Source: a virus (taxonomy: Duplodnaviria > Caudoviricetes). From it: a stretch of 64,000 nt of DNA. Of this stretch, positions 1 through 64,000 are shown piece after piece. The translations under genes and the position numbers were made by a program. Positions within the stretch are counted from its first letter, which is position 1; every line of letters begins with the position of its first letter. The stretch lies in the IMG/VR virus record IMGVR_UViG_3300032305_001732, positions 1 through 64,000 of that record. One strand, written 5' to 3'. The notes beneath the pieces are model-generated. The model did not search any database and was not told the origin of the DNA. It saw nothing but the letters and a program-made list of their open reading frames with translations.

Positions 1-231
1 CTATTCGAGCTGGCTGACACAATTGAAGAGATCAAAACAACCTGCACTGACTGCGGCAGCAAAGCCGTATTTAATTTAAAGCTGCAAAACAATCAGCCCG
101 AATTAGATGGTCCGACAATCGAATTGGGTTGTGAAGAAAAGTATTTGCCTGTGTGCGCAAAATGCTATCAACTACGCCATGCACGCTATATGGCGTATCT
201 CAAAACACAGCAAAAAACTGCGCTGGTGTAG
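1..231 (+). CDS. tdk: Thymidine kinase, C-terminal part (5'-truncated by window edge)
   Basis: Frame 1 reads LFELADTIEEIKTTCTDCGSKAVFNLK...GPTIELGCEEKYLPVCAKCY, the type II TK C-terminal Zn-binding/lasso motif; stop TAG at 229-231. Confidence 0.85.
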   Translation, partial: LFELADTIEEIKTTCTDCGSKAVFNLKLQNNQPELDGPTIELGCEEKYLPVCAKCYQLRHARYMAYLKTQQKTALV

Positions 232-235
232 GCTC

Positions 236-263
236 TTGACAGCTTTGCTCGGCGTGGTATCCT
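236..263 (+). promoter_or_regulatory. sigma70-like promoter
   Basis: TTGACA (236-241), 16 nt spacer, TGG-TATCCT extended -10 (255-263), upstream of 350 ORF. Confidence 0.6.
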
Positions 264-349
264 GCGCGCATTCTCTTCCTGTTACACAACCTAAGCTTTA
301 AATCTTTTGAGCGTAGGTTTCGTAACATTCTTCGCATAGAAAGGATTCT

Positions 350-544
350 ATGGGTCGGCGAGGTTTACGGGCGGTTGATCCAACTCCTGAAGAAATTGAA
401 AAACGTACAGCTGAAATTAGGCTGCGTTGGAGTAAAAAAGACGCGCGTATTTGCGGTTCAGAATTTCGCGCATATCAAGTGCCAGTATTCAGTCCTAAAG
501 ATTTATCGCTTGTGGTCCCGCGTGTTCGTCTTTCCATGGACTAA
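350..544 (+). CDS. Hypothetical protein (64 aa)
   Basis: ORF with GAAAGGA RBS; DPTPEEIEKRTAEIR helix-like segment. Confidence 0.7.
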   Translation: MGRRGLRAVDPTPEEIEKRTAEIRLRWSKKDARICGSEFRAYQVPVFSPKDLSLVVPRVRLSMD

Positions 545-548
545 TCAC

Positions 549-740
549 ATGCAGCAACTCACAATCAAGTTTGGCGATAAAAACCAGTACAGTTTAAATC
601 TTGCTATCGAAGAACACGACATTCCGCGATATGCGCTTGTCTTGCTAGAAGCTGGTCTTAAACTGTCTGCGCTTTGCCCAAATAATTCTGCGGCCAAAGA
701 CGCGCAAAAATTGTTTGACTGGGTCAACACTGCCAGCTAA
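549..740 (+). CDS. Hypothetical protein (63 aa)
   Basis: ATG at 549 directly after upstream stop; MQQLTIKFGDKNQYSLNL... Confidence 0.65.
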   Translation: MQQLTIKFGDKNQYSLNLAIEEHDIPRYALVLLEAGLKLSALCPNNSAAKDAQKLFDWVNTAS

Positions 741-766
741 ATAATTGCCATTTTCCGGGCATATTA
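736..766 (+). promoter_or_regulatory. Bipartite phage promoter motif, copy 1
   Basis: GCTAAAT(736-742)-N15-GGCATATTA(758-766); same spacing in 5 copies. Confidence 0.75.
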
Positions 767-824
767 TTTAGTGCTGTGCGGTTTTGTTATCGCACTGGGT
801 AACCCGTAAAGGGAGTGTGACGTA

Positions 825-1061
825 ATGATCAACGTCAAACGGGATCGGTATGTAAAAGTTGTGAGCGGTCTTCTCGAGACGGCCCACAACATGGTACCCC
901 AGTCAGCGGCTGACAGCGTTGTCAACCGTGAACTGGTCCAGCTGCTGGACACCATCAGCAGCCTTGTGGACGACCACTTGCGGCCGGCAAAGCCGTACGT
1001 GGAGGAGATGATCCACAAGTCGGTTTTCGTCAATCACGCCTTTCAGGAGGTTGACGCATGA
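825..1061 (+). CDS. Hypothetical protein (78 aa)
   Basis: ORF with GGGAG RBS, first gene after bipartite promoter. Confidence 0.7.
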   Translation: MINVKRDRYVKVVSGLLETAHNMVPQSAADSVVNRELVQLLDTISSLVDDHLRPAKPYVEEMIHKSVFVNHAFQEVDA

Positions 1062-1252
1062 AGATAGTTAGAGCGCGATCACTCGACAGTGCGGACAGGA
1101 GACGCTTTGTCGAGCTCACACCGAGAGTATCGCCCGATCTCCAGCGGGAGTTGGAGTTTGAAGCAATGTTGTTCAATTCTGCTTTTGTCAGAGAGACATG
1201 GAAAAAGCAGAAACGCGGTCGCGGCCGTGTTAATGAGGATAAAACCTCGTAA
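1058..1252 (+). CDS. Hypothetical protein (64 aa)
   Basis: ATGA overlap with upstream stop, GGAGG RBS. Confidence 0.5.
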   Translation: MKIVRARSLDSADRRRFVELTPRVSPDLQRELEFEAMLFNSAFVRETWKKQKRGRGRVNEDKTS

Positions 1253-1272
1253 GTGCCTTTAGGCCGCAGCGG

Positions 1273-1466
1273 CGGGCGCGTAAAAAACGCCCGTGTAGGC
1301 ATGGAGTGTCATGTATGGCTGATCACCAGAAAGCACTCCAAGTAAGACAACGTTCCATGCCCCATCGCGACTTGTGCAGGATGGGGAGGGCAGGCCGGCA
1401 GCGCGCAACTGCTGTATGAGAGTCGCTTAAAGCTGATGTGAAGTCTGGCGACGACGTTGTTTTTCA
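1273..1466 (+). ncRNA. Putative structured RNA (pseudoknot-containing) immediately 5' of tRNA-like element
   Basis: Complementary segments CGGGCG/CGCCCG (1273-78/1288-93), GGAGTG/CACTCC (1303-08/1334-39), ACAACGT/ACGTTGT (1347-53/1454-60), CCCCATC/GATGGGG (1360-66/1380-86) with loop GCGACT pairing to AGTCGC (1367-72/1421-26). Confidence 0.35.
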
Positions 1467-1467
1467 C

Positions 1468-1539
1468 GGGGGCGAAGCATTGTTAGTGATGCACGAAACT
1501 TTTAATTTTGTGAATCCGGCGCAACTCCGGACGCCTCTA
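1468..1539 (+). tRNA. Atypical tRNA-like cloverleaf: anticodon TTT (Lys), Ala-type acceptor (G3.U70, A73), T-loop CGCAACT
   Basis: GGGGGCG/CGCCTCT acceptor; GCAT/ATGC D-stem; CGAAA/TTTTG anticodon stem with loop CTTTTAA; TCCGG/CCGGA T-stem; no encoded CCA. Confidence 0.75.
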
Positions 1540-1613
1540 CTGTTGTAATGTCGTGTGCTGCTGTGTATATTGACCGCTGGATTACTAACCCAGTAGTGTC
1601 AAGGATGACAAAT

Positions 1614-2033
1614 ATGCACAGCAAAATAAAAGGAAATATTGGACAGTTTGCGACAAGCTTGGCATTGGCGCAGTTAGGTTTTTCAGTTTTCAGCGAAGAA
1701 GGCGATATCTCAAAAATTGATCTCGTTGCTGAAAAAGCTGGAAAGCTTTTACGGTTTCAGTGTAAAGCCGTTACGCCTGTCGCAGGTAGCCTTCGGTTAC
1801 CGCTCAAAAAAAGCGGGCCGGGCTACAAGTTTGCCTACAAACCCGATATGTTCGATTATTTCGCCGTATGCGATCTTTCTGACGGCGCAGTCTACGTTAT
1901 CGAGGCGGGCGTGTTAGCAGATGTGACAAATACGCTAACATTGCGCAAAGAACGCGCTAAAAACAATCAGACAAAACATGTGCGCATTGCCGCCGATTAC
2001 GAAATAAGCAAAGTGCTTAAAGCTCGGCGGTGA
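1614..2033 (+). CDS. Free-standing PD-(D/E)XK homing-type endonuclease (I-Ssp6803I / PDDEXK_5-like)
   Basis: KGNIGQ...LGFSVF...KIDLV...RFQCK catalytic pattern; FDYFAVCD; located among tRNA genes; start could be 1605. Confidence 0.75.
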   Translation: MHSKIKGNIGQFATSLALAQLGFSVFSEEGDISKIDLVAEKAGKLLRFQCKAVTPVAGSLRLPLKKSGPGYKFAYKPDMFDYFAVCDLSDGAVYVIEAGVLADVTNTLTLRKERAKNNQTKHVRIAADYEISKVLKARR

Positions 2034-2050
2034 CTCAAGGAGGGGGAAAC

Positions 2051-2272
2051 ATGAACTGGATATTTATCGTTTTGTCATTCCTGTGGCCGGTGGTACAACC
2101 CACTGTCCAGCAAGGAGTTCAGAACGTCCAGCAGCGCGTGCAGCAAAGGATGCAGCAAGCGCAGCAACAGCCGACGAAAACTGCGGAGCCGGTTCCGCAG
2201 TATTGGTTCGACGGCCAGAATCTTTACTGCCACTGGAACGGCCAGTGGTGGATTTGGAGAAACAATCAGTGA
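2051..2272 (+). CDS. Small Gln-rich membrane/secreted protein
   Basis: AGGAGGGGG RBS; hydrophobic N-terminus MNWIFIVLSFLWP, Q-rich linker, W-rich C-terminus. Confidence 0.7.
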   Translation: MNWIFIVLSFLWPVVQPTVQQGVQNVQQRVQQRMQQAQQQPTKTAEPVPQYWFDGQNLYCHWNGQWWIWRNNQ

Positions 2273-2280
2273 CAGCAATT

Positions 2281-2556
2281 ATGTTTGAGTACCCGGTGGC
2301 CGAGTGGTTTACCGGCGAATATGCGGAGATCCCAACGCGTATGCAAGAGGCTCTCAAGCGTTACGTAATTGAGCGTTTGCGGCCTGGCGATTTCCTTACC
2401 GCGGTGATCATGAACGATCTCAGAAACGCAGTCGGTTACGCAGATGACGACAATCTGCCGCTGCTCCCGTTGTATGTGCGATGGTTCCACAATATCGCAC
2501 CATCGCGCTGCCACGGTTCGCCTGCAGCGTTTGTGGCGTGGTTAGAAAACAAGTGA
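2281..2556 (+). CDS. Conserved-type phage hypothetical protein
   Basis: IPTRMQEALKRYV...PGDFLTAVIMNDL...AVGYADDDN pattern recalled from small phage proteins. Confidence 0.75.
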   Translation: MFEYPVAEWFTGEYAEIPTRMQEALKRYVIERLRPGDFLTAVIMNDLRNAVGYADDDNLPLLPLYVRWFHNIAPSRCHGSPAAFVAWLENK

Positions 2557-2584
2557 CAAACGCCGCCCACTGGCGTAAATGTGG

Positions 2585-2657
2585 GGGAGCGTAGACCAAC
2601 GGCAGAGTCAAAGGACTTAAAATCCTTCCAGTGTGGGTTCGAGTCCCACCGCTCCTA
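2585..2657 (+). tRNA. tRNA-Leu(TAA), short variable loop
   Basis: GGGAGCG/CGCTCCT acceptor, AAGGA-CTTAAAA-TCCTT anticodon arm, GTGGG-TTCGAGT-CCCAC T arm. Confidence 0.95.
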
Positions 2658-2712
2658 TTATTACGCACGCATGTGCTCACGTGCGCGATTTCTTTAACTA
2701 TCAGGAGAAACA

Positions 2713-2934
2713 ATGGATCATCATGGCAAGTGTCCTGAATGCGGAGCCAACTGGGATGCCGGCCCAATCCCAGAAAAAGACAGAGAACATTACTCACCGC
2801 CATATCGGTTTAGTCGGCTGATCGGTATTGAGTACAGTGATAGATACGACGGCGTATGGGAGTACGCCTGTCCAGACTGTGACGCGAGATTTCCTAGGTT
2901 TGGAGAACCAAATGGAAGAACAAGACAACGCTGA
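2713..2934 (+). CDS. Small zinc-ribbon protein
   Basis: CPECG and CPDCD pairs; CAGGAG RBS. Confidence 0.7.
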   Translation: MDHHGKCPECGANWDAGPIPEKDREHYSPPYRFSRLIGIEYSDRYDGVWEYACPDCDARFPRFGEPNGRTRQR

Positions 2935-3259
2935 GTATGCAGTGTGTAAGTGCCATAGATGCGGTGGCCGACTGCTTGTATCAGAATACAGCGCAACTGT
3001 TAACATGCGCATTGACGGTAAATTGCATCCGGTTGGCGTACGCCGTGTGCCGTGCCAGCGCTGCGAAGATTGCGGTACGGCAACAATGGATGCCAGCTCT
3101 GATGAATATTACGCGTACTATTATCAGCGTTACATAAACGAAAAAGGCCTAAACACATGGCGCCATCGTGCGTGGCGTTACGTTAAACGGCAGTGGCGTC
3201 TATGGGAAACAATGTTTTACCGCGGCCCAATGTGGCAATGGCGGCGAGAACAGCGCTAA
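2912..3259 (+). CDS. YgiT/MqsA-type zinc-finger protein
   Basis: CHRCGG...VRRVPCQRCEDCG pattern; GGAG RBS before ATG 2912. Confidence 0.6.
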   Translation: MEEQDNAEYAVCKCHRCGGRLLVSEYSATVNMRIDGKLHPVGVRRVPCQRCEDCGTATMDASSDEYYAYYYQRYINEKGLNTWRHRAWRYVKRQWRLWETMFYRGPMWQWRREQR

Positions 3260-3267
3260 CAAAACAA

Positions 3268-3341
3268 AGCCGCATAGCTCAGTTGGTTAGAGCGCCTGCT
3301 TTACACGCAGGATGTCGGGGGTTCGAGTCCCTCTGCGGCTA
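3268..3341 (+). tRNA. tRNA-Val(TAC)
   Basis: Canonical cloverleaf AGCCGCA/TGCGGCT, CCTGC-TTTACAC-GCAGG, TTCGAGT T-loop. Confidence 0.97.
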
Positions 3342-3368
3342 ATGGCCTCAATCAAAGAAAGGAAGTGT

Positions 3369-3635
3369 ATGGCGAAAGCGGATTATGCCGTGATTCAGGT
3401 AGATGCTGACAGGGTTTTCCTGGTCGACCTTGATCTGGGCGGTAGATCTGTTACGAACGATGCTGAGGCTGTCTGCGAGGAGATGCAGGCAGCCTATCTC
3501 GGTAGACGCGTGATCTACAGAGATACGATGGGTAGGTGGGATGAGATGCGTGTGGACAAGCACAACAAAATTTTGTTTGTCCCATACGACGAGTACATCC
3601 CTGACTGCGAGATTACCATGATGGAATCTTTGTAG
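3369..3635 (+). CDS. Conserved-type phage hypothetical protein
   Basis: SVTNDAEAV...VIYRDTMGRWD motif; AAGGAAG RBS. Confidence 0.8.
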   Translation: MAKADYAVIQVDADRVFLVDLDLGGRSVTNDAEAVCEEMQAAYLGRRVIYRDTMGRWDEMRVDKHNKILFVPYDEYIPDCEITMMESL

Positions 3636-3647
3636 TTCGATACCAAA
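3627..3647 (+). promoter_or_regulatory. 21-nt repeated intergenic motif, copy 1
   Basis: TCTTTGTAGTTCGATACCAAA; near-identical copies at 9565, 9937, 10898. Confidence 0.65.
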
Positions 3648-3657
3648 GGAGTTTCCA

Positions 3658-3969
3658 ATGGGTAATTATCTCGAGACGCCAGAAAGAATGAATAAAGCCG
3701 AACAGCTTGAGAAACTGTACGGCGCAAAAAGAATAGACAAAGACGCCGCTGAAGATTTAATTGACGAACAACGGGGCGCAGTGATTTGCGTTGTTAAAAA
3801 TCCGTTGTTTGATGCGGCTGCGTTCTGCTGCAGCCCTCAGGAGTTCCGCCGGTTCAATCACCCTATGGATGACAGGCAAAAGACCTGGCTGTTCATTGAA
3901 AACAGGCAACGCGTCTGCGACGACTCGGGCTATACGGCAGACATGAAAGCCATAGCCGAGATGGAATAA
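3658..3969 (+). CDS. Hypothetical protein (103 aa)
   Basis: AAGGAG RBS, intact ORF. Confidence 0.8.
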   Translation: MGNYLETPERMNKAEQLEKLYGAKRIDKDAAEDLIDEQRGAVICVVKNPLFDAAAFCCSPQEFRRFNHPMDDRQKTWLFIENRQRVCDDSGYTADMKAIAEME

Positions 3970-3978
3970 TCACAAAAG

Positions 3979-4079
3979 CCGCGCATGGTGTAATGGTAAG
4001 CACACGAGATTTATATTCTCGGCCCGTAAGGGTACAGGCTGATTACCTGTAGGTCGGGGTTCGAATCCCTGTGCGCGGA
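3979..4079 (+). tRNA. Atypical tRNA-Ile with two anticodon-like arms (TAT and GAT)
   Basis: CCGCGCA/TGCGCGG acceptor, GTGT/GCAC D-stem, CGAGA-TTTATAT-TCTCG, CCC-GTAA-GGG, ACAGG-CTGATTA-CCTGT, CGGGG-TTCGAAT-CCCTG, A73. Confidence 0.85.
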
Positions 4080-4164
4080 TTATTTTTGTGTTATTGTGTA
4101 TTTTCGTGTGCTCTTACCTTTTAATTGTACTGCCTGTCAAAATATTTCACACCCAGGAGTTGTT

Positions 4165-4374
4165 ATGCCAATCGATTTTTCAAGCATGGAAACGGTCTTT
4201 AAGCGTGTTGTAAATATCTGGAGCTGGCGTAAGCCACAGCCAGGAGAAACGCCAGAGCAGTATCGTGAAGCTGCTGCTCACTACGTTGGCCTCAGTGATC
4301 CCGAAGAGGCTGATGCGATTCGTAACGGTGCTGTGTTCACCAAGTTCGATCCACCACTTGTATTTAAGGACTAG
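4165..4374 (+). CDS. Hypothetical protein
   Basis: CAGGAG RBS before ATG 4165. Confidence 0.7.
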   Translation: MPIDFSSMETVFKRVVNIWSWRKPQPGETPEQYREAAAHYVGLSDPEEADAIRNGAVFTKFDPPLVFKD

Positions 4375-4378
4375 CTAC

Positions 4379-5179
4379 ATGGCGGCAAAAACTAGAGTTA
4401 AACTCAAAAAAACTGTTACTGCAAATAAGCCGCAAATTTTTGTGCCCGGCGCTAAACTAAAATCAGAAGAATTTGCAAAAACTCTTACGTGGAATAAAGA
4501 CGGCAGCGTATCGTGCGTTTGTGTAATCGATACGACAAAGCTCAAATGGCTTGACGATCTCGTTACTCTTAAAGAATGTCTACACGCAGTAAGCGCGAGC
4601 GCAGAAGACAGATACGGATTTGACTCATTTGTTGACGATCTGTTTTCTAAAGAAATCCTTGAAAAAAACGGCTACACCATCGACTGCCAGCCACAACGGG
4701 ACAATGAAATCAATCAGCTGTCTAATGGTTTGCCGTCTGATACAGCACCAGAATTTGATGTTATAGGCGTAAACAACAAATTCGTAACAGTGCGTATGAC
4801 TGTTTGTTTTCTGGGCATTGCGCGTTGGATTTATAACACAACGGTTGACTACGCAGTTAAGCTGTGTCGTGATGGTTTTGACAAGCTGACAAAAAACCAA
4901 AAAAATGTTGTTAGTAATATGCTTGACGCGTATTGTGCAAACATTATTTCACCAGAAATGTATGCGTGGGATTCGTTTGAGGAGCAAATAGCTATAGATG
5001 CGCGTAATCAACACGCGCAATTATTTGACGTTTTTCGTCTGCCTTTTGTACCTGCAGATTGGTACAAGACGCAACGTGTTACAACCAAAAAGCTAGAAAC
5101 GTTTTACGCAAAAAAAGCGGCTGAACGAAAAGCAGCAGACGAAGAAAAAAGAAAATTAGCTCGCCTAGAAAAGCCATAA
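4379..5179 (+). CDS. Hypothetical protein (266 aa)
   Basis: Long ORF, AAGGA RBS, basic N- and C-termini. Confidence 0.8.
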   Translation: MAAKTRVKLKKTVTANKPQIFVPGAKLKSEEFAKTLTWNKDGSVSCVCVIDTTKLKWLDDLVTLKECLHAVSASAEDRYGFDSFVDDLFSKEILEKNGYTIDCQPQRDNEINQLSNGLPSDTAPEFDVIGVNNKFVTVRMTVCFLGIARWIYNTTVDYAVKLCRDGFDKLTKNQKNVVSNMLDAYCANIISPEMYAWDSFEEQIAIDARNQHAQLFDVFRLPFVPADWYKTQRVTTKKLETFYAKKAAERKAADEEKRKLARLEKP

Positions 5180-5256
5180 ACAATACGTGGCCCTGTTGGT
5201 TAGAAGCTAATTTGCCTGAATACAATTCGGGATAGCTAATTTTTCCAAGGAGTAGT

Positions 5257-5484
5257 ATGGAGAGAGACACAGTCGAGGTGATGGCAAAAGTCGCGCAAAA
5301 AATAGCGCAGGCTAAAAAAGCAGTTGGTGATTTATTGGACAAGCGTATGTGCAACTACGAGACATACGCTCACATCCGTGACCAGTTAGATGACGGCCAG
5401 GAACTCATGGCCGTTTATTGCGGTTGCGCCCCAATACGGTTAATCACAGGGCAAGTGGACGAGATCATGTCCAACCATGCATAA
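5257..5484 (+). CDS. Hypothetical protein
   Basis: AAGGAG RBS. Confidence 0.75.
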   Translation: MERDTVEVMAKVAQKIAQAKKAVGDLLDKRMCNYETYAHIRDQLDDGQELMAVYCGCAPIRLITGQVDEIMSNHA

Positions 5485-5491
5485 CGCGTAT

Positions 5492-5565
5492 AACTCGGTA
5501 GCCCAATTGGCAGAGGCGGTAGACTTAGGATCTACTTGTTGCGGGTTCGACTCCCGCCCGGGTTA
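5492..5565 (+). tRNA. tRNA-Leu(TAG), short variable loop
   Basis: AACTCGG/CCGGGTT acceptor, GTAGA-CTTAGGA-TCTAC, GCGGG-TTCGACT-CCCGC. Confidence 0.95.
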
Positions 5566-5598
5566 TTATGTCCGATACCTAAAGCAATAGGAGATAAT

Positions 5599-6048
5599 TT
5601 GCCGGAATACGAGACGGTCATTGCAGACGAGACGGCGCACCAAATAGAGTTGCGCCGTCTCGTTCTCGTTTATAACCCAAACTGCTCTACGCATTATCCC
5701 GAGCGGTTAATGATTACTCCAGAAATGACGCTAAAGTATTTTGGCGAATTAATTGAAATTGGGCCCTATACGCAGGAGCTATTCCTTCAAGTTGTAAAGG
5801 ATGATTTTCGTCAGCCAGTTACGCTTGAGAATATGCGCAAGGCCCACATCGGTTTTCAGCACCTCACGGGGTTGCTCGAGCTGTCTTTTAACTACACATG
5901 CCAGCAGTTCAAGTTCGGCTGGAAATACCCTGAGACATATCTCCATCCGAGGTACCAGGGCAACCTCGCCGACATCGCGCTGCTGCTTTCTGACCTACCT
6001 AAACTGCGCGAATTTATTCTGCGCGTTAAGAAAGAAAAGGGAATATGA
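5599..6048 (+). CDS. Hypothetical protein
   Basis: AGGAG RBS before TTG 5599; overlaps next start (ATGA). Confidence 0.7.
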   Translation: MPEYETVIADETAHQIELRRLVLVYNPNCSTHYPERLMITPEMTLKYFGELIEIGPYTQELFLQVVKDDFRQPVTLENMRKAHIGFQHLTGLLELSFNYTCQQFKFGWKYPETYLHPRYQGNLADIALLLSDLPKLREFILRVKKEKGI

Positions 6049-6410
6049 GCGAAGACATCCAGCTCTTCTACACCGAACCCTGCGAAAAGGTGACAGGGTT
6101 CGACATCTTGCTTTCTGATCCTTATGCAGGCGGCGGGTTTAAGACGATCGATATGACCGTCAACATCAGTCTGCAGCAGGTGTGGGAGTTCTTGTGTGAG
6201 GGTGGTGACTGGAGTTTCAAGGTCACCCCGCACAACCAGCCTGACAAGGTTTTTATGACGGGCTCTATCTACCACGATCACGTCCTGCGACATTCTGCGG
6301 ACGGAAAACAGGATTGGCACCTGTGCTTCGCCAATTCGGAAGAAATGGCTGAACTGAAAGAGAAAGTGCACAAAAGGCTCAGAAAGGAAATGTGGAGTGA
6401 GCAAAACTGA
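6045..6410 (+). CDS. Hypothetical protein
   Basis: Translationally coupled ORF, AAGGGA RBS. Confidence 0.75.
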   Translation: MSEDIQLFYTEPCEKVTGFDILLSDPYAGGGFKTIDMTVNISLQQVWEFLCEGGDWSFKVTPHNQPDKVFMTGSIYHDHVLRHSADGKQDWHLCFANSEEMAELKEKVHKRLRKEMWSEQN

Positions 6411-6696
6411 ATTCTTTGAATGCGCTTGTTATTCGCCAGAGCACGTCATGCACTGGAAGTTGGATTTAGACGAGCCAGCAATTCTATTCCTTAGTTTTCA
6501 CCTCACACCTGCTGTGTTGTGGAAACGAATTATGCATGCCGTGATGTATATCTTTGGGTATACGTCACAATACGGCCACTTTGATGAATTCCTTGTCCAG
6601 CAGCAAGACTGCGACAAGCTCATCGAAATCCTTCAGAAGTATAAAAGCGTTGCGGGGAAGTACCCTACAAACGCAGACATTGATCGAATGCGTTAA
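6397..6696 (+). CDS. Hypothetical protein
   Basis: GTG start overlapping upstream gene; FFECACYSPEH motif. Confidence 0.75.
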   Translation: MSKTEFFECACYSPEHVMHWKLDLDEPAILFLSFHLTPAVLWKRIMHAVMYIFGYTSQYGHFDEFLVQQQDCDKLIEILQKYKSVAGKYPTNADIDRMR

Positions 6697-6715
6697 CTAA
6701 CCTTAGAGGTGTTTT

Positions 6716-7108
6716 GTGGAAAAGATGTCGTTAGAGCAGAAGCTGATGTGCATTTACGAGGTCAGCTCGAATAAGAGCAGGGTCGAGCAGCTGCTTGAGC
6801 AGCTAGATCGGTTAGTCATTTTGGCGCAATTGTACGCCTATTCGCCAAGCCCGATGAATAAGTTCGCTGCAGAGTTCATAATTGCGGCCCATGCAGGCGA
6901 GCACGGCGAGCTGCTTAGAGATACGCAGGCCAAGCTCGAAAGCATGTACGAAAGACTTCGTGACTGCGGTGGCGATACTGCTGCTGTGATCGGTATCAAA
7001 AACGAAATGACTGCGTTGAAGTCACAGCTGGAAAGAATTGACCGGTCTTTCGAGGAGCTGTATGACGCCATATCAGCCAAGAAAAAAGAATTTGTGGAGA
7101 TGAATTAA
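6716..7108 (+). CDS. Hypothetical helical protein
   Basis: GAGGT RBS, coiled-coil-like C-terminus. Confidence 0.75.
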   Translation: MEKMSLEQKLMCIYEVSSNKSRVEQLLEQLDRLVILAQLYAYSPSPMNKFAAEFIIAAHAGEHGELLRDTQAKLESMYERLRDCGGDTAAVIGIKNEMTALKSQLERIDRSFEELYDAISAKKKEFVEMN

Positions 7109-7123
7109 CTAAAAGGAGCAGCC

Positions 7124-7726
7124 GTGAAGGTTTATATCGGCCCTTATAGCCACTGGTTCCGTCCGGGTCAGTGGTACAAAGATTGGATGTTGTGGTGGAA
7201 AGGCTTTGGACGCAACGTCGAAATCAAATTGATTAACATCGACGAGCTGGACAAAGCGACTGATCAGATCAAAGACAGTTGGATCTATGACAAGCTCATG
7301 GATATTGAGAACTGGGTGGATAACCGCATTGAACGTAAAGTGCGGGTTAAAATCCACCCATATGACGTGTGGAGCATGGATGACACGTTAAGTCATATCA
7401 TCCTCCCTATGCTGAAACTCCTTAAAGAGAAAAAGCATGGATACCCGATGGTTGACGATGATGATGTTCCCGAAGAGCTGCGCAGTACGGCAGCGTCTAC
7501 GTTGACGAAAGAACAGATCGCCAGTGGTTGGCCTGATGACAATGGGCTGCCGCGGTGGAATTGGGTAATGGATGAAATGATCTGGGCATTCGAGCAAATG
7601 GCCCCAGAAGCCGACGATCAGTTCTTTGTCGCCGGCTACGATCATGAAAACCACACTAAGTGGCAAGAGCGCAAGACTCGTGGTTTTGTGTTATTCGGTA
7701 AATATTTCCAAGCACTTTGGGATTAG
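7124..7726 (+). CDS. Conserved hypothetical protein of T4-like/large myoviruses
   Basis: MKVYIGPY...DVWSMDDTLSHIILPMLKLLKEKKHGYP...GFVLFGKYFQALWD pattern. Confidence 0.85.
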   Translation: MKVYIGPYSHWFRPGQWYKDWMLWWKGFGRNVEIKLINIDELDKATDQIKDSWIYDKLMDIENWVDNRIERKVRVKIHPYDVWSMDDTLSHIILPMLKLLKEKKHGYPMVDDDDVPEELRSTAASTLTKEQIASGWPDDNGLPRWNWVMDEMIWAFEQMAPEADDQFFVAGYDHENHTKWQERKTRGFVLFGKYFQALWD

Positions 7727-7749
7727 TTCTAATTTAGGAGAAAGACAAC

Positions 7750-14148: not shown

Positions 14149-15102
14149 ATGACCACGCCGTATGAATTTGGGAAGTTTGCCGCTGAGCCAAAAGCTCTGC
14201 GGTTTCATGAGCCAGAATCTAGTGTTCCGCCTATAAACATGGCTAATGTAGAAGCCCGCGGTGATTATCATTCTTTCAAACACCGTAACAAATTTCCAAC
14301 CAGTACTTTATTTTCAAGTTTGTTTGGGGCAGAGGGGCTCGACGCCAAAATTTTAAGCAGGCCAGTTTCCGCCGCACTTGGTCACGTAGCGCCGATGCTG
14401 CCTATTCCTGGCGCTTCTTTAATTGGTCCTGCAACTGGCGCGGCTAGCGCTGTAACCAATACGCTGGACGACGTTAATAATTTACGTTATCGGCAAAGCA
14501 TTCAGAGTAGAGTTGATAAGTACAACGCAAATCCAGAGCGCGTCAAAGAAAAGCTGCCGGCTGCTAAAATGAAGGCAAGCCCAACAATTCCAGCTAGCGC
14601 TGTAGATGCTGCTGCCAAATCTATTCCGAAATCTACAGCCCCTGCGAAAACTAGCCCCGCAAAAACCGAAGAGTCTAAATCCACAGAGCCGTCTACTGTC
14701 TCCAAGGTTTTAAACGCCGTAGATCCGCGCAAGATGGACCCTAGATTGCTCGCTGCGCTTGGTATTGGCGGCGTTGGTCTTGGTGCTGGCGCGTATTACC
14801 TCAGCCGTAAGAAAAAGAAGAAGCCAGAAGACAACTCGGAGAAGCAATCAATGCTCAACGATTTAATGCAGTTCGGCGCCAAGGTTGCCCAGTCAACGTG
14901 CTCCCCGTGCGATATGCCTAACGGCCCCGCCAACAAGAAGCACATGACCGGCGCGAGCCCGGCTGTCACAGAAGCCGGCGAGCACTCTGAGGAGTTTGGC
15001 ACGCCTGAGGTCGCTGAGACAGAGCACAGCAACGCCAAGGCCAAGATGCCAGAAGAAGGCGCAAAGTCGGCGTATGCTTTTGGCTACATGCTGGGGCGCT
15101 AA
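14149..15102 (+). CDS. Putative virion protein with K-x-A motifs and glycine-zipper segment
   Basis: GKFAAE, EKQS, AKVAQ, AKSAY; ALGIGGVGLGAGAYYL followed by KKKKK. Confidence 0.75.
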   Translation: MTTPYEFGKFAAEPKALRFHEPESSVPPINMANVEARGDYHSFKHRNKFPTSTLFSSLFGAEGLDAKILSRPVSAALGHVAPMLPIPGASLIGPATGAASAVTNTLDDVNNLRYRQSIQSRVDKYNANPERVKEKLPAAKMKASPTIPASAVDAAAKSIPKSTAPAKTSPAKTEESKSTEPSTVSKVLNAVDPRKMDPRLLAALGIGGVGLGAGAYYLSRKKKKKPEDNSEKQSMLNDLMQFGAKVAQSTCSPCDMPNGPANKKHMTGASPAVTEAGEHSEEFGTPEVAETEHSNAKAKMPEEGAKSAYAFGYMLGR

Positions 15103-15120
15103 ACATACGAGCATAGCCGC

Positions 15121-16848
15121 ATGTTTAACCTAGGCAGCTCTGACACGTGTGCGCGGCTCGGTGAAAGGATCGTGCGCTACGCCTATTTGGGCGAAACGAA
15201 GATTTACACCTGCGGCCAGTGTGATCCGACGGGCACGACTGATCCGTATTTTTCTGCCGTGCTGTTTTTGGCGAATTTCAATGGGAACTATTTTAATTGT
15301 GCGTTGAATGACGCTACGCTGAGCCGCCGCAGTTGGGTCTCCCAGCCGCCTGTGCTTTCAAACACAGTGTATTACACCACGCCAGATGTGGAATATCCGG
15401 AAGAAGCTCTGCAGGGCAGTCTAGATTTCAACGGCAATGGACTGGCGTGGGCGAATTTGACGACTGCGCTAGGGCTTGAGTTCACCGTTGAAGCGTGGGC
15501 ATATCGTACGACGAATCTGAATTACTACAACGATCCGAATTTGATATTTTTCGCGCTGTTTGAGGGTACAGGCGACGCCGTGCAGTATCTCGCCGGACCT
15601 GCAGCGGTGGGTGTGCGAAATAACGTCTGGATATTGAACGGCGTCGGCACTGCTGCGTCCGCGCCAATTTCGACCTGGCAACATGTGGCGCTTGTGGGTC
15701 GCGCGCGTTTAGACTCCACATCGGCTGGCGATCTCACGCTGTATATTGATGGCGTGGAGGCAGCAAAACAGCAATACCAAGCGATTAAAGGAAATTATGG
15801 CGTAGCGACTCCTATCCAGCGCGTGACGCTTGGCTTCGGCAACGGCCCGGAGATTAGCGCCCCCTTTGTTTATTCATTTCCAGGCTACATGGACGATCTG
15901 CGCGTTACGAACCGCGCGCGGTATCTGTCAAATTTCACACCGCCGGTCAGTCCGATGCCGAATGATCAGACGCCTGCGATTTTGAGTTCCAGCAGCTCAT
16001 CCAGCGCATCGGACCCGTATTTTAATAACGTCGAGGTCTTGTTGCACTGTGACGCCGATGCGCCGGCGATAGCTCGGATTAGGGACTCGTCGCAGCACAA
16101 TCGTACGATATATCTTGCTAACATCCTTTCGGTGATGATAAATACGCAGGCCAGCAATCAGAGCCCGATTGGACAGAATCAAAGTGCGTCCAGTCAGCGG
16201 GGTGTGTTAACCTCTGCGAGCCAAGCGTGGTCAGATTACTCTGGCGGTGCGTATATCCAGGCCGCGATTACGGGAAATAATCTCAGCGCGGGTAGCCGTG
16301 ATTACACGCTTGAATTCTGGGCAAAGTTTTCTGGCGGCGGAACGATCATCAGTCCTGCCGTCGGGTTTGGTCTGGGCCAGAATCGACTATTTATACGGGA
16401 TGCTCAAGAGCCGTGGGCCGGTTACGCTCAACGCATGACGATGCAGCTGCAGTACTTGTCTCCTACTGCTGGCGTTGGCATCGTTAATCGCTGGGCGCAC
16501 GACGTCACGCCATACCGCAATACGTGGACACATTACGCGATTAGCCGCGCAAACGGGACGACGCGTGTATTTGTGAATGGCCAGCAGGTGACGCTGGGAA
16601 TTGACAGCGCGACGCAGGAGCCGTGGAATCCGTTTTCCAGCACGGCGGCCTCGATCAACGACGGCGTTGATTTAAATTTTTCATCGTCCCCGTATTTCAC
16701 AAGTTACGGTAGCGACGCCATGGCTTTATTTGGCGTCGGCTATGACCAGATGGCCAACACCTATATTGACGAATTTCGCTATACAGTAGGTGTGGGTAGA
16801 TATACAACCGGTTTCACAGTCCCCACCGTACCGTACCCGAACTCATAA
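15121..16848 (+). CDS. Tandem LamG/concanavalin-A-like domain structural (baseplate/fibre) protein
   Basis: Two DPYF..V.L/FL repeats, FTVEAW/YTLEFW, WQHVALV/WTHYAISR, GYMDDLRVT/YIDEFRYT; poly-Ser linker. Confidence 0.85.
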   Translation: MFNLGSSDTCARLGERIVRYAYLGETKIYTCGQCDPTGTTDPYFSAVLFLANFNGNYFNCALNDATLSRRSWVSQPPVLSNTVYYTTPDVEYPEEALQGSLDFNGNGLAWANLTTALGLEFTVEAWAYRTTNLNYYNDPNLIFFALFEGTGDAVQYLAGPAAVGVRNNVWILNGVGTAASAPISTWQHVALVGRARLDSTSAGDLTLYIDGVEAAKQQYQAIKGNYGVATPIQRVTLGFGNGPEISAPFVYSFPGYMDDLRVTNRARYLSNFTPPVSPMPNDQTPAILSSSSSSSASDPYFNNVEVLLHCDADAPAIARIRDSSQHNRTIYLANILSVMINTQASNQSPIGQNQSASSQRGVLTSASQAWSDYSGGAYIQAAITGNNLSAGSRDYTLEFWAKFSGGGTIISPAVGFGLGQNRLFIRDAQEPWAGYAQRMTMQLQYLSPTAGVGIVNRWAHDVTPYRNTWTHYAISRANGTTRVFVNGQQVTLGIDSATQEPWNPFSSTAASINDGVDLNFSSSPYFTSYGSDAMALFGVGYDQMANTYIDEFRYTVGVGRYTTGFTVPTVPYPNS

Positions 16849-16906
16849 TTGGCGCTGTACGGTATACTGGTACCATAATTAAACTTGGTATGCCCGGAAC
16901 GTTACC

Positions 16907-18151
16907 ATGCCGCAGCCTACTACACCCAACCTGAGCGTCGACACCGCTAGCCAATTAGCGAAAGCAGAGCCGGGCATTACCAATAAAGAGCCCGGATTTG
17001 CTAATACTTATGGCCCCGGCACGAGCTCTCCTGGCGGTATTCTTGCGGCTAGTCTTCCTGCCCTCGGGGTTGGCGGGCTGAGCTTGTTGATGATGTACAG
17101 GCGTTATCTGCAAGACCAGGAAGACCAGAAGAAGCAATTAAAACAGGCTGACTTTACATCCCAGCTACCAGGGCTCCATCCTAAAGACATGCTCTTGGGT
17201 GCAGCTTTGGGCGGAGGCGCTGGGTTGCTTTATGACACAGTCCGCGGCCAGCCAGCCGGCAAGCGCTTATCTACGACGCTTAAGCGCGTTCTTACTGGCG
17301 CGGGAGTCGGAGCTGTTGGGGCAAATGTCGCTGGTGACAGAGCTCGCAGGTATATAACAAACTCTGCGCTCCCTTTCGGCTATGACCAAGAGGGTATGCT
17401 ATCTCAGTTGGCCCCAAGATCAGTAAAGCACGTGTATGACGCGCTGATTGCTGATAAGCCTAGCTATGACCCCAAGGTTGTAGCGGGTTTAAAAGACAGT
17501 TTTAGCGGAGATGCAGCCGCCTTCGACACCGCTATTGCCGCGAGATATGAATTGGGCAGACGTGCTCTAGGCGTGCATACCAATAACGCCATCAAAGATT
17601 TCTGGCAAAAAAACAAAGGCACTGCTGGCCCGGATTATTACTCAGTGAACGAGAAAAATCCTGCGTACTCTAAGAACGTATTGAATCTATATCGCACTTC
17701 GGCACCAGACGGAGCGATGCCAAACGGGCGTGAAACCGTTAATTCTTACAATACATCTCCGGGCGCTTGGCGCATGTCCGACGCTCTGGGCGCGAACACG
17801 TTACTGGGCGAGCAGCAAGTCGTTGTAGACGCTAATGGCCAAGGTCGTGTGGTTGATCGCTATGACGTCACCCCTGCCAAGAAAGATACAGATAAGTTTG
17901 TAAATGCTGTTATGAGTGGTGACGTGCTTAGACCAGGCTGGCACAGAAAGCCCCTTAATGACGCCGGGGTCTACGACAAAGACAAGACGAATCAGACATG
18001 GCTCACGAGTCTATTGGGGCGCATGTTCTGGGATAAAGTGCTGACAGAAGAACATCCTTGGGTCAGTCAGCGTTTCCAATTTACACCCGACCAGACCACC
18101 GGCATGAGCAACCTTGAGTTCCTGCGCGAGTCTGGCAAACCTAGCACGTAG
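16907..18151 (+). CDS. Putative virion protein with K-x-A motif and glycine-zipper segments
   Basis: LKQADF junction; LLGAALGGGAGLLY and GAGVGAVGA segments. Confidence 0.75.
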   Translation: MPQPTTPNLSVDTASQLAKAEPGITNKEPGFANTYGPGTSSPGGILAASLPALGVGGLSLLMMYRRYLQDQEDQKKQLKQADFTSQLPGLHPKDMLLGAALGGGAGLLYDTVRGQPAGKRLSTTLKRVLTGAGVGAVGANVAGDRARRYITNSALPFGYDQEGMLSQLAPRSVKHVYDALIADKPSYDPKVVAGLKDSFSGDAAAFDTAIAARYELGRRALGVHTNNAIKDFWQKNKGTAGPDYYSVNEKNPAYSKNVLNLYRTSAPDGAMPNGRETVNSYNTSPGAWRMSDALGANTLLGEQQVVVDANGQGRVVDRYDVTPAKKDTDKFVNAVMSGDVLRPGWHRKPLNDAGVYDKDKTNQTWLTSLLGRMFWDKVLTEEHPWVSQRFQFTPDQTTGMSNLEFLRESGKPST

Positions 18152-18191
18152 TTTAATTATGTTGTGACGCATTCTGTGCAAGGAGGCACCC

Positions 18192-18998
18192 ATGCATCCA
18201 GTTAACACCCTAAAAATCTATGCTATGGGGCTTCTGTTCCTACTGTTAATGTCAGGAACAGTTTTTGGCGGCACACGAGACCCCAATATTGCCGATCAGC
18301 ATTATGTTGAGTACGGCAAGAAGTTTAAGTCAGTAGTTCGGATTCGCGCGGTGGGGAAAGAGGGGGAGAAGCATTACGCCTCGGCTGTATTAATCAAGCC
18401 GCATTGGGCGCTTACCGCGGGGCACATTCTGCATGGAACAACGGCGCCCTACATTCTGATGGACAACGATGCGCGCCAGATCCCATTGCAGGCGGTAATT
18501 ATTCACAAAGGTTTTAACGACGATCCAATTAAAGGTTTTCCTGATCTCGCCGTTGTGTATTCTGAGCAGGACTTCGGGCTAGAGTTCTACACGCCGCTCT
18601 ACAAACAAAAGGACGAAGCGGGTAAAGTAGCAACGTTGGCCGGCTGTGGTTTGCATGGCACGTTTGAAACAGGTCACGCGTTCGCAGATGTCTTGCGGAG
18701 AGCCGGCAGTAACAAAATAGACCGTGTAAGCGACAGCGTATTATTCTGCACACCAAGTAAAAACGCGTCAGACGGCAAAACCTCTATGGAGTTTTTAATT
18801 GCCCCTGGTGATTCTGGCGGCGGGTTATTTATAGGCAACGAGCTGGCTGGAATTCATTCTTTTATTTCGCGGCCTGGTAGCGCGCCAAACAGCAAGTACG
18901 GCGAAGAATCTGGGCATACGCGTATCAGTTTGTATGCTGATTGGGTAGAATCACAGATCGCCGAGCACGAACTTAAATTAAAAGCAGTTGAGAAATAA
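18192..18998 (+). CDS. Trypsin/chymotrypsin-like serine protease with signal-like N-terminus
   Basis: LTAGH (His), PDLA (Asp), GDSGG (Ser) catalytic triad; AAGGAGG RBS. Confidence 0.9.
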   Translation: MHPVNTLKIYAMGLLFLLLMSGTVFGGTRDPNIADQHYVEYGKKFKSVVRIRAVGKEGEKHYASAVLIKPHWALTAGHILHGTTAPYILMDNDARQIPLQAVIIHKGFNDDPIKGFPDLAVVYSEQDFGLEFYTPLYKQKDEAGKVATLAGCGLHGTFETGHAFADVLRRAGSNKIDRVSDSVLFCTPSKNASDGKTSMEFLIAPGDSGGGLFIGNELAGIHSFISRPGSAPNSKYGEESGHTRISLYADWVESQIAEHELKLKAVEK

Positions 18999-19000
18999 GC

Positions 19001-20884
19001 ATGGCTAACAAGAAGATCTCAGAGTTTGTTACTGCTGCGGCTGTCGGTTCAAGCGTTGTTCCTGTATCAAACGCTGCCGGTACAGTCACGAATAAAGTCA
19101 CGCTGGAATCTATTGCAGCTCTTGGCGGTGGTGCTCCTGCTGACGGGACTGTAGCTACCGCAAAGCTGGCTAATAGCGCGGTGACGTACGCTAAGCTGCA
19201 GAACGTCTCGGCTACAGATAGGTTACTCGGCCGGGCTACAACTGGCGCAGGAGTTGTTGAAGAAATTCCGTGCACTGTATTTGGCCGGTCGCTTTTAGCC
19301 GCCACTACAGCTGCCGCGGCAAAGACGACATTAGCTTTAGCTGCTGTGGCTACGTCTGGCGCTTACAGTGATTTAACTGGTGTGCCAGACCCGCTGTTAA
19401 AGACGGGCGGGACGATCACCGGTAATCTGTTTGTAAACGGCGCTGTTATTGGCGCTGGTGCCCGTTCCGCTTTTGCCGCTAATAACGAACAGTACGCGCT
19501 TGGTGCCCGTTTCGCTCCAGCTGGCGGCGTTGTGTACTTCGGCGCCACGAATGCCACAACTACGCCGGACGTGGCTATCAGTAATGCAGGTGGCGCGACA
19601 TTGATGTTGCTGCAAACCGGCGGCAACGTAGGCATCGGCACAAATAGCCCTACTCAAAGATTAGACGTCAACGGCACCATTACAGCCACTAAAAGCATAG
19701 CGCCATTTGATGTAAGCGCCAGAAGCTACGTGCGTGAGTGGATTGAGCTGCCTAACTTTACGGGTTTGTTGTCTGCTAATAACAGCGCGTACTTCCGGCC
19801 TAATGATGGCGCTTATGGCGGTTGGAAATTCTCTGGCACTCGCAATGGCTGGGCTGGTATTGAGTTTAGCGAGAGCGGCACGTCTTTAATGCAGGATGCT
19901 ACTGGCGAGACATCAGGTTTTCACCGAAATGGCTACGGCTGGCAGTTTTACTGGCAAAACGGAGAGCTGCGTTGTTTTAAAAATCGTTACGGCGGCGGCA
20001 CAAACGCCACGGTGCTCGACAGTGTCAATTATGGAAATTACGTATCGAGCGGCACAAACACAATGGGCGGTCGTTTAACGATCACAAGCAATACACCGGT
20101 TGCGTATGCAGACGCTACCAGCAGCACAATTTATTACACGCCGCACACGTCAAATTATATTTCTCTTTATGACACGGTGGCTGCGCGTTGGGTGTTGTAC
20201 CCGTTCACAGAAGTGAGTTTAAGCGTTGCCGCCCTTGCCGCTAACGTTAACTACGACGTGTTTATTCGCAGAAACGGTGCTAGTTTTGCGCTTGAGACGC
20301 TTGCTTGGACATCAGACACAGCTAGGACAGTAAACAGTTTAACTCTAACGGCTAGCCGGGCGTATGTGAGAACTAGTGATAACTCACAGCGCTATATTGG
20401 CACAATTCGTACGTCGGCTGCGGGCACTATAGCTGACACAGAGTCGTTGCGCTATGTGTGGAACATGGATAACCGCGTTAAACGTTTAGCGCACGCTGAC
20501 AATAACGTGACGCACACATACGCTGGTGCAAATGCTACTTATAGACCTTGGCGTAATTTGTCGGCTACGTCTGCGCTCGGTTTGTCTCGTGTGCAGTTTA
20601 TTACAGGTATGGCGGAAGATCTCGTGCGCTCAGACTGGTATGCCAATACTATGACATCTGGCGGCGCTGGACTTTCTCCGGCATTGGATAGCCGTACAGC
20701 GCCTGTGGGCCTTCTTTACGCTGGCATCCCAGGCCCCACATCGCAGGTGCAGTTAGCCGCAGCAGCCACCGTTACATGGAATCCGTTGTTGGGGTATCAT
20801 TTCGTCGAGATTCTGCAGGGCACACCTACTGGCGCCAGCGGCACATATTACAGCGTATCATTTAACGTAGAAATTTTTAGCTAG
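19001..20884 (+). CDS. Tail fibre protein
   Basis: KISE...V-rich N-terminus, VATSGAYSDL, GGNVGIGTNSPTQRLDVNG and WAGIEF fibre motifs; Ala/Thr/Gly rich. Confidence 0.8.
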   Translation: MANKKISEFVTAAAVGSSVVPVSNAAGTVTNKVTLESIAALGGGAPADGTVATAKLANSAVTYAKLQNVSATDRLLGRATTGAGVVEEIPCTVFGRSLLAATTAAAAKTTLALAAVATSGAYSDLTGVPDPLLKTGGTITGNLFVNGAVIGAGARSAFAANNEQYALGARFAPAGGVVYFGATNATTTPDVAISNAGGATLMLLQTGGNVGIGTNSPTQRLDVNGTITATKSIAPFDVSARSYVREWIELPNFTGLLSANNSAYFRPNDGAYGGWKFSGTRNGWAGIEFSESGTSLMQDATGETSGFHRNGYGWQFYWQNGELRCFKNRYGGGTNATVLDSVNYGNYVSSGTNTMGGRLTITSNTPVAYADATSSTIYYTPHTSNYISLYDTVAARWVLYPFTEVSLSVAALAANVNYDVFIRRNGASFALETLAWTSDTARTVNSLTLTASRAYVRTSDNSQRYIGTIRTSAAGTIADTESLRYVWNMDNRVKRLAHADNNVTHTYAGANATYRPWRNLSATSALGLSRVQFITGMAEDLVRSDWYANTMTSGGAGLSPALDSRTAPVGLLYAGIPGPTSQVQLAAAATVTWNPLLGYHFVEILQGTPTGASGTYYSVSFNVEIFS

Positions 20885-20906
20885 TACTTGATTGAAGGTT
20901 ATCAAT

Positions 20907-21605
20907 ATGGCTGACGATATTGCGCTCGAACTTCCGCTTGATCCTGCCCCGCTGCCGCCGGAGGTAGATACGCCTACGATTGCCCCAGTTGAGTCGTCAT
21001 CGTCCGCAGAGTTTGTTGACACCGCGACTGCCGATATTGCAAACGCGCCTGAAGTTGTGCCACTTGCTGGTGTCGTTGTTGCCGCACCTGTTGTTCCTGT
21101 GCCGACATTGCTGCCGCCGGTTGATCCAATACTTGCCGACGACATGCAAACGCTGCATGCCGCAATCCAGGCAATAACTCCAATTACCGGTTTGTCTATC
21201 ATTAATGACGTGCCCAGTGAGATTGGCTACATCACACCGCCGACGGCTGAGCAGGAAGTGCAAATTGCTGAAGTCATTAGCGGCTGGGATAACCTGCGGG
21301 CTAAAAATGCCCAGCTGCGTGAAATTGAAAATAACTGGCAAACAACTATTGCAGCCGGCTGGCCCACGCCGTATGGCTGGAAACTGGGGCTTACTCCGCA
21401 GGATATCACGCTCCTTACCGGTGCTTTTATTTTGGCGAAAGAGGCCCAAACAATGGGCCTTGCGAGCTCTGGCGTGATTGTGGACACGGACGGGCTTGCG
21501 CATGAGTTGTCTGTGGCTGATTTAACAGGGCTTATGCTGCAATATGGCCAGGCGCGTGCAGCTCTTTCTGCTGCCTATGCCGCGTCAAAGGCTGCTCTTG
21601 GTTAA
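20907..21605 (+). CDS. Tail-fibre-associated/chaperone-like protein
   Basis: Immediately follows fibre gene; Pro-rich N-terminal linker. Confidence 0.55.
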   Translation: MADDIALELPLDPAPLPPEVDTPTIAPVESSSSAEFVDTATADIANAPEVVPLAGVVVAAPVVPVPTLLPPVDPILADDMQTLHAAIQAITPITGLSIINDVPSEIGYITPPTAEQEVQIAEVISGWDNLRAKNAQLREIENNWQTTIAAGWPTPYGWKLGLTPQDITLLTGAFILAKEAQTMGLASSGVIVDTDGLAHELSVADLTGLMLQYGQARAALSAAYAASKAALG

Positions 21606-21649
21606 AATAGCTTTACGGCAGTATTCCTGGCTATAAAGGCTATTGATTC

Positions 21650-24265
21650 ATGAGTGAGCCTGAAGACGACATCACAGACTTAGACATTCAGGCGAGCGCT
21701 GCTGGGGCCGCGTGGGCGAAGCTGGCTGCTGAATTTAAGCCGGACTACACACCAGAGCAGCTTGAGAACTTGGGTGTATATGACGCGTTGTATCGCGGCC
21801 AGGGCCCCAGATTAGCCAGCCTAGGCGAGTGGAAGCCTGAATGGGTGTCTGAGCACGACCCGAAAGGCTGGGCGCAGTGGTATAAGCGCTACACATCTGG
21901 CCGGCGTATTCCTGAAGAAGACGAACGACAAATTAAGCGCTGGGCTAGCTTTAAAGCCCGTCATGGCAGCTCTTTCACTAAGAACCCGACACCCCGTAGA
22001 GGCTGGGCGCTACGTAATTGGGGAATTGACCCCGCCACGTTAGTCGAGCCCGCGGAGCAGCAGGGCGTCACCGAAATGCTGGACGAGTATCAGCGCAAAG
22101 CTATGCAGAAGCATATTGCAGAGAAGCAATCCGCGCTGCTCCCTGAAGTAAACCTCCAGCCGCACCAAGAGCGCATTCAAGACACAGCGCTTGAAGAAAA
22201 CCCGCGCATGCTGGTGTATCACGGGCTTGGTTCTGGTAAATCTTTATCGGCTATTGCCGCTGCGGAAGCCGCTAAGCAGAAATACAACGACGACTACGGA
22301 ATCGTTGCCCCGGCCAGTCTGCGGGGTAACTTTCAGAAAGAAGTTGAGAAGTTTACCGAAGACAGCAAGCCAGAAATTCTTTCATACACCGGGCTTGGTC
22401 TTGGCAAAGACTTTAAAAAGCAGCCCGACACCGTGATCATGGACGAGGCTCACAGACTTCGGAATCCTGGCGGGTCTGCTGCGCAAGCGGCTAAGACAGT
22501 GGCTGACAGGGCTAAGCGTGTGCTGCTCCTTACCGGCAGCCCCATCACGAATTCACCCAGCGACCTTGCAAACTTAATCTCAATCGTCGCCAAGCAGAAT
22601 ATCACACCGAATGACTTTGAGAAGAAGTTCGTTGGGCAGAAGACAGTGCATCCCGGGATATTCAATTATCTTGCTGGCGTAAAGCCTGGTGTGCGCCCTG
22701 TAATCAAGAATGAGGGCGAGCTGCGCAAGCTTCTCGAGGGCCGCGTTGACTATCAGCCCAGTAAGACGCCTGAAGGCGTGAATGTTAACGAAGAGAAGAT
22801 CCAAGTACCGTTAACAAGCGCGCAGCAGAAAATACAAAAAGCACTGCGTACGCAAATTCCGCCGAGCTTCCTCTGGAAGCTTGATAAAGAGTTCCCGCTT
22901 AGCAAAGACGAACTGTCAAAGCTCAATAGCTTTCTGACGGGCTTGCGGCAGAACTCTGTGTCTACTCGGCCTTTCCGCCAAGACTCGGACGCTATCTCTG
23001 CGTTTAATCAGTCAGGGAAGCTGCAGGAAGCGTACAAGCGGCTCAAGGAACTTATTGACTCGGACCCGCGCAAAAAAGCGATTATCTACTCGAATCACAT
23101 TGGTGCAGGTATTGAGCCGTATGCCGCCGCGCTTGATAAGAACAGAATACCCTATGGTGTATTCCATGGCGGTATTCCCACCCGCGTGCGGCAGCAGTCA
23201 CTTAAAGACTACAACGAGGGCAAGCTCCGGGCGCTTTTAATTGGCCCGGCTGGCGCTGAAGGTTTGTCTACTAAGGGTACGAACTTAATCCAGCTTTTAG
23301 ACCCGCACTGGCACGAGTCACGAACACAGCAGGCGCGTGGCCGTGGGCTGCGCTTTGACAGCCACGATGACCTGCCGGAAGAGCTAAAGAACGTAGCTGT
23401 GCAGCGGTTTATCTCCAAGTCTGAAGAGCCTAGCTTCCTTGGTAAACTTATGGGTTATCGCCGCGAACGTACTGGAGACGAGATCTTGGAACGCCTGTCA
23501 AACGAAAAAGAAGTATTTAACGAGCGTTTTCGTGATTTGCTCCGGGAGATTGGCTCACGTAACCACGACAAAACCGCATTTGAATTAGGCCCGAAGCCTG
23601 AGCCCAAATTCGTGCAGGATGGTAAGTGGACACGTTTAGCCGGCACGCCGAAAGCTCCACCACAGGAAGCGCCAAAACCGCTGAGCCCTATGCCCGGGTC
23701 GCTGATGGCGAATAATGTCGAAATTAAACCGCGGCCGCAAATGGTGGCTGCTGGCATGCAGACACCTGAAGACCTTATCCGCACAGGCGTTAAAAAGGTA
23801 ACGGGTTACGACATACCAGCTTTAAGTTACTGCGGCCCGGGTAAAAATTTTGGGCAGGTGGCGTCGTTGGTAGGCATGGGCCAAGACATGTGGAACAACG
23901 GCTTTATGAAAAAGGTAAATGCGGATCTCTCGGCATTCGGCAAAGAAGCCGGTTTTCGCTGGTACAAGCGGTTCCCTGTAAACGACAACGTAGCCGTGAA
24001 CATGAGCCTTGGCGGGCCTTCTGTGACGTTTAAGAAGCTTATCCCTGGTACAAGCTTTACTTTGGGTAATAGAGCGCCTCGTTTATATGTCGGAACGCCC
24101 GTACCGGGCGTAGCGTATCAGCAATACCTGTCGCCTAAAAAGCACAAAATCACGGCGGAAAAGGAATTTAAAGATTCGCCGGAGGATGAGAAAGACCAGC
24201 GCACGACATACGAGAAGATCCGAGACTTCTTGTTTGGCTCTGAGTATGGCCCCGACGCCGAGTAA
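21650..24265 (+). CDS. SNF2/SF2 helicase with appended N- and C-terminal modules
   Basis: HGLGSGKS (I), DEAH (II), LTGSP (III), QARGRGLR (VI); N-terminal HDPKGWAQWY...RQIKRW module; junctions at KQSA, KTAF, KEAG. Confidence 0.9.
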   Translation: MSEPEDDITDLDIQASAAGAAWAKLAAEFKPDYTPEQLENLGVYDALYRGQGPRLASLGEWKPEWVSEHDPKGWAQWYKRYTSGRRIPEEDERQIKRWASFKARHGSSFTKNPTPRRGWALRNWGIDPATLVEPAEQQGVTEMLDEYQRKAMQKHIAEKQSALLPEVNLQPHQERIQDTALEENPRMLVYHGLGSGKSLSAIAAAEAAKQKYNDDYGIVAPASLRGNFQKEVEKFTEDSKPEILSYTGLGLGKDFKKQPDTVIMDEAHRLRNPGGSAAQAAKTVADRAKRVLLLTGSPITNSPSDLANLISIVAKQNITPNDFEKKFVGQKTVHPGIFNYLAGVKPGVRPVIKNEGELRKLLEGRVDYQPSKTPEGVNVNEEKIQVPLTSAQQKIQKALRTQIPPSFLWKLDKEFPLSKDELSKLNSFLTGLRQNSVSTRPFRQDSDAISAFNQSGKLQEAYKRLKELIDSDPRKKAIIYSNHIGAGIEPYAAALDKNRIPYGVFHGGIPTRVRQQSLKDYNEGKLRALLIGPAGAEGLSTKGTNLIQLLDPHWHESRTQQARGRGLRFDSHDDLPEELKNVAVQRFISKSEEPSFLGKLMGYRRERTGDEILERLSNEKEVFNERFRDLLREIGSRNHDKTAFELGPKPEPKFVQDGKWTRLAGTPKAPPQEAPKPLSPMPGSLMANNVEIKPRPQMVAAGMQTPEDLIRTGVKKVTGYDIPALSYCGPGKNFGQVASLVGMGQDMWNNGFMKKVNADLSAFGKEAGFRWYKRFPVNDNVAVNMSLGGPSVTFKKLIPGTSFTLGNRAPRLYVGTPVPGVAYQQYLSPKKHKITAEKEFKDSPEDEKDQRTTYEKIRDFLFGSEYGPDAE

Positions 24266-24320
24266 CCTGTATGCTTAGGTTGCGATATAACCGGCAGGAG
24301 GCCACCCGAGGAGCCAAGGA

Positions 24321-24671
24321 ATGGCAGCCAATTTCACTAATTACCGGAAGCTCGTCTCTGTATTAAAAAAGCACGTCCCGCCGGCGTTTCCTATCTCTAT
24401 TCGGCGTGTGCAGCTCCCCAAGCATATCGAAGGGCGTTGCTGGAAACACGGCAAGACGTTTATTATTGAGATCGACAAGTCTCTCGATCCGGCCCGCGCT
24501 ATTGATGTGTTAATTCACGAGTGGGCGCATGCGCGAGCGTGGAATCACATGCTCGATGAGGCCCAAACGGATGAGGCTTTTAATAAGCTCGCCCACGACG
24601 CTGCGTGGGGTGTAGCATATGCTGAGGTATACGCTAAATACGAGCAGAATTTCGCGCAGGCCGTACTATGA
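24321..24671 (+). CDS. Small HExxH zinc metallopeptidase-like protein (SprT/IrrE-like)
   Basis: LIHEWAH motif. Confidence 0.7.
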   Translation: MAANFTNYRKLVSVLKKHVPPAFPISIRRVQLPKHIEGRCWKHGKTFIIEIDKSLDPARAIDVLIHEWAHARAWNHMLDEAQTDEAFNKLAHDAAWGVAYAEVYAKYEQNFAQAVL

Positions 24672-24916
24672 CCGAATTTAACTGGGCAACCGCCGCACTA
24701 ATTTTTATAACGTACGTCCTGATTGATATCTTATACGCGTGGTACATTATCGCGGTCGGTAAGCGCCAGGAAATACAGGCGTCTGTGGCTAGTTCGCTGT
24801 TGTATAGTCTTTCGGCTTATGGCGTGATCACGTATTCCCGAAATATCACGTATATTGCTTTTTTGGCTGCCGGCGCATTTCTAGGCACGTACATTATCGT
24901 AAAGCTCAAGAAATGA
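24668..24916 (+). CDS. Small 3-TM membrane protein
   Basis: Three hydrophobic segments; ATGA coupling. Confidence 0.75.
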   Translation: MTEFNWATAALIFITYVLIDILYAWYIIAVGKRQEIQASVASSLLYSLSAYGVITYSRNITYIAFLAAGAFLGTYIIVKLKK

Positions 24917-25140
24917 GCCAGCCGTTATCCCGGGAGGTATTACTGGCACACGGCAGGTGTTGCGGCGGAAGATGCCAAAATTGCCCGTATATCCCCAGGC
25001 ATATTGGCGGCAGTAAGCAGATTCAGCCAGTGTGTTTTGTGTGCCAAGGCGAACTGCAGGAAATACGCGGAAAACTGATCTGCAAAGAGTGCCACACGAT
25101 TAACGAAACATGCTGTGACGGCGGGCAGTGCGCTACATAA
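24913..25140 (+). CDS. Cys-rich protein (DUF5522-like N-terminus + zinc ribbon)
   Basis: LSREVLLAHGRCCGGRCQNCPY; CFVC...CKEC...CCDG. Confidence 0.7.
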   Translation: MSQPLSREVLLAHGRCCGGRCQNCPYIPRHIGGSKQIQPVCFVCQGELQEIRGKLICKECHTINETCCDGGQCAT

Positions 25141-25273
25141 GCCGCATAGAAAATGGCTATTCTGTACAATAAAGCGACGGTATTCGGTCTTGTTTTTGCT
25201 GAATCCCCGTTGGCGGCTTGTTATTGATTTGATATGCTGAGACTACATTCCGCACATTATGGAGATTTACACT

Positions 25274-25840
25274 ATGTTCGTATCTGACGTCCAGGTATTG
25301 CGCCGGTTTACCAAGAAGCTCGCTTCGGTTGAGATGAAGGATCCGGCGGCTATGTCGGCGGCCGAGCGCACCGAATTCAACAAAACCATGACGAAGCAGC
25401 AACCGCCCGATCTTACTGATAAGGTAAACATGGGCGCGCGCGCTGCCGGTTCTGCTGTATCCGGCGCCGCTAATAAGGGACTTGAGGGCATTACTGGCGC
25501 AGCTAAGTCGCTGTACAACAATGCCACGCCTACAAACCTTGGTTTGGCTGCAGCTGGCGCGGGATTAGGCGGCGGGGCCCTTTACGGCCTTTCGCGCTTG
25601 CTGCAGTCCGATGAAGAAAAGAAGAAGAAAACGCCCATCATGGCTCCGGCTCTTGGGGCTGTAGGCGGCGCGGCCTTGTTGCCGATCATTGCGGCTCTGA
25701 TGTCTCGCGGTGAGGCGAAGCCGATTAACATGGACGGCTTTAATACTTCAAACGGTCCAGCAAATTATGCCGATGCTGTAGCCCACGCGAGCGGCCCGGC
25801 GATGGTTGGCACACCGACCACGTCGACTTATCCTAAGTAA
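25274..25840 (+). CDS. Putative virion protein with glycine zippers
   Basis: KKLAS motif; GLAAAGAGLGGGALYGL and ALGAVGGAALL segments; GGAG RBS. Confidence 0.7.
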   Translation: MFVSDVQVLRRFTKKLASVEMKDPAAMSAAERTEFNKTMTKQQPPDLTDKVNMGARAAGSAVSGAANKGLEGITGAAKSLYNNATPTNLGLAAAGAGLGGGALYGLSRLLQSDEEKKKKTPIMAPALGAVGGAALLPIIAALMSRGEAKPINMDGFNTSNGPANYADAVAHASGPAMVGTPTTSTYPK

Positions 25841-25864
25841 TTACGCGTAGGCCACGTTATCCAT

Positions 25865-26143
25865 ATGATCTTCCGCAAACCAGCAAATGCTTTTTTAGCG
25901 TTGCTGGTTTGCGTTTTTTTAACGACCGCAATTGCTGATATCGTAATTGTGATCTATACTCGCGCGCTGGCTAACCGCGACGTCACTCTTGCCGTTGCTA
26001 TGGCTATGTCTATTTCCATGACCAAGGGCGTTAATATTTTGCTCCTTACAAGTCAATCGACAAATACACGTCGGTGGCTTGTGCAAATTGCGAGCGCGCT
26101 TGGTATGGGCTTCGGAACGTGGCTTGGGCTTTTGATATACTGA
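25865..26143 (+). CDS. Small 3-TM membrane protein
   Basis: Hydrophobic segments; ends ALGMGFGTWLGLL. Confidence 0.65.
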   Translation: MIFRKPANAFLALLVCVFLTTAIADIVIVIYTRALANRDVTLAVAMAMSISMTKGVNILLLTSQSTNTRRWLVQIASALGMGFGTWLGLLIY

Positions 26144-26165
26144 CACTGTCCTTACGAGGTGAACT

Positions 26166-26597
26166 GTGGCTGCGCCTGCTAAGAAGTTTGTCCTGAATGC
26201 TGAACAGCGCGTATACGTAGAGAAGTCTTGGGGTTACGAAGATTGGATTTGGAACGGGCGGTACTGCGGCAAAAAGTTGTTCATTGAAAAAGGCAAAGAG
26301 TGCAGCTTTCATTATCATAAAGTCAAAGACGAGGTAATGTATCTCGAGCGCGGTAAGGTGCTGCTGACGTACGGCTGGGATTCAGACCCAGAGTTTGCGG
26401 CGCAGCTCACGCTCACTCCTGACATGGCTTTCCACATTCCTCCGGGCATGTGGCACCGTTTCAAGGGACTCGAGGAATCCATGCTTTTCGAGTTCAGCAC
26501 CCACCACTCAGACAAGGACGTCGTGAGGTTGGGTGATAAAGAAGCCAAGGACGGCGCTGATGACGAAACAGACGAAGATAGCGACGAAAATTCTTGA
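26166..26597 (+). CDS. Cupin-fold protein (sugar isomerase/epimerase-like)
   Basis: VEKSWGYE...CGKKL...CSFHYHKVKDE...IPPGMWHRF. Confidence 0.85.
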   Translation: MAAPAKKFVLNAEQRVYVEKSWGYEDWIWNGRYCGKKLFIEKGKECSFHYHKVKDEVMYLERGKVLLTYGWDSDPEFAAQLTLTPDMAFHIPPGMWHRFKGLEESMLFEFSTHHSDKDVVRLGDKEAKDGADDETDEDSDENS

Positions 26598-28590
26598 GCG
26601 CGCTTACGCGCGCGAGTTAATTAAAGCAGCGGTCGGGCAGAATGACTTTGGCGTCGGGTCATATACGCCGCCGGGCCAGCCAAAGCCGATGAATTCGGGT
26701 ATCACGCCCGCTGGCCGCGCATTAGCTGCTGCCCCGGCGGCTATCGGCAACGCAGTCGATGGCGCAGGTAGCGGTATATACGGCGGCTTTAATGCTGCCC
26801 TCGGCGCTCCGTTAAGCGGCATTGCTCGCGCTGGTCAGGGCATAGCGCACACTAATCACGTGCTCAATAATGACCCGCAGGCTCAAAATGCTTCAGCGGT
26901 CTGGGGTGCTGCAGCAAAGTCGCTTTGGTCAAACACAGTAGCCGGCGGTAAAGATTTACTCGAGGCTCCGTCACGCATGCTTGGCGCGCTTGACGGGCCC
27001 ACGCATATGCAGACATTGCAAGCGCAGCAGGGCGCGCAGCTTAGTCCCGGCCAGCGGGATGTGTTTAATTTCGCTAATAATGCTGCGCAGAACGCTTCTA
27101 CAGCTTTAGTTGCGGCTCCCGCATTTGGCGCTGTGGCAAAAGCTGTACCGCGGGCGGATAAAGCGCTGCAGTTGTACGCTTCTGGCGACGTCGCTCTCCG
27201 CAGCTTCGGCGTCGGCACGCCGGAGGTAAATCAAATTATAGCGAATACGATAGGCATGGGTAATCAGGCTCAAGCTGCAGAACCGCAAACCGCACCACAA
27301 CCAGCGCCAGAGCCTACAGATGTTAACTATGATCAGCTGTCGACCGCTTTAAACAGCTTTCACCCTGAAATGCAAGACGCTGCCAACGAATTTGTGGCTG
27401 AGAATAACGCAGATCAAACAGAAGTAGCGCAAGATGCCGCTGCGACCCCAGCACAACAAGTTGCTGGTCCTGTTCCACCTCCGCCTACCGAACAGCCGGC
27501 GCCAGAACAGCAATCTGAAGCGGCTACGGATTACGCGGCTTTGACGCCTGCAAAGTGGTCGCTTCCTCCTAATGCCACCCCCGCGCAACAAAAAACAGTT
27601 GAGTACGCCACAAATACAATTAACGCTGCTCCGCCGCCTGTGCAGAAAGCTGTTAGTGATCTTGCAACTGATTCAACAAACGCAGAAGCAAAAGCGACTG
27701 TAGACGCCGCAGCTACTGAAAACATTGTGAGGTCCGTTACAGCGGATCCAGCTGCTACGGCAAACGGCGCTACAAATTTTGGCGAGCTTATTGGCGCCAA
27801 AATGGAGTGGTACAACAACCAAGACCCGCATACGCAGGGCTTGCTGGCGCTTGGGCTGTCTGCCGGCGTTATTGGACTTATTTCAGCTATTAATGGCGGC
27901 GGCTTGGGTAGTTTTCTTTCAATGGCGCTTGGTTTAGGCGGCGCTGGGCTTTTGGGCGCCGCAAGCGGCGCATTTGGCGAAGACGGACAGCGCGCGATGG
28001 GGCAGGGCATGGCGTCAGTTGGGCGCATGATGGGGATGGATGTTCCTACGGATCCAGTACCTGTAGATCGGCTTGTGGGTGAAAACGCTCCAGCGGCTAT
28101 TCACGCTGACGTTATGAAATCTGCCCCGACCGACAAAGAAAAAATGCAGCTGCTCACTAACAAGACAATGCGAGACACTAAAGCGCAAAGCATACGCGCG
28201 GAACTGAAGCAACTAGACAGAGCAAAACAAATTGCGGGGATGCCGGAGCAAGCTGCAGTGCCTGTGCTTATGGCATTAGGTCAGGCGCAGGGCAAACCAC
28301 TAACGACTGAAGTTGCTAAACAGGTTTATCGTAATGCTGTGCAAACCGCGCAAATGGCTAACGATAAAGACAGCCCTATGGGTAAGCAACTTGCTGAGGC
28401 GCAGCAGTTTTCTACAGATGCGGATAAATACGTAGCGCAGCAAGCTGGTAACTACATTGCACCATACGTAGCCCCTGCAGCGCCATATGTGAATAAAGCT
28501 ATACCTTATGTAAATCAAGCCTCGCAATATGCGGATCAAGCCTCGCAATTTCTTGCTCCATTTTTTCCCAAGGTGAATAATGCTAGATAA
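26560..28590 (+). CDS. Large Ala-rich putative virion/ejection protein
   Basis: IKAAVG motif, Pro/Gln linker, glycine-zipper TM pair (LALGLSAGVIG...ALGLGGAGLLGA), C-terminal PYV/QA repeats. Confidence 0.75.
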   Translation: MTKQTKIATKILERAYARELIKAAVGQNDFGVGSYTPPGQPKPMNSGITPAGRALAAAPAAIGNAVDGAGSGIYGGFNAALGAPLSGIARAGQGIAHTNHVLNNDPQAQNASAVWGAAAKSLWSNTVAGGKDLLEAPSRMLGALDGPTHMQTLQAQQGAQLSPGQRDVFNFANNAAQNASTALVAAPAFGAVAKAVPRADKALQLYASGDVALRSFGVGTPEVNQIIANTIGMGNQAQAAEPQTAPQPAPEPTDVNYDQLSTALNSFHPEMQDAANEFVAENNADQTEVAQDAAATPAQQVAGPVPPPPTEQPAPEQQSEAATDYAALTPAKWSLPPNATPAQQKTVEYATNTINAAPPPVQKAVSDLATDSTNAEAKATVDAAATENIVRSVTADPAATANGATNFGELIGAKMEWYNNQDPHTQGLLALGLSAGVIGLISAINGGGLGSFLSMALGLGGAGLLGAASGAFGEDGQRAMGQGMASVGRMMGMDVPTDPVPVDRLVGENAPAAIHADVMKSAPTDKEKMQLLTNKTMRDTKAQSIRAELKQLDRAKQIAGMPEQAAVPVLMALGQAQGKPLTTEVAKQVYRNAVQTAQMANDKDSPMGKQLAEAQQFSTDADKYVAQQAGNYIAPYVAPAAPYVNKAIPYVNQASQYADQASQFLAPFFPKVNNAR

Positions 28591-29326
28591 AAAACTCGTA
28601 ATAGACGTTATGCAAAAAGCCGCCCGATGCTGGGCGGGTTATGAGCCTGTGCCCGGCGCCAAGGCTTACAGCGAAGGCTCCTGCCGCCCGAAGGGCAGCA
28701 AGAAGACAAAGAAGGAAGTGATTCAAGGTAAAAATCACTCAGAGAAGAAAGCAGCGCAGCCGTATACGGGCCAGCACAGTGCTACGCCGTTTGACGCTGC
28801 TCACGCGGCGGGCTTACTAGGCATGAAACCTAATGCAGATCCGCAGCAGGTCTATAACCGAATGATGCACAAATATCAATCTGGCGGTTTTAACCCGGCC
28901 CAGTTTTCAGAATTACGTGCAAAGTATCAAGGACTACCACCGTCGTTCACACCGCCTACTGGCGCTGTTGCTCCCGTCGCACCTAAACCAGTACAGGCGC
29001 CAGTCGCCGCCCGCCCGTCTCCGTGCGGCCCGGGTGGGTGCCCTGTGCCACGTCAGGTTAAACCGCCTGTTCCGCGCACGCCAAACGGCACACCGCGGCT
29101 TGTTCCGGGCGTACCTCAACCGCGGCCCACAATGAATCAGATGCCGCCAAAAACGGCCAAAGTAGACTTTACGCAATTTGCGCCTAAAGCCGCACCGCCG
29201 GCAAAACCGGCTGTTGCGGCCGTGACCCGCAAACCGGAAGAGCCGGACACGCTCAAGCCCGAACCGCTTCCGCGTGTTGCTCCGACTATTTCGCCGGTTG
29301 ATTCCAAAGTTCCGCCGCTGAAGTAA
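28580..29326 (+). CDS. Putative internal head protein with K-x-A motifs
   Basis: QKAARCWAGYEPVPGAKAYSEGSC module; KKAA, KTAK; Pro-rich tail. Confidence 0.75.
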   Translation: MLDKKLVIDVMQKAARCWAGYEPVPGAKAYSEGSCRPKGSKKTKKEVIQGKNHSEKKAAQPYTGQHSATPFDAAHAAGLLGMKPNADPQQVYNRMMHKYQSGGFNPAQFSELRAKYQGLPPSFTPPTGAVAPVAPKPVQAPVAARPSPCGPGGCPVPRQVKPPVPRTPNGTPRLVPGVPQPRPTMNQMPPKTAKVDFTQFAPKAAPPAKPAVAAVTRKPEEPDTLKPEPLPRVAPTISPVDSKVPPLK

Positions 29327-29346
29327 TTAAACAACAAGGATGTCAC

Positions 29347-30069
29347 ATGGCAAAACAGCCCAGCCGCACAGCGAACAAATCAGCACGTCGACAGGAACGC
29401 AAACAAGCGCGCAAAGACAAACAGGACACGAACGTTTATTCGCCGGTAGAGTTTAAGCCTCGCACAGAATCGCAACGGCACGCCCTCGAGCTTGTCGCTG
29501 ATAATGACATGAGTTTCCTTCTCGGATCTGCGGGTTCAGGCAAAACGTTTCTAGCTATGGCTTATGCAATTAATCAGGTGCTGACTAAACAGGTAGATAA
29601 GATTGTTCTGACGCGGCCTATTGTCGAAGCCGGCGAGAAGCTTGGGTTTCTGCCGGGCACGTTTGGCGATAAGGTAAATCCGTACATGCAGCCCCTTTAC
29701 GACACCATGGAGGTGTTGTTGGGTAAGCAAGGAGCTAAGCGCGAGATTATCAATAAAGCTGTGGTGCTTGCGCCGCTATGTTATATGCGCGGGCGTACAT
29801 TTAATGATTCAATCTGTATTTTTGACGAGGCGCAAAATGCCACGTACACGCAGCTTAAATTGTTTCTGACGCGTTTTGGGCAAAATACGAAGGTTATCGT
29901 TACGGGTGATCCAGACCAGAGCGATCTCGTGACAGGCCGCCGAGAAGATTGCGCTTTGACCGAGGTCGTGGACAGGCTTAAAGGCACGGCGGGTATTGGT
30001 ATGTATAAGTTTACCCATGCTGACGTCGTGCGCCATCCGCTAGTAGCTGCTGTGTTGCGCAAGCTGTAA
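29347..30069 (+). CDS. phoH: PhoH-like ATPase
   Basis: GSAGSGKT, LGFLPG, YMRGRTF, DEAQN, GDPDQSD, VRHPLV. Confidence 0.95.
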   Translation: MAKQPSRTANKSARRQERKQARKDKQDTNVYSPVEFKPRTESQRHALELVADNDMSFLLGSAGSGKTFLAMAYAINQVLTKQVDKIVLTRPIVEAGEKLGFLPGTFGDKVNPYMQPLYDTMEVLLGKQGAKREIINKAVVLAPLCYMRGRTFNDSICIFDEAQNATYTQLKLFLTRFGQNTKVIVTGDPDQSDLVTGRREDCALTEVVDRLKGTAGIGMYKFTHADVVRHPLVAAVLRKL

Positions 30070-30077
30070 AAACAGAC

Positions 30078-30106
30078 TTGCCCAAGTTTTGCGTGTGACT
30101 TATAGT
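30078..30106 (+). promoter_or_regulatory. sigma70-like promoter
   Basis: TTGCCC-17 nt-TATAGT. Confidence 0.65.
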
Positions 30107-30129
30107 GGCTCCAACACTTAGGAGCTATT

Positions 30130-30576
30130 ATGCAATTACACGAAATCGTCACGCTGCTTAATGAAGACCTAAAAAACGAGTGGAAGCATATGCAGTTTTA
30201 TCTGCATCATGCTAGCGCTATTACGGGCCTGCACGCGCACGAGTACAAAGAGTTTTTACTCGAACAAGCGGCCAGTGAGATGAAGCATGTACAGCAGTTT
30301 TCTGACATGCTGTTTGGTCTCGGTATAACCCCTACTACCGAAATAAACGAGTTTTCAAAACTCACAAGCGCCAAGTTAATACTTGAGAGCGCTGCTGCTA
30401 TGGAAGAAGACGTCGTTAAAAATTACGTCCAGCGTATTGCGCAGCTGTCTACGCTAACGTTCCACTCTTCTGCAGAGGCGGCCGACGCAAAATGGATCGA
30501 GATTTTTCTTGAGGAACAGGTCAAAGACAGCCGCGAAGATCTTGATCATTTAATGCGAATTCTCGCGGGGTTGTAA
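30130..30576 (+). CDS. Ferritin-like (bacterioferritin-type) protein
   Basis: Four-helix pattern NEW..QFY, EQAASEMKH, MEEDVVKNY, EEQ...EDLDH. Confidence 0.85.
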   Translation: MQLHEIVTLLNEDLKNEWKHMQFYLHHASAITGLHAHEYKEFLLEQAASEMKHVQQFSDMLFGLGITPTTEINEFSKLTSAKLILESAAAMEEDVVKNYVQRIAQLSTLTFHSSAEAADAKWIEIFLEEQVKDSREDLDHLMRILAGL

Positions 30577-30580
30577 TTCT

Positions 30581-30667
30581 GGACAGGTGGCAGAGCGGTT
30601 GAATGCACTGGTCTTGAAAACCGGCGAGCCCTGACGGGCTCCGGGGGTTCGAATCCCTCCCTGTCCG
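30581..30667 (+). tRNA. tRNA-Ser(TGA)
   Basis: GGACAGG/CCTGTCC acceptor, CTGGT-CTTGAAA-ACCGG, long variable arm, G73. Confidence 0.97.
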
Positions 30668-30710
30668 TTAATCTTGCGCGTTTCTGCGTCTCGTTTATAC
30701 TTGCGATTTA

Positions 30711-32912
30711 TTGCCCCATACTTATCTGGTGCCAGCTATGCGAACCAAAGATTTAGGCGAATTTTTTTACACGACGTCTCTCACGCAGTACGACGTATTG
30801 AAGTATTACGTCAACAAGATGTTCACGCCGGCTATGGACGTAGTGGCGTTGCTGCAGCTTATTGCGACGTACAAGCCTAAAACGTTTTTAGAGATCGGCA
30901 CAAATCAAGGGCAGACCACACAAATTATCGCAGATAATTTTCCTAATATGCAGATCGTCACGTGCGATCCCGGCGATCAGCTGACAGAGGAACAACGCAA
31001 CGAGCACCAAATAGGTGAGCATTTACCACAGTGGGCAATCGGTGAGCGAGTAGCTGGCTATCCGAATGTGAAAATTATTAAAAAGTCGTTTGCTGATATC
31101 GATTGGGCTGGGCAAACCTTTGATTTTATTTTCATTGACGGCGACCATTCTTACGAAGCTGCGCTGCAAGATAGCTTGTTAGCCGCTAAGCTTGTAAATC
31201 ATCCTGGCGTGCTGGCGTGGCACGATGTGGATAACGGCGCAGTTCCTGGCGTAAAAAAAGCGCTTGATGAGCTGACTGAATTAGCTCCGATTATTCACAT
31301 TGAAAAATCAATGGTGGGGTATCGCGCTACTTGCCGGAGCACCGACTCGAAACGAGTTTTTACTCAGTTGCACAGAGACGGCGCTTGGGGTTCTGGCTGC
31401 GGCCCGGGCGCAACCTTAGATTTCTGCCAGCCGCTGATTAATTTTTTAGCGCCGCACTTTGAAGAACGGAACGTCAAGACACTATGCGATTTAGGCTGCG
31501 GCGATTTTCAGTGGCAACCCGCGCTAGTAGCTAGTACCGGGGTTAAATACATTGGTTTAGATTGCATTGACGCACTAATAGAGCAGAACAGCGCGAAATA
31601 TCTCCGGCCGGCGTACGAGTTTCGCTCTGTAGACTTTGCCGCAACCCCTGCAGCGCAATTACCAGAAGCAGATGTTTACCTTATCAAAGACGTTTTGCAG
31701 CACTGGACGTCTGACGACGTAAATCAGTTTTTAGTGGAGCTGCTCATCGCGCGCCCATCGGCTGAAGTGCTTGTCATTAACTGCGTCAACCAAGAAAACG
31801 ATAAACGCGACATTCAAACCGGCCAGTTTGAGCCGCTCAACAAAGCACACTATCCGCTAAATGCATTTAATGTCGAGGAGCTGTTTTCGTTTCACAGCAA
31901 AGTTGTTTACAGGATCAGTCCGCTTAAATCAAACGCGCCAATGCCGACTAGTGCGCCGGTTAAATTAAGTGCTGCACCGGTTGTGCTACCCGAGTTTTCT
32001 GCAGCTTTGATGCAGCCTGCCAATGTTGCTGCGTATCGGCCGCTTGTCGAATCTACATCTGCGCAGTGGTTTGCTGATGCTGCGTCCGCAGCTGCGCTAG
32101 TGCCAAAACCCAGCGATATGCGGGGGCGCGGCATTGTTATCTGTGCGGGCAATAATTATCTGCCTGCGGCGTGGGTGAATATCAAGATGCTGCGATATTT
32201 TCACTGCGACTTGCCAGTGGAGATTTGGCATCTTGGTCCAGAAGAAATTCCGGCCCGCGTGCGCCCGGGTTTCGAGGCGCTAGGCGCCACGTTTATAGAC
32301 GGCCGCGAAATCCAAAAGACGTTTCCGCATCAACGGCTAAACGGCTGGGAACTTAAAGCTTACGCGCTGCTGCACACAAAGTTTGCTGAGGTAATGCTTC
32401 TTGATGCGGATAACATACCGCTTAAAAATGTCACACGTTTGTTTGATGAGATGTTTTACAAGCAACACGGCGCGTTGTTCTGGCCGGATCGCGGAACGTG
32501 GCCGCCGCATGCCAAGATTTGGGAGTTGACCGGCGTACCGTACAGACCCGAGTGTGAGTTTGAAACCGGGCAGATGGTTGTGGATCGGTCACGCTGCTGG
32601 CCAGCTGTTGTGATGACTAATTGGATTAATGAAGAGAGCGTCTATTGGTATACGAAGATTCACGGTGACAAAGACACGTTCCGGCTAGGCTGGCGCGGCA
32701 CTGGCACACAATACAACGCTATTCCGCACTCGTCGCTGGCGCCGTGGCCATTCTTTTATCAGAAAGACATTACCGGAGACGTGTTGTTCCAGCACGGCTG
32801 CAAATGGGCGGGCAGGCCAGAATCCTGCGAGTTGCAACAACAGTTTACGCCGGAATTTGTGCCGTATTATCCGCAGTGCGTTGGCTACATCGAAGAGTAT
32901 TCCAAACTGTAA
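30711..32912 (+). CDS. Fusion: two class I SAM methyltransferase domains + GT71/mannosyltransferase-like glycosyltransferase
   Basis: FLEIGTNQG / FDFIFIDGDHSY; LCDLGCGDF; RGIVICAG...LLDADN...GALFWPD; start uncertain (30711 TTG or 30738 ATG). Confidence 0.8.
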   Translation: MPHTYLVPAMRTKDLGEFFYTTSLTQYDVLKYYVNKMFTPAMDVVALLQLIATYKPKTFLEIGTNQGQTTQIIADNFPNMQIVTCDPGDQLTEEQRNEHQIGEHLPQWAIGERVAGYPNVKIIKKSFADIDWAGQTFDFIFIDGDHSYEAALQDSLLAAKLVNHPGVLAWHDVDNGAVPGVKKALDELTELAPIIHIEKSMVGYRATCRSTDSKRVFTQLHRDGAWGSGCGPGATLDFCQPLINFLAPHFEERNVKTLCDLGCGDFQWQPALVASTGVKYIGLDCIDALIEQNSAKYLRPAYEFRSVDFAATPAAQLPEADVYLIKDVLQHWTSDDVNQFLVELLIARPSAEVLVINCVNQENDKRDIQTGQFEPLNKAHYPLNAFNVEELFSFHSKVVYRISPLKSNAPMPTSAPVKLSAAPVVLPEFSAALMQPANVAAYRPLVESTSAQWFADAASAAALVPKPSDMRGRGIVICAGNNYLPAAWVNIKMLRYFHCDLPVEIWHLGPEEIPARVRPGFEALGATFIDGREIQKTFPHQRLNGWELKAYALLHTKFAEVMLLDADNIPLKNVTRLFDEMFYKQHGALFWPDRGTWPPHAKIWELTGVPYRPECEFETGQMVVDRSRCWPAVVMTNWINEESVYWYTKIHGDKDTFRLGWRGTGTQYNAIPHSSLAPWPFFYQKDITGDVLFQHGCKWAGRPESCELQQQFTPEFVPYYPQCVGYIEEYSKL

Positions 32913-32927
32913 CGTGTAAGGTGCTAC

Positions 32928-33905
32928 ATGCCACAGAAGTTTATTTTGCGTAATCATCAAAGCCCCGGCGATTTGGTAATGATGCTGTACGCATTGACTA
33001 GTCTGCACGAAACGTATCCCGGCGAGTACATCACAGATGTAAACGTGACGGTGCGCGACTTGTTTGTTGAAAATCCGTTGATTACGCAGCTAAACGAAAA
33101 AGACCCTGATGTGCGGGTAATTAAAATGGAATACCCGCAAATCAATGAGAGTAACAGCCGACCGTACCGCTTCTCTACAGCTTTCACGGCATACCTAGCC
33201 GATCAAATTGGTAGGCCTATTCAGCCCGCTAATTTTGCAGGGGTTATTCCGCTTAGCGCTAGCGAAAAAGGCTGGTACTCGGCAATGCACGAGGTGCTGC
33301 AACGCGACGTGCCGTACTGGGTTTTAAACGCCGGGCATAAATCTGACTTCACCGCTAAGACTTGGTCATTTGCGCGGTATCAAGAATTAGTAGACGCTTT
33401 GCCAGATGTGCAGTTTGTACAGGTTGGTGCTAAAGAGCACATACATCCAGAACTGCGCGGCCCTAATTTAACACGTATGGTAGGAAAGACAGATACGCGG
33501 CAATTAATCCGGCTAGTTTACAACTCGTTTGGTGTAATTTCTGGCGTGAGCTTTCCGATGCACTTAGCTTATGCCGTACCCGCGCACCCTAGGTTTAGAC
33601 GTGAAAGCCGCGCAAATATTACTATTGCCGGCGGCCGGGAACCGTCGCATTGGGAGCAGGGTCCGGATCATCATTATTTACACACCAGCGGTATGCTTAG
33701 TTGCTGCTCTAAAGGTGGTTGCTGGAAGAGCCGCGTAGTGGCCATGGATGACAACGACGAAAAAAACAACAGCCTATGCGAAGCGCCGATGATGATGGAA
33801 GACGGGCAGTGGGTGCCAAAATGTATGGTGATGATTGAAGTCGACGACGTTGTAAAGCTTGTACGCCGGTATATGGATAACCTGGACTACTCGCCTAAGT
33901 CGTGA
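32928..33905 (+). CDS. GT9 (heptosyltransferase-like) glycosyltransferase
   Basis: SPGDLVMM...YP, KTWSFARYQELV, VQVG, SFPMHLAYAV. Confidence 0.75.
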   Translation: MPQKFILRNHQSPGDLVMMLYALTSLHETYPGEYITDVNVTVRDLFVENPLITQLNEKDPDVRVIKMEYPQINESNSRPYRFSTAFTAYLADQIGRPIQPANFAGVIPLSASEKGWYSAMHEVLQRDVPYWVLNAGHKSDFTAKTWSFARYQELVDALPDVQFVQVGAKEHIHPELRGPNLTRMVGKTDTRQLIRLVYNSFGVISGVSFPMHLAYAVPAHPRFRRESRANITIAGGREPSHWEQGPDHHYLHTSGMLSCCSKGGCWKSRVVAMDDNDEKNNSLCEAPMMMEDGQWVPKCMVMIEVDDVVKLVRRYMDNLDYSPKS

Positions 33906-33912
33906 TGGCTGG

Positions 33913-34365
33913 ATGCTGCCACATCGCAAAACCGTAATGGCGCTAGACTTCGATCGCACGTTTACGAGCGATGTCGCGTTCTGGCGCATGTTCATAACTA
34001 TTGCGGTGCAGCGCGGGCATACGGTTATATGTGTAACTGGCCGAACTGATTGCCCACGCAATCATGCAGAAGTCGCCGCGGTGTTCGGCCAGCCTTATTT
34101 TCAGCTTCTTGGCGGTTGCATCTTTTGCAGCCATTCGCCGAAGCGCGCGATTGTCGAAGCGCGCGGTTACGCAATTGATATTTGGATAGACGACATGCCT
34201 GAGGGCATCGGCGCACGCGACCCGGCTGAGTTTAAAGCTCTCGAGGCCAAATTCCCTGTGTGCGAAACATTGCCAATATTTAACAACGCAGATATTTCGC
34301 CTACTGAGATGTGGGTACCAAACGCCCCACTATTTTCAAAAAAACCCAGAATTACTGTAAATTAA
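33913..34365 (+). CDS. HAD-superfamily hydrolase
   Basis: ALDFDRT (DxDxT), VTGR, K, IWIDD. Confidence 0.8.
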   Translation: MLPHRKTVMALDFDRTFTSDVAFWRMFITIAVQRGHTVICVTGRTDCPRNHAEVAAVFGQPYFQLLGGCIFCSHSPKRAIVEARGYAIDIWIDDMPEGIGARDPAEFKALEAKFPVCETLPIFNNADISPTEMWVPNAPLFSKKPRITVN

Positions 34366-34421
34366 TAGGGTACGCCGGGACGGATCTCGGCTAAGTCTGA
34401 CGCACTGAACGGATTCAGTGT

Positions 34422-35123
34422 ATGCAGAAGCGTTGGTACTACTGTTACGTTATCGTATACCCGTCGCTTGGGTATAAGTTCTACTACGGCTCGCGCATAA
34501 CAAAAAATGCGCCCGAGGCCGACCATGATTACTTCGGGTCGTCCGTTACTTTTAGTCACTACAACGACACAGAGCATGCCGAGTATCAGGCTGACGCTTT
34601 AAAAATTATTCTCTGGGCCGCGCACCTGCCAAAAGCCAAGAAACACGCACTGGCTCTCGGCGCGCTTGAGGCGGCTAATATTCGTGCCGCGCTAGATAAC
34701 CGCGAGCATCTCGGGCCGGATATTTGCTTAAACCGTAATTACGGCGGGCGTATTGTATTGACGCCAGCTGAGTACAAAGCAGCTGCTGAAAAATCGCGGC
34801 AGGCTGGTTCTGGGTTTGCAGGTATGTCTAAAAAAATGCACAAAAAATGGGCTACGCTTGGCGGTCAATTGTCTAAGCTGCATGGCAAAGGCGTGCACGG
34901 ACTTAGCCAAGAAGAGCGCCGCCGCAATTCAGTTCTAGGTGCGGGTGTTATAAAGGACAAGTACGCAAAAGATTACACGTTTTGCGACCCAAACGGCGAG
35001 CTTGTAGCAATTAGAAATTTGAAAGCATTTTGCCGCGAGCATAATTTAAATCCTGGGCATATGCGCAGCGTAAATTGCGGCAGAATTAAATCACACAAAG
35101 GATGGCGCAAGCCCGCAGAATGA
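34422..35123 (+). mobile_element. Free-standing GIY-YIG (Seg-like) homing endonuclease with C-terminal NUMOD-type DNA-binding module
   Basis: YYCYVI...KFYYGSR, YFGSS, CLNRN; C-terminal DPNGE...NLKAFCREHNL...SHKGW. Confidence 0.75.
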
Positions 35124-35449
35124 ACGAATACATAATTAATGGCGTAGCTATTGGTTTATTGGTTGGCTACATTGTCGGACGTTTAGACTTTTTGGTCTTT
35201 TTGACTAAGTGCTCGGAGCGCTCTGTAGCAGCATCGCAGGCGTCCGTTATAAATAAACCGCGTAGTTTCTTTGATCAGCCAGAAGAGAAAGCAAAACCTG
35301 CTTTAGACATAGACACGCGCAAGTTTGTAAATCCGGTTAAAACGGATGATTTGACCAAGGCCGCCGACACTAGTCTTGGCAAAACGACTGTGGCGCACGA
35401 TGATATTCAGGCATCGGTATCAAAGCTCGCACAGCTCAAAGGAAAATAA
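35120..35449 (+). CDS. Single-TM protein upstream of actin-like gene
   Basis: N-terminal TM (GVAIGLLVGYIVG), soluble C-terminus ending SVSKLAQLKGK; 1 nt from actin start. Confidence 0.75.
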   Translation: MNEYIINGVAIGLLVGYIVGRLDFLVFLTKCSERSVAASQASVINKPRSFFDQPEEKAKPALDIDTRKFVNPVKTDDLTKAADTSLGKTTVAHDDIQASVSKLAQLKGK

Positions 35450-35450
35450 C

Positions 35451-36455
35451 ATGGCCAAAGGTTTAGACGTCGGTACCTCATTTGTCGTACTTGCGCAGGA
35501 CGGGGCTGAAGGTAATGTGCAGTACAAGGACTTCCGTGACGCGTTTTACGTCATTAAGCCGACAACTCCCGTCGCCACGAAGATGATTGAAAAAGGACTG
35601 CAGGGCAAAATCTTCGTCAAAGACGCTGACGGCAGTTTTATTCTGCTAGGCCAGGACGCTATCGAAAAAGCTGTGGAGCGCAATGATTCTGCTAAGCGCC
35701 CTATGTACCGCGGCGTAGTTAGCCCGAAGGAAAAAGACGCTAAACGTATTTTGGCCTATATCTTGAAAGAAGTAGCCGGAACTGCTGCTGAGCCGGGCGA
35801 GAAGCTTGTTTTCTGTATCCCTGCGCAGCCCGTCGATCAAGAGGACGAAGACTTTGACGTCGGTTATCACGAAGACGTTGTAAAGCTTGTGCTATCCGAA
35901 GTTGGTTACGCAGCTAGGGCAATTAACGAAGCAGAAGCGCTGTGTTACTCAGAGTTTGAGAACGACGATTACACGGGTATTGCGTTGTCTTGGGGCGCTG
36001 GCATGGTAAATTGCTGCGTCATGCTTAATGGCGAACCAACTGTTATGTTCTCGACCACCAAATCCGGCGACTGGGTTGATCGAATGTCAGCCGTCGCTGT
36101 AAATGTTCCTGATAGCGTAGTGCAGGCTGAAAAAGAGCATGGCGTATTTAAAGTCGGCGAGCCCAACGACAATCCGACTTTGGCAGCCGTGGCGTCATAT
36201 TATGAGCGCTTAGTAGACTACACGGCTAAACAGCTTACACACGCACTGACTGGTCATAAGTTACTGCCGCAATTTAAACACCCGCTGCCGGTTGCTGTTG
36301 CTGGCGGTACAAGCAAAGCTGACGGTTTTGTTGCCGCTTTTTCCGCTAAACTACAAGAGAGTGGTTTTCCGCTCGCCATTAAAGAGGTCCGCCACGCTGC
36401 TGACCCACTCCACGCTGTAGCCCGCGGCTGTCTAATCGCAGCCAAGATTTTATAA
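35451..36455 (+). CDS. Actin-like ATPase (salactin/MamK/MreB-related)
   Basis: MAKGLDVGTS (phosphate 1), RPMYRG, INEAEA, GIALSWGAGMVN (phosphate 2), GDWVD, VAGGTS (adenosine), DPLHAVARG. Confidence 0.9.
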   Translation: MAKGLDVGTSFVVLAQDGAEGNVQYKDFRDAFYVIKPTTPVATKMIEKGLQGKIFVKDADGSFILLGQDAIEKAVERNDSAKRPMYRGVVSPKEKDAKRILAYILKEVAGTAAEPGEKLVFCIPAQPVDQEDEDFDVGYHEDVVKLVLSEVGYAARAINEAEALCYSEFENDDYTGIALSWGAGMVNCCVMLNGEPTVMFSTTKSGDWVDRMSAVAVNVPDSVVQAEKEHGVFKVGEPNDNPTLAAVASYYERLVDYTAKQLTHALTGHKLLPQFKHPLPVAVAGGTSKADGFVAAFSAKLQESGFPLAIKEVRHAADPLHAVARGCLIAAKIL

Positions 36456-36479
36456 CCGTTTCGGGTTACGTATACGCGC

Positions 36480-36488
36480 TGTTAAAAT
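36480..36488 (+). promoter_or_regulatory. Extended -10 promoter
   Basis: TG-T-TAAAAT 5 nt before structured RNA. Confidence 0.55.
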
Positions 36489-36492
36489 GAGT

Positions 36493-36714
36493 TTGTCGTA
36501 AGTTAGTCGTGGTGGCCGGCTGGTTAGCGTTAGGGTGTTAAGCAGGGATGTGAGACGCCCTAATAGGAATCCGTGGTCAGGCTGCGGCCGCGCTCACGGT
36601 TGGTGGAGCAATGAATGCCGCACGAGGTTGAGTTTACACCTTAGAAAGTCATTGCTTTGCCCCGGTTCGCCGGGGTTCGGTCCTGTGGAAGGGGATCACA
36701 GGGGCTTACGACAA
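36493..36714 (+). ncRNA. ~220-nt multibranched structured RNA upstream of holin-like gene
   Basis: 11-bp closing stem TTGTCGTAAGT/GCTTACGACAA; internal 10-bp, 8-bp, 6-bp (TTCG loop) and further helices; followed by T-rich run. Confidence 0.7.
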
Positions 36715-36737
36715 CCTTTTTAACAGAGAGTCAAAAC

Positions 36738-37097
36738 ATGGTAGACGAATATATGCATTCGTTAACTGTGTTTTTAAGTGCGTTCGGCGTCTCGGCCTTC
36801 GCTGGTCTTGCTACGCTATTACGGTTTTCGCGCAGGCAGGTATCAAAGATTTCAGTTTTTAGCGCTATGTTAAACGCCGGCTTTTTAGGGCTGGCTATTG
36901 CTTTAATTTGGTATCAGAATTATCGAAAAGCCGAAAACATTCACGGATTAATAGGTATTTGTGTTCTTGCCGGAATGGGTGGTTCCACGCTGACCGATTT
37001 GTTAATATCTCTATTAGCAGGAGCCGGCATAAAAGTCATCATTACCCACGAACGCGACGACCACGGGAGGCCAGACGATGACACAGGAAATTCGTAA
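36738..37097 (+). CDS. Holin-like 3-TM protein (LydA-like)
   Basis: Three TM segments with GVSAFAG / AGFLGL / LAGMGG motifs, charged C-terminus. Confidence 0.55.
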   Translation: MVDEYMHSLTVFLSAFGVSAFAGLATLLRFSRRQVSKISVFSAMLNAGFLGLAIALIWYQNYRKAENIHGLIGICVLAGMGGSTLTDLLISLLAGAGIKVIITHERDDHGRPDDDTGNS

Positions 37098-37233
37098 AGA
37101 CCTGAGCGTAGCGGCAATTATGGCGACAATGGTGTGCGCCGCTTTATTGCTTATTTCGGCTAGGGCAGCTGCGGAACACGGCGCACCAGAAACGTCGGCT
37201 AAAAACCCTGAAATTTCCGCCCTTCCGCGCTAA
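37078..37233 (+). CDS. Small single-TM protein (51 aa)
   Basis: GGGAGG RBS; MTQEIRKDLSVAAIMATMVCAALLLISARAA...; not in ORF track (short). Confidence 0.55.
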   Translation: MTQEIRKDLSVAAIMATMVCAALLLISARAAAEHGAPETSAKNPEISALPR

Positions 37234-37253
37234 TACTGCACACAGGGCCGAAC

Positions 37254-38651
37254 ATGGACGGATTGTCTGTTTTATACCAGTCGACGCATTCGGCGCCGTT
37301 GTACAACATCGGTAACGCGTATGGCTGGCTAGCTAAATCGTCTAAAACAGCTAGCGCTGAATACCATCTATCCGGCCGGCTTTATTTAGCTAAAAGCGGC
37401 TGGCTTCTTTTATCTGTGCCAAATGCTCTCGTCCGTGGCGTATTTGACGCTATGTCACATGCCGGCGCTGAGCTGCCGCTTGCTGGCACTATGAATGTGC
37501 CCAACGTAGATAAAGAGCTTTTAAACGCGCATATCTCGGTTATGACGGCCGATGACGTAGAAGCTATTGGCGCTAACAAGATCAACGAGCGTGGGCATTC
37601 TTTTAAGTACGCGTTAGGCCACGTCAAAGAGCTTACGCCCGGCAACATTGACGGGGTTAGCAAAATTTGGGCTATTCAGATCGCGAGCCCAGAGCTGTCG
37701 GCCTTGCGCAAAAGCTATGGGTTGTCTGCGTTGCCTAAAGACGAGCCATTCCACATTACTGTAGCTGTGCGCCGTAAGAACGTGCTGCGCGAGAACGACG
37801 TTAGCAAGTTTGATACAGCTTCTGGCCGCGGGGAGCTAAAAGCGGCCGCAGACGCCGAAACTACGTATGAGTGCAATTGCGCTGGCCACTGCACCTGCCC
37901 GCCTAACTGCGTGTGCAAGAAATCCTGCTGCAAACCATCTAAAACAGCCGCCGACCTTATTCCTGGCGGCGCGGCGGACAACGTACCCGACAGTAAGTTC
38001 CCTAAAAAAGATTTAGCTTTAGGAGTCAAAGATGAGCGAGAACATACAAGCAATGATCAAATCGCCAAAGAAATTGCCAAAGATCATTTGCAAGAAGACC
38101 CCTCCTACTACGAAAAAGAAAAGCTGAAATCTGTAGGCAAAACACCGCAAATTATCTTACAACTACGTGCTGCAAAAGAGCATTCAGATAACAAGCGGTA
38201 TGACCAGAAAAACCACATTTTGCGGCAATTAATATCAGCCGCTCCGCAGGATTGGGTTGTCGATGATCCGAAACCTTACCATATGGGCATCACCCACGCC
38301 CCGACTAAATTTAAATTTCACGCTGATCCGAAGATAATTCCGCCTGTTGTGCCGGTAAGCAAAGCCGCGTCGAATAACCCGTATATTGCGCAACTATTTG
38401 CTACCCCGCCTAGTATGACTCCCGGCAATACTACTTGGCAGAATGTTGTGCAGCATTTGCGCAATGTTAAGACACGCGGAGATCGTCAGGCGTTTGCAGA
38501 ACAGAACACGCAAGGTTTATTGGCAGAACTCGACCCTGAATACAAGAAGAAATTGCACGCGCAGATTGCCAGCAAGAATTATCCGCGGCCCGATTTTTTA
38601 ACTAGGATGATTCAACAACACGGAGACAGCGCGTTGAACGCTGTGTCGTGA
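37254..38651 (+). CDS. Polyprotein-like: 2H phosphoesterase + Cys-rich peptide + DUF5661-like + further modules
   Basis: AHISV (37530) and FHITV (37752) 2H motifs; CNCAGHCTCPPNCVCKKSCC; PGGAADN...EHT...AKEIAKDHL.EDP.YY; K-x-A at 37344, 37839, 37941, 38361. Confidence 0.75.
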   Translation: MDGLSVLYQSTHSAPLYNIGNAYGWLAKSSKTASAEYHLSGRLYLAKSGWLLLSVPNALVRGVFDAMSHAGAELPLAGTMNVPNVDKELLNAHISVMTADDVEAIGANKINERGHSFKYALGHVKELTPGNIDGVSKIWAIQIASPELSALRKSYGLSALPKDEPFHITVAVRRKNVLRENDVSKFDTASGRGELKAAADAETTYECNCAGHCTCPPNCVCKKSCCKPSKTAADLIPGGAADNVPDSKFPKKDLALGVKDEREHTSNDQIAKEIAKDHLQEDPSYYEKEKLKSVGKTPQIILQLRAAKEHSDNKRYDQKNHILRQLISAAPQDWVVDDPKPYHMGITHAPTKFKFHADPKIIPPVVPVSKAASNNPYIAQLFATPPSMTPGNTTWQNVVQHLRNVKTRGDRQAFAEQNTQGLLAELDPEYKKKLHAQIASKNYPRPDFLTRMIQQHGDSALNAVS

Positions 38652-38652
38652 T

Positions 38653-38964
38653 ATGGCAGGCCCGATTATTACGAAAATCAAATCGTGGCTGTTTCCAGAA
38701 AAGCCAAAACCGGTCGAGCCTACGGCTGTTCCGGCGCAAACCCCGCCCGCACCGCCGGTTGTCGAGCCGAGTAATTTACAGTTTCTTAACTATATTCGCG
38801 CTTTAATGATTTTGCGCGATACGCCGCTTAAAAAACTACGAGAAGAGTTTTTTAAGCTGCCCCTTGATCGCTTGACTTGGTTTGCTGGTTGCTTAATTTG
38901 GCTTTATATGTCGTATGCTTTTTTGCGGTGGTTTATTCTGCGTGTGGTGCTTGGTCAGTTCTAG
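38653..38964 (+). CDS. Small membrane protein
   Basis: Pro-rich N-terminus, C-terminal TM. Confidence 0.65.
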   Translation: MAGPIITKIKSWLFPEKPKPVEPTAVPAQTPPAPPVVEPSNLQFLNYIRALMILRDTPLKKLREEFFKLPLDRLTWFAGCLIWLYMSYAFLRWFILRVVLGQF

Positions 38965-38988
38965 CAGCCAATTTTGTACAATAAAAGC

Positions 38989-40005
38989 ATGACAGCAATT
39001 TCTTCTAAGACTGCCCTTGCAGAGTGGCAGCAGGTGCCGGCTCGAGTCGCCAGGCTTTTGCCGATGGCGGCTGCGTTGCGTCATGCCCACGATAAAGCAG
39101 CCGCAGCAACAGGGCTATTGCAGCTGGCCGCTGTCAGCTGGGAGCCGGAAACCGCAAAGGTATTTGTTCATACAGCGCACCCGCAAACTGAGTACACGAA
39201 AAAAGCGTACTCGGACAAATTAGACGGCGAAGTGACATTTTTAACTACAGCGCCATCGACCGAGGCTGTTGTAGTCAAACTTGCTGAAACGTGGTTCCCG
39301 CAGATCGGGGAAGCTTGGCACGGCGCAAATAAAATGGTTGGCGGGCCTACGCCGCTATCAAATGCTATCGTGTCTGGATTAGCGCTCGGCGGCCTTGGCT
39401 ATGGCGCAGGCGCACTAGTTGAGAATCTGTTCCCAGAGCGTTACATAGAGCGCGGCCAATTGCGTAAACCGCTTGCCGCGTTAGGTGGTTTAGGTGGCTT
39501 AGGTATTGGCGCAATGAATGCCGACGCGTTGGCGAAAATACCCGAGCTGAATAAAAATTTTTGGCAGGCGTGGTTAATCAACACGGATAAAACAAAAATA
39601 CCGGAACCAGTTAAAGCTGCTAATTTTGCTTTGCACTCAAACATTCGCGCGCCGATAATCAAGGTTGATGCCTTTAATCGCGCTGTGTGGTCTGATGCTA
39701 GCCGCGGCTTTGACCAAACTGGGATTGTTGGCGATGGTGGATTCACAGCGCCGCGAGTCGCCGCCGCTACTACAGGAATTGTTTCCGGCATAGCGGCACA
39801 ATCGCGGTCGTCAATTATCAGCCCGGCTCACGTTATAACAGGTTTAGCGTCCGCGGGCGTCGGGTTGGCCACTGCTAGCCTTGCCGGTAGAACTCTTGGC
39901 GCGTTGGCTGGATTAACGCCAAGCGCACAAGAAAAAATACAAGATCTTGGGTTGTGGGGCGGGATGTTGAATGCTGTAATCCCGCCACTCTTTAGCGGAC
40001 GTTAA
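38989..40005 (+). CDS. Putative virion protein with K-x-A motifs and glycine zippers
   Basis: KTAL, KLAE, KAAN; GLALGGLGYGAG, ALGGLGGLGIG; TGTACAAT upstream. Confidence 0.75.
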   Translation: MTAISSKTALAEWQQVPARVARLLPMAAALRHAHDKAAAATGLLQLAAVSWEPETAKVFVHTAHPQTEYTKKAYSDKLDGEVTFLTTAPSTEAVVVKLAETWFPQIGEAWHGANKMVGGPTPLSNAIVSGLALGGLGYGAGALVENLFPERYIERGQLRKPLAALGGLGGLGIGAMNADALAKIPELNKNFWQAWLINTDKTKIPEPVKAANFALHSNIRAPIIKVDAFNRAVWSDASRGFDQTGIVGDGGFTAPRVAAATTGIVSGIAAQSRSSIISPAHVITGLASAGVGLATASLAGRTLGALAGLTPSAQEKIQDLGLWGGMLNAVIPPLFSGR

Positions 40006-40067
40006 ATTTTTGCTTGTGGCGCATACGCAATTTGGCACAATAGGTAGATTCTTATAAGGAGCAATTT

Positions 40068-40469
40068 ATGGCAAAACTTTCAACTGATCGCGTTGCGGCG
40101 ATGACCGAGGCTTTAAACGCGCTGCCGGTAGAAGAAGTGCGTATGTTAGAGTCTGCTGACAACGCAGTCAGCGGGCAGTGGATTACGCCAGAGTTTCTTT
40201 CGCTTCTCGCTACTGTGGCTGTTAATCTTGTCACTGCGGCAACCGTGGTTGGCTGGATTGACGCTACGCAAGCGCAAGAACTGGCAAAAGCCGTGTCAGC
40301 GATTATTGCCGCTGTGAGCGTTATTAGCGTTAACGGGCTTGTCGTGTGGAAGTATCTGGCTGGCCGTAACGAATTACAATCGCAAAAAATTCAGGCGCAA
40401 TACCGCTACTTAGAGGTTGTCGCGTCTGAGCGTATTCAATGGGCGGCTAAACCAGCCTCACGCCGATGA
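40068..40469 (+). CDS. Two-TM holin-like/membrane protein
   Basis: Two hydrophobic helices; AAGGAG RBS. Confidence 0.6.
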   Translation: MAKLSTDRVAAMTEALNALPVEEVRMLESADNAVSGQWITPEFLSLLATVAVNLVTAATVVGWIDATQAQELAKAVSAIIAAVSVISVNGLVVWKYLAGRNELQSQKIQAQYRYLEVVASERIQWAAKPASRR

Positions 40470-40873
40470 CTGAACAAGAACTGCACAATCGGATCGAGTC
40501 GAGCCAGGCGCTACGGCGGGCAAAGGAGACGTTGTCTAACGAAGTCTCTTTTCGCGCTGGTCCGTCGGCTCGATTCGATCCGATTACAATAATCATGATT
40601 ATCTCGGTTATCGTGCAAGTACTTGCGTACTGCCGCAGTCGAAGAACATCAGATTTAATAATTGCCGATATCAAGAATGCGCGGGCGTTACCGCGGTGGC
40701 GTACGCGTAGATTACGCCAAAAACTAAATAAGCTGTGGGACGAATATTGCAATGGCGAAGAGGAGTGCGACGATAACGCATTTTTATCCTCAACGCTAGA
40801 CTTTGCCGAAACAGCAACTGACGAGGAAATACACGAAGTTATGGCCCTCGCCGCCGAACAGCACAATACTTAA
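40466..40873 (+). CDS. Single-TM hypothetical protein
   Basis: FDPITIIMIISVIVQVLAYC TM segment. Confidence 0.7.
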   Translation: MTEQELHNRIESSQALRRAKETLSNEVSFRAGPSARFDPITIIMIISVIVQVLAYCRSRRTSDLIIADIKNARALPRWRTRRLRQKLNKLWDEYCNGEEECDDNAFLSSTLDFAETATDEEIHEVMALAAEQHNT

Positions 40874-40889
40874 ACGCAGGGAGGCGTTT

Positions 40890-41699
40890 GTGGCAAAAAA
40901 ATCAAAAGACAAAAACATTCTGTCGACGCAAGAAATTCTGCGTAAACTTCATGCTTACGGGTATTTTGGTAAGCAGCCATGGACTACGACGAAGAAAACA
41001 AGCGGTAAAGCTCTAGAAGCCGCCGTACGCGAGTACCAGAAGTTTAATGGCTTAGAGCCCACTGGTGTCGTGGGCACGCGTACCGCGCATACTCTTGGGC
41101 ATTATCGTTGCGGCTTGCCTGATTTTAATCTGACGTCTGGCGACAGCCCATGTAAGTGGCCGCACGCCAATATTACGTATTACTCTGAGCTGCAACTCCC
41201 CGGCGTGAGCGCTGAACAAGTGCAGCTTGCGTATGACACTGCGTTTGCTCAATGGGCTGCAGTATGTGATATCAATCCTGTACGAGTCGACTCGGCTGGT
41301 AAAGCTAATATTTACGCGCGTTCTGGTAAGGGAAAATCCGTCAATCTCGATGATCGCGGCGGTACGTTAGCGTGGAGTGAGTTACCGTGCGGCGTTACGG
41401 AACAAATGCAGCTTGACCAAATGTACGACGAAGCGGAAGATTGGTCTTTTGACATGGCTGTTGCCGTTATTTGTCACGAGCTCGGCCACGCATTGGGGTT
41501 GGCGCATCTTAGTCGCGGTAATTTAATGGCGCCTTACTACAACCCAAATGTGCGCGCTCCGCAAAAAGGCGATATTGAGGAGATGGTGGCGCTTTACGGT
41601 AAACGTAAAAAGGCTGCGCAAACAGCCCAAAGCGGCATTCAAGTTGCGGGTACAATTATGTTGAACGGGCAGCCCTACATGCTAGTTCCACAATTCTGA
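40890..41699 (+). CDS. Matrixin (M10/MMP-like) metalloprotease with PG-binding-like prodomain and cysteine switch
   Basis: EAAVREYQKFNGLEPTGVV (PG_binding_1-like), RCGLPD (Cys switch), HELGHALGLAH, LMAPYY Met-turn; GTG start with GGGAGG. Confidence 0.9.
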   Translation: MAKKSKDKNILSTQEILRKLHAYGYFGKQPWTTTKKTSGKALEAAVREYQKFNGLEPTGVVGTRTAHTLGHYRCGLPDFNLTSGDSPCKWPHANITYYSELQLPGVSAEQVQLAYDTAFAQWAAVCDINPVRVDSAGKANIYARSGKGKSVNLDDRGGTLAWSELPCGVTEQMQLDQMYDEAEDWSFDMAVAVICHELGHALGLAHLSRGNLMAPYYNPNVRAPQKGDIEEMVALYGKRKKAAQTAQSGIQVAGTIMLNGQPYMLVPQF

Positions 41700-41747
41700 C
41701 ATTCTGATATACTGACGCCACACGACAAATTTGACATGGAGGTCTTT

Positions 41748-42053
41748 ATGACGACGTTTCAGTTAGCCGCTATCGGCTTATTCTTAGTCGCTCTGGTAAT
41801 TAACTACGGGCGGCAGATTCGGAGCGCGCTGCAGACATTGGTCAGCCGCTTTTATTTCCCTCCGGCTGCGCAGGCTGTTCCGGCCGTGGTTCCGGTAGCG
41901 CCGCCTGCCGTGCAGCCGTCTACTGCTTATACTGTTAACGATTTAGTTACAGTCACAGCGCTCCGTGACCGCCTCGCCGCCATTGGCTGCGTCGAGGGTG
42001 TTGACGCCTGCAAAATGCTTATTCGTATCATGATCGAGTTCAAGTTATCCTGA
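41748..42053 (+). CDS. Single-TM hypothetical protein
   Basis: GGAGG RBS; N-terminal TM; TGATATACT upstream. Confidence 0.7.
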   Translation: MTTFQLAAIGLFLVALVINYGRQIRSALQTLVSRFYFPPAAQAVPAVVPVAPPAVQPSTAYTVNDLVTVTALRDRLAAIGCVEGVDACKMLIRIMIEFKLS

Positions 42054-42062
42054 GGGTGACGT

Positions 42063-42491
42063 ATGAAAAATTTTGTATGGCTCGCTGCCGCGCTATTGAT
42101 TTTGTCTTTTGTGTACCCAAACGGCCCGACGCTTCCAGTCACGCCGGCTGTAGCGCCAGACGGTCCCACTGACTCCGCGTTGCTCAAAATACTTGCGGCA
42201 GCGTCGCCTGCGGAAAAGGCACGTGTTCGCGATGTTTACACAGCACTTTGCGCTGTGCTGACTCGTGACGCAGGTAAGCGTCTCACAACGACAGAGCAGT
42301 GGGCTGAACTGCATGCTCGTACGTTGCAATTAGCCATCGACACTCCGGGCAAATATCCGGGACTCGACGAAGCAATTGAAACAGTTTTTAAGACAACTGT
42401 TGGAACGGACGACGTGTTGCCTGGCAACGAAGATACCCGCAAAAAGCTTATTTCTGCTTGCGAAATTATTTCTAACACAGCGAGTCGTTAA
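42063..42491 (+). CDS. Exported/membrane-anchored hypothetical protein
   Basis: Signal/TM MKNFVWLAAALLILSF then Pro-rich linker. Confidence 0.75.
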   Translation: MKNFVWLAAALLILSFVYPNGPTLPVTPAVAPDGPTDSALLKILAAASPAEKARVRDVYTALCAVLTRDAGKRLTTTEQWAELHARTLQLAIDTPGKYPGLDEAIETVFKTTVGTDDVLPGNEDTRKKLISACEIISNTASR

Positions 42492-42953
42492 ATGTCTGCG
42501 CCGGTTGCGTTACTTATTTTTTTGTGCGCTGTTGTCGTGTTGATGTTGTTTGCGAAGTTGGTTGACGAGTTGCGTGTTCGTCGCATTCGTCAGCCGCAAT
42601 TTTTTTACGAACAGCAAGGAGACGATCCTATGACTGATTCCTTAACCTATACTATTGTGGCTGCGCCCGTTGTAGACGGCGACGTGGTTGAGCGGTTGCT
42701 TACGATTGTTGTGAATGGCGAAGACCAGGGCACGGCAGCGTTCCCTGCGACCGCTACAGAGCTTAGCGCGTTTACAGTTCCGCAGGACGCTAACGTAGTT
42801 TTGACGCTCGTTGATGTTGACGACGCCGGTAACAAGTCTGCCCCCGCTGTTGTTGAGTTTGTTGCGGCTGATACGCTGCCGCCAGCTCAGCCGGGCGCAA
42901 TCACTGTTACGCTAGTGGGCGAGAAGACAAATTCGCCGTCTGACGAAGTCTGA
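42492..42953 (+). CDS. TM-anchored beta-sandwich-like protein (in-frame internal start at 42630)
   Basis: N-terminal TM; AAGGAG RBS before internal ATG; VDVDDAGNKS...DTLPPAQPG Fn3/Ig-like motif. Confidence 0.65.
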   Translation: MSAPVALLIFLCAVVVLMLFAKLVDELRVRRIRQPQFFYEQQGDDPMTDSLTYTIVAAPVVDGDVVERLLTIVVNGEDQGTAAFPATATELSAFTVPQDANVVLTLVDVDDAGNKSAPAVVEFVAADTLPPAQPGAITVTLVGEKTNSPSDEV

Positions 42954-42970
42954 CATTTAAGGGAGCTGCC

Positions 42971-43996
42971 ATGGCTGATACTGAATTTTCTTTCGAAAAC
43001 GTATATGACGTCGTAGAGTCTTATGAAAAGGGCTTTATTGGCGCAGTATGCGACCCAGTGGCAACAGAAAAACTGCAGGCTGATATTGCGGCAGCCGGCG
43101 GTTTGCCACAGGGAGCTATGGCGTGCTCTGCTTATGGCTTAGAGGACTCCGGGAAGGGCAAGCTTAGTCTGCCCTTCCTGGAGATCCTCAAGCTTTATCC
43201 GGACTCGTTACCGGGAGGCGCGCAGGGCCGTGGAGACTGTGTTTCATGGTCTACGCGAAACGCTGGCTTAACAACCATGTGTTGTGACATAACGAGTGGT
43301 ACCCCAGACGAGGCAAGCGGTAAGTTGGAAGGCGCTCCCGAGGTTAGCGACACTGCTCGCCTCGCAGGCGTCCTCAGCACCGAAGCGATTTACAATTGGC
43401 GCCGTCACGGAGGCGACGGCTGGTCATGCTCAGAAGCAGCTTGCGTTGTGCTTAAAGACAGTGGGCTGTGGCTGCGCAAAAAGTATGAAGAAATTGACGT
43501 TGATTTTACTGCATACAGCTCTCGTAACGCTGGCATCTACGGATCTAAAACTCCGCCGGATTCGTGGCGTAAGATCGGCGCTGATCATTTAATTAGAACA
43601 GCCACAGTTCTCGACACATACGAGCAGCTCCGCGACATGCTCGCCAACGGTTATGGTGTGAGTAGCTGCGGTGGTGAAGGCTTCTCATCTGTCCGTGATT
43701 TAAATGGTGTAAGTAACCGATCGGGCTCTTGGGCCCATGCGCTCGCTTATATCGCAGTTGACGACCGCCCAGAAATTATTAACATTTACGGCGAGCCATT
43801 AATAGCGGTCCAAAACAGCTGGGGAAATTGGAATGACGGTGGCCGCCGAATATTCGGTACGTTTGTCGATATTCCAGTTGGCTCGTTTTGGGCTCGCTGG
43901 TCTGACATTAAAAATCGCGACATGATCGCGTTGTCTGGTGTAAACGGGTGGCCGCCTAAGAAGCTAAAGAGCTACGGCGCGCGTGGGAACATTTAA
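42971..43996 (+). CDS. Papain-like (C1) cysteine protease
   Basis: QGRGDCVSW (oxyanion Gln + catalytic Cys), WAHAL (His), QNSWG (Asn). Confidence 0.85.
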   Translation: MADTEFSFENVYDVVESYEKGFIGAVCDPVATEKLQADIAAAGGLPQGAMACSAYGLEDSGKGKLSLPFLEILKLYPDSLPGGAQGRGDCVSWSTRNAGLTTMCCDITSGTPDEASGKLEGAPEVSDTARLAGVLSTEAIYNWRRHGGDGWSCSEAACVVLKDSGLWLRKKYEEIDVDFTAYSSRNAGIYGSKTPPDSWRKIGADHLIRTATVLDTYEQLRDMLANGYGVSSCGGEGFSSVRDLNGVSNRSGSWAHALAYIAVDDRPEIINIYGEPLIAVQNSWGNWNDGGRRIFGTFVDIPVGSFWARWSDIKNRDMIALSGVNGWPPKKLKSYGARGNI

Positions 43997-44005
43997 GGAA
44001 TAATC

Positions 44006-44389
44006 ATGTCTAAGTTAATGCTCGGGGTGTTTGCGCTCACATGGTTTGGGATGTTTTATGCCGCTACACCCAGACAAGACTATATCGGCGTGGTGTCGGC
44101 AGAGGCTGCTTATGCTTCTTTACTTCCTCGCACGACGCCGGTAAATCCGCCCAAACCGATTGATCCGAACTGCAAGACGTGTAAAGGCGCCGGGAAAGTT
44201 CCGTCGGGTGACGGACAGGGTTGGACAAAGTGCCCGACGTGCCAGCCAATGAGCACGCCGAAACCCGTACTGAAACAAACTGTTCCGCCTGGGCAGGGGT
44301 TTCCTCCGCGCAGCGTAACTCCGCCGCTTAGCGGCAATTGCCCTGACGGGAAGTGCCCGATCAGGGTTTACCAGATGATCCAGAGCTAA
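44006..44389 (+). CDS. Exported protein with DnaJ-type CxxCxGxG zinc finger
   Basis: Signal/TM N-terminus; CKTCKGAG...CPTC; CPDGKCP tail. Confidence 0.7.
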   Translation: MSKLMLGVFALTWFGMFYAATPRQDYIGVVSAEAAYASLLPRTTPVNPPKPIDPNCKTCKGAGKVPSGDGQGWTKCPTCQPMSTPKPVLKQTVPPGQGFPPRSVTPPLSGNCPDGKCPIRVYQMIQS

Positions 44390-44395
44390 AAAATC

Positions 44396-44896
44396 ATGGC
44401 AGATCGCAAGGATGTGGTCGGTAAGTGTTACACATACCGCGGATTAAAGTTTTACGCGCAAAATGGATTTGTATGTTTACATGACGAGTCCACGGGCGAG
44501 TTTTATGTCTTAACTCGCCGCGAGTTCCTAGACCGCGCCGCCGCGCTAGGCGAAGAAGCCAAACGCCTGCGGACCATGATGGCGGAAAATCCAGACCGCA
44601 AATGGATGGCGCAGGACCGTCTGGATCTGCAGGACGGCGTCGAGTTAATGATCGCCGCGGCTAAGGAAGCCAAAGAACAAGGCGACCGCACCGACCCGAA
44701 AGTTGACGCGTGGTTTATGCGGCACCGCCCGCATCGTAAAAGCGTGCTGTCAATGGCGGGCGGTTCCAACTTCACATCGAAGACGCCGGGCGCGCTTCCG
44801 CTTGGCCAAGATACAGGCCGTCATGTTAAACCTGACTTTTCAGTTTCTCCGGGGCAATCTGGTAAAAAGAAGCTTATCCTCCCCGGAGAGTTTTAA
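44396..44896 (+). CDS. Hypothetical protein (166 aa)
   Basis: Intact ORF in operon. Confidence 0.75.
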   Translation: MADRKDVVGKCYTYRGLKFYAQNGFVCLHDESTGEFYVLTRREFLDRAAALGEEAKRLRTMMAENPDRKWMAQDRLDLQDGVELMIAAAKEAKEQGDRTDPKVDAWFMRHRPHRKSVLSMAGGSNFTSKTPGALPLGQDTGRHVKPDFSVSPGQSGKKKLILPGEF

Positions 44897-45307
44897 ATGG
44901 ATATTACACCGCAAGAAGCGTTTAAGCTCGGGTTTTTAGCTCGATGCGCTGAAGAGCAACTTACCGGTAAAGCGCTAGACGCGCGGCTTGAAAAAGTCGC
45001 TGAGTTTAACAAGGGTGCGTTTCTTGGCGGCTTGGCTAAGTGGTCTCCAGTAGATCTAGGCGGGCTAGCAAGCAGCGGCTTACAGAATACTGTTGCCGGA
45101 CTGACAGCGCTTTATTCTACGCCGTTTGCTGCGTCAATCCTTGGCGGCGGGGCGCTTGGATACGGTACGGCAAAGATGGTTGAACCGCCTGTTCACGACG
45201 ACGAAATTAAAGCGCAAGAAATTGCCGACACGTACAAGCTTTATGCTGAGAAGGCTAGGGCGCGTAAAAAGATGCGTAAATACCGTATGGGAAATAGCAC
45301 GCTGTGA
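44897..45307 (+). CDS. Putative virion protein with K-x-A motif
   Basis: AFKLGFLARCAEE, EKVAE; ILGGGALGYGTA glycine zipper. Confidence 0.75.
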   Translation: MDITPQEAFKLGFLARCAEEQLTGKALDARLEKVAEFNKGAFLGGLAKWSPVDLGGLASSGLQNTVAGLTALYSTPFAASILGGGALGYGTAKMVEPPVHDDEIKAQEIADTYKLYAEKARARKKMRKYRMGNSTL

Positions 45308-45657
45308 GCATTAAAAAATACTACAGTGATCATGGCGGTCCGGCTCACGGCAACGACAGATTGCACTGGCCGGGTACTATGGACGGCTACCCTGTACGCG
45401 GACAGGGATTACCGCCGGATCTAAAAAAGGAAGAGCTAGAAAATCTTGACCTGCAGCTAGATTTCAAGAGCAAGATGTTTGAGCTTTGGGATCCGCAGCA
45501 AAAGGCTGAGTTTGACGACGTAAACGATAAAATAGTCAACGGCTGGTATCTATTACAGCGTCGCAACGACAACTGGGACGACACCAACAAGCATTTTCGC
45601 GTCTGGCTCGAGTGGGCGCAGGTTTACGGAATGCTGCCGCCAAAGGCTAAGCCATGA
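45304..45657 (+). CDS. Hypothetical protein (117 aa)
   Basis: GTG start coupled to upstream stop. Confidence 0.75.
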   Translation: MSIKKYYSDHGGPAHGNDRLHWPGTMDGYPVRGQGLPPDLKKEELENLDLQLDFKSKMFELWDPQQKAEFDDVNDKIVNGWYLLQRRNDNWDDTNKHFRVWLEWAQVYGMLPPKAKP

Positions 45658-46646
45658 ACAAAAACGAAAAACAAGCAGACTGGCTGGACACATTAGGCAC
45701 TACCGGCGGCGCTGTAACTTCAGCGCTGGCTAAAGCGCCGGGGCAGCTGTGGGATGCTGGCGCACAGGCCGCTAAAAACTTCTACCGGCACGGTACGACT
45801 GTTGTAACCCCCGCGGTACAAAAAGCTTACGAGGCCGCGCAAAAAGCGAAAGCAACTGCAGCGAGCCAGAAAGCGCAGAGCGACGCGCAAAATAAAATTA
45901 CTACGGATAACGCAGCGGCGAAGCAGCACGGTAGTGACATATTGACTTATGGCCTCGGTGGTCTTGGTGCTGGCATTGTATTAACGCGCCTGCATCACCT
46001 GCTGTCTGGCGCGAATAAGCAGCAGCCCAAATACACGAAATTTGGGCCTGGGCCGCAGGGCGTCGAAGACGACGAAAAGATTGCCAACGATGATTGGTAC
46101 ACAAAAATCGTTAGCGCGCCCGGCCATCTTATCCAGAATTTTAGCGATCCTGCTAATAGGGACGCCGCAAAAGCTGTACTTATGCTAGGCGGCACAATGG
46201 GCGGATTATACGGCGGCTACTCAATTATGTCGCAGTTGGCCGAGAAGAAACGCAAAGAAGAGCTTCAAGCGCGCGTAGAAGACGCAAAAAAAGAATATCA
46301 GCGCGCGCTTACAGGCCGCAAAGTTGCTGAGGATCTAGACACAGCATTTGCGCGTATTAGCAAACAAGCGGAAAACGGCAAATCCGAAATTGTTCGCGAT
46401 ACTGCATTGTGGCTGGCTGACACTGCTTTTGAGCCCATTCGCAGGAGTGGCGCCATGCCGTTATATGCTAGTGCTGTTGCAGGCTCTGGCTTACTGTCTG
46501 GCAAGCTGATGTATGACTGGGCTCGCGCGCGTAGTAAAGACAAGGCTCTAGCTGAGGCGCGCAAAGCCCGCGCCAGAATCGGCGGCGCTGCTCCTATCTA
46601 CATTGATCCTGAGCAGTTAGCTGCAGTAAAACGCGTCGCTGACTGA
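45654..46646 (+). CDS. Putative virion protein with multiple K-x-A motifs and glycine zippers
   Basis: EKQADW, EKIAND, RKVAED, SKQAEN; YGLGGLGAGIV, LGGTMGGLYGGY. Confidence 0.75.
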   Translation: MNKNEKQADWLDTLGTTGGAVTSALAKAPGQLWDAGAQAAKNFYRHGTTVVTPAVQKAYEAAQKAKATAASQKAQSDAQNKITTDNAAAKQHGSDILTYGLGGLGAGIVLTRLHHLLSGANKQQPKYTKFGPGPQGVEDDEKIANDDWYTKIVSAPGHLIQNFSDPANRDAAKAVLMLGGTMGGLYGGYSIMSQLAEKKRKEELQARVEDAKKEYQRALTGRKVAEDLDTAFARISKQAENGKSEIVRDTALWLADTAFEPIRRSGAMPLYASAVAGSGLLSGKLMYDWARARSKDKALAEARKARARIGGAAPIYIDPEQLAAVKRVAD

Positions 46647-46671
46647 TTTGAGCTGTATATGAGCAGAGACC

Positions 46672-49600
46672 ATGCCAGACTTAAATCCGTCCAATTCTAT
46701 TCTCGGACCCACTACGCGCGAGTTCGGTGACGTTCAGTCACTGCGCAGCGGTATTTTTAATCAAGCGCAGCAGTCGGCGTTGCAAGTAGCGCCGTTTGAG
46801 CCTGGCGCTATTCGTACAGGCATTTTTAATGGCGTGCTGCAGCAAGCACAGAATATCAAGCCAATACAAAATGATCTTTATACGCTCAGCCTGCAAGACG
46901 TGAATTACGAAGGCCCCGAGAACTTTACAAAAAAAGATCACAAGCAGGCAGTGCTGTCACACGGCAGTCTGGCGCGTAAATTGCGTGGTACTTGGACGTT
47001 GACTGACAACGCGAGCGGCGAAGCAATATCGCAACGGCGCGCAACGATTGCGAATGTGCCCTATCTAACGCACGCCGGCACGTTTGTGAACAATGGCGTC
47101 GAGTACACGCTGGCCCACCAGATGCGTTTACGCCCAGGTGTGTATACGCGTGAAAAAGACAACGGCGAGCTGGAAGCGCATGTAAACGTCCTTCCAGGCA
47201 AAGGCCGCATGCATCGTTACTTTCTTGACCCGAAGACCGGCGTATTCAAGATTAATATCGGCCAGGCGCAGATTCCGCTTATGCCCATGCTTAAAGCAAT
47301 GGGTGTTCCAGAGCAGGAAATTCGCAAGGCGTGGGGTAATGAATTAACCGCCGTAAACATGGAGAAGGGCGATGCAGGAACTCTGGACAAACTGTATAAC
47401 CGGCTGGTTTATAAACCCGTTGCCGACCTTGATCCCGCTGGTAAGCAAAAAGCTATTGCGGAAGAATTCAGCAAGATGGAGCTGGACCCGGAAGTCACTA
47501 AAAGGACGCTCGGCGCGCCGATTAAAAACCTAACGCCAGACGCAGTGCTCGCAATCACTAAAAAGCTTATAGCAGTTAATCGTAAAGAAACTGATCCAGA
47601 TGACCGCGACAGCATGGCATTCCAGCAAGTATTCGGCCCTGAAGACCTTATTGCCGAGCGCTTCACAAAAGACCGGAATACGCTGCGGCAATTGCTATGG
47701 AAAGCTACGGCAAAAAAGACATTAGATCACGTACCGACTGGCGTATTTAACAAAGCTATTACGGCTGCGCTTGTCGGCAGCGGGTTAGGCTCGAGTCTTG
47801 AAGAAATTAACCCTGCTGAAATCTTCGACCACCAGGCTCGAGTTACGCGGCTAGGCGAGGGCGGTATTGGTAGTCTCGATGCCGTGCCGGTTGAAAGCCG
47901 AAGCGTGCAGCCTAGTCACTTCGGATTTGTGGATTATCTCCGCACTCCTGAATCTGGCAAAGTTGGCGTTGATATGCGTTTTGCTCGCGGGGCGCTTAAG
48001 GGCGCTGACGGAAAGATTTACACGCAGGTAAAAAACCTACAGACGGGCGAGACCGAATATAAATCTCCACAGGACATTGCCGATGCGCCGCTGGCGTTTC
48101 CCGGCGAAGATACGTCCGATCTGCCGACAGTCGCCGCTATTGTTAATGGCAAAATGAAATACGTACCGCGTGAGCAGGTGCAGTACATGCTTCCCCACAT
48201 GGACGCGTCTTTCTCTTCGCTGTCTAACATGGTGCCACTCAAATCCATGATGAAGGGCCATCGCGTCATCATGGGTAGCCGTATGTTCACGCAAGCATTA
48301 CCGCTCGTTGGCGCTGAGGCGCCTTTTATTCAATCGGGCGTCCACGGTACACCAGACCGATCGTACGAAGATGAGATGGGCAAGCACATGGGCGCAATCC
48401 ATGCAGACGGCCCGGCCCAAGTTGTATCTGTAACGCCTGACGAGATCGTTCTTCGCGATAAGGACGGCAACAAACGTTCCGTCGATCTTTACAACGATGC
48501 ACCATTTAATCGTAAAACATTCTGGACGCAAACACCGACAGTTCAGCCTGGTGATACGGTAAAGCCGGGACAGTTACTGGCAACGTCTAATTTTACTGAC
48601 AAGCAAGGCACTGCTGCGCTTGGGTTAAATATGCGCGTAGGCTATCTGCCGTTTAAAGGCTACGTGTATGACGACGCTGTGGTTGTTTCGGAATCTGCGG
48701 CAAAGCGCCTGACGTCTGAGCATATGTATCAGCACGAAGCAGAAGCCGACGACAACAATCATATAGACAAGCGTAAGTTCGTTAGTTTGTTTCCGCAGGA
48801 ATATGATCGCAAGACGCTAGACAACTTTGACGATAACGGCGTGGTTAAAAAGGGTACGACTGTTAAATACGGCGACCCGCTTATTCTTGTCAGCAAAGCT
48901 AATGAAACAACATACGGGCAGGTATATCGCGGCAAGTCGGCTAACTTCGCAAACGACTCCGTGACCTGGAATCACCATTCGCCGGGTATAGTTACAGACG
49001 TGTCGCCGACTAAAAAAGGTTACAGCGTTGTAGTTAAAAATCAGGCCCAGATGGAAGTAGGCGATAAGCTTACAGGTCGCTTCGGCGATAAGGGCGTCGT
49101 GGCAGCTGTTATTCCTGACGATCAAATGCCGAAAGACACACAGGATCGTCCGCTTGAGGTTCTGGTGAGTCCGCTTGGTTTGGCTAGTCGTATTAATCCT
49201 TCGCAGCTTGTAGAAGCCGCGCTAGGTAAAGTTGCAGAGCGGACTGGTCAGCCTTACAAGATTCAAGACTTCGATAGTGCGCGGGATCTCGTGCAATTTG
49301 CAAAAGACGAATTGCGCAAAAACAACATGAACGATCTTGAGAGCGTCACAGACCCAGAAACTGGTCGCAAGATTAAAGACGTGCTTGTAGGCAATCGTTT
49401 CTTTATGAAATTGCACCATACAGCTGAGGCCAAAGCACAGGGGCGATCGACCGGCGGCTACACGGCTGAAGGCGCGCCGGCAAAGGGTGGTGAAACAGGC
49501 TCTAAGCGAATCGGCACACTCGATCTTGGCGCTTTATTATCTCACGGCGCTGGGCAGGTTATTCGGGACGCGAAGATGGTGCGCGGGCAGGCTAATCCTG

Positions 49601-51123
49601 AGTACTGGTCGCAATTCATGGCTGGCTATTCTGCGCCGTTACCTAAGATACCGCAGGTGTACCACAAGTTTGTTGAGCAGTTGCGCGGTGCTGGTATTAA
49701 CACAGTACGCGAAGGTACTAAAACAAACATAATGGCGCTAACCAATAAGGACATTGACGAGCTTGCCGGCGATCGCGAGATTCAAAATGCAGAGACTGTT
49801 GATTGGAAATCTGGCATGCGTCCAAAGACGGGCGGACTGTTTGACGAGAAGTTAACAGGCGGCCACAACGGTAATCGCTGGTCTAAGATCACGTTGCACG
49901 AGCCTATGCCGAATCCTGTGATGGAAGAGCCTATTCGGCGTGTGCTTGGGCTTACAGAAAATAAATTCCGTAGTGTGCTGGCAGGGAAAGAGCAGTTGGG
50001 CGATAAAACTGGCCCGTCGGCTATTAAAGACGCGCTAAGCCGCATAGACCTACCGAAGGCTATGGAGCAGGCGCGCCAAGATATTCATTCTGGGCGTAAA
50101 ATGGCCCGTGATGCTGCTGTTCGCCGGTTAGCATTCTTAAAAAGTGCAGAAAAGACTGGTGTACATCCGGAAAATTGGATGCTGGACAAGATGCCGGTGA
50201 TCCCGCCGGCGTTTAGACCCGTGTCGACGATGGGGCAAAAGAAGATGCCGCTCGTTGCTGACGCTAATTATCTCTATAAAGAGCTTCTAGACGCTAACGG
50301 AGCGCTAAAAGACTCGTCCGGCGTGTTGTCAGACACTGGCGACGAGCGTTTAGGGTTATACGACGCCATGAAAGGCGTTACAGGCCTCGGCGACCCAACA
50401 CAATCAAAGAATGTAGAGCGCCGAGTACGTGGTTTTCTGTCGCAGATCTTTGGAAATTCGCCAAAATACGGCACAGTGCAGCGAAAACTGCTTAGCAGCA
50501 CTGTAGACCTAGTCGGCCGCGCTGTTATTACGCCTAATCCCGACCTAGACATGGATCAGGTGGCGCTTCCGGAAGAAAAAGCCTGGGAAATATACAAGCC
50601 GTTTATTGTACGCGGCCTTGTGCGGCGTGGTTTGCCTCGTATGGAAGCTATCAACGCATTTGACGGCAAGAGTAAAGAAGCGCTAAGCGAACTTCAGACG
50701 CAAATGAACTCGCGGCCAATTATTATCAATCGCGCGCCCGTTTTACATCGTTATGGTATGATGGCCTTTTATCCAAGGCTGACAAAAAACAAAGTTATGG
50801 AGGTTAGTCCGCTTGTAACCAAGGGTTTCGGCGCCGACTTCGACGGTGACGCGATGCAATATCACGTCCCAAGCACGGATGACGCTGCCAAAGAAGCTGT
50901 TGCGAAGATGCTGCCAAGTAAAAACTTGTTTGCGGCTTCTACATTCAAAGCGCACTACACTCCAGTAGCGGAATATCAGTCAGGGCTGTATGTTGCTTCT
51001 AATAGAATCAACAAACAAGCGCAGCCGAAGGTATTTAGAAGTAAACAAGACGCAATTGCGGCATATCGACGTGGCGACATTGAGGTTGACACGCCAGTAC
51101 ATATCGTAGAGAGCGACGATTAA
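46672..51123 (+). CDS. Multisubunit RNA polymerase, beta subunit fused to beta' N-terminal half (catalytic)
   Basis: beta motifs TPESGKVG, GDKLTGRFGDKGVV, SRINPSQ, KLHH...RSTG, RIG; beta' motifs GGLFD, LDKMPVIPPAFRP, GRAVITP, NRAPVLHR, GADFDGD. Confidence 0.95.
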   Translation: MPDLNPSNSILGPTTREFGDVQSLRSGIFNQAQQSALQVAPFEPGAIRTGIFNGVLQQAQNIKPIQNDLYTLSLQDVNYEGPENFTKKDHKQAVLSHGSLARKLRGTWTLTDNASGEAISQRRATIANVPYLTHAGTFVNNGVEYTLAHQMRLRPGVYTREKDNGELEAHVNVLPGKGRMHRYFLDPKTGVFKINIGQAQIPLMPMLKAMGVPEQEIRKAWGNELTAVNMEKGDAGTLDKLYNRLVYKPVADLDPAGKQKAIAEEFSKMELDPEVTKRTLGAPIKNLTPDAVLAITKKLIAVNRKETDPDDRDSMAFQQVFGPEDLIAERFTKDRNTLRQLLWKATAKKTLDHVPTGVFNKAITAALVGSGLGSSLEEINPAEIFDHQARVTRLGEGGIGSLDAVPVESRSVQPSHFGFVDYLRTPESGKVGVDMRFARGALKGADGKIYTQVKNLQTGETEYKSPQDIADAPLAFPGEDTSDLPTVAAIVNGKMKYVPREQVQYMLPHMDASFSSLSNMVPLKSMMKGHRVIMGSRMFTQALPLVGAEAPFIQSGVHGTPDRSYEDEMGKHMGAIHADGPAQVVSVTPDEIVLRDKDGNKRSVDLYNDAPFNRKTFWTQTPTVQPGDTVKPGQLLATSNFTDKQGTAALGLNMRVGYLPFKGYVYDDAVVVSESAAKRLTSEHMYQHEAEADDNNHIDKRKFVSLFPQEYDRKTLDNFDDNGVVKKGTTVKYGDPLILVSKANETTYGQVYRGKSANFANDSVTWNHHSPGIVTDVSPTKKGYSVVVKNQAQMEVGDKLTGRFGDKGVVAAVIPDDQMPKDTQDRPLEVLVSPLGLASRINPSQLVEAALGKVAERTGQPYKIQDFDSARDLVQFAKDELRKNNMNDLESVTDPETGRKIKDVLVGNRFFMKLHHTAEAKAQGRSTGGYTAEGAPAKGGETGSKRIGTLDLGALLSHGAGQVIRDAKMVRGQANPEYWSQFMAGYSAPLPKIPQVYHKFVEQLRGAGINTVREGTKTNIMALTNKDIDELAGDREIQNAETVDWKSGMRPKTGGLFDEKLTGGHNGNRWSKITLHEPMPNPVMEEPIRRVLGLTENKFRSVLAGKEQLGDKTGPSAIKDALSRIDLPKAMEQARQDIHSGRKMARDAAVRRLAFLKSAEKTGVHPENWMLDKMPVIPPAFRPVSTMGQKKMPLVADANYLYKELLDANGALKDSSGVLSDTGDERLGLYDAMKGVTGLGDPTQSKNVERRVRGFLSQIFGNSPKYGTVQRKLLSSTVDLVGRAVITPNPDLDMDQVALPEEKAWEIYKPFIVRGLVRRGLPRMEAINAFDGKSKEALSELQTQMNSRPIIINRAPVLHRYGMMAFYPRLTKNKVMEVSPLVTKGFGADFDGDAMQYHVPSTDDAAKEAVAKMLPSKNLFAASTFKAHYTPVAEYQSGLYVASNRINKQAQPKVFRSKQDAIAAYRRGDIEVDTPVHIVESDD

Positions 51124-51135
51124 ACAGGGAGGTTT

Positions 51136-51858
51136 GTGATGGCTATTGTTAATGCAGAGCTGCTTCGTTTAGCCAAGCAGCGGTTCACTAAAGCCGCTGT
51201 TGTAATGCCGGGCATGGACCCAGCCGCTGGCGGTGCGCCCCCCGCTGACCCGGCCGCTATGGGCGCCCCTCCCGCCGACCCGGCTGCTATGGGCGGCGCT
51301 CCGGCGCCAATGCCGGCTATGGATCCAAACGCCATGGCGGCGCAAGCTGCCCCGCCAATGCCTCCAGCCGGTGGTCCACCCGCAGCCGCGCCGCAGCAAA
51401 AGCTTAAGCCGGAACAAATGATGCAGATGATCGACTATCGTCTGTATAACATGCAACAGCAATTAACTGCGATCATGAATGCCTTGGGCGTAAAACTTCC
51501 GCCCGAGGCAATTGTGCTGCCCCCCGGATCGACCTCCGCGCCCGCGCCAGAAACGGCGCTCCCCGGCGGTCCCGGCGCTCCGGCAGCCCCTGCGGCAGCT
51601 CCTGCTGCTGGTGGCGATCCCGCCGCCGCGCAGCTGCCGCAGGACGTATACGCGGGGCCCGATCCTACGCAGAACGGCGGCGCGGTGTCGCCGATCGCGC
51701 CAGCAAAGGCCGCGTGGTGGCAGCAACCAGAGCCGGCGAAGGCTGCTTCTTATATTGGCGATCCGGTGCCGGCGACTGAAGAAGTTCCGGCTGACTTACA
51801 GGTTTCAGCAAACGCCACGAGCTTTTTGCTGAGGAGCCTGTCGCAAAATGCGCGTTAA
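51136..51858 (+). CDS. Pro/Ala-rich protein with K-x-A motifs inside RNAP locus
   Basis: TKAAV, PAKAAW, PAKAAS; tandem PPADPAAMG repeats; central QMIDYRLYNMQQQL helix. Confidence 0.75.
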   Translation: MMAIVNAELLRLAKQRFTKAAVVMPGMDPAAGGAPPADPAAMGAPPADPAAMGGAPAPMPAMDPNAMAAQAAPPMPPAGGPPAAAPQQKLKPEQMMQMIDYRLYNMQQQLTAIMNALGVKLPPEAIVLPPGSTSAPAPETALPGGPGAPAAPAAAPAAGGDPAAAQLPQDVYAGPDPTQNGGAVSPIAPAKAAWWQQPEPAKAASYIGDPVPATEEVPADLQVSANATSFLLRSLSQNAR

Positions 51859-52090
51859 AACGCAACATTTCCTGCAGCCAGCTATTGCTGACGCGCATAG
51901 CGTGATAGTTGAAAACGCTGCAGGTCAGCCGATATTCATAGCCATTGAAGGCGATGGCGGCAGTGTAATTGCTGCACAAGCCGGCGACCCGGACTTTGCC
52001 GGAATGCTTAAAATGCTTGGCGTAGAGAAAACGACAATGGTTTACAATATGAAACCAAAGTCGATCGAGGAAATGAAGGCGCTGTTTTAA
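51848..52090 (+). CDS. Small hypothetical protein inside RNAP locus
   Basis: 80-aa ORF coupled to neighbours. Confidence 0.7.
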   Translation: MRVKTQHFLQPAIADAHSVIVENAAGQPIFIAIEGDGGSVIAAQAGDPDFAGMLKMLGVEKTTMVYNMKPKSIEEMKALF

Positions 52091-52091
52091 T

Positions 52092-53951
52092 ATGCTGAAA
52101 ACAACGCTCGGCCAACTTTTGATTAACAACGCGCTTCCGCAAGACCTGCGGGACCATAACCGCGTTTTAAACAAAAAGAACATGATCGCGTTGGCTACCG
52201 AGATAGCGCAAAAATATCCTGACAAGTACCGCGAAATAACAAAGCGATTACAGGACATCGGCAACGAGACGTCCTACACGACTAACGGCTTGTCTGTAGG
52301 CCTAGACGCTATTCGCCCGGCTGTGTCTGCAATTAAAAAGCAGCACGAGGTTAGGCAGCAGTTGCGTGGAATTCTCGCCGACCGCACGCTGGATGACAAA
52401 ACACGCAATATGCGCATTCTCGAGATGACGTCGAAGGCGCAGCGCGAGCTTGTAGACTCTGTGTACAAAGACGCAGAGGAGCAAGACAATCCCTTATTCC
52501 ACCAAGTATCAGGCGGGGTTAAAGGCAATAAGTTTCAGTTAAACAGCATCATTGGCGCTGACCTGCAATACGTCGATCACAAAAACGAGCCAATTCCAAT
52601 TCCGGTAATGCGCGGCTACAGCCAGGGTCTGCGACCTGTTGAATATTTCGCTGGCGCGTTCGGCACACGAAAAGGGCTAATTGACTTAAAGACAGCTACG
52701 TCCGACGCAGGTTTCTTTGCCAAGCAACTTGCGCAGATGAACCACAGACTGCTCGTGACGGCTGACGACGACGAGATCGCTGATGACACGCGCGGGTTTC
52801 CGTCTGATGTTGATGACGTAGATAACGAAGGCGCATTGTTAGCTAGAGGCGTCGGACCGTATAAGCGCAACACGACACTAACGCCGAAGATACTAAAAGA
52901 TCTTAAATCGCTAGGTATTAAAGACATTCTTGTACGCAGCCCGACTGTTGGCGGTCCGGAAGACGGCGGCGTATACGCTAAAGACGTAGGCTATCGCGAG
53001 AAGAATAGACTACCGCCGACTGGCGATTATGTCGGTATCGCGGCAGCTCAGGCGCTTGCGGAACCTGTTACGCAGTCGCAGATTAGCTCAAAGCATTCTG
53101 GCGGCGTCGGTGGCGCTGGCGCTATTTCTGGTTTTAAGGCGCTCAACGCGCTCGTGCAGGTGCCAGAGAAATACCCAAATGGTGCTACGCATTCATCTAT
53201 TGACGGCGCAGTGCAAGAAATCCGGCCGGCCGCGCAGGGTGGCAGTTATGTAGTAATTAACGGCCAAGACCATTACGTACCTACTGGCGTGGCAGTGACA
53301 GTCAAACGTGGCGACAATGTTGAAGCCGGTGACGTTGTATCTGAGGGTATGCCAAGTCCAAAAGAAATAGTCGCGCACAAAGGCATTGGCGAAGGTCGTC
53401 GATATTTTGTGCAGGCTATGAAGCAAGTTATGGGCAACAGCGGCATTACAGCGCATCGCCGTAATATTGAGCTGCTTTCGCGCGGGCTTATTAATCACGT
53501 ACGCATGACAGACGAATACGGTGATTATTTACCTGACGACGTAGTGCCGTACTCAATGATTGAACGTAACTGGCAGCCGCGTGCAGGAAGCGTCCGCGCA
53601 GCGCCAAAAAGCCTGCAAGGACATTACCTCGAAAAACCGACTCTGCATTATTCTGTTGGAACAAAAATCGGTAAATCTGTCGTAGACAATTTAAACAAAT
53701 ACGGCATTACAGACGTCGAAGCGCATAAAGAGCCGCCGCCGTTTGAACCAGAGATGGTGCGCGGCATGGCTAATATCTCGAAAGATCCTGACTGGATGAC
53801 TCGCATGCTCGGGTCATATCAGCAGAAAAGTTTACTGCAAGCCACACACCGCGGCGGCGTTAGCGATACGGCAGGTACTAGTTTTGTACCGACGCTTGCC
53901 CGCGGAGAAACATTTGGTTTAGGCGGCGCGACAAGTGGCTGGAAACCGTAA
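52092..53951 (+). CDS. Multisubunit RNA polymerase, beta' C-terminal subunit
   Basis: KGNKFQL, YFAGAFGTRKGLID...TSDAGF (bridge helix), GIAAAQALAEPVTQ (trigger loop), HRRNIELL. Confidence 0.95.
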   Translation: MLKTTLGQLLINNALPQDLRDHNRVLNKKNMIALATEIAQKYPDKYREITKRLQDIGNETSYTTNGLSVGLDAIRPAVSAIKKQHEVRQQLRGILADRTLDDKTRNMRILEMTSKAQRELVDSVYKDAEEQDNPLFHQVSGGVKGNKFQLNSIIGADLQYVDHKNEPIPIPVMRGYSQGLRPVEYFAGAFGTRKGLIDLKTATSDAGFFAKQLAQMNHRLLVTADDDEIADDTRGFPSDVDDVDNEGALLARGVGPYKRNTTLTPKILKDLKSLGIKDILVRSPTVGGPEDGGVYAKDVGYREKNRLPPTGDYVGIAAAQALAEPVTQSQISSKHSGGVGGAGAISGFKALNALVQVPEKYPNGATHSSIDGAVQEIRPAAQGGSYVVINGQDHYVPTGVAVTVKRGDNVEAGDVVSEGMPSPKEIVAHKGIGEGRRYFVQAMKQVMGNSGITAHRRNIELLSRGLINHVRMTDEYGDYLPDDVVPYSMIERNWQPRAGSVRAAPKSLQGHYLEKPTLHYSVGTKIGKSVVDNLNKYGITDVEAHKEPPPFEPEMVRGMANISKDPDWMTRMLGSYQQKSLLQATHRGGVSDTAGTSFVPTLARGETFGLGGATSGWKP

Positions 53952-54038
53952 TTTTCAATAAGAGTGGATTATTCAGCTAAATCCAGGTAAATTAAACATA
54001 CCGAACGATTAAGTCGAATAAGCCGCATGGAGGTGGCC

Positions 54039-56432
54039 GTGGGTACGAATTACAGCAAAAATGTTTCCAATAAGCTCACTGCAATGAGTAACTACGCCCG
54101 TAAAGGCGTAAAACTCGCAGCCCTCGGCGGCAAAGGTGATGACGTCCCGTTTGAGCAGGCGTTTAGCAATTTAGCTCACGCGTATCTGCAAGACAAAGCT
54201 CCGGGTCTCATGGATCACGAGGTAGGCTTTCAGCTCCTCGACCGCAACGCCGAAAACACAAAGGCGGTCGGCGTGTTTGCATTTAAGGTTGGGTCATTGT
54301 GGCTTTACGCGCCGATGTTCTTTTTAAACGGCGACCTAAAGGGCCACGAGCTCCTGTATTTAAAGAATCAGGATATGTTCGTGCCGCTTAAGGAAAACTG
54401 GATTAACTACCTCGTTAATCGTAAGCCGAGCATTTTAGGCCAAAACATCGACCGCAATTTATCGCAATTCGGCCAACGACAGCCTGACTTCACGCAGATG
54501 AGCCGCTCGCCGTCAAAGTTTGGCTCCGCCCAACCTACGCTCAAGGAAATGATTTCAGACGTTCTTCCGGCATTTGCCAAGAGCGCCACAATGAATACTT
54601 CCCGCGTTTTTGAGGACATGGGCAAGAAGCTCAACCTCGCGCAGTTCCTTAAAGAAGCCGAGCTGACAACGATTGACTTTCTTGTAAAGTCTTGCCAGTA
54701 CGCCCCGCAGTTAGCCACTGCGCTCGAGGAATTCCACGGTCTCGACATTATTAAAGATGCTATTGCCGCCGCCACAGCTCGCGGTACTGAGACAAAGATC
54801 GCCAGCGTGTTGTCTGAGTCGCCCAAAACGCCTGCAGCTGAGAAGAGCCTGAAGATTATCGACGGCGTTACGATGCAAACAAAGCTGCCGCCTGAAGCCA
54901 CAGAAGAAGATCAAGAAAAACTTCTGCAAGACGGCCTGCTTATCCTCGACCAGCGCGACAGCGATAACGTTTCAATTCCGTACAACATCCAGGTGGAAAA
55001 GAAGCTGTACAACCCCACCGAAAGCGGACTGTACGAGATTCTGGTCAAGCCGGGCAATACCGAGCGCTGCTATGTTGCCGTGTATCCGCAAGGCTCTGCC
55101 AAGCGCGAAAAAATGGTGACGGTTGTGCGCGTTGACGGTAAGCCTGATTGGTTAAATACACGCGCTAATAACGTATGGGCTTTAACCCGCATAGAGGGCG
55201 AAGAGTTCGACACGTGGTTCGACAAGCTGCCCGAAGCCACTAGTGTTCCGGGTAAATCTGCGCGTTACATGGCTATCAGCAAGCGCGGCGATACGACTGT
55301 GCCTTTCCGAGTGTTGCGCGAGTATGGCGACAGCGGTAAAGACTCCACAGTGTACGAAGTGCACATGGAAGATCACTGCCATCACCGCATGCCAGGTGAT
55401 ATCTCTGGTTGCTGCTATACAGACCCGCTGAATTACGATAAATATCGTGACGGCGTGCGCATTCATTTAAACGGTAAAAAAGGCACAAGCTTACGTTCCA
55501 GCATGGGCGATATTTTTGTGCCGGAAGGTTTTAAGCTGCTCAAGGTCAGCAAGGGCGAAGACGATACAGATTCGTCGGAAGGCCAGGATAGTTGCGCCTG
55601 CGGCGAGAGCGAGACGCCGCCGCTCATGCCGGGCACGCTGCTTGATGCTCAATTAGAGCTTATGGGTAAAACTGCCGCACTTATTGTGCGGCACACGGGT
55701 ACGGATGTCATTGTTAATGACGTTCGGCAAGGCTCTGAGAAGAGCGCGTTAATTCACCTCGTTGGCAGCCACGGCTTGCGGGAGGGCGCTGCCCGTGAAA
55801 TTATTAAGAAGGCCTCAGCAAAGGGCATGTTTGAATGCCGCGTTAAATACGCTGATCCATATGGGGCGCCAATGATGGTTAACGACGCGCCAGGGTCGCC
55901 GTCTATGCCAGAGCCGACAATGGGCGGCGAAACTGTTCTTAATACACGCGTGCCGACACAGCTCGGTATTGATATCGGCGTGCCAGTTCCGGGCATGAGC
56001 GCTATGCGTACAGACAGGTCAGTTTACAACCCGAACCCTGACTTTGATTCGACGCCGATGAGTCGCATGCAAGACAAAGATTTGCAGAGCGTACTTGACG
56101 CGGCTAGTTCAGGACAGCGCGAAGTATTTGATACAGCCATGATCGGCAGCATGCTTCGCGCTGTGCGCGACGATTCGCTTGTTGATCGCTACATGGGCGA
56201 ACTGACAAAGGGTCTTGATAAGCTCGGCCGCATTCTGTTTATGTTCTACTGGCACGGTGATCGCTTCGCTGAGCGTTACGGCAAGTCAGATATGCCGGAA
56301 TTGGAAGATTCGCTGCGCAACGCTTTTGAAATGCTCGGCGACGTAATTCTCTTCCTGAAGCAGAAGACTATCGAGCCGTATCCTGATACTGCGGCGCAAG
56401 ACGTGGATCTTGGCGCTGTTGCAAATTCTTAA
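54039..56432 (+). CDS. Large putative virion structural protein (~800 aa) with K-x-A motifs
   Basis: KLAAL, KSAT, KEAE, KIAS, KTAA, KYAD; GGAGG RBS before GTG 54039 (ORF opens 54027). Confidence 0.75.
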   Translation: MGTNYSKNVSNKLTAMSNYARKGVKLAALGGKGDDVPFEQAFSNLAHAYLQDKAPGLMDHEVGFQLLDRNAENTKAVGVFAFKVGSLWLYAPMFFLNGDLKGHELLYLKNQDMFVPLKENWINYLVNRKPSILGQNIDRNLSQFGQRQPDFTQMSRSPSKFGSAQPTLKEMISDVLPAFAKSATMNTSRVFEDMGKKLNLAQFLKEAELTTIDFLVKSCQYAPQLATALEEFHGLDIIKDAIAAATARGTETKIASVLSESPKTPAAEKSLKIIDGVTMQTKLPPEATEEDQEKLLQDGLLILDQRDSDNVSIPYNIQVEKKLYNPTESGLYEILVKPGNTERCYVAVYPQGSAKREKMVTVVRVDGKPDWLNTRANNVWALTRIEGEEFDTWFDKLPEATSVPGKSARYMAISKRGDTTVPFRVLREYGDSGKDSTVYEVHMEDHCHHRMPGDISGCCYTDPLNYDKYRDGVRIHLNGKKGTSLRSSMGDIFVPEGFKLLKVSKGEDDTDSSEGQDSCACGESETPPLMPGTLLDAQLELMGKTAALIVRHTGTDVIVNDVRQGSEKSALIHLVGSHGLREGAAREIIKKASAKGMFECRVKYADPYGAPMMVNDAPGSPSMPEPTMGGETVLNTRVPTQLGIDIGVPVPGMSAMRTDRSVYNPNPDFDSTPMSRMQDKDLQSVLDAASSGQREVFDTAMIGSMLRAVRDDSLVDRYMGELTKGLDKLGRILFMFYWHGDRFAERYGKSDMPELEDSLRNAFEMLGDVILFLKQKTIEPYPDTAAQDVDLGAVANS

Positions 56433-56442
56433 TAGGTGAAAA

Positions 56443-56862
56443 ATGGCTAGCACTATTTGGTCAGGCACTACCACATTTACAGCAACGAGCGGCACCGAAA
56501 CAACTGTGCCCGTAAAAATGCCGCATCGCGGTATTCTTCGCGGCTACGCGCTTGTGCAAACAAGTGGCGCTGACAACAAGTTTGACGCTGATCTTTATTC
56601 CAGCAATCGAGAGACTGCGCCGAACTCAGCCCTACCGTCCGAGGCTTTTCATGTTTTGAGCCTGGCCGATTTTGCTGACGTTGTGTCTGACCCTGATGTG
56701 GTAGCAATTGCTGAAAACAGCAATGTTAACGTCGCGTATTTAAATCGAGACGGCAGCCCGACATTACCGCAGCGGTTTCTGTATCTGCGGATTAAACCTA
56801 ACGGCACCGGCGCAAAGAATTTTGTACTTACTGTCACCGTCGAAACGCCGATGTTGCGTTAA
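56443..56862 (+). CDS. Small beta-rich structural protein, paralogue A
   Basis: RGILRGY...PQRFLYLRIKP...TVETP shared with 60796 gene. Confidence 0.75.
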   Translation: MASTIWSGTTTFTATSGTETTVPVKMPHRGILRGYALVQTSGADNKFDADLYSSNRETAPNSALPSEAFHVLSLADFADVVSDPDVVAIAENSNVNVAYLNRDGSPTLPQRFLYLRIKPNGTGAKNFVLTVTVETPMLR

Positions 56863-56881
56863 ATATCTACGGAGTAATACC

Positions 56882-58801
56882 ATGCCTGATATCACACGCG
56901 TATTCCGGGCGCTGCATTTTCCACGCCGCCGCCGCGAAGTTGTGAGTTCGACAAATCTGACGCCGACCAATGTGCAGCCAGGTGAGCTGCTGTACGACGA
57001 AACGGCAAACAAACTTTATGCCGGCCGCGCAGACGCAACGGCTGTGCAAGTTGGCGGCGGGAATGTGGTTACTGCCGCCACAGTCTCGGCGTTCCCTGCA
57101 ACTGGTGCTACCGGCGTGATTTATTTGGCAACGGATACTTCACGGACGTACCAATGGCAGGGCGCATACATGGAGGTGGGTGGCGGCCCATTGCAGGGCT
57201 CGACGGATTCCGTCACCGAGGGCGCGACCAACCTTTACTACACGAACACGCGTGCCGCAGCAGCGGCACCCGTGCAGAGCGTTGCTGGCAGAACAGGAAC
57301 GATCACGATCTCGTCTTCTGACGTGAGCGGATTAGTGTCGATTGCCACCAGCGGCAGTGCGAGCGACCTGTCGGCTGGCACGGTTCCTACCACAAGACTT
57401 CCCATTGCCACCGACACGACTGCGGGAGCGATCAAGGTCGGCACGGGCCTGGCGATCGCGAATGGCGTGCTTTCATCGGCTGGGGACCTCACGCTGCGTG
57501 CGTTGTTCACGCCCCCTGCACCGACCGGCCTCACCGTGACCCGCGGCAACGCTTCGGCAACACTGTCATGGTCGGCGCCGACAGTACTAGCTCAAACTCC
57601 AATTACAGACTACACAGAGCAATACAGCACCAACAATGGCGCAACTTGGACGACGTTTACTCAGGCGGCGTCTACTGCGACAAGTGCTACTATCACGGGG
57701 TTGACCAACGGTACGTCTTATGTGTTTCGCGTGGCGGCGGTTAACGGCGTTGGTACTGGTGATTATACAGCAGCGAGTAATGCGATTAGGCCGGGGGTAG
57801 CCTCGGCACCTACGGGGCTGACTGCCAACCCGGGTAACACCCAGATTGCTCTTGCGTGGACTGCGCCGTCGAACACTGGCGCGTCTTCCATCACTGGCTA
57901 CACGGTGGAATATACTCCGTCAGGTGGTGCTGCTCAGACTGTATCTACAGGTAGCGCTAGCACAAGCTACACGCTGACTGGGCTGATAAACGGAACCGCG
58001 TATACCGTGCGAGTGGCGGCAGTAACTGCGGTTGGCACTGGGGATTACACGGCAGCAAGCAGCAGTGTTACTCCTAACTCTGCTGTCGCCACTGGTGGAA
58101 CTGTTACTACAAGCGGCGGATTCAAGTGGCATACCTTTAACAGCGGCGGCACGCTAACCATTTCTGCCGGTGATCTTTCTAACGTCGAAGTGCTTGTCGT
58201 AGGTTCTGGCGGCGGTGGAAGCCAAGTTTTCGCCGGCGGCGGCGGCGGTGGTGGTGGTGTGCTTTATCAGCTTAATCAAACCATTCCCGTAGGCACATAC
58301 GCCGTGACAGTCGCCCCGCAAGCCCCTGTTAGGACGAGCGGGACTTCGTCGTCCATCGGTTCGCTTTATGTTGCTACTGGTGGTCGCAGCGGCAGCAGCG
58401 ACACGTCAGGCTACGCTGCCGACGGAGGCGCATCTGGTTTCCCGACAACAACGTCAAATAGCGCTGGAAACAGTGGCGGCGGTGCTTATAGAAATTGGGA
58501 CGAGCGAGTTGGCGGTGGTGGCGGCGGCGGGGCCGGCGGAGCGGGACAAGCGGGGCAAACTGGCAGTTGCGCTGTTGGTGGAAACGGTTTAACAGTTTTT
58601 GGGGTTCTTTACGGGCGCGGGGGCAACGGAACAACAAACAACGGTGACCAAAATTCTGCAAACTTCGGGTGCAGTGCAGTAGAAAACGGCCCTGCAAACT
58701 CGGGTCAGGGCGGTAGCGGTGGTAATGCTATATATCTTAATACTGGAAGAATTGGCACTGGCGGCTCTGGCGTAGTTATCATTAGATACCCCGCAACATG
58801 A
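56882..58801 (+). CDS. Tail-fibre/adhesin with two fibronectin type III domains and glycine-rich C-terminal domain
   Basis: GELLYDE..KLY N-module; PPAPTGLT...WSAP...YVFRVAAVNGVGTG and second Fn3; VLVVGSGGGG glycine-rich domain. Confidence 0.85.
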   Translation: MPDITRVFRALHFPRRRREVVSSTNLTPTNVQPGELLYDETANKLYAGRADATAVQVGGGNVVTAATVSAFPATGATGVIYLATDTSRTYQWQGAYMEVGGGPLQGSTDSVTEGATNLYYTNTRAAAAAPVQSVAGRTGTITISSSDVSGLVSIATSGSASDLSAGTVPTTRLPIATDTTAGAIKVGTGLAIANGVLSSAGDLTLRALFTPPAPTGLTVTRGNASATLSWSAPTVLAQTPITDYTEQYSTNNGATWTTFTQAASTATSATITGLTNGTSYVFRVAAVNGVGTGDYTAASNAIRPGVASAPTGLTANPGNTQIALAWTAPSNTGASSITGYTVEYTPSGGAAQTVSTGSASTSYTLTGLINGTAYTVRVAAVTAVGTGDYTAASSSVTPNSAVATGGTVTTSGGFKWHTFNSGGTLTISAGDLSNVEVLVVGSGGGGSQVFAGGGGGGGGVLYQLNQTIPVGTYAVTVAPQAPVRTSGTSSSIGSLYVATGGRSGSSDTSGYAADGGASGFPTTTSNSAGNSGGGAYRNWDERVGGGGGGGAGGAGQAGQTGSCAVGGNGLTVFGVLYGRGGNGTTNNGDQNSANFGCSAVENGPANSGQGGSGGNAIYLNTGRIGTGGSGVVIIRYPAT

Positions 58802-59280
58802 AGACTTTTTACAGATTACCTAACGGACAAAGCTTTGCTTTTGTAGCGAGAGCAGGCTCGACGGCACTTGGTTGCGGTGTTCAGTCTGTCTACGGCAACT
58901 GGCATGGAGATCATTGTTGCGACGAAGAGCTTCCGCGCAATTGCGTGGTTGTGGTTCGGGAGCCGGTAACAAGGTTTCGTTCGCTACTCTGGGCGATGAA
59001 CACAACTGCCGACGAGGCAATTTCTAGAATGCAGGAGTCGCCGCGATTTCCGTGTGGGCGCGGATTCGCGCAACACTTTCGCCCAGTTTCGACCTTAGTT
59101 CAGAGCGATAGCCGAGTGTTTCGTTTCTTTGATCCAGAAATCTGGACGGCCCTAATTATTCCGCCATACAACGAAATCGTAAGCAAGTCGTCGCACCATC
59201 CCGACCTCACGACAGAGCAAGAAGAGAAGGTTCGCGACATATACGCAGACGACATTGCATTGTGGGAGTCGCTGTCATGA
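58798..59280 (+). CDS. Sulfotransferase-family-2-like protein (degenerate)
   Basis: FAFVARAGST, VVREPVTRFRS, HFRP, YADDIALW pattern. Confidence 0.5.
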   Translation: MKTFYRLPNGQSFAFVARAGSTALGCGVQSVYGNWHGDHCCDEELPRNCVVVVREPVTRFRSLLWAMNTTADEAISRMQESPRFPCGRGFAQHFRPVSTLVQSDSRVFRFFDPEIWTALIIPPYNEIVSKSSHHPDLTTEQEEKVRDIYADDIALWESLS

Positions 59281-59378
59281 CCCTCTACTATGCCCTTACT
59301 GACGAAACAACCATTTTTCTCTTGTGCGCCATCATGCAAACGCTATGCCTCTGCTACCTCGTCTGGAGGTCGCCGTGA
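59277..59378 (+). CDS. Possible 33-aa hydrophobic peptide
   Basis: ATGA overlap with upstream stop; single TM. Confidence 0.3.
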   Translation: MTLYYALTDETTIFLLCAIMQTLCLCYLVWRSP

Positions 59379-59409
59379 AACACGTAAGGAGCCATTAAGG
59401 TAATAACTT

Positions 59410-59673
59410 ATGCCTATTTCATTTCCAGCTTCGCCCACAGTGGGGCAAACGAGTACGCAAAACGGTCGGACCTATACGTGGTCTGGCTATGCGTGGGAAC
59501 TAGTCACTGCGAGTAACGCCGGCAGCGGTGGGGCAAACAACTACGTAGAAAGCGACATTACCGGGCTTACCGGCGGGACAGTTCTTACAAACATTGTTAA
59601 AATTACCCAAGCCGGCTATAACGCGCTGTCGACTAAAGATCCGGCAACCGTGTACTACATTGTTTCCGGGTAA
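59410..59673 (+). CDS. Small fibre-associated protein
   Basis: ISFPASPTVGQ...TYTWSGYAW and TQAGYNALSTKDPATVYYI modules typical of fibre proteins. Confidence 0.75.
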   Translation: MPISFPASPTVGQTSTQNGRTYTWSGYAWELVTASNAGSGGANNYVESDITGLTGGTVLTNIVKITQAGYNALSTKDPATVYYIVSG

Positions 59674-59678
59674 TTGTT

Positions 59679-60755
59679 ATGCCAATAGTAGACAGCAATA
59701 CATACATAAGCAGCACCAACATTACGTCTATCAAAATAGGCGATGAGGTTGTCGAGCGCGTTTTTGTGGGCGAAAATTTAGTTTTTTGTCGTGGCGATGC
59801 GTGTTGTTCTGAGGCAACGGCCCCCGTCAAAATGACTGGCTGGGTTGTTGGTGAGCGTACGCTAACACCTATTGGCTATGCTCCTTATGGGCGTGAGACT
59901 TATTTATACGGCGACGAGGCTGTCCGTTATGAGACGGGCGTATGGCTTTATACAAACACGACATATGGTGAACTTGCTAGAGCGTATAGTTATGCCGCGC
60001 GGCCTTGGTTAGTAAATTGGCCGGCTCCATTTACAGCGGAGCAGGTTTGCGCGCCGTGTGTTTCTGGCTGCACAGATAACACCGCTACGAACTACAACCC
60101 CAACGCAACATGCGACGACGGGTCATGCGTTCAATGCGTCTACGGCTGCACCGATTCAAACGCCGACAATTACAACCAACTAGCAACTTGCGATGACTTT
60201 TCGTGCGACGGCGATTTTGGCTCGTCGGGTTTTAAGTGGATGAGAATGCTTAGCGTAGATTCCACCACGGCTTTTGGAATTGGACAAAATAACATAACAG
60301 TATCAATTACCCAAAGTGTTGGCGGTATGTTCTCGCACGCTAACGGCGCCGTCGGCGGCACAGTTTTCCCAGAAGAATACGGCGTGCCTATTAGCGGGAA
60401 TCAAATTGGAAACACGCAGGCCGGAGTATTTACTGCCGTGTTTAGCGAACCCGTCACAGACGCCTTAGTAGCTTTTGCCAGCGTTGGTCAAGGCGGCACG
60501 CCGGTTCAAGTACAAGTGCGTGATGAGAATGGCGCGCCCAAGCCGTTTACACCGATTTGGGCGTTAGACGGCGCAACGACATATCAAAACATGACGGGTG
60601 TCGGGCCAAATTTCCAGTACACGGAATTTATTGGCGAAGAAGGCTATAACATTATTCGAATTGACGGCACAATGAGCAGTGTGACTTTTAACTACACAGT
60701 TAGTGAAAATTACTGCACAATCTGTTTTGGTTTTGTTGATCAAAACACGCCGTGA
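59679..60755 (+). CDS. Fibre/adhesin-like protein with GCTD...DDGSC repeats
   Basis: Two GCTDxxAxNYxxxAxCDD repeats; beta-rich C-terminal domain. Confidence 0.75.
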   Translation: MPIVDSNTYISSTNITSIKIGDEVVERVFVGENLVFCRGDACCSEATAPVKMTGWVVGERTLTPIGYAPYGRETYLYGDEAVRYETGVWLYTNTTYGELARAYSYAARPWLVNWPAPFTAEQVCAPCVSGCTDNTATNYNPNATCDDGSCVQCVYGCTDSNADNYNQLATCDDFSCDGDFGSSGFKWMRMLSVDSTTAFGIGQNNITVSITQSVGGMFSHANGAVGGTVFPEEYGVPISGNQIGNTQAGVFTAVFSEPVTDALVAFASVGQGGTPVQVQVRDENGAPKPFTPIWALDGATTYQNMTGVGPNFQYTEFIGEEGYNIIRIDGTMSSVTFNYTVSENYCTICFGFVDQNTP

Positions 60756-60795
60756 TCACAACAGAAATGTTTATTGCCGCGGGAAAAACTTAACT

Positions 60796-61191
60796 ATGGC
60801 CGGCAAAATTTGGACCGCTGCCCAGACTTTTTCAGCTGAAAGCGGGAAAGAGTCCGTTATTACGCTGAAAGCGCCCTACCGCGGAATTCTACGCGGCTAT
60901 CGGTTAGCGCAGACTAATGGCCTGCTTCGGGGCGCTGCTGCATCGTTGTATACAAGCAACCAAGAAACAGAGCCCAACAGCACATTACCAGCTGAGAAGT
61001 TTCGTGTTCTAAGCGTTGAACTGGCGGTCGGCGCAGCAAAAATCGAAAATCACTTTTCGCGTATATCGTACGCCAACTCCGACGGTACTGAAGAAGCGCC
61101 GCAACGACTGCTGTATCTAAAAATTATGCCTTACGGTAGCGGGCCAAAATCGTTTACATTTTCGGCTACTGTAGAAACGCCGATTACTTAA
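60796..61191 (+). CDS. Small beta-rich structural protein, paralogue B
   Basis: RGILRGY...PQRLLYLKIMP...TVETP. Confidence 0.75.
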   Translation: MAGKIWTAAQTFSAESGKESVITLKAPYRGILRGYRLAQTNGLLRGAAASLYTSNQETEPNSTLPAEKFRVLSVELAVGAAKIENHFSRISYANSDGTEEAPQRLLYLKIMPYGSGPKSFTFSATVETPIT

Positions 61192-61438
61192 AACTCCACA
61201 GCGCGCCAATAACTGTACCGACACAAAAATTAATGCCGCCTAATACTGGTAACAGATAGGACAACGTACGCGCAGTCTCGTAGCCAAATTCCACATCGTG
61301 CGCCATTAATTGCGCGTACGGCGAATTAGCTAAAACGTAAAACTCGGTCAGCGGCATGGATACGGTCATCCAAGCAAACACAAATCCGCAAAGCAACGCG
61401 CGAACAACCCCTATAGCGCAAAGCAAAATTAGTCGCAT
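61184..61438 (-). CDS. Small 2-TM membrane protein (only convincing minus-strand gene)
   Basis: GGAG RBS on minus strand 5 nt before ATG; two hydrophobic segments. Confidence 0.6.
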   Translation of the reverse strand: MRLILLCAIGVVRALLCGFVFAWMTVSMPLTEFYVLANSPYAQLMAHDVEFGYETARTLSYLLPVLGGINFCVGTVIGALWSFK

Positions 61439-61527
61439 AATTACTCCAAGTTAAAGGTGTGAGTAATTCCTTGCTCGTGATTATACTGCTATTACGCTAA
61501 CAACACACTAATATTTAATACCGGCTA

Positions 61528-62457
61528 ATGCTGCAAGCTTTAAAAGACAATCCACTGCGCGCCCCTAATTGGCGCTGGCTGCGTGCCGTCGAGGTAGATG
61601 CCGCAGGGCCGAGGCCGTCCAAGCGGCGTGATGGCGAAGCCGGTTTTCCGTGGATTCGCCGCGCTATTCGTTTAAAACGCCGTCACGCATTAAACGCTAA
61701 TCGCCCTAATGCTTTATACGCATTGGCGCAGGCTGATTCAGAGCTATTCTGGGCGCACTCTATCTGGGCTAACGAAAAAGCTCCTACACGCTGGGCTATC
61801 GAGGCCCGCATCCTAGCCGGCGAGGCGGATGCCGACATTGCGAAGAAGATCGGCTGTTCTCCAGATATTATCACCGCATACGAATCTGTATTTTTTAATG
61901 TTCGGGAAAAGCTAGACCACAGCGAGTACATTGTAAACGTGGTTATGGCTGATGCTGTAGCTCGCGGACTTTCAGAGCGACAGTACGATCTTCTGTGGAA
62001 GATGTTTGGCTATCAGGGCGGTTCATTAGTTTTAGACGCCATGATTAGCAAATTCACGATTATGCGGCGGCCGGAAAAAGCTGAAGATGTTTCGGCGTTT
62101 TTCCAAGAATCCGCTATTAATTCGATGCGCCACAAGGCTGCCGTCGCTGCGCTTACGGTGCCGATCAACTCGCATACGCAATTGTTACTGCTCGATGCTT
62201 ATGTAAAATATGTGGAAATCGAGCGCACCACGGAAAATACCAGTAAAGCCAACACAAATATCGTGCAGAATATCGGCGCTATGTTGACTGCGCTGCCGTT
62301 TAAAGTTGGTACAAAACTGGATTCCGAGGGTGATAAAATGGTACCCTTTGATAATGGCGCAGCCGAATTACGTGGTGACGAATTAATGATTGTGTCATCG
62401 GGCGGCAAGATCCGTAACCAGCCGACCATCGAAAATTTACGTTTTCCTGGAGAATAA
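61528..62457 (+). CDS. Hypothetical protein (309 aa)
   Basis: Intact ORF; EARILAG...IAKKIG...YESVFFNV HTH-like segment. Confidence 0.8.
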   Translation: MLQALKDNPLRAPNWRWLRAVEVDAAGPRPSKRRDGEAGFPWIRRAIRLKRRHALNANRPNALYALAQADSELFWAHSIWANEKAPTRWAIEARILAGEADADIAKKIGCSPDIITAYESVFFNVREKLDHSEYIVNVVMADAVARGLSERQYDLLWKMFGYQGGSLVLDAMISKFTIMRRPEKAEDVSAFFQESAINSMRHKAAVAALTVPINSHTQLLLLDAYVKYVEIERTTENTSKANTNIVQNIGAMLTALPFKVGTKLDSEGDKMVPFDNGAAELRGDELMIVSSGGKIRNQPTIENLRFPGE

Positions 62458-62460
62458 CGC

Positions 62461-63783
62461 ATGCGGCAATTAAGCAAAGAAGCCGAGGCGAACCTTTTAG
62501 CGGCCATTGAAAAAGCCGCCACACAGGTTAATGCCGGCAAGATGCCAAACGAGGCGATCGTTAAGATTGCCAAAGAGCAGGATATGCCGGCCGGGCAAGT
62601 CCGGCTGATGGTGCACGCATATAACACCGGCCGAACGACTACTACCCGCGAAAAGGGTGCGTCAACGTCTGAGAAGGCAGCTGATTTCCAATTAGCTGAC
62701 GTAGACGCCATCCTTGACACGCTTTATCCGAAAGCTGTTAAAACGGCTGCGGAAATTACTCGCGGCGAAGTGGTTTCAACTGAATACGCCGTTTCCCCCA
62801 CTAGCTTTTTAGCTCGGCGGGTAGCGGGTATGCAGAAGACCGCAACAGCCATGCCCGAAAAGACATGGATTCCGCCGCCCCGTGACGAGCATGCCGCAGT
62901 TATGCGCAGCTACAGCGAGAAGCAGGCTGCCAAACGAGTTGAAGAAGAGCTGCGTCGCGAGTCGACTATGGCGTATGGCAAAGCTGCAAATGCTATGGAG
63001 CAGCTACACGAGTATTTCCGGCGTCCTGGCAACATGGCGTTTAAAGACGCTGTGCGCGAAACTGAATTACGTTACGGCGTAGATGCTGTAAATGTTTTAA
63101 AGAAGGTTGCCGCTGTTTATCCGCATCTGGAAAAGCAGGCTGGTACAAGCAAGCGCCACTTCGGCACCTGCGACGCGTGTGACCTTGCGCAGAACGTACT
63201 TACCGCTGTGGAAAGTTATAACGACGCAAAGGGCCGGCTTGCGCCACCAAAGACTGCCGCCGTTAAAGCGCCTGAGCCCGAGGTTGTAACAGGCTCAATT
63301 CTGTACAACCCGCTCGAGGAGTCACTCGACCTAAAAAAAGCTAATGCGTTATCCCCAATTCCAATGGGCCCTGTAGGGATGACGCAATATCTTGGGCAGC
63401 ATATGTCTACGGGAATGAACAGCTATATCAAAGAGCCGGACAAGATGCTCAATGACACGCTGAAGGATATCACTGACCCAGATCATGAACGTAAGCTTCG
63501 TAATATCCGCGCCCAAAGCGTAGTTACGGATCTTATGACAAATGACCCGGTTATCTCTGGGCATGATCCGCGTGAAGTAGCTAATGCGTTTAACGAGCTG
63601 GCTGAAGTAGCGCCCAGCTTTATGGACTCAACTGCGACGGTGCAGGCTTTACTGCGCAAACGACTCGAGGCCGGCCAGCTCGCCGATTTCGATATCAAGC
63701 AATTGCTCGATATGGAAAAGGTCAAAGCGGAAAAGCAAAAGAACATTGTCGACGCCCGCAGCAGCGAAATGGGCATGATCTAA
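62461..63783 (+). CDS. K-x-A-rich putative head/scaffold-like protein (440 aa)
   Basis: At least ten K-x-A motifs (KEAE, KAAT, KAAD, KTAA, KTAT, KQAA, KAAN, KVAA, KQAG, KTAA). Confidence 0.8.
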   Translation: MRQLSKEAEANLLAAIEKAATQVNAGKMPNEAIVKIAKEQDMPAGQVRLMVHAYNTGRTTTTREKGASTSEKAADFQLADVDAILDTLYPKAVKTAAEITRGEVVSTEYAVSPTSFLARRVAGMQKTATAMPEKTWIPPPRDEHAAVMRSYSEKQAAKRVEEELRRESTMAYGKAANAMEQLHEYFRRPGNMAFKDAVRETELRYGVDAVNVLKKVAAVYPHLEKQAGTSKRHFGTCDACDLAQNVLTAVESYNDAKGRLAPPKTAAVKAPEPEVVTGSILYNPLEESLDLKKANALSPIPMGPVGMTQYLGQHMSTGMNSYIKEPDKMLNDTLKDITDPDHERKLRNIRAQSVVTDLMTNDPVISGHDPREVANAFNELAEVAPSFMDSTATVQALLRKRLEAGQLADFDIKQLLDMEKVKAEKQKNIVDARSSEMGMI

Positions 63784-63793
63784 GGACTACAAA

Positions 63794-64000
63794 ATGGACT
63801 CAAACGCCGTAGACAAATTTGCTGGATTGTTTGCCAAATGCGCGGCAGCGGGTGATCGGGAACCGCTGCGTAAAGAAGCTGCGGCGCAATCATTGGTAAA
63901 AGAAGCGATTACAGCTACGCAACTTTTAATGCCGTTAGGCGGTGCGGCTCTCGGCGGCGCTGCGGGTTATTTAGGTACGGATAATGAAAAGCGAAAATTG
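63794..64000 (+). CDS. Putative virion protein, N-terminal part (3'-truncated by window edge)
   Basis: MDSNAVDKFAGLFAKCAAA...RKEAAA...VKEAIT...LGGAALGGAAGYLG; AAGGA RBS. Confidence 0.75.
   Translation, partial: MDSNAVDKFAGLFAKCAAAGDREPLRKEAAAQSLVKEAITATQLLMPLGGAALGGAAGYLGTDNEKRKL

Follow-up and report, generated by a model that had tools for sequence, protein, structure and literature searches.

A gene for tRNA-Lys(UUU) with an unusual core is located at positions 1468-1539 on the plus strand of the window, by which we mean the whole 64,000-nucleotide stretch of phage DNA analysed here. The window makes up the initial 64 kb of an IMG/VR record of 76.6 kb, the completeness of which was estimated at about 37%. 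The GC content of the phage is 51.8%, and its genes include a multisubunit-RNA-polymerase fragment as well as those for an SNF2 helicase, PhoH, Volactin, and a 2H-SAK phosphoesterase. The tRNA gene spans tRNA positions 1 to 73 and was assigned from its sequence, the ARAGORN call, covariation among homologues, and a family covariance model (R1). ARAGORN reported a tRNA-Lys(ttt) at 1468-1540, and Rfam did not report 1468-1540 either at the gathering cut-off (29 bits) or at E ≤ 10. The RNA forms a 7/4/5/5 cloverleaf with a 7-nt anticodon loop and U33. The same cloverleaf is the minimum-free-energy fold of the single sequence, with a modest z-score of −1.98. Inspection of the sequence revealed no encoded CCA.

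The 5′ strand of the acceptor stem, GGGGGCG (1468-1474, plus strand), is paired with CGCCUCU (1532-1538) through G1·U72, G2-C71, G3·U70 (1470/1536), G4-C69, G5-C68, C6-G67, and G7-C66, and is completed by A73 at 1539. The segment 1475-1493 (+), delimited with the use of the sequence and the family census, consists of A8 and A9 (1475-1476), the D arm GCAU / UGUUAGUG / AUGC, and A26; the D-loop has no GG and thus no G18G19. The anticodon arm CGAAA / CUUUUAA / UUUUG occupies 1494-1510 (+), with the anticodon UUU at 1501-1503 and a G28·U42 pair (U42 at 1509). It is followed at 1511-1531 (+), as defined by the sequence and the census, by a 4-nt variable loop, UGAA, and the T arm UCCGG / CGCAACU / CCGGA. 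There are three G·U pairs in the molecule, and its anticodon stem is AU-rich. The core bases are A8, U14, A18, G19, C54, G55, C56, and A58, so that the window RNA agrees with the canonical set U8/A14/G18/G19/U54/U55/C56/A58 at G19 and C56 and, as a feature of this copy, at A58, but nowhere else. The elements listed in the original prediction, i.e., four paired stems with a CUUUUAA loop, a GGGGGCG/CGCCUCU acceptor with G3·U70 and A73, the T-loop CGCAACU, A8, and a D-loop without GG, are all present in the sequence.

Downstream of the tRNA, a gene for a PD-(D/E)XK endonuclease (PF11645, PDDEXK_5; Pfam E = 8.3e-13) extends over 1614-2033 (+), with a probable ATG start at 1614. This gene also adjoins the tRNA in three of the four closest relatives (loci L002, L003, and L062) and is 5′-truncated in the fourth (L061). 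A sigma-70-like promoter match at 1543-1571 (+), TTGTAA and TATATT with a 17-nt spacing, probably serves the nuclease gene; the match is weak, as one was found and 1.2 are expected by chance. A TGTGTATATT block in the promoter region is conserved in L002. The leader of the nuclease gene (1577-1610, +) was delineated from the sequence and from an alignment with L002, L003, and L062 that was read by eye. It contains a hairpin CUGG / AUUACUAAC / CCAG at 1577-1593 and a small hairpin UGUCA / AGGA / UGACA at 1597-1610, in which the Shine-Dalgarno sequence AGGA (1602-1605) lies in the loop. Both stems change and stay paired in L002, L003, and L062, as judged by eye and not by statistics. Through these leader hairpins, the translation of a homing-type endonuclease may be controlled. 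Endonuclease genes also adjoin tRNA clusters in the case of T4 SegB and the Anabaena array (PMC8421152). A search of five Verrucomicrobiales genomes with the window protein as a query did not recover the PDDEXK_5 nuclease; its association with the tRNA is limited to the phage clade. The upstream segment 1273-1466 has no detectable homology in L002, L003, L061, and L062, and the tRNA itself is 97% conserved; because it is unconserved in these four closest relatives, the segment was dropped as a part of the tRNA element. Separately, 15 records of Stenotrophomonas phages have a stretch annotated as 'tRNA-Pro' that 2275-2335 matches at 87%. In the window, this segment is part of open reading frames, and it gave no tRNA call with ARAGORN or Rfam.

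Two related phage contigs with the same RNA were reached via the neighbouring nuclease gene. Searches with degenerate DNA patterns then yielded 8 and subsequently 27 viral-contig stretches, together with three metagenome contigs. An exact 29-mer from the window had no match in viral contigs. In total, at least 32 distinct homologues were found in uncultured phage contigs; many large phages have this body. BLASTN of the window copy and the copy at locus L011 against 50,697 GenBank phage records gave no usable match; the sole match, to Curtobacterium phage Yappy, was weak and partial, and a wider flank matched ordinary tRNA genes only. In an alignment of nine sequences, 98.9% of cells were paired, and 11 of the 21 pairs had changes on both sides. 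None of 500 shuffles reached these values, and six slid registers were also far below them. This data indicates that the fold of the window RNA is more than a product of chance. The claim that 1468-1539 encodes a structured, non-canonical RNA of the tRNA-Lys(UUU) type was thus borne out by the cloverleaf, the ARAGORN call, and the covariation of homologues.

The covariance model R1 separated about 34 family members (57-98 bits) from ordinary tRNAs (at most 46 bits). The score of 89 bits for the window tRNA is circular, since this tRNA was in the training seed; members found later, independently of the seed, scored 57-93 bits and 54-78 bits. With the Rfam tRNA model, the homologues in the phage records G001, G002, G003, and G005 scored 37-42 bits. 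Two more odd tRNA-like genes were observed in these phages, at 109487-109557 of G003 (L021) and at 25582-25653 of G002 (L023). In one of them, a CAU anticodon is combined with the A8-A9-GCAU body known from the Lys family, and the other has the anticodon loop GGAUCCG and the T-loop UUAAAGU.

Across the 32 distinct sequences, the stems change freely with pairing kept, and about 25 unpaired positions are invariant or nearly so. The invariant ones include A8, A9, U14, A18, G19, U20, G21, A26, A46, A48, G55, C56, A73, and the whole anticodon loop C32-A38 (CUUUUAA, 32/32). In the phage-set census, G45 and A57 were each found in 31/32 sequences, and positions 54 and 58 vary. The family therefore retains the cloverleaf, the CUUUUAA loop, and A73, and its core is rewired: U8/A14 is replaced by A8/U14 and G18/U55 by A18/G55, G19 and C56 are kept, and the variable loop is NGAA. 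It differs from canonical tRNA-Lys in the D-loop, the anticodon stem, and the core. The window copy carries the full rewired-core set (A8, A9, U14, A18, G19, U20, G21, A26, CUUUUAA, NGAA, and A73), its T-loop fits the family form N-G-C-A-N-N-N, and all 21 pairs and every family-invariant base are intact.

In G001, G002, and G003, phage records that are complete or nearly so (200, 224, and 148 kb), the family RNA is the only tRNA-Lys found by Rfam and ARAGORN; the Rfam hits that ARAGORN missed in these records have other anticodons. The phage copies sit in clusters of ordinary tRNAs, mostly with U34 anticodons. Two further features of the window can be recorded here. The tRNA at 3979-4079 (+), whose anticodon is UAU (Ile AUA), has an insert of about 30 nt in the variable region, apparently forming two hairpins; it scored 55 bits with the Rfam tRNA model and was not called by ARAGORN. 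Long 'Ile-tat' tRNAs (77-91 nt) recur in tRNA arrays of Verrucomicrobiales (L031 2737-2827 and L078 10558-10648) and at the phage loci L004, L008, and L011. At 5514-5623 (+), a weak match to YrlA, a Y RNA-like family, was found (31 bits with a cut-off of 69; E = 0.0012). It overlaps a tRNA-Leu(UAG) gene and may simply reflect a tRNA-like module.

Cellular copies were sought with a strict pattern across 185,579 species, each represented by a single genome. Seven assemblies were recovered, all of them Verrucomicrobiales/Verrucomicrobiota. R1 matched 47 of 151 sampled Verrucomicrobiales genomes, about 44 of which (~29%) hold clear members, defined by a score of at least 54 bits and a length of 72-73 nt; complete chromosomes are among them. 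A phylum-wide sample added few members, and only those in G006, G171, and G249 look true. Most phylum-level matches (74 nt, ~50 bits) were judged to be canonical tRNA-Lys and were not counted. The chromosomal copies lie in dense, long accessory tRNA arrays (L-arrays) and usually encode CCA. The carriers also hold a canonical tRNA-Lys(UUU) elsewhere, and one Verrucomicrobiales genome has this body twice, once with UUU and once with CUU, at a distance of 1.7 kb. In three of five Verrucomicrobiales genomes, a Ro60/TROVE gene was found 1-3.5 kb from the rewired tRNA-Lys at the end of the array (G124:C1 at 6.368 Mb, G136:C1 at 2.088 Mb, and G006:C37 at 84-85 kb). Through this neighbourhood, genes of RNA quality control are linked to the spare arrays. 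Searches of five phage records, that of the window and four related ones, detected neither Ro60/TROVE nor RtcB.

The A18/G55 elbow is not specific to Lys, as it is present in most array tRNAs, for all amino acids seen. Parsing of the array tRNAs gave 58 with G55 and no GG in the D-loop (typically A-G), 16 with U55 and GG, and one mixed. On this distribution, G18/U55 and A18/G55 represent alternative, co-varying elbow states. The A8/U14 swap is an extra of the Lys body; other array tRNAs have U8 and A14. An AT-rich tRNA-Arg(UCU) with a canonical elbow was also observed to adjoin the Verrucomicrobiales arrays. In three genomes (L029 508-583, L034 3403-3475, and L035 2726-2801) it has G3·U70 and A73, together with A2-U71 and a mismatched 1:72. 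It is unusual for G3·U70 to be kept in a non-Ala tRNA.

The window RNA is thus a phage accessory tRNA related to the L-array tRNAs, with a systematically rewired core. Like the cell-side relatives of the family, L-array tRNAs are supernumerary beside the housekeeping set; they spread horizontally, homing-type endonuclease genes adjoin them, and the arrays have been reported in Verrucomicrobia (PMC8421152). The window copy differs in being a single gene in a phage tRNA region, outside any array. The tRNAs of the L-array in the trn operon of Anabaena PCC 7120 are aminoacylated in vivo and are found in polysomes (Santamaria-Gomez et al. 2021, PMC8421152), which in our assessment is the closest experimental precedent for the use of such tRNAs in translation. 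The terms T-loop, G18, U55, and tertiary are absent from the main text of that paper (PMC8421152); accordingly, the A18/G55 elbow and the A8/U14 swap are undescribed there. In a limited literature search, which does not prove novelty, we found neither the A18/G55 elbow nor the present tRNA-Lys body described. Among natural tRNAs, tRNA-Pyl and the type II tRNAs of mitochondria lack G18G19 and the T-psi-C loop and have connectors other than U8, and yet they are active in translation (Krahn et al. 2020, PMC7609411). In these, the D-loop is shortened, the stems differ in length, or the D/T contacts are missing (PMC7609411), whereas the window family keeps standard arm lengths and G19-C56 and has specific tertiary partners swapped.

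We propose that the gene at 1468-1539 is a functional, selection-maintained tRNA-Lys(UUU) that serves as a translating spare, and that its rewired core may let it escape enzymes recognizing canonical tRNA. The probability of this reading as a whole is, in our estimation, roughly 0.6. The transcript would be trimmed and then provided with CCA by the host enzyme. Host LysRS would lysylate it via U34-U35-U36 and A73, and the lysylated tRNA would decode AAA (and AAG) for the phage. The altered core would be a poor substrate for host readers of the D-loop, T-loop, and core, such as defence nucleases and modification enzymes, so the phage copy would act as a spare tRNA-Lys once the host tRNA-Lys had been attacked.

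The use of this tRNA in translation is probable, judging from its sequence and that of its homologues. The identity set U34, U35, U36, and A73 is present in the window copy and in 32/32 homologues, and bacterial class II LysRS recognizes the anticodon and A73 (PMC9976931). In the phage, 463 AAA and 370 AAG codons were counted, i.e., about 830 Lys codons among 14,088 (~6%); the prevalence of AAA in a phage of 52% GC counts for a translating tRNA-Lys(UUU). As U54/A58, U55, and G18 are normally met by RNase P, the CCA-adding enzyme, EF-Tu, and the ribosome, the translation competence of an elbow lacking them is assumed here.

Evasion as the selected function of the rewired core is a more tentative proposal, to which we give somewhat less than even odds. 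Among defence nucleases, tRNA-Lys(UUU) is a preferred target. Without U8, G18, U54, and U55, the usual s4U8, Gm18, m5U54, and psi55 modifications are not possible, and a different surface is shown to proteins that read the canonical core. Counting against evasion, the anticodon loop, which is the usual site of nuclease cleavage, is unchanged in the family. The conflict context was counted for the spare-tRNA reading; it comprises the Ro60/TROVE genes near the array tRNA-Lys and the 2H-SAK phosphoesterase of the phage. The latter domain occurs together with DUF5661 in a protein encoded at 37254-38651 (+) and belongs to a family named for RNA repair, which hints that this phage handles RNA damage. 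The nuclease-insensitive Lys tRNA put forward in the original prediction seems, in this light, a sensible reading.

A phage precedent is tRNA-Lys(UUU) of T5, which is likewise phage-encoded and keeps its decoding identity with changes at nuclease-read positions, including the D-loop (PMC11464382; PMC12409363). The PARIS nuclease AriB reads U16-U17 of the tRNA-Lys D-loop and the anticodon stem and cuts at 40/41, and the T5 tRNA-Lys escapes it (PMC12409363). The T5 molecule has a canonical body with two mutations near the AriB cut site 40/41 and C in place of U16. Its escape has been demonstrated, whereas the whole core of the window family is rewired and the family is known by its sequence differences from canonical tRNA-Lys.

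The known targeting of tRNA-Lys(UUU) by PrrC and PARIS AriB (PMC12409363) also fits a decoy or sponge, i.e., a tRNA-Lys mimic that would bind an anticodon nuclease, LysRS, or another tRNA-Lys factor and would have no role in translation. An invariant anticodon loop on an altered body agrees with such a mimic as well. We consider it unlikely. The family RNA is the sole tRNA-Lys in three complete phages with an otherwise normal decoding set, and the same body also occurs with a CUU anticodon. A73 and perfect acceptor pairing are conserved, as charging would need, and an elbow used by array tRNAs of all amino acids seen fits decoding better than mimicry.

The G3·U70 pair of the window copy raises the question of alanine charging. 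Among the 32 sequences, position 3:70 is G-C in 20, C-G in 7, A-U in 3, U·G in 1, and G·U in 1; the lone G·U is the window copy, and the other 31 phage-set homologues have no G3·U70. Eleven chromosomal copies, inspected by eye, have G-C or C-G. Since L061, L062, L002, and L003 all carry G3-C70, U70 at 1536 (+) is derived, a C-to-U transition private to the window copy. Between the window tRNA and that of L061, its nearest relative, there are just two differences, at C42 and C70 of L061, each in a G-C pair there and in a G·U pair in the window. At least one G·U pair was found in 30/32 family sequences, which makes one at 3:70 unremarkable. Most likely, G3·U70 arose by a recent C70-to-U transition with the pair kept; the change would be neutral or tolerated, and the gene would not exist for its sake. 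The Lys/Ala chimera is owed to a single point change and not to design. Consequently, the alanine-identity acceptor stem cannot be upheld as a built-in feature, which is how it had been presented.

The window and L061 are 97.2% identical in the tRNA; in coding DNA on its flanks the identity drops to 70-78%, and in neighbouring tRNAs to 70-86%. The conservation of the tRNA amid such flanks argues that purifying selection acts on the window copy. The anticodon stem of L002 has two mismatches, a hint that constraint may be relaxed in part of its clade. G3-C70 in homologues had been named beforehand as a sign of simple decay. The homologues do have G3-C70, and the window gene, with 21 pairs and the family invariants kept, does not show decay.

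A tRNA with dual identity would be a substrate of both LysRS and AlaRS, so that AAA/AAG would be read partly as Ala, or AlaRS would be titrated, perhaps to the benefit of the phage. The anticodon is not read by AlaRS, so UUU alone leaves alanylation possible. Four of five bacterial Ala determinants are in place in the window (A73, G2-C71, G3·U70, and G4-C69), and the marks of genuine tRNA-Ala, G20 and an NGC anticodon, are replaced by U20 and UUU (identity table in PMC9976931). Partial Ala charging of the window copy is, from these determinants, chemically possible. Within the arrays, G3·U70 is retained by tRNA-Ala genes that have the rewired elbow (including the two in L076), which suggests that the rule is valid on this chassis, and U70 is at least tolerated in a gene otherwise strongly constrained. 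According to Hoffman et al. (PMC5389508), a single C70U in yeast tRNA-Pro(UGG) creates the AlaRS determinant by the same route and leads to mistranslation. The yeast variant was selected in the laboratory and its mistranslation was shown, and the window case differs in having a strong LysRS anticodon and in being one metagenomic sequence.

We nevertheless regard dual identity as improbable. U70 is private to this copy, the intact UUU anticodon and A73 favour LysRS, G20 is missing, and 1:72 is G·U instead of G-C. Mistranslation at about 830 Lys codons would be costly, and U70, known from a single sequence, is possibly a sequencing or assembly error or a minor variant. If dual identity were true, it would mean a statistical Lys-to-Ala proteome at AAA/AAG or the drawing of AlaRS onto a Lys decoder, and the window tRNA would be the first virus-encoded mistranslating tRNA. 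The G3·U70 copy is a natural test of an acceptor-stem (Ala) against an anticodon (Lys) determinant.

Staphylococcus tRNA-Gly species that feed cell-wall synthesis are also devoid of canonical D- and T-loop bases. By analogy, the RNA could be a Lys-tRNA for a non-ribosomal use, a reading that is very unlikely. The non-canonical elbow could reduce its use by EF-Tu or the ribosome, and the cellular hosts retain a canonical tRNA-Lys too. Opposed to this, no tRNA-dependent transferase was detected among 38 window ORFs scanned, the elbow is common to a near-complete array set beyond Lys, and it is the only tRNA-Lys found in the three complete phages.

A decaying pseudogene or a chance cloverleaf is scarcely credible. 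It would agree with the silence of Rfam, a z-score of only −1.98, the three G·U pairs, the AU-rich anticodon stem, and the damaged anticodon stem of L002, but the intact pairs and invariants, the 97% identity to L061 against 70-78% in the flanks, and the strong covariation contradict it; we regard it as largely refuted by the covariation, the 32-sequence census, and the L061 comparison. A tmRNA-like acceptor mimic, another early suggestion, or an attP remnant of a tRNA gene was refuted: G3·U70 with A73 is the tmRNA acceptor signature as well, but G3·U70 is unconserved, ARAGORN found no tmRNA and Rfam no tmRNA family, and an att remnant would not look like a full cloverleaf that covaries and has an invariant anticodon loop.

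The reading of the gene as a rewired-core tRNA-Lys(UUU) kept as a translating spare bears on how phage tRNAs are understood, since they are now regarded as counter-measures to bacterial tRNA-cutting defences. In the phage tRNA escapes known so far, a small number of bases are substituted, either in the anticodon arm or in the D-loop; here, the tertiary core is rebuilt instead. If the rewired core protects these tRNAs, it would represent a second, structural route of tRNA immune evasion, and it would also provide a naturally orthogonal-looking tRNA chassis for tRNA structural biology and engineering.

Follow-up and report, generated by a model that had tools for sequence, protein, structure and literature searches.

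A three-hairpin tRNA-Ile(UAU) gene with an additional GAU arm on a metagenomic phage fragment and its relatives in phages and bacteria

A tRNA-Ile(UAU) gene of 101 bases was identified at positions 3979-4079 (+ strand) of the window, i.e. the whole 64,000-nucleotide stretch analysed, which corresponds to the initial 64 kb of a phage record in IMG/VR (76.6 kb, estimated completeness 37%). The gene is a real and unusual tRNA and represents a new structural variant of tRNA-Ile, in which three hairpins (an anticodon arm with UAU, a GNRA mini-hairpin and a second arm displaying GAU) stand between the D and T arms. On the strength of its homologues, it is very probably a conserved functional tRNA of a two-arm UAU+GAU family found in phages and bacteria. 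[quoted passage not shown]

Architecture of the gene and its setting on the phage fragment

Position n of the tRNA corresponds to window position 3978+n, and all elements lie on the + strand. The 5' strand of the acceptor stem (CCGCGCA, 3979-3985) forms seven of seven pairs with 4072-4078, including C4-G69, and the first pair is C1-G72. The 3' strand UGCGCGG and the discriminator A73 (4079) together occupy 4072-4079, and CCA is not encoded. The D arm, GUGU-AAUGGUAA-GCAC (3988-4003), is followed by A26, directly after which stands arm 1 (CGAGA-UUUAUAU-UCUCG, 4005-4021) with the loop UUUAUAU at 4010-4016, the anticodon UAU at 4012-4014, U33 and A37. The one-base linkers G4022 and U4033 flank the mini-hairpin CCC-GUAA-GGG (4023-4032) with its GNRA tetraloop. 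Arm 2 (ACAGG-CUGAUUA-CCUGU, 4034-4050) displays GAU at 4041-4043 and has U37 and, in this member, U33. It is followed by the tail AGGU (4051-4054), the counterpart of the ordinary variable loop (positions 44-48), and by the T arm CGGGG-UUCGAAU-CCCUG (4055-4071). The 29 extra bases are located after position 43. Canonical tRNA features are present, namely a 7-bp acceptor, a D arm, a 5-bp/7-base anticodon arm, U33, a purine at 37 and a GTTCRA T arm. The distance from the anticodon arm to the T stem is 33 bases, as against 4-6 in class I UAU genes.

The assignment of the whole gene is based on Rfam, on the minimum free energy (MFE) fold and on an alignment of 16 sequences. Rfam model RF00005 was matched completely (1-71 of 71) with a score of 55.3 bits (gathering score 29), and in its alignment the anticodon arm contains UAU and the variable region takes up a 30-base insert. 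The MFE fold (-42.2 kcal/mol, z = -3.3) consisted of the same six helices, and none of 200 shuffled sequences folded as well. The three hairpins on a normal scaffold described in the initial annotation were thereby confirmed to the base. ARAGORN, applied to the window and to the whole 76.6-kb record, called no gene at 3979-4079. After in silico deletion of 4005-4033 it called a 72-base tRNA-Ile(gat), as had been expected at the outset, and the result was symmetric for the other arm, since deletion of 4022-4050 yielded a canonical 72-base tRNA-Ile(tat). A search of 3900-4160 against Rfam returned only the tRNA and no group I intron.

The public runs containing the DNA of the window are freshwater and aquatic metagenomes, and no RNA run is among them. 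An RNA-polymerase-beta-like protein of 1483 amino acids is encoded at 46672-51123. Its best matches among cultured phages (Salmonella phage Arash and Vibrio phages D69, D181 and D148) are only 31.7% identical, so that the fragment is taken to derive from a large phage without a close cultured relative, and the lineage appears to be sparsely sampled. Close copies of the tRNA gene were found neither by an exact 46-base pattern scan nor by a pattern scan for the D arm plus UAU, and no related loci were found by way of the two flanking proteins. A blastn search with the window tRNA and a viral homologue (L016, see below) against 50,697 phage records gave nothing, or no more than matches of half length to genes for tRNA-Gln and tRNA-Met. 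The sole megablast match of 3000-6000 was the tRNA-Pro of Stenotrophomonas phages.

Between 1.4 and 5.6 kb of the window, tRNA genes are interspersed with small ORFs, and one more tRNA lies at 30.6 kb. Five tRNAs were called by ARAGORN: Lys(UUU) at 1468-1540, Leu(UAA) at 2585-2657, Val(UAC) at 3268-3341, Leu(UAG) at 5491-5566 and Ser(UGA) at 30580-30668. Together with the UAU gene, all six tRNAs found on the fragment have U34, and the set covers only A-ending codons. AUA accounts for 14.5% (106/731) of the Ile codons of the phage at a genome GC content of 51%. This context of six U34 tRNAs and AUA usage fits a UAU decoder. No gene for IleRS or TilS was found on the 76.6-kb fragment, which is 37% complete. 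Two minor observations concern the same region. The Lys(UUU) tRNA is atypical in that it was called by ARAGORN and gave no Rfam tRNA match even at E values up to 1. A YrlA (Y RNA-like) Rfam match at 5514-5623 overlaps tRNA-Leu(UAG); at 31 bits it is well under the gathering score of 69 and probably represents a tRNA-like module and no more.

Conservation of the gene and the association of UAU with GAU

Contigs of four public runs were compared with the window over 3600-4500. A freshwater contig from a different study (X3, 2017) had 25 differences in the 313 bases upstream of the gene (3658-3970) and a 4-base insertion at 3975. Its total over 3600-4121 was 26 differences, which leaves at most one inside the tRNA. 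At the flank rate of about 8%, some 8 changes per 101 bases are expected, and the Poisson probability of one or fewer is about 0.003 by our arithmetic. The comparison indicates that the gene is under purifying selection. The gene is likewise spanned in a 2025 run (X4). Since independent assemblies from other studies contain it, an assembly artefact, for which the initial annotation had suggested a check of the reads, is excluded.

A pattern scan of viral contigs requiring both loops gave about 19 sequences that parse as complete tRNAs with a 7/7 acceptor and A73, among them L016 with the same three-hairpin layout as in the window. A second scan for this layout gave 15 distinct sequences. Besides the window gene, the three-hairpin subclass has 15 distinct viral sequences plus one Lysobacterales MAG contig, and alignment A1 comprises 16 three-hairpin sequences. 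In A1, 96.1% of the cells were paired, as against 65% in shuffles and at most 45% with partners slid, and changes on both sides were seen in 25 of the 29 pairs. All six helices covary; both sides had changed in 7/7 pairs of the acceptor, 5/5 of arm 1, 2/3 of the mini-hairpin and 5/5 of arm 2. The D arm, the 7-bp acceptor and the 5-bp T stem were 100% paired in the 16 homologues. Both 7-nt loops are conserved in the homologues as well, so that the loss of these loops, named in the initial annotation as a refuting outcome, was not observed.

Three of the matching loci (L261, L269 and L016) belong to related phages whose neighbouring proteins are 39-86% identical. They share with the window the tRNA order Lys(UUU), Leu(UAA), Val(UAC), three-hairpin gene, Glu, Leu(UAG). 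Their arms 1 and 2 are identical to those of the window gene, and their acceptor stems are altered by compensatory substitutions. The mini-hairpin of the closest relatives, L016 and L261, is UCC-GAAA-GGA, as compared with CCC-GUAA-GGG in the window, which is again compensatory. Other members have the mini-hairpin stems CC/GG, AGC/GCU, CUC/GAG and GCC/GGU. In scans in which GNRA was not forced, long spacers still contained GNRA loops (L016, L221, L319 and L335).

None of the 13 three-hairpin loci checked with ARAGORN was called. As the program misses the three-hairpin form, tRNA counts of phages and metagenomes, and the codon-usage arguments built on them, omit such genes. Two neighbouring genes were recorded in passing. 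Locus L271 has an ordinary tRNA-Ile(GAU) at 401-476, which precedes its three-hairpin tRNA-Ile(UAU) at 606-705 by 130 bases. In another viral tRNA cluster with a three-hairpin Ile gene, the tRNA called by ARAGORN at L260:3579-3654 has a four-base anticodon (aaaa).

The wider two-arm family comprises genes of 89-95 bases in phages and bacteria, which share the UAU arm, the GAU arm, the tail and A73 with the window gene. In most members the arms are joined by 1-3 bases, and the covarying GNRA mini-hairpin and a length of 98-101 bases distinguish the three-hairpin subclass. The layout (a UAU arm directly after position 26, a 5-bp/7-base extra arm with G-A-U at loop positions 34-36, a 4-5-base tail and the T stem) was found in 103 distinct sequences, of which 101 have A73. 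The tails (CGGUU, CGAU, AGGUU, UGAU and AGGUC) are similar to the variable loops of class I UAU tRNAs.

The association of the two triplets was examined in both directions. In the forward test the D-arm end AGAGC, a CUUAUR loop and the T loop were fixed and 12-40 bases between them were left free, and those distinct UAU tRNAs were counted whose variable region measured 17 bases or more. The best 5-bp/7-base hairpin was centred on GAU or GAC in 48 of 63 distinct viral tRNAs (GAU 46, GAC 2) and in 36 of 43 from bacterial and archaeal genomes, plus two in a shifted register. In shuffled variable regions such a loop occurred in 6%. The variable regions of 12 of the 15 viral exceptions resemble those of intron-type genes, and six of these lie on giant-virus (GVMAG) contigs. 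The extra sequence near the anticodon loop of these genes looks like the eukaryotic/archaeal intron type, which explains most of the exceptions. In the reverse test the 17 bases of arm 1 were left free and the extra loop was required. UAU was present in 12/12 real two-arm tRNAs from viral contigs (9 distinct) and in 3/3 from 401 Acidobacteriota genomes, a small bacterial sample whose remaining matches were class II tRNA-Tyr genes or chance. The link between UAU and GAU is therefore tight, in a family that is recurrent.

The intron-type-looking tRNA-Ile(UAU) genes are L133, L141, L195, L196, L205, L211, L224, L232, L233, L236 and L240 among the viral sequences, and L323, L358 and L363 in archaeal MAGs. 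Extra arms bearing GAC, with a decoding arm that is still UAU, were seen in two viral sequences (L181 and L230) and in Acidobacteriota and other genomes (L274, L338, L351, L379 and L385). GAC is the valine anticodon triplet; if the extra arm sets identity, the carriers of GAC could receive valine. A G1-U72 wobble occurs in 54 of the 103 family members and in 12 of the 16 three-hairpin members; in the class I UAU tRNAs (n=108) the first acceptor pair is G-U in 18 and G-C in 52.

In a metagenome sample, 114 distinct UAU tRNAs with the D-arm end AGAGC included 108 of class I and 4 that were long-armed, all of the latter with GAU. Ordinary short-loop UAU tRNAs were thus about 25 times commoner than long-armed ones, and since class I UAU tRNAs without the extra arm are far commoner, the arm is no general requirement for the charging of UAU tRNAs.

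Decoding and the occurrence of the design in bacteria

Wherever arm 1 was unconstrained, it had U33, UAU and A37. In the loop of arm 2, only G34-A35-U36 is kept family-wide. Position 33 of this loop was A in 33 and U in 14 of the 54 sequences of the viral set, position 37 was U in 30/54, A in 13/54 and G in 10/54, and the commonest loop is CAGAUUA. As arm 2 is mostly without U33 and a purine at 37, it would not be a decoding loop. This comparison makes it probable that arm 1 decodes AUA, and arm 2 would take no part in decoding.

The initial annotation had offered a dual-anticodon or switchable tRNA, in which both loops serve as anticodons through alternative stackings of the junction and AUU and AUC are read in addition to AUA. 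Such a decoder would agree with the U33 in arm 2 of this member (CUGAUUA) and with the canonical cloverleaf left by removal of either arm, and the one-base linkers might create a four-way junction able to stack both ways. Family-wide, however, arm 2 has mostly A33 and a pyrimidine, mostly U, at position 37, which is incompatible with a canonical decoding loop. Moreover, tRNA-Ile(GAU) is already supplied by the host, and L271 has an ordinary tRNA-Ile(GAU) beside the three-hairpin gene; the other tRNAs of the phage all target A-ending codons. With nothing but the central triplet of arm 2 retained, dual decoding is not supported and the proposal is considered very improbable.

A second proposal makes arm 2 the genuine anticodon arm and regards 4005-4033 (the UAU arm plus the mini-hairpin) as an inserted segment, either removed or tolerated. 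It is the least probable of those considered. The tRNA-Ile(gat) obtained by deletion of this segment and the normal 4-5-base variable loop after arm 2 speak for it. Against it, unconstrained arm 1 invariably has UAU in a canonical loop with U33 and A37, which an excised or inert piece would not keep, and arm 2 mostly lacks U33 and a purine at 37. In addition, the region contains no group I intron, and carriers without TilS (see below) need an AUA reader. We know of no machinery in bacteria or phages for a 29-base tRNA intron.

The two-arm design was found on bacterial chromosomes too. Two carriers, Actinomyces timonensis and A. succiniciruminis, are without TilS. Three carriers with TilS (Pyrinomonadaceae, a Stenotrophomonas MAG and Pseudoxanthomonas) are proteobacterial or acidobacterial. 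Among 81 evenly sampled Actinomycetaceae genomes the two-arm gene was present in 4 and TilS was absent in 5, and all four carriers are among these five; TilS was thus present in 76 of 77 non-carriers and in 0 of 4 carriers. At face value, with kinship ignored, the probability of this overlap is 5/C(81,4), or three in a million. The four Actinomyces carriers have nearly identical genes and probably form one clade, so that the link to TilS amounts to about one evolutionary event. In the Actinomycetaceae carriers the two-arm design appears to replace the lysidine system, and their gene content indicates that a two-arm tRNA can be the AUA reader of a cell. The TilS-less Actinomycetaceae genomes are G001, G031, G072, G197 and G137, with loci L283 and L392-L395. 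In G137, which is without TilS and without the two-arm gene, pattern searches turned up neither a close homologue nor a UAU gene of class I.

The occurrence in cells also bears on the remaining suggestion of the initial annotation, that of a decoy displaying two anticodon loops. A non-translational mimic or decoy that soaks up a defence nuclease or IleRS, a decaying pseudogene or an assembly artefact would be in line with the lack of an ARAGORN call at the gene. The acceptor (7/7), the T arm and A73 are, however, kept with compensatory changes across many lineages, and the gene is nearly unchanged in independent assemblies. The presence of the design on the chromosomes of Actinomyces without TilS points to a working AUA decoder, and explanations of the non-translational kind are considered highly improbable, if a shade less so than an insertion.

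Possible role of the GAU arm and relation to known tRNAs

If the gene is a working AUA tRNA-Ile, its parts can be given the following putative roles. Arm 1, in its canonical place after A26 and with U33 and A37, would read the AUA codon on the ribosome through UAU. The slot between position 26 and the variable loop would hold the GNRA mini-hairpin and the 5-bp/7-base arm displaying G-A-U. Arm 2 would act as an identity element within the molecule, offering the host IleRS the G34-A35-U36 triplet that it normally reads, and would do so because UAU is a poor anticodon for an IleRS of the bacterial type. Charging of tRNA with a UAU anticodon by E. coli IleRS is inefficient, a defect cured by the single change W905R according to the account in PMC3575796, and in yeast the activity of an unmodified UAU transcript is described as 40-fold below that of its modified counterpart (PMC11685878). 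The mini-hairpin would make the junction four-way and probably fixes or switches how the two arms are oriented, with the D stem stacked on arm 1 or on arm 2. A conformational change between states suited to the ribosome and to the synthetase can be envisaged, if speculatively.

The assignment of arm 2 as an IleRS identity element is tentative, and several observations count against it. U37 is usual in arm 2 and a minority of the arms show GAC; several carriers keep TilS; and class I UAU tRNAs without the arm outnumber those with it by 108 to 4. An enzyme bound at the anticodon end of the L-shape would also have to reach the position of arm 2. E. coli IleRS reportedly also uses t6A37. An IleRS of the eukaryote type, which tolerates U34 better, may occur in actinomycetes, as mentioned in PMC3575796. 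The fuller proposal that the two jobs of the anticodon are split, with the ribosome reading the UAU arm, IleRS reading the GAU copy and the GNRA junction presenting either, is slightly more doubtful than the identity role taken by itself.

The extra GAU arm may instead be functional with a partner other than IleRS, which is regarded as unlikely. It might contact another protein or RNA, prevent mischarging by MetRS or a different synthetase, direct or inhibit the modification of U34, aid discrimination of AUA from AUG on the ribosome, or protect the tRNA against a tRNA nuclease of the host. The retention of GAU while the stems covary implies selection and names no partner; UAU tRNAs of class I, which lack the arm, are common, and U37 is unlike the t6A37 determinant of E. 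coli IleRS. Discrimination of AUA from AUG is a real problem for UAU tRNAs, since the tRNA(UAU) of M. mobile is described as misreading AUG on E. coli ribosomes (PMC3575796). On the other hand, the kept triplet is that of the major tRNA-Ile anticodon and goes together with an Ile anticodon in arm 1, which is most simply explained by a GAU-reading enzyme. With regard to such protection, we know of no nuclease with specificity for a GAU anticodon loop.

A kissing contact of the arm 2 GAU with T-loop positions 59-61, as a partner within the molecule, was likewise considered and is not supported. The two are complementary in 76 of 103 sequences, but the GAC variants do not covary and L016 is without a complement; [A/G]UC at T-loop 59-61 was judged to be ordinary T-loop sequence.

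How AUA can be read as Ile and AUG left unread is a classic problem, for which lysidine and agmatidine are known solutions. A further modified cytidine at position 34 has recently been described (PMC11938285), and pseudouridine in eukaryotes (PMC11685878) and an adapted IleRS and ribosome in M. mobile (PMC3575796) are given as others. If the identity role preferred here is true, a tRNA carrying its own copy of GAU on an extra arm would add one more solution, made in RNA alone and independent of TilS. Since it would function with a host IleRS that is not adapted to it, the design would be readily spread by phages. It would also be, to our knowledge, the first natural case in which the identity and decoding triplets are physically separate in one tRNA, and as such of direct interest for orthogonal tRNAs and genetic-code engineering. 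No description of a two-arm or extra-GAU-arm tRNA design was found by full-text searches of the literature.

The closest functional parallel is found in M. mobile, the tRNA-Ile2 of which is taken to be an ordinary class I cloverleaf. As described in PMC3575796, it has in common with the window gene a UAU that reads AUA, A73, a 7/5 acceptor/T branch and the replacement of lysidine; it differs in that charging was solved on the side of the enzyme, by Arg865 of its IleRS. The 29 extra bases of the window gene (GNRA hairpin and GAU arm) suggest a solution on the side of the tRNA. With class I UAU tRNAs in general the window gene shares UAU in the canonical arm, and it departs from them in having no short 4-5-base variable loop.

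Class II tRNAs (bacterial Leu, Ser, Tyr and Sec) also have an extra helix between the anticodon and T arms. Their arms typically have loops of about 3-5 bases, are not conserved in sequence and stand after positions 44-45. The additional arm of the window gene, in contrast, has 5 bp and a 7-base loop with a conserved triplet and stands before positions 44-48, the anticodon is that of Ile and the extra hairpins are two in number. Both arms share one slot, from position 26 to position 44, unlike class II variable arms. In tRNA-Ser the variable arm is reported to be an identity element for its synthetase (PMC7609411).

Allo-tRNAs are likewise non-canonical bacterial or phage tRNAs; their variable arm is long and their anticodon often UAU. 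They are described as having an 8/4 or 9/3 branch and UAU among their commonest anticodons (PMC5389517; PMC7609411). Their identity is of the serine type and their branch 8/4 or 9/3, whereas the window gene has a 7/5 branch and A73. The nematode nev-tRNA-Ile(UAU) resembles the window gene in its UAU body with a variable arm and in an identity set apart from the anticodon (PMC3333845, PMC4300185). As described there, it is eukaryotic and nematode-specific, is charged with leucine via a Leu-type arm and has no GAU loop. Intron-containing tRNAs have either a group I intron of more than 200 bases or an intron directly after position 37, the latter as in the tRNA-Ile(UAU) genes of giant viruses and archaea, while arm 1 of the window gene is an intact 5-bp/7-base hairpin and the extra bases follow position 43.

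In GenBank the two-arm gene of Synechococcus phage SynMITS9220M01 (MT408532.1) is annotated only as 'tRNA-Ile' and that of phage DSL-LC02 is unannotated. Culturable carriers exist in the TilS-less Actinomyces timonensis and in Synechococcus phage SynMITS9220M01.

Follow-up and report, generated by a model that had tools for sequence, protein, structure and literature searches.

The polyvalent proteins of phages are regarded as first-strike toolkits that are injected. Those described by Iyer et al. (2017, PMC5512222) are phage-encoded and join several unrelated effector domains in variable architectures. One of these domains is a 2H domain with a predicted injection and anti-signal role (section 20 of that paper); it was never seen linked to RNA ligases, and roles as an RNase or in the degradation of signals were favoured. 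Two H-x-S/T motifs within such a 2H fold are also found in Acb1 of the phages T4 and FBB1 (PDB 7t26, 7t27), an anti-CBASS enzyme, and in the RNA 2',3'-cyclic phosphodiesterases LigT/ThpR and drCPDase (PDB 1iuh, 5ldk, 5h7e). For protein maturation in the phage head, the proteases T4 gp21 and SPN3US gp245 are known to process numerous head and ejection proteins, in which they recognise a short A-x-E motif with Ser at P1' (PMC10052503).

The gene described here lies in a stretch of 64,000 nucleotides (the window) from an uncultivated tailed phage of ~200 kb, and within a large lineage known from metagenomes it belongs to the syntenic core. Its reading frame is open throughout, and the AlphaFold (AF2) model of the product has a pLDDT of 85. 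We could distinguish the following features:

37254..38651, plus strand: whole gene including the stop codon, encoding a polyvalent (multi-module) protein of 465 aa (ORF and translation)
37254..37352, plus strand: N-terminal leader, residues 1-33, ending in K31-T-A33 (AF2: helix 14-28, coil after it)
37353..37847, plus strand: 2H phosphoesterase module, residues 34-198 (Pfam, AF2, VIA-align, Foldseek)
37530..37538, plus strand: catalytic motif 1, H93-I-S95 (invariant in 15 full-length relatives)
37752..37760, plus strand: catalytic motif 2, H167-I-T169 (invariant in 15 full-length relatives)
37839..37847, plus strand: joint K196-A-A closing the 2H module (pLDDT below 50; RGELKAA conserved)
37848..37949, plus strand: Cys-rich cassette, residues 199-232, ending in K230-T-A (cassette indel in relatives; 8 Cys)
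37950..38141, plus strand: DUF5661 module of three helices, residues 233-296 (Pfam PF18905, AF2)
38142..38369, plus strand: helix and three-strand module, residues 297-372, ending in K370-A-A (AF2, invariant columns)
38370..38648, plus strand: C-terminal helical module, residues 373-465 (AF2 helices 376-464)

The original prediction for this gene had been made from its letters, and the translation shows all of its coordinates to be exact (K31-T-A at 37344, H93-I-S at 37530, H167-I-T at 37752, K196-A-A at 37839, K230-T-A at 37941 and K370-A-A at 38361). The further modules that it placed between the Cys-rich peptide and position 38361 are also present, namely DUF5661 followed by residues 297-372. 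Searches with the whole protein gave no match among PDB sequences or in NCBIfam (E up to 10), and PHROGs holds no family for it or for most of its neighbours.

An intact 2H phosphoesterase module

The N-terminal module had been proposed to be a 2H phosphoesterase, and this identity is supported by Pfam, both motifs, the AF2 fold and structural matches; we regard the module as intact and as a predicted enzyme. The Pfam family 2H-SAK (PF22547) matches residues 88-176 with a score of 36.8 bits, its cut-off being 27. Both motifs are present in an extended form, H93-I-S-V and H167-I-T-V. The two histidines are each at least 90% conserved among 64 diverse relatives, and an H-x-S/T pair spaced 60–95 residues apart occurs in 118 of 146 representatives.

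A fold other than 2H had been named as one of two results that would speak against this assignment. The folded core in the AF2 model (residues 39-178, pLDDT above 93) is 2H, and the best 32 PDB alignments, which cover residues 47-178 of the model, are to 2H enzymes only (VIA-align, Z 6.6–4.0). The same is true without exception of the best 13 Foldseek matches. These Z values are middling, yet 2H is the sole superfamily in the structural list. Behind the core, the tail of the module (residues 181-198) is disordered in the model and ends in RGELK196-A-A.

Exchangeable modules in a large phage lineage

The DUF5661 module after the Cys-rich peptide, expected from the sequence, scores 32.3 bits in Pfam over residues 252-288, above the gathering threshold of 27 (PF18905), and forms AF2 helices at residues 251-296. 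It is also the only part that found relatives among phage genomes by tblastn, being matched alone in four huge uncultured phages; the 2H part had no homologue there, and phage genomes gave no megablast match to 20 kb of the DNA. Residues 297-372 carry the signature AKEHSDxxRY...ILRQL...W.VDD...GITH.PT.F.FH and are modelled with a pLDDT of 90–98. Many columns of this module are invariant across the 15 full-length relatives and the module is seen again in distant representatives, but Pfam and structural alignment to the PDB assigned it to no known family. The C-terminal module (residues 373-465) is kept in all full-length relatives; its structural matches in the PDB are weak and helical.

Relatives of the gene are numerous. 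It is syntenic in 14 relatives, and we found >560 close homologues of varied architecture on contigs of up to about 209 kb, all of which share the start MDGLSVL. In 4446 library matches, the unit of leader and 2H domain heads proteins of 162 to 2913 aa. The gene diverges faster than its neighbours (46–64% identity versus 70–80% for actin and RNAP), and relatives exchange modules at the same joints, among them the Cys-rich cassette, two NUDIX types and a P-loop kinase. This variation, together with at least two unrelated effector-type domains (2H and DUF5661), fits the phage polyvalent proteins, a class already described (Iyer 2017). The protein differs from the proteins in that description in having neither a fusion to MuF or portal nor a built-in peptidase domain, and in carrying K-x-A-[A/S] at every joint, after an N-terminal leader. 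The K-x-A motif is its only link to the head genes.

The Cys-rich cassette is one of the optional modules. As predicted, a 31-residue peptide lies exactly between the K-A-A at 37839 and the K-T-A at 37941, that is, between A198 and K230, and it holds all 8 Cys of the protein at positions 207-226 in the pattern C-x-C-x3-C-x-C-x3-C-x-C-x3-CC, or (CxC)x3. Of 120 close relatives, 69 carry the cassette, with K-x-A on both flanks in 57 of the 69, and it behaves as a clean indel; in P0002 and P0011 it is placed elsewhere. More generally, in 18 of the 146 representatives the 2H domain has a zinc-ribbon or Cys module behind it.

The peptide had also been called metallothionein-like. The likeness holds for the Cys pattern, since 8 Cys in 20 residues with C-x-C pairs three residues apart resemble metallothioneins and Zn3Cys9 clusters (pre-SET/CXC), but it does not extend to family homology. 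The peptide matched nothing in Pfam at E up to 1, metallothionein models included, and no metallothionein chain was among its PDB sequence matches at E up to 10, although short biased peptides score poorly in such searches. The best PDB sequence match, to the SUVH4 pre-SET Zn-cluster, is non-significant (E 0.36), and the cassette here is optional. AF2 confidence across it is low (47–62), and the AF2 models contain no metal. The metallothionein label is therefore one of pattern likeness only, and any metal binding is putative.

K-x-A joints and the head genes

K-x-A is found family-wide at nearly every module joint and at both ends of the 2H domain. The motif exceeds chance in where it is placed from relative to relative, not in how often it occurs: this protein has 5 K-x-A where 4.4 are expected (shuffle p = 0.46), the window proteome has 123 where 117 are expected, and N-terminal stretches of 50 residues are not generally enriched. 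In nearly all of 113 diverse cluster representatives, K-x-A stands 55–62 residues before the first catalytic His and so ends the leader ahead of the 2H domain. It recurs at most 45 residues past the second His in 99 of 118 representatives (at an offset of 17–18 in 71 of the 118); in 67 of the 99, a small residue (S, A or G) comes next. K-x-A-[AS] was counted 273 times against 83 expected. Borders of long indels in an alignment of 116 sequences fall within 4 residues of K-x-A in 311 of 750 cases, where 63 would be expected. The joints give the logo [L/E/K]-K-[A/T]-A-[A/S]-[D/A/E]. Within our protein, the four K-x-A-[A/S] sites are all in coil or in dips of AF2 confidence, while K118-Y-A is within a strand. 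The idea that K-x-A marks module borders is thus strongly backed at the level of the family, by the indel borders and by the offsets from both histidines.

The same pair of residues is conspicuous near the likely capsid gene (308 aa, 87–93% conserved), in particular in one gene:

62461..63783, plus strand: 440-aa scaffold- or core-like protein with 14 K-x-A (shuffle test, conservation)

About 4.5 K-x-A would be expected in this protein, and 0 of 5000 shuffles reached the observed number; five relatives of ~205 kb retain about 10 of the sites. In the block of five genes that leads up to the likely capsid gene, no a-x-b pattern is more enriched than K-x-A (49 observed versus 21.5 expected), and it does not hold this rank elsewhere; the z of 5.9 is somewhat optimistic, as this gene set was picked after its counts had been seen. 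The N-terminus of the likely capsid protein has one K-Q-A, in a region too conserved to weigh that site.

Because K-x-A both marks the joints of the family and is enriched near the capsid gene, cleavage of the joints by a head protease is plausible. Like the sites of T4 gp21 (L/I-x-E) and of SPN3US and phiKZ gp245/gp175 (A-x-E), K-x-A spans three residues and leaves the middle one free. It likewise ends an N-terminal leader, is repeated in scaffold/core proteins and is followed by a small P1'. It differs from them in its presumed P1 residue, which would be Ala rather than Glu, and in that it would cut between several cargo modules, beyond the removal of a propeptide. Herpesvirus assemblin cuts at Ala|Ser sites, and K-x-A is closer to those than to motifs with Glu at P1. 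As to K-A-A after the 2H domain, it may alternatively be a structural domain cap or a conserved linker.

A candidate for the protease is a 492-aa ORF (contig positions 65091-66569) in which K-x-A occurs 16 times and the N-terminal half is near-invariant. Three of its four nearest named Atlas clusters (score 0.89–0.91) are prohead proteases (S77, S80 and S78), which is a weak language-model lead. The ORF had no match in Pfam or PDB profile searches, hhalign aligned only four residues with T4 gp21, and its N-terminal half is modelled by AF2 below pLDDT 50. A search for prohead protease S77 in five complete relatives gave no match, and the control genomes gave none either.

We see an even chance that the gene encodes a polyvalent effector polyprotein that is cut at its K-x-A joints by the head protease, packaged and injected, with the 2H module acting on nucleotides or RNA ends. 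The precursor would enter the prohead by means of its leader or its conserved C-terminal part and would there be cut into separate modules, the joints serving as sites with Lys at P3, Ala at P1 and a small P1'. The modules would then be injected alongside the DNA. Once inside the cell, the 2H module would hydrolyse phosphodiester or cyclic-phosphate bonds, either in nucleotide defence signals, as Acb1 does, or at RNA ends, and the NUDIX and kinase cassettes of relatives would attack other nucleotide substrates. A precedent comes from Arash, a distant cultured relative, in whose virions no protein is more abundant than the homologous RNAP (PMC10585845).

A more far-reaching form of this proposal, which we put forward tentatively, is that K-x-A|(A/S) acts as a head-protease code throughout this ~200-kb phage lineage. 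It would split a cassette-shuffled gene into separate capsid cargos (leader, 2H, NUDIX, kinase, DUF5661 and a 34-residue metal-cluster peptide), so that the protein would be a true polyprotein and the metallothionein-like peptide would be injected. A literature search found no description of K-x-A-[A/S] punctuation of polyvalent proteins. The family would offer a simple answer to the question of how domains are released, a three-residue joint shared with head-core proteins. If this is true, cargo modules and their borders become predictable from sequence in thousands of uncultivated phages, and the optional cassettes (2H, two NUDIX types, kinase, Cys cluster) can be listed as candidate anti-defence enzymes for countering nucleotide-based immunity.

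It is also conceivable, though rather unlikely, that the protein arises during infection, stays in one piece as a multidomain enzyme inside the cell and is never packaged, with K-x-A-A as a flexible linker or domain cap that tolerates cassette exchange. The chance-level count of K-x-A in the protein would agree with this. So would the surroundings of the gene, which lies amid membrane, actin and protease genes with the nearest head-type genes ~25 kb downstream, and so would the fact that our searches confirmed no protease. Moreover, Lys/Ala-rich linkers are common, and at the end of the 2H module the entire RGELKAA is conserved, not K-x-A alone. However, a linker does not sit easily with conserved K-x-A sites as the most enriched spaced pair in the scaffold/core-like genes, with the leader ending in K-x-A or with the small P1' residue. 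A leader ending in such a short motif is typical of capsid-targeted, protease-trimmed cargo as in T4 and SPN3US (PMC10052503). Should the cleavage reading be wrong, the gene would still add a clear new case of a polyvalent protein with a 2H domain at its head.

Substrate of the 2H module

The fold does not single out a substrate: Acb1 (Z 6.6), CPDase (6.2), LigT (5.9) and Usb1 (5.7) are all tied within 1 unit in VIA-align. The structure search against Acb1 and LigT that had been suggested thus supported the 2H fold and scored Acb1 and LigT/ThpR about equally. Acb1 is the top match (rmsd 3.6 across 108 residues), but identity is just 10–11% with no sequence-family match, and Acb1 is a stand-alone early cytoplasmic protein whereas here the 2H domain heads a modular, precursor-like protein. 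LigT/ThpR and drCPDase align with Z 5.0–6.2. The LigT/ThpR family models in NCBIfam were not matched at E up to 10, and 2H-SAK is the only 2H model in Pfam that matched at E up to 1. CNPase is likewise not separated from Acb1, LigT and Usb1 by the PDB alignments.

The original prediction had considered healing of tRNA ends. In such a role the 2H module would open the 2',3'-cyclic phosphate of tRNAs cut by host anticodon nucleases and the kinase of relatives would phosphorylate the 5'-OH. The window has five tRNA genes, and RNA ligases are present in the virions of Arash (PMC10585845). Some relatives join the 2H domain to a P-loop kinase. The healing half of fungal Trl1 couples 2H with a P-loop kinase in a similar way. 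The closest Pfam family, 2H-SAK, takes its name from the RNA-repair 'Swiss Army Knife' proteins, a term that reportedly originated with Burroughs and Aravind in 2016. Nevertheless, end healing is disfavoured, because four complete ~205-kb relatives lack the RNA ligase families searched: neither PF09414 (Rnl2/DNA-ligase-type) nor RtcB (PF01139) was found in them or in this contig, while control genomes were positive. For a third RNA ligase family, PF09511, the four relatives gave no match and the control genomes gave none either. LigT/ThpR-type enzymes thus differ from our case in that the relatives of this phage have no partner ligase of the searched families. The protein itself has no kinase, and the absence of ligase-linked 2H domains from the polyvalent proteins of Iyer et al. 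(PMC5512222) points the same way. The healing reading is weakened by these results and we consider it improbable.

Least probable of all is that the module is an offensive, Usb1-like RNase, injected as a host-shutoff factor, that trims or cuts host RNA and leaves cyclic phosphate ends. In its favour, Usb1 is the best Foldseek match (6d31, E 0.034), an RNase is one of the two roles favoured by Iyer et al. (PMC5512222), and the zinc-ribbon or Cys modules after the 2H domain are possible nucleic-acid binders. Against it, structural scores do not discriminate 2H subfamilies, and the NUDIX and small-molecule-kinase-like cassettes that occur together with the 2H domain suggest nucleotides, not RNA, as substrates.

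The 2H gene and its domain architecture

The reading frame of the 2H gene is open over its full length, and all the motif coordinates of the original prediction proved correct in its translation:

37254-38651, +, 2H gene, 465 residues
37344, +, K31-T-A
37530, +, H93-I-S
37752, +, H167-I-T
37839, +, K196-A-A
37941, +, K230-T-A
38361, +, K370-A-A

Pfam places 2H-SAK (PF22547) on residues 88–176 (36.8 bits, cut-off 27) and DUF5661 (PF18905) on residues 252–288 (32.3 bits, cut-off 27); the latter bears out the DUF5661-like module that had been proposed from the sequence. The 2H identity, the DUF5661 module, a Cys cassette and the module borders of this protein are real features.

Neither H-x-S/T motif varies among 15 full-length relatives, and both catalytic histidines are at least 90% conserved in an alignment of 64 sequences reaching down to ~31% identity. 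An AlphaFold2 model built from this alignment has a mean pLDDT of 85, exceeding 93 in the core (residues 39–178). The first 13 Foldseek matches in the PDB are exclusively 2H enzymes (Usb1, penguinpox cGAMP PDE, drCPDase, MHV ns2 and LigT-like proteins), with weak E-values of 0.03–0.4. The first 32 VIA-align matches, covering residues 47–178, are likewise all 2H enzymes: Acb1 (Z 6.6), drCPDase (6.2), LigT-type proteins (5.9), Usb1 (5.7), CNPase (5.5) and rotavirus VP3 (~4) are among them. The BFVD entries matched were phage 'Swiss Army Knife 2H', '2'-5' RNA ligase superfamily' and Acb1. The predicted structure of the N-terminal module is a 2H fold. Neither ThpR/LigT nor any other NCBIfam model matches the protein. 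Since the Z values of the clades are tied within one unit, the fold does not separate the 2H clade, and hence the substrate.

The 2H gene belongs to the known class of polyvalent proteins, named by Iyer et al. 2017, who noted 2H domains among them (PMC5512222). Its more than 560 close homologues all have the start MDGLSVL..., the 2H module and the last 170 residues in common. The middle varies: it can hold nothing, the Cys cassette, one or two different NUDIX domains, a P-loop kinase (SKI/AAA_18 type), a proline-rich module without family name, or combinations, up to 987 residues. An exhaustive library search matched 4446 proteins, and the unit of leader and 2H module (query residues ~13–190) is N-terminal in proteins of 162 to 2913 residues. 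In the relatives P0008, P0038, P0022, P0061 and P0121, two types of NUDIX cassette and one P-loop kinase cassette lie in varying order between 2H and DUF5661, each bounded by K-x-A-A. The NUDIX and kinase cassettes of the relatives constitute a catalogue of candidate nucleotide-targeting effectors.

K-x-A joints and the Cys cassette

The number of K-x-A tripeptides in the 2H protein is at chance level (5 vs 4.4 expected, p = 0.46), and there is no excess in the window as a whole (123 vs 117 expected). What stands out is where the motif lies, not how often it occurs. Its proposed role as module border is strongly supported by the relatives, where all joints between cassettes follow K-[A/T]-A-[A/S] (for example LKAA, KTAA, AKKTAA or KAKAAS before the joint). 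In a family alignment of 116 sequences, 311 of 750 borders of indels of at least 25 columns fall within four residues of a K-x-A, with 63 expected, a figure that, given the relatedness of the sequences, serves as a ratio and not as a p-value.

Clustering at 50% identity gave 118 representatives, of which 71 have K-x-A exactly 17–18 residues past the second catalytic His and 99 within 45 residues past it. K-A-A is the main form here (70), and in 67 the motif is followed by S, A or G; K-x-A-[AS] totals 273 in this analysis, against 83 expected. Ahead of the 2H module, nearly all of 113 representatives carry a K-x-A 55–62 residues before the first His, ending a leader of ~20–35 residues with a Y..G.A...L helix. 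The logo of 240 distinct joint sites is [L/E/K]-K-[A/T]-A-[A/S]-[D/A/E]. The four K-x-A-[A/S] sites of the 2H protein lie in coil or confidence dips of the AlphaFold2 model (after helix 14–28; at 181–206, pLDDT <50; at 226–232; at ~370). The fifth K-x-A, K118-Y-A, is modelled inside a strand and is probably irrelevant as a joint. If the joints are cut after their Ala, this P1 residue and the Ser or Ala then at P1' would resemble herpesvirus assemblin sites; phage prohead proteases share the assemblin fold.

Residues 199–229 hold all eight Cys of the protein, in the pattern C-x-C-x3-C-x-C-x3-C-x-C-x3-C(C); the other 434 residues have none. Of 120 close relatives, 69 carry this cassette, as do 10 of 146 representatives; K-x-A stands on both flanks in 57 of the former and in all of the latter. 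The cassette is cleanly missing from an 87%-identical relative (P0003) and follows a different module in two others (P0002 and P0011). A metallothionein-like peptide had been predicted here. The Cys-rich peptide between K-x-A sites was recovered; the metallothionein part is a resemblance of pattern only, with no match to Pfam models. The sole PDB sequence match, the pre-SET Zn3Cys9 cluster of SUVH4, is non-significant (E 0.36), and AlphaFold2 confidence is low. The description that suits the peptide best is that of a small metal-cluster-like cassette. Of the 146 representatives, 18 have a zinc-ribbon-like CxxC...CxxC pattern, which in several comes immediately behind the 2H domain; distant examples are P0143, P0149, P0160, P0162, P0248 and P0258. 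The presence of such modules after 2H in many distant members suggests that a predicted small metal-binding module at this place is a recurring theme.

A possible link to head assembly

A block of five consecutive genes, the head block (contig 62461–68376), ends just ahead of the gene for a 308-aa protein:

window 62461-63783, 440-aa protein, 14 K-x-A
contig 65091-66569 (L086:6092-7570; 1091 bases past the window end), 492-aa ORF, 16 K-x-A vs ~4.4 expected
contig 69028-69954 (L086:10029-10955), 308-aa protein, 87–93% identical in relatives, single K-Q-A at residues 25–27

When all 400 a-x-b pairs were scanned, with no pattern chosen beforehand, K-x-A was the most enriched in the head block (49 vs 21.5, z 5.9), a somewhat generous figure as the block was picked after the counts had been noticed. 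Outside the block it was absent from the top pairs. The 308-aa protein is likely the major capsid protein: its identity in relatives, whose 2H protein is only ~50% identical, makes it the best candidate. The 440-aa protein resembles a scaffold or core protein that would be cut into small pieces: about ten of its K-x-A sites persist in five ~205-kb relatives, whereas the residues around them vary.

As a lead only, the 492-aa ORF may encode a prohead protease that carries a scaffold-like tail. Its N-terminal 240 residues, ending ...FFDISHVFRPADRIAY, are nearly invariant in 20 relatives; most K-x-A lie in the C-terminal half and are conserved there. The weak lead comes from a protein-language-model search (Atlas), in which three of the four nearest named clusters to the N-terminal half were prohead proteases (S77, S80 and S78), at scores of 0.89–0.91. 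No match came from Pfam, from PDB profiles or from hhalign with T4 gp21, and the AlphaFold2 model of the N-terminal half stays below pLDDT 50.

In T4 and SPN3US, the three-residue A-x-E, with Ser favoured at P1', is the site at which a single head protease processes core, scaffold and ejection proteins, and scaffold-like proteins contain it many times (PMC10052503). The head block and the 2H protein parallel this arrangement in their common short motif, cleavage being predicted here. The lineage-wide K-x-A-[A/S] punctuation, which the head-core proteins share, appears to be new; a limited literature search found no description of it. It predicts processing of the polyvalent precursor into separate cargo modules; we infer both cleavage and packaging of the 2H protein, and likewise the substrate of its 2H module.

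Candidate roles and genome setting

For polyvalent 2H domains, delivery from the virion and a function as RNase or in degrading nucleotide defence signals have been proposed (PMC5512222). The sister cassettes (NUDIX and a small-molecule-type kinase) fit a nucleotide-directed toolkit, and we therefore rank degradation of nucleotide defence signals as the first presumptive role, RNA-end processing or RNase activity second, and other functions third. The original suggestion of tRNA-end healing is disfavoured. Even with the pairing of 2H and a kinase in relatives, a self-contained heal-and-seal pathway for tRNA repair is unlikely, because neither Rnl2/DNA-ligase-type nor RtcB genes occur in four complete relatives or the source contig (control genomes were positive for both families) and polyvalent 2H domains were never seen beside RNA ligases (Iyer et al. 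2017, PMC5512222).

The source is a 76.6-kb viral contig, and all window genes are on one strand. They include a volactin-type actin, an M10 protease, glycosyl- and methyltransferases, PhoH, five tRNA genes and an RNA polymerase in two parts:

46672-51123, fused beta/beta' RNA polymerase
52092-53951, separate beta' C-terminal piece

By RNAP, the nearest cultured phages (~31% identity) are Vibrio phages D69, D148 and D181 and Salmonella phage Arash, in whose virions the RNAP is more abundant than any other protein (PMC10585845). The relatives, contigs of 195–209 kb from IMG/VR and other metagenomic sources, include two with terminal repeats and five that CheckV scores as 100% complete. Fourteen relatives keep the gene order actin, small membrane protein, 2H gene and onward to M10 protease and RNAP. 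In these the 2H protein is 46–64% identical, while actin, the 42971 gene and RNAP are mostly at 70–80%.

The spacer between actin and the small membrane protein (window 36455–36657) measures ~200 nt here and ~0.9–3 kb in relatives (L010, L050 and others), which points to a variable insertion spot just upstream of the 2H gene. The next large gene (window 38974–40005) probably starts at an internal ATG (MTAISSKTALAEW...). The first residues of its product resemble residues 29–37 of the 2H protein (SSKTASAEY), a likeness that could reflect a shared leader-end motif or chance.
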